Origin: Geosiphon pyriformis uo1
Lineage: Eukaryota; Fungi; Glomeromycota
Assembly (NCBI GenBank): GCA_016748015.1
Contig: JAAOMT010000676.1
Span: forward strand, 7,408-25,792
Length of the DNA: 18,385 nucleotides
Reading direction: 5' to 3'
Shown here: piece by piece, positions 1 through 18,385 of the stretch
Layout of the letters: every line of letters begins with the position of its first letter
How positions within the stretch are numbered: position 1 is the stretch's first letter
Made by a program: the position numbers and the translations under genes
Notes under the pieces: generated by a model
The model's input: the letters and a program-made list of their open reading frames with translations, nothing else
What the model was told of the DNA's origin: nothing
Database searches by the model: none

Positions 1-398
1 TTCTTTATTTTTATTTTCTTTATTTTATTTTTTTTTTTTTTTTGATTTTGTTGTTGTATACTAATTGATTAAAAGATTAAGCACTGAGTTATTGACGTCA
101 AGAATAGCCTGATAAAAGACCCAGAAATAAGAGTAGGATTTTATATATTATCGGATAGCTTACCAGAAGGGCATGACTGCCAGACTAAATTTGGCCACCA
201 CACTGAGAAAGAAATTAAGAAAACTCTTGAAAAGATACATCTACTATCAACACTATTGAATCTCTGTCCATTATACAAAGGGCTCCATCAAAACCTTCAG
301 ATACAACACTTGCAGAACCTCATCCACAGAAGTAGCTTTTGAGCACCAAGTTATGAGTTTGTTATTTAATTCAACAGCAGAAATAATCACCTGTAACA
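1..398 (+). repeat. LTR (3' portion; a 3' LTR or solo LTR) nested inside the gag-like region of a related minus-strand element
   Basis: Colinear similarity to the reverse complement of ~1277-1690. Shared blocks: T-rich tract, GATTAAAA, TAAAAGACC, ATAGCTTA, TGGCCA..CTGAGAAA, AATCTCTGTC.ATTATACAAA, CAAAACCTTCAGATA, AGCACCAAGTTA..AGTTTGTTATTT. Ends AATCACCTGTAACA, matching AATTACCTATAACA in the other copy. No PBS follows. Confidence 0.8.
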
Positions 399-1258
399 AC
401 AATTACTGAAGGTAAGTTTTTCTGATTAATTGCTTTGGTATTTGGATTGTTTTGAGTTTGCTAGGTTTTAATGTTTGGAGTTTCAACTTCCAAATTTTCT
501 AAGATTGAGTTTTGGTAAGTAAATTTTTAATTTTTGGCTTCTTTTTCTTTTTCTTTTTTTTCTGATTTCGTTATCTTCCAGGGACTTGTATTTCCAAAAT
601 CTGGTTAGGGTGGTGGTGATTGGAGTTCTGATGGCATTGGGGATCATGATTTAAATCCCTCAAAGTAGTTGCCATAAGTTCCTAGTAATTCTGTTTTTTT
701 TATTTACTTTAAAATGGGAGTTGGCCAAATATTGATGTCACATGTAATGTGAACATGCCTATTAATAAGATATTGATAGTGTTTTCTAGTATATAATAGT
801 ATGATAGATTGGTTAGTGATTTAACTCTGGTTTTCTTTCAAGTAGGTAGTTGTATTTGTTTTGGTATTACTACTGGTATTTGCAATCTTCCTTTGTCTTT
901 GTTTGTATAAATGATGGGGAATTGTTGTTGTGTGTATCTTTTAATGATTTGATTGATTTCTCTGATGATTAGTGCAAAACTGTAGTTTTTTGGTAAACTG
1001 GTATGTTGAAATAATTCTGTATAGAAATTTTTCCTTGCAGATTCAATGTTAACTGTTGCTCCTAAGCAGTCTGTAATTTTATTATTGACATAAAAGTTGA
1101 AGGCTAATTTTGCTGAGAAATGGTTATTGTTTAATTCTAATTGTTGCCTGTATTGTTAAAACAGAGATTTGGCAAATCTTAAGTGGTTTGCTCTTATGAT
1201 TTCTAATTCTGTCACTTTTGGATGATTGTTATTGGTGCTGTTCTCTGTAGGATTATAT
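399..1258 (-). pseudogene. Decayed gag-leader/ORF1-like frame of the LTR element
   Basis: One frame reads NPTENSTNNNHPKVTELEIIRANHLRFAKSLF*QYRQQ...ELLGTYGNYFEGFKS*SPMPSELQSPPP*PDFG...ETPNIKT*QTQNNPNTKAINQKNLPSVI. Its stops are single C>T/G>A transitions from sense codons. Confidence 0.65.
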
Positions 1259-1274
1259 CTTACAGAGAGCACCA
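1259..1274 (-). promoter_or_regulatory. Primer-binding site (TGGTGCTCTCTGTAAG), complementary to a tRNA 3' end, possibly elongator tRNA-Met
   Basis: Minus strand reads ...TATAACA-TT-TGGTGCTCTCTGTAAG, the canonical LTR-2nt-TGG geometry. tRNA identity is inferred from resemblance to eukaryotic tRNA-Met(e) 3' ends (..CTCAC.....GCACCA). Confidence 0.7.
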
Positions 1275-1276
1275 AA

Positions 1277-1761
1277 TGTTATAGGTAATTATTTGGGGTC
1301 TCCAAATCAAATAACAAACTTGTAACTTGGTGCTTAGTGACTAATCTGGTGGATAGTGTTGGTAATGTTGGTACATTGTTATTATCTGAAGGTTTTGTTG
1401 TGGAGTTTTTTGTATAATAGACAGAGATTTAATTGATAGTTTTATCTGTAGCTTCCTAAAACTGCAGTTTTGTCAAATTTTTTTCTCAGCGTGATGGCCA
1501 GTAATTCTCCTGATAAGCTATTCTCAAATTTATAAGTGTTTTGCCCTTGTATTATAGGTCTTTTACCAGTCCTTATAACATCTGTATCTTAGCACTTAAT
1601 TTTTAATCGATTTAGTAAAACCAAAAAAATAACAAAAGAAAATAAAAAAAAATAAAAGAAAATAATAAAACAAATAAAAGCAATTACAAGTTAATATTTT
1701 GTCAATAACCATGATCAAGAGCTATTGTTTCAGTGTGGTTAAGTATCAATTACTATCAACA
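1277..1761 (-). repeat. 5' LTR (~485 bp)
   Basis: Minus strand starts TGTTGATAG and ends CTATAACA (imperfect terminal inverted repeat). Similar to 1-398 (+) and 5375-5907 (-). Confidence 0.8.
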
Positions 1762-1904
1762 TGAAATGTTAATAGTGGAAAGTGGATTTGAGATAAAGAA
1801 TAATTATTTATTAATATTTGTGAATTTGAAAGTTGCTTAGATAAAATCTAAACTAAAAGGTCTGCCTTTTTTACTTCTAATACTACCACTATATATACAT
1901 AATT

Positions 1905-2073
1905 GAGATTCCTCAATTCCTCAATTTTTGACACCAGGAATCTTGAAATTTCTGGAATCTTGCAATTCCTTTTGAGAAAAATTTTGGAATTTTGGAATTC
2001 TGCGATTCCTTGTACAAGAATCCTGAAATTTCTGGAATTCTGCAATTTTTCTTAAAAAGAATCTTGGAATTCC
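1905..2073. repeat. Degenerate array of GGAATTCC-like 8-9-mers with an 80-bp higher-order duplication
   Basis: Many GGAAT(T/C) and AATTCC variants. CAGGAATCTTGAAATTTCTGGAATCTTGCAATT (1935-1967) recurs as CAAGAATCCTGAAATTTCTGGAATTCTGCAATT (2015-2047). Confidence 0.75.
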
Positions 2074-3594
2074 ATATTTACTACAGCTACCTCTAATTGG
2101 CTAATTTATGTGTTAATATACTTCTTATATTTTTATGAGTAACATTCTTTTATAGTTTTTAATATGTTAAATAGTAGTATTTAAATCTGTTAAAGTATGT
2201 AGATAAACTTTTTTGATTAATTTATTCTTTAAATTAATAATAGTTTAATCCAAATTTTAAAAATTAGAGTAATAAGTATTTGTTTTAAGCTAATAAATTC
2301 TTTTAAAAAATTTATTAAACTTTTTAATATAAGTTATAATAGATTCTAATAGTTTTTATTTGATGTTTTAAAAGTAGTTTTAAAAAATAATTAAAGTATT
2401 ATTGTTTATAAACTATTTAAAAAAAGCAGTTTTAAAAGTTGACTATTCTGCAAAAAAAGCAGCCAAGTTTTTGAATTATTTGCCAAAATATTTTTAAAAA
2501 AATAAAAAATTGCTCTTAATATTCTTATTATATTTTATTTATTTGTGTTTTTTGCTTTAGTAACTTAGTCAAGCCACTCTTAAAAACTGATTTTAATGTT
2601 TTTTTTAGAGAATTTAAAAATTTTTGCAATATAAATAGTCATTTTTTTATTTTTATTATTGTCTATAGTTTTTTTTTTTTTGTTTTTTTTTTCAATAGAT
2701 TCAGAAATGTCTTTTTTGTAAGCTAATATTTTTAAATATTTACTTTGGTTTTCTGCTAAATAATTAGGAAGATTAGTATTAGTTTAAAATTAGTTCTAAC
2801 TATTAGATTAAATTTTTGATAAAGTTTTCTGGTCTTAAAAATTAGTTAAAAAATGAATTAAATATTTGTACTTAAGTAAACAAAGTCGAGAAAAATGTAA
2901 TTAAAAATAGTAATTTAAAATTGGTTTTTTATTTAAGTGTTTATAAATATTAAAAGATTTGTTTTTAATGTATTAAAAATTGTGTAAACTAGTTAAGTGT
3001 TTTTTTTTGTTTTTGTTAATTTTAGATTCAAATTTAAGTTTAAGAACAAATTTTAAATCAACAAAATATTTTTTTTTATAAAACTTAATAATATTATAAT
3101 TAAGTTTTTTAAAATAAATAGTGTAAATATCAATACTAATAACTTTTGAATCTTTGTTTAAATAATAAATTAAGTTTTTAAGAAATTTTTTTTTAATTTT
3201 TATAATATTATTGTTTCCAAAAAAATAATTATTAATTTAATTTTCAATATATTAAAAAAATTTTTTTTAAAAGCTGTAATTTTATTTTGGTTTTTAAATT
3301 ATTGTTTATAGTAAATATAAATTAATTAATAATACTTTAAAGTTATTATATCTGATATAATTACTACTTTAATTTAATTGTTGCTGTATTATTTTTTAGA
3401 AAACATCAAATATTACTGAAAATTTTTCTACTTTTTTCTAAATATTGTTAATATTATTTTGCTGGTAATTTTGTTATTAATAAAACTTAATAAATTTTCA
3501 ATAAATTAATTTTTTTTTCAAAGTATTTTTTTATATTTTAAACTATTTATGCTGTTAGACTTATAAAAAAATAACCAATTTTATATTAATTATT

Positions 3595-3770
3595 TGTATA
3601 ATTACTTTACAGTAAAAATTAATTTTTTAACAAAAAAATCTTATCTGTAAATTTTTTAAAATATGTATAATTACTTTGTTGTAAAAGTTAACTCTTTTAT
3701 AAAAAATCCTAACTATAAACTACTTAATAATATAAAAAAAAATAAATTAAAAAAAATAAAAATAAAAAAA
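3595..3770 (+). repeat. Putative 3' end of a non-LTR retroelement: duplicated ~49-bp 3'UTR motif followed by an A-rich tail
   Basis: TGTATAATTACTTT occurs exactly at 3595 and 3664 (69-bp period) and similarity continues ~35 bp further. A-rich tail at ~3734-3770. Confidence 0.5.
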
Positions 3771-3910
3771 TATATCAAAAAAGTTATTTTAGATTCAAAT
3801 TTAGAAGTTTTTAATAATTACTATAATTAATAATTAATCAATATAAAATAATTAATTTTAAAACAAAAATATTTAAGAAAAAATCAAAAACTTTTTGTTT
3901 TCTTAATTTT

Positions 3911-4992
3911 ATGATTATAACCAAAGCAAAAAGTAAAAAAGCTGTAAATATTACTTTTTCTATAGTAACTAATAAAATTTCAACATAAAAAAGTCTTTTT
4001 GTTATTAAAACAGCTAAACATAATGTTTTGGTTACATTTTTTTAAAAAAATATTAATGAAAAGCTGTTTTTAGTAACTATTAAAACATTTTTTTCATTTT
4101 TAACTGGTTTTTTACTAGTTAAAGTTTTTTTAAAGAGATATACTTAAATTAATTCTAGTGTTGTTTTTATTTTCTTTAAGAGCCCAAAAATTTTTAATAA
4201 TAAACCAGTTAATAAGCTGGTCTTTTTTTTTATAGTTTTTACATTTAATGTTATTAGTACTATTTTTTTTAATAAAATAGTCAAAAAGACTAAAGATTCA
4301 AAAAAGTGAAAACAATTATTCATTTCTGCTATTGTTACACAAACTTCTTTGTGATTTTTAATAAGATCTTAAATAAGATCTTTGTTGTATTAATTAGTTT
4401 ATCATTCAAAATAAGCCAAAATTAATCATTAATTATGTTGTTAAATATAAAGTCTTTAGTAAATTTTTACCAGTTTTGAAAAAAAACAACAGTTTTCTAT
4501 TAAGTTACTTGTTCTTGAAAACTGGACTGATCAAATAGAAACTGAATTATTATTATTTTTTCTGGTTTTTGGTGTTATTATTAATGGTGCTTGAGAAACT
4601 ATTACTAGTTATCAAAGATTTACTAAGTAAATAATTTTTACTCTAATATTTAATACTATTTTTAAGATTAAATTGGCTCATATTAAGGCTGTTTTTTAGT
4701 TTATACATGGTTTTTTGAATATAAAATTTGTTTTTAAAGACAATATAAAGTTTTTTTATATAGAATTTGCTTTCCAAAGTTTTTAAATACTAGGTTTTTA
4801 ATTAAGTTTACAAGTTCTGTTTGTTTGGCCACTCTTAAAATTACCAAGTTTTTGGTGGTTTTTGAATTTGGTTTTTTTTTTGCTGTTGTTGCATTGTATA
4901 ATGTATTATTAAGTATGTTTACTACTAATATTAAGATAACTCTTAGTGTTTTTGGTATTGTTTTTTATGTTATGTTGAAGTTTGTTGATTTT
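3911..4992 (+). pseudogene. Decayed ORF1-like region of a LINE-type non-LTR retrotransposon, 3'-truncated
   Basis: ATG at 3911 (MIITKAKSKKAVNITFSIVTNKIST*...), then readable patches: KSPKIFNNKPVNKLVF, VLENWTDQIETE, FKIKLAHIKAVF*FIHGFL, LATLKITKFLVVFEFG, IKITLSVFGIV. The LINE ORF1 assignment rests on recalled similarity to Glomeromycotina repeat proteins and is unverified. Confidence 0.5.
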
Positions 4993-5374
4993 GATAATAT
5001 ATAATTGTTTACTTTAAAAAATTATATACTGCTGTATTTGTTCTCAATTACTGGTTAATTTTAGTGAACAAAAATAATATTTGGATTCTTTTTTTTATGA
5101 ATTAAAAAGAGATAATTTTGTTTCAAAATAAGTTTAAAACCAAGTTGGTCAATTTTTTTTTGGCTGTATTGTTTTTGAGATTAATAATATAATCTTTTAA
5201 GTTGATAGCTAAATGTGTTTTATTTTTTGTTTTCCAAATTTTGGTTATTATTCCCAATTTGCTCTAATTATATTTAAATCTTAAATTGACTTAAACTTTA
5301 CAGTTGTCAAAACTAATGTACTGAAAAAATAACATATTTGAAGAGAAACTTCTGGTTGTTGGTATTGTTTTAGA

Positions 5375-5907
5375 TGTTGTTATAAATAAACTTGATAGTA
5401 TATAGTGATAACATTTGGTGCTTAAAATTTGGGTTTTTGGGGAGTTTTTGATGGTTTTTTTTCAGTAAACTTGTTTAGTGTATTAGTATTATTAGTCTCT
5501 GAAGGTTTTTTTAATTAATATGAATTTACTTATAAAGTTTTTTGGTTATAAGACACAAAGAAATATTTTGTGGTGTTGTAACTTCTTGTATGTGAATGTA
5601 AATTATTTTCTCTGAGCTAACAAGCAGTCATTAGGGTTTGATAGTATTTTTTTACTCTTCTGATAAGCTACCAAGATAATGTTAATATCTAATCTTAAGA
5701 GAAGCTTTCTTTTTTTACTAGACTATTACAAAGTTTATTTTCAAACAGTCAATTTTTTTATGTTGCCACTTTACAAAAGAGAATAAAAAAAAATAAAAAA
5801 AAATAAAAAAATAAAAAAAATTAAAATAAGAAATAAGAAATAAATATTCTGTTAATAGCCATAATTAAAAACTATTGTGTCAACAAGTTAAGTAGTAGAT
5901 AATAACA
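5375..5907 (-). mobile_element. Solo LTR (533 bp) with 4-bp target-site duplication TAGA
   Basis: Bounded by TGTTGTTAT...ATAATAACA (8/9 inverted match), with TAGA at 5371-5374 and 5908-5911. Shares TTGGTGCTTA, TCTGAAGGTTTT, CTGATAAGCTA, an A-rich tract and AATA.CCAT.AT.AA.A.CTATTGT with the 1277-1761 LTR. Confidence 0.8.
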
Positions 5908-6008
5908 TAGATTTGAAAAATTGAAGAGATATTTTATTGATATAATTTCATTTTGGTTGATAGCAACTATTCTTGAAGAGAAAAATATTTAATAATTATG
6001 ACTTGCAA

Positions 6009-6053
6009 GTCTAATTAACTCTGAGAGTCTAATTAACTCCTAAGAATCTAATT
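6009..6053. repeat. Short tandem repeat, 18-19-bp unit GTCTAATTAACTC(T/CT)(G/A)AGA x2.4
   Basis: Directly visible: gtctaattaactctgaga / gtctaattaactcctaaga / atctaatt. Confidence 0.7.
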
Positions 6054-8230
6054 TTTTTTCTTTCTAATTTCTATAATTATTCATTTTTATACATTTTTTT
6101 GTTCTACAGAATTGCTTTTTAATTGTTTTGTTTTTGCTAACTATTATTTTACTATTTCTGTTATAACTTTGTTCTTCTACATTATTACTAGTTATCTTAT
6201 GTTTCAATTAGTTATTTTGTGCTATAATATATTATCGAGTTTTGTATTATGTTATTCTGAATTATTACACATATTCTGTGTATTTTCACATTATTTTGTG
6301 TTATTTTATGTCATCATGTTTTTGGTCACATTTTCTCTATAACTTTAGATTGGTTTTTCTATTCAGATAACAATATTAAAAAATAAATTATCTAACTATG
6401 GACTGTAAAATTCTTTTGTCTTTCTCTTCTAAGGCTCTCAAAGTATTTAAACCATATTTTATAAGTAATATTTCTTATATTAAAGCTTCTGCTTTTTCAG
6501 ATTTTTCTGAGTTTTTTTTTAGTGGTTTTTATTTTTTTTTTGTAATTGTTAATGATTTTTTGATTTTTTTTTAGCTGATATCTTTGAAATTCAATTTGGT
6601 TAAATTGTTAATTCTGATTAGGTCTATTATTAAGCCTGTTAATGCATTAGTTATAATGTTTGAATATTTTATTAAAGATAATTTTATATTAAACAGTGTT
6701 TTTAGTCTTAAGATTAATAAACTTATGATTTATTTGAGTTTTTTTTAGCAAGTTTATTAGTAAGTTGAGAAAAAAAATAGTTTCTTTAAAAAAAAAGTGC
6801 TGCATATAAGATATTAATATGTTTAATAATTCAGAACATTTAATTAACATAAATAATAATATATTTTCTAATTTGATTTCTTTTTAGAAATATAAATCTG
6901 TTAGGATTAAAACTAATCTCTTAAAAACAGCCAAATAATTAGTTGAATTTATTTTTTGTAGTGTTATTTTGTTTAATATTATTCAAAAAATGTTGTCTTT
7001 AGATAAATTTTCTTTTATTGTATTAATATAGTATAGTCTAAACTGGTTTAAGTAGTTAATTACATGTAAAAAACATATAAACTATATTTAATACTAGAAT
7101 TTTTAATTTGTTTTTAATTTCTAAACAGTAGTTGGGCTTTGTTTATTAAATTTTAATAAAAAAATATTTAAGAATTTTTATGTTTTTAGGATAAGTTTTT
7201 ATTGAAATTAATTTATAGAAAAGATATTTAATAAAAATTAATTTTAACTAAGATATATTTTTTTTAAAAAAAGTTCTTCTTTTATACAATTTATTATAGT
7301 ACTATTTTATAATCTAACACTTTTTTTTTCTTAATATTTTGGTAAATTAAAAATATATTTCATTAAATTACAAATTATTTCTGTAAATTATAAATTATTT
7401 TGGTAAACTGTTAAATAATAATTATAATAATTTAATTGATAATTTGAAATAATAATATAATATTAATTAATAATAAATATTATAAAAATAATTTTATATT
7501 AATTAATATCTTAAATTTCAACTGATAATACTAATTAACTTAGTAATTTAATTAATTTATAAGTTGTTTTATAATTATTTTGTCAGTTAATTTACTAATA
7601 AGTATTAGTTTAATATTTATTTATTCTGTTTTGGTATTAGTATATATTATTATTATTAGTTTATTCTAATTAAAACAGTTTTACTAAAAAAATTAAAGAT
7701 ATTTAAATTTTTTTTATTAAATAAAAAAATAGTAGCAAGTATTTTATTTTTAGTAATTATAGTTAAAAAAATCATATTAGAAGTAATTTGGTTGTTGTTA
7801 AGAGAAAAAAAATTGGTAGATTTAATTATAGCTTTTTTTTCAAAAGTATAATATTAAAATTCTGAGTTTTGTAAAAACCAAGATAAACAGCTTGGTTAAA
7901 ATATCTATTTAATAGTACTTAAAATAGTAAATTACTGTAATTTATACTCATAATAATATAAATATAAATTAAAATTGATTTTTTTTGTTTTTTTTTTTTT
8001 TTTATTATAATTGATAATTTAAGATCTTAAATTAATAAATACTAAGACAAAGACTACATTATTATTTAAGAATATTAATAATAATTTTGTAATAATTAAG
8101 ATAAATATTAGAGTTGTTAATACTAAGAAAATAAATATTAATATCTTATTAATTATATATATTTTGATTGTACTTAATATTAATTTTCTTAATATTAATT
8201 AAATATTTTTTTTAGCAATTTCTAATAATA

Positions 8231-8270
8231 TGTTCTAATTTTTAACAATATATTCTAATTTTTAACAATA
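8231..8270. repeat. 20-bp tandem duplication
   Basis: tgttctaatttttaacaata / tattctaatttttaacaata. Confidence 0.7.
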
Positions 8271-8528
8271 GTAATAGTTATGAAGATTTTGTTTTATAAT
8301 TCTTTTTATTTTTAATAATAATATTATTATTAATACTATAGACTGCTGTTATTTTTTTAGTATTGTAAAAACTAATATGTTTTTAAATTTTTAATAAAAA
8401 ATTCTTAGTTAATTTTTTACTTAATTAAATAAGCTTTATATTAATATTAAAAATTTTATTTATAATCAAATTAACAATTTGGGTATGATTAACTTTTTGT
8501 TTAACCAATTTAAAATTATAAATAAGTA

Positions 8529-8581
8529 TTAGGGTTAGGATCAAGATTAGGGTTAAGATCAGATATAGAGGGTTGGGTTAG
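8529..8581 (+). repeat. Degenerate interstitial telomeric repeat tract (TTAGGG)n
   Basis: In-phase hexamers TTAGGG TTAGGA TCAAGA TTAGGG TTAAGA TCAGAT ATAGAG, then GG TTGGG TTAG. Deviations are mostly G>A, matching the local mutation bias. Confidence 0.75.
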
Positions 8582-11345
8582 CATCATAAAACAAAACTAA
8601 TCATGTGCTAGAATCTGTGACAATGGCCAATGAGATAAAAATCACATGGCTAGACCAAGGATAAAATAATTTAACCAGCTGTCACCAAGTCAAGCCAAAT
8701 CATGCAAACCAATTGGAATCCAACACCAGTGAACACTGAAAAGTAGGTTCAGCCAGTTTTTGGCGATTAAAGTCCTTCTGGCTCTATTAACAATATTGAA
8801 AACACTACTACCACAGATAACTATAGCTACTAAGGAGTTGGCATGATCCGAAAATGAAGGAGAAATGACATTATGAATGACTTTACATATAAGAGGCCTT
8901 TTTGGTAAATTAGGAATCTTAACAATAATACTAAAAAAATCTCTTTTTCCATGAAAACCAAGAAGTCAAGGCCTCTTAACCCAAGTATTTTTGTTAAGTT
9001 GAAAGTTAACCACAGACAAAGGATAGCCTCTAGTCAGCAACCAAGCTTTAAATTCCTTAATATGAACTCAGTAACTGGAAAAATCCAAATTATTTCGAAT
9101 ATGATAAATATTTTCACTCTGAATCCAGTTCATAACATATTTTCTAGGATAAAAAGTCTGAAGATCAGTATATATATGAAGATTACATGGTTTGTCATAA
9201 GATTGGACCAAAAATTTAGTAAGATTATCAGACCAGAAAACCGAAATATTCAAATCTAAAAATATAATATTATAGTCATTATTATTAGTGCATTCCAAAA
9301 TAAACATAGAAGGAACAGCAAAAGACTGGTAATACTATACCCAGGCATTAATATCAAATTTATGAGGTTCATAAATAACGATAATATCATCTAAATAATA
9401 ACGAACAATAGTGGACCCAAAAGTATTAACCATAGTCATAACAATTTTGTGTTCAATAGAAGCACAGAATAAATTCACAATAACGGGAGCAGCTGAAGTA
9501 CCTATTGTCAGTTCTTTGTGCTAGTAATAGAATGAATCTTCATAAAGAACAAAGCTATTCTCAAGAATAAGCATCATAAGTTTAACTTCAAAGGTCAACC
9601 AAAGATTCTCAAAATTTGAGTGATCAGATAAAAAAAATTTCAGCCAAGCCCAAATGCATTGATAAAATGTACGAATTTCAATATTGGTATACATATTTTT
9701 AATGTCAAATGTAGTAACAGTAACATAGCCATGATAATAATTCGAAATAAGTTTAACAAAACTCATAGAATTATTGAAGACTGTTGGACTTTTTTAATGT
9801 AAGATTGCCAATATTTGGCTAACTAATGTGAAGCAGTAGACATAATCCAAAAATGATTAAGAGTAATGGAATGAAGAACACAAGGGTTTTTGTGTAATTT
9901 CCATAATCTATAAATTTCAAGAAAACGTAATTCAGAATTATGTAAAGAAAAAAATATTTTTCACAAGTATTTATGAGTATTTTTATGTTCCCTTAAGTCA
10001 GTGCTCATATAAAAATCAAATATATGATTCAAGAGCAATTTAGAACAGTGCAAAACATCAGACACATCACAAAGCTTAAAAACTGAAGTGTCAAAAAGTA
10101 GCTTAAGCATTTTAGTGTTATAATGAGAATAATTACAAATAGTGAGATTCATGTTTTTATTTGATAGAACAACAATCAAGTCATGATTTATTAAAAATAA
10201 TAAAACATTATTAACACATTCAGAGATATTAAAAATACTATTTCTATGATCCTTAAGTACATTGAAATTATTTAAAATGTAGTCAGATGCAAAGAGTAAA
10301 TGCTGATTGAAAATTAAGAGGCTTTCTCTTTTCCTTTCAAAGATTTTACTATAGGCTTTGAGGATTTGTTTTCTGATGTCTGACCACGTTTAATAGGTTT
10401 TAACAAGAAAGGGTTTTGAAGTAAGTTGAAAGTTCGAATCTAACTTCAAGAAATTTATAACAAAAAAGAGAATAATCACAAAAGAAATATTGTGAACCAA
10501 TACCTTCATTGATTTTTTGGCTTTGAGTGGTTGTTTAACTGTTGTTTTTGAGGCCTTTTTTTTCCCTTTTAATCACCTTGTTTTGCATTTTTCACTTTTT
10601 TGTTTGGGAGATTTTTCTTGGCTGGAGATGGGTGAACTTTACATTTTGGGGAAGGTTTTGATACTGGAATCTACAGAAACAATCTTATTAGAAAAATATT
10701 TTTTCAAAACAGGCTTGTGTAGAGTAGAACTAACCACAGTAGAACCAATGACCAAGTTTTTTAAAGCTTAATGAGTTTTAATGAATGTTTTAAACTCCTT
10801 AATTTCTTTATCAAAAATTCTCAGTAAACTACTCTTAGCTTTATCAGAAACCAAGTTATCAGTATGAACTTTACTGATTAAATTGGCAACATCCAAACAA
10901 ACTTTTGAGGGAGACTTATTAATGAGAGCATTATACTTGGCAATTTTTGCCAATAGCAGATTTTCACAAGAATGCTTTAAAGCCACACAAACTTCACCAA
11001 ACGTATTATCAATTATAAGTAAGTCATCAGAAAGAAATTGAGAAAGATCATAAAGAGAAGTAGGTAAAAAAAATTTTGGGTCACAGTTTGAATTAGCAAT
11101 AATTTTACATTTCAGATCATCTATCTTATGAAATAGAAAAAGAACATAATTTTTTTGCTTTAAAATTTAAGGAAATGACATATTATTAAGATTGGAAGAA
11201 CCAATCTTGAGTGCAAGCTAGTTAGCAAGCTTTTGAACAGCAACGAATTTCCTAATGTTCATTAGGGGGATGTCAATGTCTATGTTGTTAGAAGAAATAG
11301 TAGATTGAGAAGTAGATTAAGACATGTTTGATAAAAGGTTAGGGT
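8582..11345 (-). mobile_element. Endonuclease-deficient Penelope-like retroelement (Coprina/Athena-type architecture), decayed
   Basis: Penelope-type RT frame with no GIY-YIG domain, a short 3' UTR, and a 3' end abutting telomeric repeats. The 5' boundary is approximate (11345-11450). Confidence 0.8.
8690..11325 (-). pseudogene. Penelope-like reverse transcriptase with long N-terminal extension (~870 codons, many stops, one frameshift near 9785)
   Basis: ATG 11325 is in frame with listed ORFs 10768-10986 and 9961-10179. After one frameshift the frame runs through ORFs 9521-9766 and 9068-9307. Motifs in order: VHNIS..FLKLDSNF; LIVVLSNKNMNL (cf. PADK); EIYRLWKLHKNP; FDIKNMYTNI (A); IGTSAAPVIVNLF (B); YYLDDII (C, ~9386-9397); FLDLNI (E); YDKPCNLHIY; RGYP. 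The C-terminal end is approximate. Confidence 0.88.
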
Positions 11346-11499
11346 TTTTGGAAACAAGTATAAGATAAAAGTGCTCAAGTAAAGCAAATGGTTGTCTGCA
11401 CAGAAAATTATTTTTAAAGAGTGTTAATCTAAGTTCGAAAGTCGATGCACTACAACCACTCTACAAGTAATGCTTATATACTTGCAATCAAACATGAAA

Positions 11500-14400
11500 A
11501 TGGGCAATTATGGCAAATCTGTTATGGATTTTCTAACTATGTTATTGTAAGAACTCTTTTCACAAACCTCATTACTGAATTTTGAAATGGTAATATTAGT
11601 AGTAATAAGTATTGAATCAAAAAGATCCTGAATTTCATCAATTACCTTTGACTTATATGATGAAAGAACTGGAGCTATAGGACAATATTCAGAATTATCT
11701 AACTTCCTAGCTATTACTTCTTGATTATTAAAGCCAGCTTCACAATATAGGTTGCAATCAATCCAATATGTTTTTTTCTATACTTGATGTCTTTTAGAAC
11801 CTACACAAATTGTACTACTCTTAATAGTATAACCACACCAACTACTCATTACTGCATTAATAAATTTTATTGTAGTATTGAGATTGGGCAATCTTTTAGC
11901 TCTGGTCTTAAAACCAAAGAGTAACAATACATCTTCTCAAATTTTAACAATTTTTTCCCATGATTGCTCGAAAGTCTTAGCCATATCATTACCAGAAAGA
12001 ATATTTATATCATCTATATCTCTAAAACCTATTGATTGGACAAGATTATGTACTGCTTCTTATTGTTTTGCTGAATAAAATTTATGCAAATTGACTGAAG
12101 ATGGATCCATAGATTCATGTGAATTTTTTCATTGCATTTTTTCTTTGATTTTTAGATTTTCTATAGCTTTTGTTGCATTGAAACCTTGTCTTCTAAAATA
12201 TGCCAGCTTTCTAAAATGTTGTAAAAATTCAGAATTATTGAATTTTTTTACAAAATCTATATTACAAAGCTTAATCCAATTATCATTATTTATACTCCAG
12301 TTTTGAATATCATCTTTGCCACCAATATTACCTAAAGCATATGTTCTCCATAAATAATAACATTGTAAAGTCATGTTATCAGCAAAAAAACATATAAGAT
12401 TTTGCTTAAAAATTTCAGCTTTATTGAGACTAATATCTGAAGCATTTGCTATTGATTCTGTATCCAAGCTTTTATATTTTTCTTAATATTCTTAATAGTA
12501 TGAGAAATTTCATTTTTGTTAACTTTTTCAGTATCTTCTGCCAAAATTAATTCAAGAGTTGTTCCAGTACTAGCAATAAGACTACAAAGAATCTCAGAAA
12601 AATATTTGGCCAATAAGCGTCTTTCATATTCGACCTTAATATAAGTCTATGGCTGGAGATAAATCAAGTATATAACAGTCATTAATTTTATTCCATTTAC
12701 AATGTTCTTTTATAACAGTTGACAAGTCCCCAGGTCTCAGAACAAAAAGTTCAGCATGAATGAGATCACAATTCAGTTCTTTGAAAATGCCAGTTTTTTT
12801 ATTATTATAGAGAGAAATAATATGATATGGACAATTGCAAACTCAATAAAACATTTGTGCAAAAGCTTTAGCATATACTCTTGTATTAATATTACTTATT
12901 TCTATAACTGCATCAAAATGATTGGAAATTTCAAAAAAGATGCCAGCTTCTACAATACTTGTATAAACCACACAATCAAGACTACTCCAAGTAGTATTAA
13001 TATCGGCAAAGTCATCTTGCCATTGCTTTCCATCCATTTGGCCAAAATAAATTCATGATAAAATGTGTGAGCCATCTGGTTTTTGTAATTTAGAAGCTTA
13101 GTTTGCCAAAGCTTGTGCTTTTTTGCATGAGATCATTAAAAAAGCAACTCATTTACCTTTCTGAAGCATCTTAAGACTCCTATGTATAGCTTCTGATTCT
13201 TTATTTAAATCATAAAGAATTTTAATAGTCTCATCTTTACATGGCTTATATTTGTTATATCTCCATCTCGATATTGTTTTAAAAAGTTTAAAGTCAATTT
13301 GTTTGCAATTGTATCCATAGAAATAACATGAACAGCTGATTTTAATAAATTCCACATAGCATTTTCAAATTTATGTGCATGAACTCTACTAGACATTTGA
13401 TGTATAATAGTATTATTTTTGTCTAAGATAACTACATAAAAATGCCTTCCATAGAAATTAAGATAATGGGTACTTTCAACTTGGACAATAATAACGTATA
13501 GCTAAATTACCCTTATTTTCCTGATAATGGCATATATAAAGTTCTGAATTTTGCAATATTTCAACTCTAGCTTTAGTCTTATTGTTAAAAGTTTTACGAT
13601 ATGAAATCCAATTAAAACAAGGCAAATTTGCTCTATTTTTGGCTAAAAAATCAAGAATTTCTCTTAGTGTTTTTGTTTTGTTACTAGCAACAAATGAGCA
13701 AATAAGAGTTGTAGTGAGATTCTCACTTAAGAAATCAGGGTAAGCTTTTGGTGCATCTTTCATTTTCTTTACATTAATGATTTTTTCAGATAATTCAACA
13801 AGTGGGCGTGGGTGTTTTACAGCATTGAGTAATCTTTTAATTAATCCCCACTTAGGCTTTTCTTTTGACTCAACTTTGTTGGATACTTTATTGAAACTAA
13901 GGCCCTTGTAATCTGGTTTGTATTGTTTTTGGCAATAACACTTAAGTATAAAATACCCATTTTTTCGAATAAATCCATAGAGTTGATTCTTATCATATTT
14001 AATATCACATATAGGGCATTCTTTAACAGATTGTGCTTCAAAGTTGATGAACCCCTTCTCAGTTCTTCCAATTTGGAGCCACCTATATTTTGCAATAACT
14101 AAATTGGCTTCCTCAACCAAGATATTTTCATCATTGATAGGTTGAGATTCTTGTTTTACTGGCTTCTCTGGAAAAAAGATTCATGGCCAGATTTCAGAAT
14201 AATTCTCTTTAGGTTGAACTAAATAATCCTCCAGCTTTTGAAATCCATTTTAGACTGAAGAGATTGTGAGTCTTTTAATTCTACTTTCTTTTGCCAATCC
14301 AAGTAACCAAAGATTGAAATGTTTTTTGGGAAGACCAATATCAATGAACTTTGAATAAGATTTCCCAACTAATTTAATAACTTTTTCTGTAAAACCCTTA

Positions 14401-15011
14401 AGTTTTCTATAATCCACAAATTGGGCCTGAAGATAAATAATATGCCAACTACATTTATTGGCATTCGATGAACTTGCTAATGCAAAAGAATTTAAGAAAG
14501 GTATACAGTCTGGTATAAGGCTTAATGTATCTGCATAAGTGACTAAAATTCGAGACATTAAATCCTCATGAGTAATTTTTTCACTATCTAGAAAAGAAAG
14601 TTTAGAATCAGAGGGATTAGGCTTTTGTCTTGCATCAATATCAATTATTAAATGAAGAGGCTGATTTCTATCAATACATTTATGAGTGTTAGGCATTCCA
14701 TAAACTTTGGTAGGATGATCAATCACTGTATAACCTTTTCCTGCCATCCGAATTATATATTGAGAATAAATCTCTTCTGATCAATATGCCTCTAAAAGTG
14801 CCGTATTGTTTCTATTAGCAGAGCTGGCACGACCATTTGATGCAAGCCAATATTTATAATATGTATGTCCTCTATGGCTAGGTTTATAATCAAGATCAGT
14901 TAAACTCGTGAGAAGCTTTTTTGCTTTATTATATTCAGCCAATTTTTGATTTAGGCACTGTTGTTGTAACGATTCACATAGATGTTTTTTTGCCTCACTA
15001 GACAAATTCAT
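11500..15011 (-). pseudogene. AEP (PrimPol-like) primase + Zn finger + herpes UL9-like SF2 origin-binding helicase fusion, ~1150 codons, disrupted
   Basis: ORFs 14781-15011, 14250-14747 and 13476-14120 share one frame, separated only by point stops. AEP motifs: LIIDID, KCSWHII, FIDIGL..HFNLWL. Zn finger: CPIC..(Y/H)...LKCYC. Helicase: SFVASNKTK (decayed Walker A), ISYRKTF (Ia), IVQVESTH, VVILDK (Walker B, E>K), MDTIAN (III), VVYTSIVEAGIFFE..HFD (V), AQMFY* (VI). A readable C-terminal region continues to ~11500, and the 3' end is approximate. Confidence 0.85.
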
Positions 15012-15196
15012 TTTATTGATTTGTATATGCGTGTTGTTTGATCTGACAAAAAGTATATATAATAATATTTTGTAACTATAATAACTAGTAGATAAATCTT
15101 TAAAATAAAAATTAATTATTCTCTATTCTTTTTCGGAATGCACTTTGCCAAGAAAAAATATAAATTTGATTCACAAGATTATTATATACAATTACG

Positions 15197-15481
15197 ATGG
15201 TATTTTATCATTGCCCATATATCCATAGAACTGGAAAAATCTGTGGTCAAAGTAGTTATAGATCAGAAGAATGCTATGTTCATTGGAAATCTCCAGTACG
15301 TACTCCTTGTAGAGATTGTGATAAGCTAAATAGTTCTATACATAATGCATGCTATAAACATGTAGGCAAATATCAAAGTAGAGAGAATTATCGCAGAAAA
15401 AAGTGGGATGAATTACATGCAAAAATTGTTATGCTTGAGAATCATATACCTGACTTACCCAATTCTAGACATGAAGTATAA
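15197..15481 (+). CDS. Small Cys/His-rich protein with two CCCH-type Zn-finger-like motifs and a basic helical tail (94 aa)
   Basis: C-x9-C-x9-C-x2-H (CPYIHRTGKIC...CYVH) and C-x2-C-x10-C-x2-H (CRDC...CYKH). The ORF is intact. Confidence 0.7.
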   Translation: MVFYHCPYIHRTGKICGQSSYRSEECYVHWKSPVRTPCRDCDKLNSSIHNACYKHVGKYQSRENYRRKKWDELHAKIVMLENHIPDLPNSRHEV

Positions 15482-15489
15482 TCATATAC

Positions 15490-15660
15490 TTAGCATATAT
15501 CAATAATTTTTTGGATGACCTCTTTGAGTAAAGCTATATCCTCTTTGATCTTATTGATATTTTCAGCAATCTTATTACATAGAGCTATGGATTCTATAAT
15601 CTTATTTTGAGAAAAATGATATTTTGTGCCTGATTGATCTCGTGTCTTACTCATATCCAT
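15490..15660 (-). CDS. 56-aa predicted coiled-coil microprotein (not in the supplied ORF track)
   Basis: MDMSKTRDQSGTKYHFSQNKIIESIALCNKIAENINKIKEDIALLKEVIQKIIDIC*. Heptad I/L periodicity. It ends 8 bp from the stop of the convergent Zn-finger ORF. Confidence 0.5.
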   Translation of the reverse strand: MDMSKTRDQSGTKYHFSQNKIIESIALCNKIAENINKIKEDIALLKEVIQKIIDIC

Positions 15661-15800
15661 TTTCCGATAGAATTACATTAACCACAACCCATTCAATTTT
15701 TGGGTATAGATATACCGACTCACAAATAATTAATTTTCGATTTGAAAGAATAAGTAGGTTAATGTATAATCACAATTTACTTATCTAATATATTATCAAT

Positions 15801-16995
15801 ATGACCATGATAACTGCCCAAAAAACCCGAAACCCCAAAACTAATAGCTTTACCTCCATTTTGGATCAGATCCTAAATAAATATAACCTATTAACTGAAT
15901 CAAACCCACTTCAATTACATGCTCATGCCAATAAGCTTGGTACTATGCTACCAGATTGGAAGGCTCATAAAGATGTGAAAGAGGCTCTCCATCGGCGCCT
16001 ATTCAAAGAAAATCAAATAGAAGCTCTTGTACCAGACAAAAGGGGGAAAAAGCTTACTGTCAAGAAAAGAGCTCAATATTGTGCAAAAACTGGAGATGTA
16101 TCAGATATTTGGTTACATGTCTTAAACTTAGCTGTCCCAAAAAATAATACAGATAAGGCGATTGTGGCAGCCAGTTCCTGTCTTTTGCAATTTTGTAAAG
16201 AATTAGCAGAAGCTGGAGTTGATCCCGAGCAAATTAATACATATGCCAAATTACCAGATATTACTCGAGCTTCTAATCAGTCGACCTAAAATGCCTAAAC
16301 ACTTCTCCTTAGAAGAAGAGCTTAAAAGACTTCAGAATATCCATACCACTGAGATCCTCACTCTACAAAATCTTGCAGATGTAATCATGATGTTGAGCAT
16401 GAGACTTGCTGAAGCAACTACTCTTCGTATTATCTATTATGAGCCTGACAAATCAAATCCTCTGGAATGGTATAATCCCGATTACTTTTGGTATTGTACT
16501 GGGTATATTAAAAATAAAGAAGAAGCAAAAAACAATTCTGAGCCTCGACCATTTCTATCCATGGAAAAGAATCCAAAGCGTGCAAAAGAATTGCTTACCT
16601 GGATTCAAAATACAATAGCGATTGGAAAGTTGCGTGATCCTGTCTATAGTATTAATGGAAAACGTAGTACAGGTATATTTAGTAAATTTTTAAAGCCATA
16701 TGGCATTACAACTAAAAGATTAAGAAAAATCGGAGGTAAACATGCTTCTAGAGTTCATGGTGGTCAAAATCCAACTTCACAACATCTCACTTTCCTCAGC
16801 AGGATTGCAATAAGGCATAGGATGGATCGTCATAATCCTGGAATGTATTATGCCGAGGGTGATACTTCCAATTCTGATCTTGACTCAGATCTAGAGCCTG
16901 AACCCGAAACTCAAGCTTTTATAACTAAACCAATTGATAAAAAGACTTCTACATCTGAAATTAAGGATATCTATGACTTATATGGGAATATCTAG
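15801..16995 (+). pseudogene. Tyrosine-recombinase-fold protein, telomere resolvase/protelomerase-like, split by one frameshift near 16280
   Basis: ORF 15801-16289 (helical N-terminus) overlaps ORF 16219-16995. Candidate catalytic residues: R in MRLAE (16402), K in TGYIKNK (16510), KxxR in KRLRKIG (16714-16725), H in AIRH (16816), Y in GMYY (16846-16851). Acidic tail. Confidence 0.7.
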
Positions 16996-17181
16996 ATTAG
17001 TGATATAATTAATTATTAATTGTCAGATGCGATATGTTTACTAACCACGCTTTTTTGCTTTCACCACATTCACAGTAAAATCTTTATTATCATTGCCGGA
17101 GGTAATCACTTTGTAGCTAAACAATTCAGAGTTAGACCCAGACCCAGATGAAGACAAGGATGAAGATGCAACATCATTTAA

Positions 17182-17544
17182 AAATCTCTTTTTTCTTTTA
17201 GCCTTAGATGGTATGGAGACAATAACAAGCCCACAGGGGACTTTTCGAGTCATAACACCAGCCCCACTAAAAATGACCCATCTAGGTCTGATTTATCAAT
17301 AGAGGAGATCACGAATACAATTAAGAAAATTCTTTCAGATGTTGAAGATAAGTCGGGTTCTTCTGATTCTTGCTTACAGCAAAATAAAAGCAAGAAAAAT
17401 AAGGTCAAGTATTTCATCATAGAATCGGAATCAGATACTAACTCTGATAATTCTGAATCAAGCACTTCTTCATCTACTTCGGGATCAGAAGATACACATG
17501 TATATAAGAGTGTGCAATGTCGCAAAGTAAAAAAGAAAAATTAA
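17182..17544 (+). other. Stop-free Ser/Asp/Lys-rich low-complexity frame without an ATG (gene fragment or terminal exon)
   Basis: Reads ...RWYGDNNKPTGDFSSHNTSPTKNDPSRSDLSIEEITNTIKKILSDVEDK...ESESDTNSDNSESSTSSSTSGSEDTHVYKSVQCRKVKKKN*. A pyrimidine tract plus AG at ~17185-17201 could be a splice acceptor. Confidence 0.4.
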
Positions 17545-17810
17545 TTATAACCACATCGTAACCGCGAAACCACATCACGTTATAATGGGCCGATGTCATG
17601 TGTTTTAAATCCGCGAATCAGAGATCAGCATAGAAGTTCATGGAACATGCCAATAAAAAACCCTTGATGGGTCATAATCTATATATTTATTGCTGAGCAA
17701 TGACTCGAAGAGTCTACACGAAAATCTTTATTTAACCAGTGATTATCTGATATATTTACATTTTAAAACCGCTAACTCTATATAATTATTTTTGCTATAT
17801 AAGTATCGAA

Positions 17811-17869
17811 TTATATCCCATCGGGTAGTGGATCCTCTGCTTTCAACCCACGTCTGGCACGCGATAAAT
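17811..17869 (-). CDS. Predicted last exon of the TET/JBP-like gene (DLSRARRGLKAEDPLPDGI*)
   Basis: 102-bp AT-rich intron 17870-17971 with GTAAGT donor, GCTAA branch-like site and TTTACAG acceptor. A phase-1 splice gives an open, GC-richer exon ending in TAA at 17811-17813. Confidence 0.65.
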
Positions 17870-17971
17870 CTGTAAAGAGTAACGATTATAAATAGCGATT
17901 TTTTAGCAATACATATAATACAATAAAAGGATTAATACGAACGTATTAGCCCATGTGAAATAATTACTTAC

Positions 17972-18385
17972 CAATATTTCCTCGTCTTTTATCGCAAGAT
18001 CTTTCTGGTATCTTGGTTTGACTTTTTTTCGGTTGGGAGAGTGTGATTCGGTTATTCAGATCTCGTACATCATTGAGATCTTGTTGAGAAATCATAGAAA
18101 CAAGCGTCCCACGTGCGTCCCTCTCGACCCCATCCTTGAGATCGTTGTAAACCGAGGAAAAGTCACGCAAATTATGAAAGAACGAAGCATGAACGAAATA
18201 CACTATGCTATGCCGAATTCCTTTCGTTACGGGAAAATTGCCGTGGAGTAGGAGACGTGAAGAAAATGCTACAATCTGGCCTAGCCTTAGCGGAATTACG
18301 ATCTGAAGTTGTGGAAAACAAAGTTCGCCCCCCTCGAAATCGCCCAATGCGACCAAGCAACATAAACTATTCGGCTCGTCGTGCT
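17972..18385 (-). CDS. TET/JBP-like 2OG-Fe(II) dioxygenase, penultimate exon (5' part lies beyond the window)
   Basis: The frame is open to the window edge: HDEPNSLCCLVALGDFEGGELCFPQLQIVIPLRLGQIVAFSSRLLLHGNFPVTKGIRHSIVYFVH. It shows GG.L, the distal His and the RxSxVxF 2OG-binding motif of the DSBH fold. The HxD motif is expected just outside the window. Ends at donor G|GTAAGT (17972/17971). Confidence 0.75.

Follow-up and report, generated by a model that had tools for sequence, protein, structure and literature searches.

A decayed endonuclease-less Penelope-like element in Geosiphon pyriformis and the probable origin of the TTAGGG-like run at its 3′ end

The window analyzed here is an 18,385-nucleotide stretch of the Geosiphon pyriformis uo1 assembly (GCA_016748015.1, contig JAAOMT010000676.1), and all coordinates below are window positions. 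Its minus strand holds, from 11325 to about 8750, one decayed ORF of the Penelope-like element (PLE) type, about 860 codons long with an ATG at 11325. The features of the locus are as follows.

7300..8531, no strand: interrupted AT-rich multi-copy repeat, the likely target (12% GC, no CpG, contig depth; left limit approximate)
8531/8532 (8529..8532), no strand: 3′ junction; TTA at 8529–8531 is common to the flank and the telomeric repeat
8529..8582, minus strand: degenerate (CCCTAA)n array, TTAGGG-like on the plus strand and cut off at the junction (36-nt match, shuffles, same module in relatives)
8577..8610, minus strand: possible hairpin remnant (folds with a short stem, z −0.66; strongest stem-loop −8.7 kcal/mol, both of its controls being stronger)
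8583..8750, minus strand: 3′ UTR (39% GC over 8532–8780, CpG depleted; no Pfam match in three frames)
8750..11325, minus strand: PLE ORF with helical N-terminus, lysine-rich linker, decayed DKN motif, reverse transcriptase (RT), thumb and C-terminal extension, no endonuclease; original stop approximate
11338..11346, minus strand: single AACCCTAAC unit about 20 nt upstream of the ATG (by sequence; another contig, an X2 loose end, has one too)
11347..11500, minus strand: 5′ leader or pLTR remnant with a long stem and a TATA-like box at 11480–11473; 5′ boundary at or beyond 11500

The preliminary description of this DNA had placed a PLE RT on the minus strand, and domain searches bore this out. 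The ORF matched RVT_1 in Pfam (E=1.5e-5), and the RT motifs TTFDIKNMY and YYLDD could be read in it. The ORF carries the TERT-related RT with core motifs, thumb and DKN motif of a PLE, the last reading ADKN in relatives and SNKN in the decayed window copy. Its homologous part contains 13 stops and one frameshift near 9789, where two other contigs have an extra T relative to the window copy. A two-ORF (Athena-like) reading of the window element was rejected, since the break near 9789 is a frameshift specific to this copy. The original stop was set near 8750 from the ends of the relatives' proteins (best five phmmer matches). These five proteins end 3–18 residues past the matched stretch, so the repeats in the window are noncoding. 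In contig run X1, possibly the source sample of the window, 241 contigs lay on 8300–11500 at 80–100% likeness, and the window element is therefore multi-copy; transitions made up 406 of the 431 differences between copies. One X1 contig skips four stretches of the ORF (487, 46, 399, and 371 nt) within 9176–10677, with edges that are not intron-like, and is perhaps an internally deleted copy.

Relatives of the window protein were collected with phmmer, which gave 1552 matches at E≤0.001, whereas the decayed RT drew no match in word-index searches of proteins. Scans of viral and prokaryotic contigs found no relatives of the window element, and the Atlas gave no usable match to the N-terminal fragment as query. 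The named relatives are unannotated proteins of Dentiscutata heterogama, D. erythropus, Cetraspora pellucida, Racocetra persica, Scutellospora calospora, Rhizophagus irregularis, and Funneliformis geosporum, at just 25–35% identity to the window protein (approximate values). Intact ORFs exist among the relatives, including CAB4485906.1, annotated in R. irregularis. The element had been called endonuclease-less, and this assignment held. No GIY-YIG domain was found in the window ORF, nor by Pfam in any of 57 longer phmmer matches scanned. A GIY-like motif appeared in 2 of 150 matches, both distant, and PF01541 was present in one distant match. Proteins of the related group stop about 220–250 residues past YxDD, the closest ones just after the thumb extension.

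Trees were computed with FastTree from 121 sequences, leaving out 54 short or motif-less proteins, and with IQ-TREE from 39 of those 121. In these trees, both built from search matches alone, a wider group comprising the window element, the named relatives in the trees, the array-bearing loci described below, and five unnamed proteins received IQ-TREE support of 98.6/96. A narrow group around the window element received 0.98 from FastTree but just 43/42 from IQ-TREE. The nearest Atlas clusters, basidiomycete and rotifer proteins without GIY-YIG, are at most a lead on Coprina membership. A structure model of the intact relative P0006 (pLDDT 69, pTM 0.57) was compared with the PDB using Foldseek, and its ten best matches were all TERTs, at about 11% identity.

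The telomere-like run lies at the 3′ end of the element. On the plus strand, 8529–8564 reads as the six units TTAGGG, TTAGGA, TCAAGA, TTAGGG, TTAAGA, and TCAGAT, with 0, 1, 3, 0, 2, and 3 mismatches, respectively. Two units are perfect, and the outermost two are the best kept (0 and 1 mismatch). The run matches a perfect repeat at 27/36 nt, with C>T accounting for six of the nine mismatches. It is the top telomere-like 36-mer of the window, the best on the other strand reaching 19/36, and none of 300 shuffles of 8500–8780 scored as high. TRF reported just a 12-nt repeat in 2.1 copies (score 36). A second copy was found on a low-depth X2 contig, which carries 8541–8720 at about 90% with the run joined to the same UTR. 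The hairpin remnant of the window copy was not significant, being no better than its controls. The preliminary description had reported a TTAGGG tract running directly into the RT in the telomere-priming orientation. A G-rich run beyond chance does lie on the plus strand at the 3′ end of a minus-strand ORF, which is the polarity described, but the run is short and degenerate, and about 170 nt of 3′ UTR separates it from the end of the ORF.

In a metagenome scan, 12 related loci came up on short contigs, 11 of them with sequence past the stop. Eight of these 11 have a long (CCCTAA)n array beyond the stop, scoring 31–35/36 on the sense strand, compared with 15–19/36 on the antisense strand and 17–21/36 within ORFs. 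Loci L001 and L010 have two units each, and the array of L008 is degenerate. The last locus (290–1381) is a relative with 19% GC, its array standing at an equal offset. The array starts +152 to +240 nt past the stop in the relatives and about +171 past the inferred stop in the window. Variant units (TCCTAA, ACCTAA, TCTGAA) occur inside the relatives' arrays, and the window run also has variants. Nine of the 11 loci have a stem-loop that ends ≤5 nt from the array start, with folding energies of −21.9 to −33.5 kcal/mol, whereas 22 control anchors gave −1.1 to −16.7 kcal/mol. Shuffle z-scores for nine loci ranged from −0.95 to −5.6, compared with −1.2 to +1.2 for the 71-nt stretch upstream.

Beyond the array, the relatives continue with a spacer of 0.7–1.2 kb, a TATA-like box, in some a candidate hammerhead, a single AACCCTAAC unit, and the next ATG. 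Complete related units measure 3.4–3.8 kb and have a single ORF, which spans 850–1000 codons in full-length loci. Terminal direct overlaps were found in L001 (1–123), L009 (1–123), and L010 (1–159), of 123, 123, and 159 nt, respectively, as would be expected of units that are arranged in tandem or are circular. The spacers of L007 and L011 are alike. Rfam detected a hammerhead (HH9) in one of the 12 loci (L009, E=1.5e-6, below the gathering score), and hammerhead cores were seen by eye in L003, L007, and L011; the four hammerhead-like stretches aligned poorly. L007 begins with 13 perfect CCCTAA units, as a telomere cap would, while its own 3′ array has at most five in a row. In the spacers of L001, L002, L003, L005, L006, and L011, clusters of CACGTG / GTCACGTGAC palindromes, possibly protein-binding sites, stand beside more CCCTAA units.

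Reverse-complement telomeric repeats therefore occupy the sense-strand 3′ part of the window element and of most of its relatives. Because the relatives carry their arrays at an equal offset and continue past them, we take the array to be the element's own, with the window copy breaking off within it. By this comparison of sequences, the TTAGGG-like run is most likely an element-encoded array and not a host telomere, and 8529..8582 is likely the element's putative telomere-complementary priming stretch, truncated at the junction. The preliminary description had expected telomeric repeats at the 3′ ends of other copies. A long array, or in two more loci a pair of units, does follow the stop, but it is internal to an element that runs on.

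The flank beyond the junction differs sharply in composition. The maximum-likelihood GC change-point falls at 8531, with a rise from 12% to 39%, in agreement with the abrupt step reported earlier. Summed contig depth was 1570–3970 on 8300–8513 in the flank versus 260–780 on the element. Among the contig loose ends listed, which are part of a longer set, six flank-repeat contigs from X1 part from the window past 8531 and go on in a shared continuation (agreement 0.84). The flank is therefore a repeat that has been interrupted, with just TTA in common with the array. With 88% AT in the flank, this 3-nt overlap at the single 3′ junction observed carries little weight, having a chance of about 1 in 10 on a rough estimate. 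The first 14 nt of the continuation are absent elsewhere in the window, so a simple insertion with target duplication lacks support. Pfam searches of the AT-rich repeat in six frames gave no match. The wider region 2100–8531 (6.4 kb, 17% GC, 2 CpGs) consists of extremely decayed repeats, with no Pfam match in six frames of 4001–8531. At 1935–2071 lies a 40/80-nt tandem repeat that is also an inverted repeat; its weak miRNA-like Rfam matches are probably due to chance.

On its 5′ side, the element runs past 11345 through the TATA-like box at 11473–11480, and other copies match to 11500, the end of the compared stretch. A CCTAAC-type unit precedes the ATG by 16–88 nt in seven of eight loci examined. 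No telomere cap or telomeric array was found 5′ of the window copy, no hammerhead was found in it by Rfam, and a comparison of its 5′ and 3′ ends for a pLTR direct repeat gave no match. At 11508–15010 on the minus strand lies a decayed gene for a superfamily-2 helicase with a part that its motifs suggest is primase-like; one fragment matched Herpes_ori_bp at E=3.7e-7. This gene is co-oriented with the PLE and ends about 28 nt from its TATA-like box. A Terminon-like unit that includes it seems improbable to us: CpG loss is similar in the PLE and the gene (0.22 vs 0.16–0.36) and contig cover reaches 11500, but no complete related unit carries a primase-helicase gene. Farther on, there are two overlapping plus-strand ORFs at 15789–16995, the second of which has no Pfam match but motifs resembling those of a tyrosine recombinase (Crypton-like). 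A minus-strand fragment at 17964–18383 matched Tet_JBP, a 2OG-Fe oxygenase (E=2e-5). The CpG observed/expected ratio is 0.81 over 15123–18385 versus 0.04–0.36 in the long segments to its left, and with its CpGs kept this part looks young or unmethylated.

The explanation we favor, at a probability of roughly 0.6, is a decayed endonuclease-less, telomerase-like PLE that most likely supplied the run itself, as its (CCCTAA)n array. Within the AT-rich repeat, this array probably base-paired with the end of a break and so primed the RT. The CCCUAA stretch of the RNA would anneal to a G-rich 3′ end. Normally this would be a telomere overhang, and for the window copy it may have been a break whose end read TTA, possibly after telomerase had added units, one or two of the outer ones at most. 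The RT would extend that 3′-OH toward the 5′ end of the RNA. We propose priming within the first array, so that the spacer of about 1 kb past the array would not have been copied while the ORF would be complete. The far end would later have been joined to other mobile DNA and not capped by telomerase, and the copy would then have been killed by methylation-type C>T decay.

A later deletion or rearrangement may instead have severed a longer (tandem) copy within the array and joined what was left to the AT-rich repeat, leaving a junction uninformative on priming. The relatives' apparent head-to-tail arrangement and the absence from the window copy of their spacer of about 1 kb would suit such an event, as would the failure of the flank to resume in the window, the missing 5′ telomere cap, and the surroundings, a nest of decayed mobile DNA. 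Repeats are also plausible deletion break sites in general. We nevertheless consider it unlikely, because, out of about 3.5 kb, the break would have had to hit an array of about 55 nt, and there a TTA that keeps the register of the repeat. Nothing else is missing from the copy as far as the TATA-like box.

Somewhat less likely still is that the run is host telomere, either an old chromosome end or a telomere formed de novo, on which the element primed before being internalized. In its favor, the two outermost units are the best kept, and TTAGGG is the telomere repeat of R. irregularis (bioRxiv 10.1101/2022.10.19.511543), in line with the repeat assumed at the outset. The polarity is also that of Coprina-1_Alen from Ascochyta lentis, which has telomeric repeats between element and chromosome (PMC13159263). 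Yet the length of about 54 nt and the position of the run match the element-encoded array alone, and an 18-nt period with a repeated TCA variant suits a template of variant units better than a telomerase product. The X2 contig, moreover, joins the same run to the same UTR, and the flank comes from inside a multi-copy repeat and not from a telomere array. The fossil host telomere of the preliminary description is not supported as stated by these observations; of its "former chromosome end or healed break", the healed break may still hold and the former end is not needed. It is very improbable that the run is G-rich by chance or is what remains of a coding repeat for Pro and Asn, which it would spell as DLNPNLDPNPN in the frame of the RT. 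Only two units are perfect and the run is in frame with the RT, but the relatives' proteins end about 60–75 codons earlier with three stops between, the relatives have the same array after the stop, and shuffling did not reproduce the score. The coding reading was rejected, as the relatives' stops come earlier and the array is noncoding there.

The window element and its relatives are endonuclease-less telomeric PLEs, a known kind of element, and would work like Coprina and Athena. Reverse-complement telomeric repeats of these two pair the RNA with the G-rich 3′ overhang, and an endonuclease is unneeded (PMC8557442, PMC6431247, PMC13159263). By its features, the window group resembles Coprina, for which the description of Coprina-1_Alen gives one ORF as typical (PMC13159263): fungal, with RT, thumb, and DKN but no endonuclease, the ORF directed away from the telomere-side end, and telomeric repeats at the 3′ border. 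It differs in that these repeats lie inside the unit, behind a hairpin and with about 1 kb of spacer after them, and in that the window copy is internal and without a 5′ cap; the host group is likely Glomeromycotina. With Athena and the Terminons of bdelloid rotifers (PMC6431247, PMC8557442), it shares the missing endonuclease and putative docking repeats in the RNA, and some relatives also have apparent head-to-tail arrays or, in L009, a candidate hammerhead near a repeat unit. Unlike them, related units are single-ORF and 3.4–3.8 kb long, and the complete ones have neither a second nor an accessory co-oriented ORF. Terminons have repeats directly past a hammerhead at the 3′ end, whereas the window group has a long array past a plain hairpin near the stop and a single unit past the candidate hammerhead.

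Endonuclease-bearing Penelope/Poseidon and Neptune have the RT core in common with the window group (distant phmmer and Atlas matches), but carry a C-terminal GIY-YIG. The likeness to TERT suggested by the predicted P0006 structure extends to the same repeat and the same priming polarity; unlike TERT, the window group is mobile and reverse transcribes its own RNA, ORF included, and sequence identity is low. For arbuscular mycorrhizal fungi, the texts consulted mention PLEs just as a repeat class (PMC13443276, bioRxiv 10.1101/2021.08.12.456011), consistent with the earlier remark that such elements are uncharacterized in Glomeromycotina. We found no account of endonuclease-less telomeric PLEs in this group, and the supplement of Craig et al. 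contains no Rhizophagus, Glomus, or Gigaspora. Gladyshev and Arkhipova (2007) and Arkhipova et al. (2017) may already cover such members or the hairpin-array module.

A telomerase RNA has a template boundary element, whose polarity equals that of a hairpin directly 5′ of (CCCUAA)n. By this analogy, and as a long shot, the RT could stall when it meets the hairpin and move back along its template, adding TTAGGG again and again before it goes on to the ORF, which would make it a mobile RT with a telomerase-like template in cis. If true, the group would be able to heal breaks without host telomerase and would show in a living system how telomerase may have arisen. On the favored explanation, telomere-docking endonuclease-less PLEs are extended to arbuscular mycorrhizal fungi. 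In R. irregularis, the intact ORF CAB4485906.1 and telomere-to-telomere assemblies make enrichment at chromosome ends directly testable. The window copy suggests that such elements can dock at internal breaks via their own array, leaving telomere-like scars that could pass for fossil chromosome ends. The hairpin and array module is also a simple substrate for asking if a PLE RT adds repeats like telomerase.

Follow-up and report, generated by a model that had tools for sequence, protein, structure and literature searches.

The window analysed here, a stretch of 18,385 nucleotides of Geosiphon pyriformis DNA, contains, in broken form, one copy of a repetitive DNA element found in mycorrhizal fungi, in which a gene for a virus-type DNA-copying enzyme is linked to a gene for an enzyme predicted to be of the hairpin-sealing type, and the element is therefore likely to have lived as self-copying linear DNA. 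This cassette is a genuine association and not a chance neighbourhood. It is best read as a giant-virus-derived replicon, likely a hairpin-ended linear DNA; we give about an even chance to the full proposal, namely that the copy in the window is a dead, chromosomal one and belongs to a glomeromycete element of many copies that likely replicates extrachromosomally in that form. The preliminary description of this DNA had proposed that the architecture was undescribed, and apparently it is: no description of the element was found in the article passages searched, although unannotated consensus entries may sit in supplementary repeat libraries or in Repbase.

Gene content and state of the cassette

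A compact cassette of four genes had been placed at 11500..16995 and all four were found there (Table 1). The genes and their linkage are real, but the family has more than four genes and a more modular make-up, the right side extends beyond 16995 and the left limit is a helicase tail cut at about 11495. As stated of the cassette, no capsid, packaging ATPase or polymerase gene was recognised in the window. The copy had also been called dead, and this was confirmed by 11 premature stops and four frameshifts (near 13496, 13256, 12646 and 12467) in the helicase gene, a Walker B motif of ILDK where relatives have ILDE, and a frameshift in the enzyme gene. Walker A is also damaged (ASNKT in the window, ASGKT in the relative P0125).

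Table 1. Features of the element and its flanks in the window
Feature	Position	Strand	Remarks
AEP-type primase / Zn finger / UL9-type SF2 helicase pseudogene	11502..15011	-	11 stops, 4 frameshifts, Walker A and B changed, C-terminal tail lost
AT-rich divergent intergenic region	15012..15196	.	conserved in L001 and L029; presumed two-way promoter
Cys/His (CCCH-like) finger ORF, 94 codons, open	15197..15481	+	label from motif alone
Predicted coiled-coil microprotein, ~60 codons, one premature stop	15466..15660	-	
Conserved upstream motif, TAATTAATTTTCGATTTGAAA type	15733..15760	+	candidate promoter or exchange point
Protelomerase-fold (predicted) enzyme pseudogene	15807..16995	+	catalytic R, K, K-x-x-R, H, Y positions retained; frameshifted
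3' remnant of conserved downstream family gene (F5)	17044..17211	-	
Probable C-terminal remnant, aspartic-protease-like gene	17212..17544	+	weak: 76% over 51 nt vs L045/L046
Decayed reverse-transcriptase element, flank, probably outside element	8530..11490	-	adjoins helicase tail
TET/JBP-like dioxygenase fragment, flank	17964..18385	-	E 2e-5, below Pfam cut-off

Pieces of the helicase gene recovered by tblastn cover residues 1-1117 of an intact relative (P0124) at 41-65% identity, the corresponding values for P0136 being 61-73%. The Pfam profile Herpes_ori_bp matched one window piece with an E-value of 3.7e-7 and P0124 with 6e-23, bearing out the UL9-type helicase part of the label first given to this gene, whilst the AEP primase part has less behind it, namely DxD and SWH motifs and a profile match to the poxvirus D5 primase domain (E 0.006). 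We regard a primase domain of the UL9-type helicase as likely. The best structural matches were the origin-binding AEP-UL9 primase-helicases of giant viruses (marseilleviruses, Clandestinovirus, Bodo saltans virus and ASFV), which have the same domain order, for a model with an unreliable N-terminus (pLDDT <50 over 1-307). In contrast to these viral genes, the gene here heads a small element and, as far as seen, does not belong to a giant genome.

For comparison, 80 loci of fungal type were taken from metagenomes, a set that includes near-duplicates and was assigned to fungi by similarity. ORFs related to the finger ORF were present in 20/80 of these loci; what stands of the earlier CCCH zinc finger claim is an intact Cys/His ORF named from its motif, for which a Pfam scan gave no match. 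The claimed microprotein is present as a predicted coiled coil with relatives in 8/80 loci. A giant-virus early-promoter motif, AAAATTGA, precedes the microprotein but is absent before most genes, and was set aside as a general feature. The upstream motif at 15733..15760 is common to copies whose enzymes are only 31-38% alike. Downstream genes are cargo-like and variable among loci (F-box, RING, protease), another copy in the same sample runs on beyond 17212, and 2-cysteine-adaptor ORFs occur in 10/80 loci. The left end of the element was destroyed by the decayed retroelement, and no flanking repeats were detected within the window. TTAGGG-like repeats lie within the retroelement flank near 8530-8575 and 11340.

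The enzyme gene and its predicted fold

Compared with L001, the enzyme gene has lost 35 bp at 16276/16277, which breaks its frame; it matches an intact homologue (P0004) at 84% and 87% identity in two frames. The preliminary description had proposed a protelomerase-like tyrosine recombinase (YR) and a Foldseek search agreed with this: for a model of an intact relative (pTM 0.52), ranks 1-5 were TelA (E 3e-4 to 3e-3), followed at a short distance by Cre and lambda Int, so that the margin over Cre was small. In a VIA comparison, itself a second look at the Foldseek matches, 8/991 aligned chains reached Z >=8 and all were TelA, TelK or ResT (Z 8.7-10.5), the best integrase-type or recombinase-fold alternative reaching Z 6.7; the ResT catalytic domain superposed on the model with an rmsd of 3.8 over 132. 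The top viral fold match was the EhV-86 telomere resolvase (E 3e-3). The enzyme is thus predicted to adopt the protelomerase fold and, as modelled, is nearer to protelomerases than to integrases.

A profile alignment with 12 phage protelomerases extended over 189 columns (E 0.018; reversed control 0.76) and placed the R, K and KxxR of the family on the N15 motifs GRR, FSGQAK and KDSR. Catalytic residues are retained in nearly all members of the family (R 27/27, K 26/27, R 27/27, H 23/27 and Y 25/27, the H and Y lying beyond the stretch aligned to N15), whilst the His of the integrase motif HxxR is found in 0/27 members. No resolvase or integrase Pfam family matched any of 33 members, the Crypton/Starship families DUF3504 and DUF3435 included, and no relevant sequence match to the enzyme was obtained in PDB, PHROGs or NCBIfam. 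Intact copies make up 16/47 full-length enzyme matches, and a dN/dS of at most 0.32 in 18/20 pairs indicates that purifying selection acts on the enzyme.

Linkage, copies and inverted repeats

Unlinked helicase and enzyme homologues elsewhere, which would have refuted the earlier reading as chance adjacency, are not what was observed. The helicase adjoins the enzyme in eight of the ten metagenome loci with at least 1 kb of upstream sequence (9/80 loci overall, 9/23 with at least 600 bp), the linkage spans enzyme clades 31-55% identical and includes a helicase only 27% identical (that of L046), and it is also seen in two consecutive accessions of G. rosea (RIB11429/RIB11430). Orientation is not conserved: the divergent layout of the window occurs in one of nine helicase-bearing loci and most copies are in tandem. 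That neighbours and orientation differ among copies, and that relative placement is lacking for most helicase and enzyme records, would suit a chance juxtaposition, whether of domesticated host genes or of two repeat families independent of each other. Against this stand the linkage across divergent clades, the small genes and spacers common to copies, and the minority of enzymes that are intact; chance adjacency is largely refuted and we consider it very improbable.

Relatives occur throughout Glomeromycotina in many copies and many genera, and all named homologues are from glomeromycetes. There are, in addition, eight GC-rich enzyme homologues, among them P0202, P0251 and P0255 on contigs of 16, 22 and 12 kb, respectively. 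GTDB genome scans found no relative, seven IMG/VR family scans were empty, as was a phage tblastn search with a GC-rich homologue, and these negatives are weak evidence of absence because the scans need short exact words; a third homologue search recovered 3/8 of its own query members.

No conserved palindrome was observed beside the enzyme gene in the window and the 80 fungal-type loci, whilst the control scan found the site in 11/11 phage loci. Eight inverted repeats were present in 178 kb of fungal-type loci, none of them shared. In the longest locus, L046, two inverted repeats of 55 bp, centred on TTATATATAA, lie 160-300 bp ahead of the helicase start (z -6.6 and -3.9); these are limited to that locus and fit a herpes-oriS-like origin and a resolution site equally well. 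Inverted repeats in L040 and L021 were set aside as low-complexity and locus-specific, and a scan for tight-loop palindromes was at chance level (11 observed, 10 and 15 in shuffled sequence). Neither a strand-switch joint nor a free form was found among the contigs of one sample.

Origin and mode of propagation

The earlier reading of a self-replicating element is supported by the linkage together with the protelomerase-type fold. In the hairpin-ended replicon proposed here, the primase-helicase would open the origin and lay down primers for host polymerases; no polymerase was seen in the element itself. Copying through the hairpin ends would yield a dimer, to be cut by the enzyme at a palindrome and closed again as hairpins. 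Copies would land in chromosomes via end fusion or host repair and subsequently degrade through C-to-T changes and the insertion of retroelements. For a pure linear plasmid there is no obvious route into chromosomes, yet copies are many, which counts against this reading. The parts of the element likely come from the giant-virus gene pool, the giant-virus-type helicase matches and the 2-cysteine-adaptor ORFs being signs of viral ancestry, and the element may depend on a giant virus.

These same signs would suit a larger integrated virus of giant-virus or Polinton type, in which the cassette serves replication and resolution and the capsid and integrase genes lie beyond the short contigs. Phaeovirus endogenous elements pair a resolvase with a separate YR integrase and carry an internal telRL-like site (PMC13236599). 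Genomes of Glomus and Rhizophagus contain Polinton-related ATPases, and Polinton-like viruses frequently carry Tet genes (bioRxiv 2026.06.19.733378); the GC-rich enzyme homologues also fit. However, ORFs for a capsid, ATPase or polymerase were recognised neither in the window nor in L046 (12.8 kb, 12 ORFs, Pfam only) nor among ORF families common to the 80 loci, a search over short contigs with Pfam, which is insensitive to divergent capsids. The IMG/VR scans were empty, and the described R. irregularis giant endogenous element has no SFII helicase and no recombinase in the part of the text available (PMC10640383). We consider a larger virus rather unlikely. An enzyme with a protelomerase fold could alternatively work as an integrase or excisionase, in which case the element would be a replicative transposon that passes through a circular intermediate, moves like a Crypton or Starship and brings along cargo and a primase-helicase of its own. 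Numerous chromosomal copies across genera, variable cargo-like genes, a gene with no adjoining resolution palindrome and the closeness of Cre and Int in Foldseek are consistent with this, but the Z gap clearly favours protelomerases, the HxxR His is missing throughout, no Crypton or Starship family matched and no flanking repeats were found in the window. Of the two options in the preliminary description, the hairpin replicon is favoured over a YR transposon, which is unlikely, because the enzyme resembles protelomerases more than integrases.

More tentatively, and with rather less than even confidence, arbuscular mycorrhizal fungi may host linear replicons of a class that has hairpin ends and no capsid, equivalent in eukaryotes to the N15-type phage-plasmids but assembled from giant-virus parts. 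Such replicons would exchange modules where promoter motifs are shared, deliver copies and cargo (F-box, RING, protease) to chromosomes and have relatives in other, GC-rich hosts. Described protelomerases come from bacteria, phages and a small number of giant algal viruses, and a small fungal element around one would, if true, add a new type of mobile DNA to those of eukaryotes. The element could supply a native replicon for fungi that are difficult to transform, as well as a divergent hairpin-forming enzyme. About two-thirds of R. irregularis repeats are unclassified (PMC11075540), part of which the element family would name. Direct tests are feasible in existing long reads, as fold-back reads and free linear DNA.

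Transpovirons and Polinton-like viruses are small and modular with helicase-primase and Zn-finger genes, as in the element here, and by analogy a satellite life style is plausible; they differ in having SF1/SF3 helicases or pPolB, with capsid genes or TIRs. Neither UL9 nor protelomerase is mentioned in the portions of Polinton-like virus papers searched by term. Cryptons/Glomhoppers and Starships are likewise fungal, multi-copy and of the tyrosine-phosphotransferase superfamily, but their DUF3504 and DUF3435 are unmatched in the element enzyme, and a term search of the available text of the Glomhopper paper (PMC13465315) found no mention of helicase, primase or protelomerase. Phaeovirus and coccolithovirus resolvases (EsV-1, Ectocarpus endogenous elements, EhV-86) share the eukaryotic context, protelomerase-fold enzyme and integrated copies (PMC13236599), but belong to giant viruses with capsid, polymerase and separate integrase, none of which was seen in the element. 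Linear phage-plasmids of the N15/PY54/VP882 type are alike in that a replication helicase of the UL9/CyRepA1 clade adjoins the protelomerase, whereas the element resides in a fungal host, has an AEP-type primase, about 22% identity and many chromosomal copies, shows no virion or partition genes, and lacks a telRL just upstream of the enzyme gene, where that of N15 lies 165 bp upstream. VP882 RepA, encoded about 1 kb from its own protelomerase, was the sole phage match of P0124 among 50,697 records (E 8e-5).

Decay of the window copy

The window copy is a dead member of a multi-copy family. As the preliminary description had proposed, six-frame translation and tblastn recovered a primase-helicase gene and a recombinase-fold enzyme gene with two small ORFs between them. 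The helicase gene was covered end to end by intact relatives in five tblastn pieces, revealing 4 frameshifts and 11 premature stops, and Walker A was altered as well as Walker B; the stops, frameshifts and Walker B change already read as signs of a dead copy were thus confirmed. The enzyme gene differs from the intact copy at metagenome locus L001 by a 35-bp deletion, and 121 of 272 substitutions were G-to-A and C-to-T, the commonest classes. In the one sequenced sample containing the window stretch, A/T positions of the window were mostly G/C in other copies, and the break at 13256 was absent from at least one of them. Observed/expected CpG was 0.09–0.28 at 10001–15000; it climbed to about 0.5 across the enzyme gene, and to 1.0–1.3 past 17000.

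The helicase tail is truncated by a decayed reverse-transcriptase element, the motifs of which we take to resemble those of telomere-associated Penelope-like elements. One contig from the same sample covers window 11369–11884 with 40 differences and another connects 9261 to 15048, suggesting a second insertion of this element into the family.

Features of the window and of selected other loci
Feature	Location	Strand	Details
Helicase gene	window 15011 to about 11502	minus	six-frame translation
Enzyme gene	window 15807 to 16995	plus	six-frame translation
Decayed reverse-transcriptase element	window 8530-11490	minus	RVT_1, E 4e-6; TTAGGG-like repeats at each end
Decayed repeat DNA	window 2000-8500		extremely AT-rich (GC 0.12-0.22), almost without CpG
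TET/JBP-like dioxygenase fragment	window 17964-18385	minus
36-bp stretch 3' of enzyme gene	window 17616-17650; L078:825-860		97% identical
Twin 55-bp inverted repeats	L046:93-235		82 bp apart, TTATATATAA centres; 160-300 bp before helicase start
Phage contig fold-back	L086:739-1600		perfect, >430 bp around tel site

Linkage, host range and probable module exchange

A metagenome scan for the enzyme found 127 relatives, from which 80 loci were kept, mostly of 1–3 kb and including some near-duplicates. A helicase was present at 9 of the 80, at 9 of the 23 that extend at least 600 bp upstream and at 8 of the 10 that extend at least 1 kb. A Cys/His finger was present at 20 of the 80. Some element gene lay upstream of the enzyme at 22 of those 23 loci (gene families defined on the same loci, self-hits removed). 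In G. rosea, records RIB11429 and RIB11430 are a consecutive helicase and enzyme. Helicase and enzyme form a single fusion in gene models P0127 and P0182. It is near certain that the family is real and that helicase and enzyme are linked. Orientation did not prove conserved, eight of nine helicase-bearing loci being tandem and only L029 divergent like the window. The four genes first described as a compact cassette all recur at L046 (12.8 kb), within a longer series: helicase, finger, two-cysteine-adaptor ORF, microprotein, enzyme, F5, protease-like and RING genes, then host-like genes. Genes 3' of the enzyme differ in number and order (F1 at 21/80 loci, F-box 14/80, F5 11/80, protease 6/80).

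Searches gave 127 enzyme relatives among 846 candidates (the best 120 listed) and 15 helicase relatives among 6709. All organism-labelled relatives among the matches listed were glomeromycetes, from 11 genera, plus Funneliformis from a further search. P0007, a protein attributed to Geosiphon pyriformis, matches 73% of the query at 99% identity, so the window probably comes from that fungus or a near relative. A profile search yielded 552 enzyme clusters at 50% identity (the best 150 listed). GC-rich composition, unlike that of fungal members, was found in 8 of 254 family proteins examined (P0202, P0204, P0223, P0249, P0251, P0255, P0262 and P0263; contigs up to 22 kb). These homologues keep the catalytic positions, indicating that the enzyme family reaches beyond glomeromycetes; their hosts are probably not glomeromycetes.

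The window flanks are 72–77% identical to L029 and L045, whose enzymes are only 38% and 31% identical to P0004, an intact relative of the window enzyme. Each of two upstream motif types accompanies several enzyme clades (44 loci scored, window included), and on a 13-row tree the motif label requires at least 2 changes. Similar flanks with distant enzymes, and motif types shared across clades, point to gene replacement between element lineages. A common TTTATTTTTTCG-type motif lies about 45–70 bp 5' of start codons at many loci (e.g. L057, L036, L017). The genes it stands ahead of include those for the enzyme, F1, F-box and F19. Gene-order changes apparently break at it, and a role as promoter or exchange hotspot is possible. 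By a strict test 16 of 47 full-length enzyme matches were intact. Among enzyme pairs with dS of 0.03–1.2, dN/dS was 0.32 or less in 18 of 20; the remaining two (0.60 and 0.82) had dS below 0.05. The 36-bp stretch shared with L078, whose enzyme is distant, is possibly an end motif or an unrelated short repeat.

Predicted functions and replication

None of the sequence libraries searched recognised the enzyme. The P0004 model (pLDDT 77, pTM 0.52) retrieved TelA at Foldseek ranks 1–5, with Cre and lambda Int close after; its top viral-model match was the EhV-86 resolvase. Although the Foldseek margin was small, re-alignment of 991 chains separated protelomerases from other recombinase folds: Z was 8 or more for eight chains, all TelA, TelK or ResT, and peaked at 6.7 among other recombinase-fold proteins. 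A profile comparison with 12 phage protelomerases was weak (E 0.018; 0.76 for the only control, reversed) and superposed the R, K and KxxR motifs; the first HxxR position is His in 0 of 27 rows. The predicted structure makes a protelomerase fold, as originally suggested, very probable.

For the helicase, the UL9 assignment stood: the intact relative P0124 matches Herpes_ori_bp (E 6e-23) and HSV UL9 structures (E 4e-14). The primase assignment was weak, with a poxvirus D5 primase domain at E 0.006 and a model (mean pLDDT 54) that left this part unresolved. That model best matches giant-virus origin-binding primase-helicases, the top four rows being nameless. The CyRepA1 match (E 2e-39) is below that family's cut-off, and the sole phage match is RepA of VP882, which encodes a protelomerase about 1 kb from RepA.

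A hairpin-ended linear replicon is about an even prospect. The helicase-primase would open the origin and prime, host polymerases would carry out DNA synthesis, and the enzyme would resolve the replicated ends; chromosomal copies could arise by accidental or end-fusion capture. ResT is capable of reverse telomere resolution. That the cassette is instead a module of a larger virus, for which phaeoviruses offer a precedent (PMC13236599), appears unlikely, and an integrase acting through a circular intermediate rather improbable. Chance adjacency of helicase and enzyme, which unlinked homologues elsewhere would have favoured, is highly implausible given their co-occurrence.

Judged by gene content, the element would work like N15-type replicons, but it differs in host, tel position and virion genes, and does not belong among them; it is neither a Crypton nor a Starship. 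On the best reading, that of a hairpin-ended linear replicon, it would be categorically new. In agreement with the preliminary description, no such fungal element turned up in searches of non-subscription literature or in term searches of portions of PMC10640383, PMC5294986, PMC13465315, PMC13236599, PMC11296320, PMC11075540, PMC13533422 and bioRxiv 2026.06.19.733378 and 2026.10.13.758929.

An inverted-repeat scan placed a palindrome directly 5' of the protelomerase gene at 11 of 11 phage loci. Across the window and 80 loci the identical scan gave 8 inverted repeats in 178 kb, versus 2 and 2 in shuffles; none lay in the window and none was common to two loci. The best candidate is the twin repeat of L046, the sole tandem-layout locus extending upstream of a helicase start; the divergent promoter of the window carries no repeat of this type. 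The L046 repeat could be a resolution site, twin palindromes being present at VP882-type loci too, or else an origin. Contigs of one sample contained no strand-switch joints. The fold-back of the L086 phage contig represents a hairpin end captured in assembly and is a pattern to look for in fungal data.

Follow-up and report, generated by a model that had tools for sequence, protein, structure and literature searches.

Cryptons are defined by an R-H-R-Y catalytic tetrad, by the lack of terminal inverted repeats and by terminal direct repeats of 4-6 bp (PMC3212892), and short direct repeats flank tyrosine recombinase (YR) transposons of both the Crypton (PMC3212892) and the Starship (PMC13465315) type. 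The standard YR site has a 13-8-13 geometry (PMC3212892). In the literature searched on the fungi considered here, the Glomhopper/CryptonA elements, which belong to DUF3504, have been described (PMC13465315), and some two thirds of the repeat content of Rhizophagus genomes has no classification (PMC11075540). The 'helicase-primase' genes were mentioned in that literature only as TE-like sequences that had been filtered out, and no description of an element combining a YR with a replication protein (Rep) was found; on the safest reading, the YR-Rep element presented here is previously uncatalogued.

This element resembles Cryptons sensu lato and Starships in being a DNA element whose YR is the sole recognisable recombinase and whose YR gene is multi-copy and intronless; unlike them, its recombinase lacks GCR1_C, DUF3504 and DUF3435, and it carries a large replication protein. 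With Glomhoppers it shares the host phylum, the coding of a YR, multiple copies and frequent decay, but the protein family is another (DUF3504 was matched by none of 30 members at E ≤ 1) and Glomhoppers have not been described with a Rep gene. The linear plasmid-prophage N15 likewise combines a YR-fold enzyme with a palindromic site and a multifunctional primase-helicase initiator; N15, however, is bacterial and episomal, telN is preceded by its tel site at a distance of about 165 bp, and the proteins show no relationship by sequence. The architecture, a YR with a plasmid- or virus-type initiator and iteron-built palindromic ends, is intermediate between those of YR transposons, of integrative plasmids and of small DNA viruses.

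The window analysed here is the whole 18,385-nt stretch of Geosiphon pyriformis DNA, from contig JAAOMT010000676.1. With moderate confidence, its two recombinase ORFs are read as a dead copy of a recombinase gene that belongs to a mobile element of Glomeromycota, with a conventional YR role; most likely, the YR serves a new, Rep-carrying YR element as its site-specific recombinase.

The split recombinase gene of Geosiphon

The recombinase gene of G. pyriformis occupies positions 15801-16995 of the window, is split over two frames and is a pseudogene. The locus compared with other copies corresponds to window positions 6291-18385 at 100% identity, and a deposited gene model (P0004) is 99% identical to the window. 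The features of the gene are as follows.

7636-17002, no strand assigned: block duplicated elsewhere in the Geosiphon genome (9.4 kb, 94.9% identity to the copy L004)
15801-16289, + strand: ORF1, frame 0, 162 aa, all-helical N-terminal domain, first piece of the pseudogene
16219-16995, + strand: ORF2, frame +1
16275-16280, + strand: frame-shifting deletion of 35 nt (from alignment with the intact Diversispora copy L002)
16288-16995, + strand: recombinase catalytic domain in the ORF2 frame, second piece of the pseudogene (AlphaFold2 and Foldseek)
16402-16404, + strand: codon of Arg I, in MRLAE (30 of 30 homologues)
16510-16512, + strand: codon of the beta-hairpin Lys, in TGYIKNK (kept in 27 of 28 homologues; after the second hairpin strand in the model)
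16714-16725, + strand: KRLR, comprising the Lys at the His position of HxxR and Arg II (K in 26 of 30, R in 29 of 30)
16816-16851, + strand: from the His (H or Q across the family) to the presumed nucleophile Tyr (disordered in both AlphaFold2 models)

The pattern R...K...KxxR...H...Y, which an earlier note on this DNA had read from the letters together with the motif TGYIKNK, was confirmed in ORF2, where the successive residues are 36, 71, 31 and 11 positions apart. The K and R codons of KRLR lie at 16714-16716 and 16723-16725, and those of the last two candidates, H and Y, at 16816-16818 and 16849-16851. The same note had considered the frameshift to be the only obvious lesion. The frameshift is real and corresponds to the 35-nt deletion, which starts after about position 16277; in addition, two near-invariant residues are replaced, the Pro following the first Arg by Leu and the Ser of YSWYC by Phe. 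An identical deletion occurs in the second Geosiphon copy, L004, and since the lesion is common to both, both copies are dead and were duplicated after it arose. The borders of the duplicated block, 7636 and 17002, were rejected as element ends because L004 has an N gap and a sequencing-adapter junction there.

In tblastn, the match between ORF1 and the intact Diversispora YR covered amino acids 1-158. Full-length analyses used an intact paralogue (P0001; 404 aa, 87% identical) as a stand-in, while ORF1 and ORF2 were searched and folded separately. In the AlphaFold2 model of P0001, helices extend across residues 14-169, which supports an all-helical ORF1 domain. The window carries a fossil copy; both the family and its architecture are out of the ordinary.

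Conservation and predicted fold of the recombinase family

Intact homologues were abundant, with full-length members of 370-440 aa; examples are the genes at L003:10001-11314 of R. irregularis and L018:10001-11080 of Gigaspora. A word search with ORF2 returned 118 proteins, and all the named ones were from Glomeromycota, namely Dentiscutata, Gigaspora, Cetraspora, Diversispora, Entrophospora, Rhizophagus, Ambispora, Acaulospora and Geosiphon. An exhaustive profile search yielded 470 proteins; the best 150 of the 470 were all strong matches, and the proteins looked up among these 150 belonged to Glomeromycota or to unnamed metagenome or read assemblies. So far, and among these best 150 of the 470 matches, the family appears to be known only from arbuscular mycorrhizal fungi. 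One member bears the automatic UniRef name 'Tyr recombinase domain-containing protein'. The intact copies are free of introns, and dN/dS among five of them was 0.17-0.31, a sign of purifying selection which indicates that the protein is functional in the family. The Rhizophagus homologues are located on Mb-scale scaffolds, and the proposal that the family is nuclear and fungal was thereby borne out.

Residue conservation was computed over 30 full-length homologues and is numbered according to P0001. R211 was conserved in all 30, K247 in 27 of 28, R318 in 29 of 30 and Y360 in 27 of 29. The first position of KxxR was Lys in 26 homologues, Arg in two and Glu in two, and the His position before the Tyr held His in 18, Gln in 10 and Asn in one, so that strict conservation is absent at two of the six motif positions. 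The expectation that R/K/R/H/Y would be conserved among homologues therefore held for R, K, R and Y, each at 90% or above, and not for the His. Further analysis of the alignment revealed that H324 and H329, which had gone unnoticed before, are invariant among the 30 homologues and that R348 is conserved in at least 90% of them. Judged from these sequences, R...K...KxxR...H...Y is a real, family-wide motif and no chance pattern. The Lys at the position of the integrase HxxR His, already pointed out in the window, is the state of the large majority, as in TelK; the Lys, Arg or Glu found at this position sets the family apart from the R-H-R-Y tetrad of Cryptons (PMC3212892).

Lys is also common at the HxxR His position in type IB topoisomerases, according to the TelA paper (PMC3558466), and weak Foldseek matches to human and poxvirus topoisomerase I were obtained. 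With the catalytic domain, however, their E-values were 1.6-3.8 and their TMq 0.22-0.28, and the YR matches scored far better. It is very improbable that the protein is a type IB topoisomerase-like enzyme or a non-catalytic domesticated host protein, the more so as its genes are multi-copy, intronless, Rep-linked and often decayed, which is mobile-element behaviour. A single syntenic host orthologue with host-like introns per genome was rejected as contrary to the multi-copy, intronless pattern seen.

In sequence searches, neither the window recombinase ORFs nor their homologues matched Pfam, PHROG or NCBIfam, and the Pfam YR families (Phage_integrase and relatives) gave no match at E ≤ 1 for the window ORFs and the 30 homologues. 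No match to PDB sequences was found by phmmer and hmmsearch, and nothing outside the family was retrieved by tblastn of P0001 against phages and plasmids or by motif scans of IMG/VR and GTDB genomes. Profiles were compared by hhalign with seven phage protelomerases taken from annotated genomes and with six lambda-type integrases. The family reached a probability of 1.3% against the protelomerases (0.3% for the catalytic domain alone) and of 0.2% against the integrases, whereas protelomerases and lambda-type integrases were aligned with each other at 53% (E 1.3e-4), every catalytic residue of the one facing its counterpart in the other. The family is an orphan, very divergent branch of the YR fold.

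For P0001, AlphaFold gave a model (pLDDT 75) in which a helical domain at the N-terminus leads into an alpha/beta catalytic domain and the C-terminal tail, which bears the His and the Tyr, is disordered. This predicted order of domains is that of the protelomerases TelA, TelK/TelN and ResT, although the muzzle and stirrup domains of protelomerases are missing. In a Foldseek comparison of full-length P0001 with the PDB, the first 42 matches were all YRs or protelomerases, with E-values of only about 1e-2: TelA ranked first (E 1.6e-2, probability 1.0), Cre (2.4e-2), Tn1549 Int and lambda Int came next, and TelK was at rank 39. Against BFVD, the top match, ahead of various integrases, was a protein of Emiliania huxleyi virus 86 (EhV-86) whose annotation gives it a ResT/TelK catalytic domain (1.6e-2).

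For the AlphaFold2 model of the window catalytic domain (16288-16992, pLDDT 71), the first 28 PDB matches were again YRs or protelomerases. By E-value, all of them weak, Tn1549 Int (3.2e-2) and lambda Int (5.7e-2) came before TelA (0.11), while TMq and rmsd were best for TelK (0.46 and 6.5), TelA (0.39 and 7.0) and ResT (0.39 and 5.9, with TMt 0.50), as compared with TMq 0.27-0.34 and rmsd 8.7-13.6 for the integrases and Cre. The predicted structures show a tyrosine-recombinase fold with a YR-type active-site pattern. They lean mildly and consistently across comparisons towards protelomerases, yet the margins over Cre, lambda Int and Tn1549 Int are insignificant, and the modelled fold is about equally near to telomere resolvases and to integrases.

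The earlier note had interpreted the protein as a telomere resolvase rather than an integrase, belonging to a protelomerase-like family. The structural part of that interpretation stood, insofar as the fold is that of tyrosine recombinases, TelA heads the full-length list and the best full-length matches and TM-scores are those of protelomerases. The words 'rather than an integrase' were not supported, since TelA (1.6e-2) and Cre (2.4e-2) are indistinguishable and the two integrases lead for the catalytic domain by E-value; the family likeness did not extend to sequence, with no member among 30 matching Pfam ResT-TelK_cat and 1.3% in hhalign. Conversely, the family shares its fold with lambda Int, Tn1549 Int and Cre and differs from them in the Lys replacing the His, the absence of an arm-binding domain and the 0.2% hhalign probability to the lambda type.

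As a telomere resolvase, the YR would serve a linear episome, cutting 6 bp apart at the centre of a palindrome and resealing the strands into hairpin ends, and the system would be, by analogy, a eukaryotic counterpart of the N15 module of TelN, telRL and RepA. This is unlikely, but genuine support for it comes from the structural matches to TelA, TelK, ResT and the EhV-86 protein, from the KxxR as in TelK and from the long spacing from Arg II to the His, 31 residues as compared with 28 in TelA, 33 in TelK and 22 in lambda Int (the last taken from H333 and the HxxR His, H308). On the other hand, Pfam ResT-TelK_cat was matched by 0 of 30 members at E ≤ 1 while a TelK control gave 1.9e-22, profile similarity was lacking where protelomerases and lambda integrases still recognise each other, integrases lead by E-value for the catalytic domain, and the His that is invariant in the seven phage protelomerases is Gln in a third of the family (10 of 30), whose copies are nuclear-chromosomal. 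Nothing in the evidence justifies filing the family under protelomerases.

Partner genes, element copies and palindromic ends

Rep and a small Cys-rich ORF are constant neighbours of the YR gene in the long loci, which come from four genera; in the metagenome contigs of a divergent subfamily (L019-L021), neither Rep nor palindromes were found. Upstream of the recombinase gene, the window contains the following features.

11502-15038, - strand: decayed Rep, with an AEP-like primase (about 14136-15038) followed by a UL9/CyRepA-like SF2 helicase (tblastn pieces)
15197-15481, + strand: Cys/His-rich ORF, conserved partner (70% identical to the Diversispora ORF)
15752-15782, + strand: inverted iteron halves AAGTAG...CTACTT around a 19-bp core, 20 bp upstream of the window ATG

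The Rep gene encodes a product of about 1300 aa with a primase and a UL9-like helicase, and in the window it is a fragmented pseudogene in several frames. Its N-terminal 300 aa have no Pfam match and carry what looks like the hhDhD motif of AEP-like primases. The remainder, taken from the intact Diversispora orthologue, matched Pfam Herpes_ori_bp (1.6e-19), the herpes origin-binding protein in the PDB (8e-8) and the NCBIfam model CyRepA1 of cyanobacterial plasmid initiators (1.3e-46); this likeness to herpesvirus UL9 and cyanobacterial CyRepA1 concerns the neighbour gene and not the recombinase. The Cys/His-rich ORF, of about 100 aa, was present in all loci and lies on the opposite strand in Rhizophagus. 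Geosiphon, Diversispora and Gigaspora share the arrangement Rep(-), Cys(+), YR(+), and Rhizophagus has Rep(+), Cys(-), YR(+). A single Flp-like inversion was rejected as the origin of the Rhizophagus order, since Rep and the Cys-rich ORF were each flipped in place.

A search of the conserved part of the element yielded neither a DDE transposase nor Cas1 nor any other integrase. A DDE transposase was also sought between the YR gene and the right repeat of the Gigaspora copy L005, but this stretch proved to be a nested retroelement with gag and rve fragments. Among capsid and packaging genes, the search returned only a weak Pox_A32 match, 10 kb away in one Diversispora locus.

Copies within the same genome were 95-98% identical and had unrelated flanks. 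On the Rep side, homology between copies starts exactly at the outer edge of a perfect palindrome, and this edge is the left end in seven copies from five lineages. The element is multi-copy, occurs in varied chromosomal contexts and starts at the outer edge of an inverted-iteron palindrome. Palindromes near the element ends had been anticipated by the earlier note, and a perfect one is indeed present at the element end in those seven copies. Across lineages, the terminal palindromes measure 34-82 bp.

L005:4522-4555 and L008:3119-3152: palindrome of the first Gigaspora subfamily, 34 bp
L017:2090-2127 and L018:4358-4395: palindrome of the second Gigaspora subfamily
L003:3424-3457 and L006:3597-3630: palindrome of Rhizophagus, 34 bp
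L009:639-720: palindrome of Diversispora, 82 bp

The palindrome arms vary between lineages, and the central 8 bp are symmetric in each. The centre is ATATATAT in four lineages, and in L006 it is another palindromic octamer without a TA repeat. The arms of the Gigaspora and Diversispora palindromes are built from an iteron, with CCTACTT as its core, in inverted orientation; the iteron recurs in direct orientation further into the element, with a spacing of about 21-27 bp. When five loci were shuffled with their composition preserved, none of the 100 shuffles contained a palindrome with arms of at least 15 nt. In the window itself, no terminal palindrome was found. An inverted pair of the iteron core also precedes the YR start codon by 40-65 bp in all genera; the Geosiphon, Diversispora, Gigaspora and Rhizophagus copies have it in the same position, and its core motif is that of the terminal iterons. 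In the window, the second half of this site reads TTACTT.

Herpesvirus oriS has inverted UL9 boxes around an AT-rich centre, and the putative binding sites seen here, likewise inverted around an AT-rich centre, resemble it. The linkage of the YR gene to a primase-helicase Rep and to a perfect palindrome with a symmetric centre is also a feature of protelomerase systems, and the symmetry through the central 8 bp in five lineages, including L006, speaks for a telomere resolvase. The protelomerase gene adjoins its palindrome in N15 and phiHAP-1, and in phiHAP-1 it is near the RepA gene. Unlike in those systems, however, the palindrome here is complete where the element ends and is distant from the recombinase gene, beside Rep, where a UL9-type origin would look alike; as an origin for the UL9-like Rep explains the palindrome equally well, this weighs against a resolvase. 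Moreover, all copies seen are integrated with the full, fixed-length palindrome at the host junction, a state not predicted by resolution or by hairpin opening.

It is slightly more doubtful still that the element is a nuclear virus- or plasmid-like linear element with hairpin ends, a UL9-like primase-helicase and a protelomerase-like YR, the chromosomal copies being integrated or fossil. If so, a protelomerase system would be resident in a fungal nucleus. More generally, hairpin formation by the YR, if true, would widen the range of telomere resolvases to include a nuclear element of fungi and provide a new tool enzyme.

Information on the right end came from one complete copy, L005 of Gigaspora, which has inverted terminal repeats of 900 bp, the second repeat lying 8.5 kb beyond the YR gene, and whose outer edges are both flanked by the 5-bp direct repeat ACATC. 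The 5-bp direct repeat of this one copy agrees with the short repeats reported for Cryptons and Starships, whereas iteron-rich ends and, in this one copy, 900-bp terminal inverted repeats distinguish the element from Cryptons, which have none. In the other copies, no right-hand repeat was found within 10 kb; conserved collinear genes continue for at least 9 kb past the YR gene with no right end reached, and complete elements are therefore probably longer than 17 kb.

Proposed role of the recombinase

Our preferred reading, that the YR is the site-specific recombinase of a Rep-carrying element, draws on several lines of evidence. The YR fold, the conservation of the motif and the purifying selection argue for a recombinase; the linkage to Rep, the near-identical copies with unrelated flanks and the shared left end argue for a mobile element. 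The 5-bp direct repeat of L005 is in line with YR transposons such as Cryptons and Starships, and the 34-bp site can be read as a 13-8-13 YR site, as for lambda Int, Tn1549 Int and Cre. The core of such an element would comprise Rep, with its primase and UL9-like origin-binding helicase, the small Cys-rich protein and the divergent YR. The YR would bind iteron-type sites as a dimer, cut with its Tyr (Y360) and carry out conservative site-specific recombination, with integration and excision via a circular form; in addition or instead, it may resolve replication products. The palindrome with its TA centre would more probably be the Rep origin and the mark of the element end than a hairpin-forming site, and we infer that Rep binds the iterons. 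If the YR is the integrase, the family would found a new superfamily of self-replicating eukaryotic YR elements.

Some observations do not fit this reading of the YR as the recombinase of the element. The palindrome arms are identical between independent insertions, the outer arm included, and there was therefore no crossover at the centre during integration; with the whole palindrome identical across insertions, the chemistry of integration is unexplained. The 5-bp direct repeat comes from one copy, and the left flanks differ among copies (ACATC in one, CCACT in another), a difference more typical of a target-site duplication than of a fixed att core. The absence of a right-hand repeat within 10 kb in the other copies also counts against it, as do the nearest neighbours by TM-score in the modelled structures, which are protelomerases.

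A duplication of 5 bp whose sequence varies from insertion to insertion is more readily explained by a staggered cut than by a YR crossover, and would suit a YR that acts like Flp, Cre or Xer as a housekeeping enzyme of an episomal replicon, resolving multimers or inverting a segment in support of Rep-driven replication, with insertion left to a nuclease or to host repair. The terminal iteron motif, recurring upstream of the YR gene in all genera, would provide the two sites per element, and the orientation of Rep and of the Cys-rich ORF in Rhizophagus is the reverse of that in the other genera. The Rhizophagus order, however, does not correspond to a single inversion between two sites, and no other integrase accompanies the YR in the conserved part; a housekeeping role is improbable, a shade more so than the linear element with hairpin ends. 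The surprising similarity of copies in distantly related genera hints at horizontal spread among these fungi.

Sequence divergence among Glomeromycota

Comparison of the window with the homologous recombinases P0001-P0003 and with loci L002 (Diversispora) and L018 (Gigaspora) revealed that the copy of Geosiphon, a member of the Archaeosporales, shares 83-87% protein identity with the copies of Dentiscutata and further copies, whereas its identity with the Rhizophagus copies is only about 50%. Between the Diversispora and Gigaspora copies, dS was only 0.41. The uneven protein identities, together with this dS value, suggest that the element spread horizontally between lineages of Glomeromycota.

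Genes downstream of the recombinase

L017 (Gigaspora), L003 and L006 (both Rhizophagus) and L009 (Diversispora) carry further genes at distances of 0.4-5 kb on the downstream side of the recombinase, and these possibly belong to the complete element. The coiled-coil/Cys-motif protein of L017 is conserved across the Gigaspora, Rhizophagus and Diversispora loci. Crinkler-domain genes were located a few kb at most from the recombinase in L006 and L018, and a gene of L002 lying 10 kb away from the Diversispora recombinase gave a weak Pox_A32 match, which might point to a virus-like element in the vicinity.

Genes near the recombinase in other loci
L017, 9561-10457: RING-finger protein
L017, 12420-12914: small ORF with a PD-(D/E)xK-like D...EAK motif
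L017, 13551-15688: coiled-coil/Cys-motif protein
L003, 14397-16327: downstream gene
L006, 16309-18312: downstream gene
L009, 14598-16359: downstream gene
L006, 12135-12682: Crinkler-domain gene
L018, 18177-18874: Crinkler-domain gene
L002, 20966-21245: gene with a weak match to Pox_A32 (packaging ATPase)

Gene models, duplications and assembly artefacts

The Rep locus of Diversispora (L002) contains internal duplications (3325-6604 and 8329-9090), in which primase and helicase segments are repeated with 98-100% identity, so that the coding sequence seems to extend over about 2500 aa. In the second Geosiphon copy (L004; edges around 11197 and 1726-1825), one edge is a run of N and the other is identical to a common sequencing-library adapter; both are assembly artefacts of the public contig, and there is a risk of confusing them with true element ends.

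Regarding the public records, P0039 of Gigaspora margarita is an ordinary recombinase of this family but was deposited as 'highly derived D5-like helicase-primase: PROVISIONAL', a name that was probably transferred from the adjoining Rep gene. Among the deposited models, P0009 and P0050 join the recombinase and the Cys-rich ORF upstream of it into a single gene; this fusion may be either an error of gene prediction or the product of genuine splicing.

Other features of the window

Positions 2000-8500 are extremely AT-rich (GC 12-23%) and packed with low-complexity A/T repeats, while the remainder has a GC content of about 30%. Two 50-nt inverted repeats of normal composition, 76% complementary and separated by about 930 bp, are candidates for the termini of an unrelated TIR element of small size. 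An ORF located about 1 kb past the recombinase gene showed a weak, below cut-off match to the Tet/JBP 2OG-Fe dioxygenase domain.

322-371 and 1305-1354: inverted repeat pair
17964-18356, minus strand: ORF with the weak Tet/JBP match (Pfam Tet_JBP, 2.4e-4)
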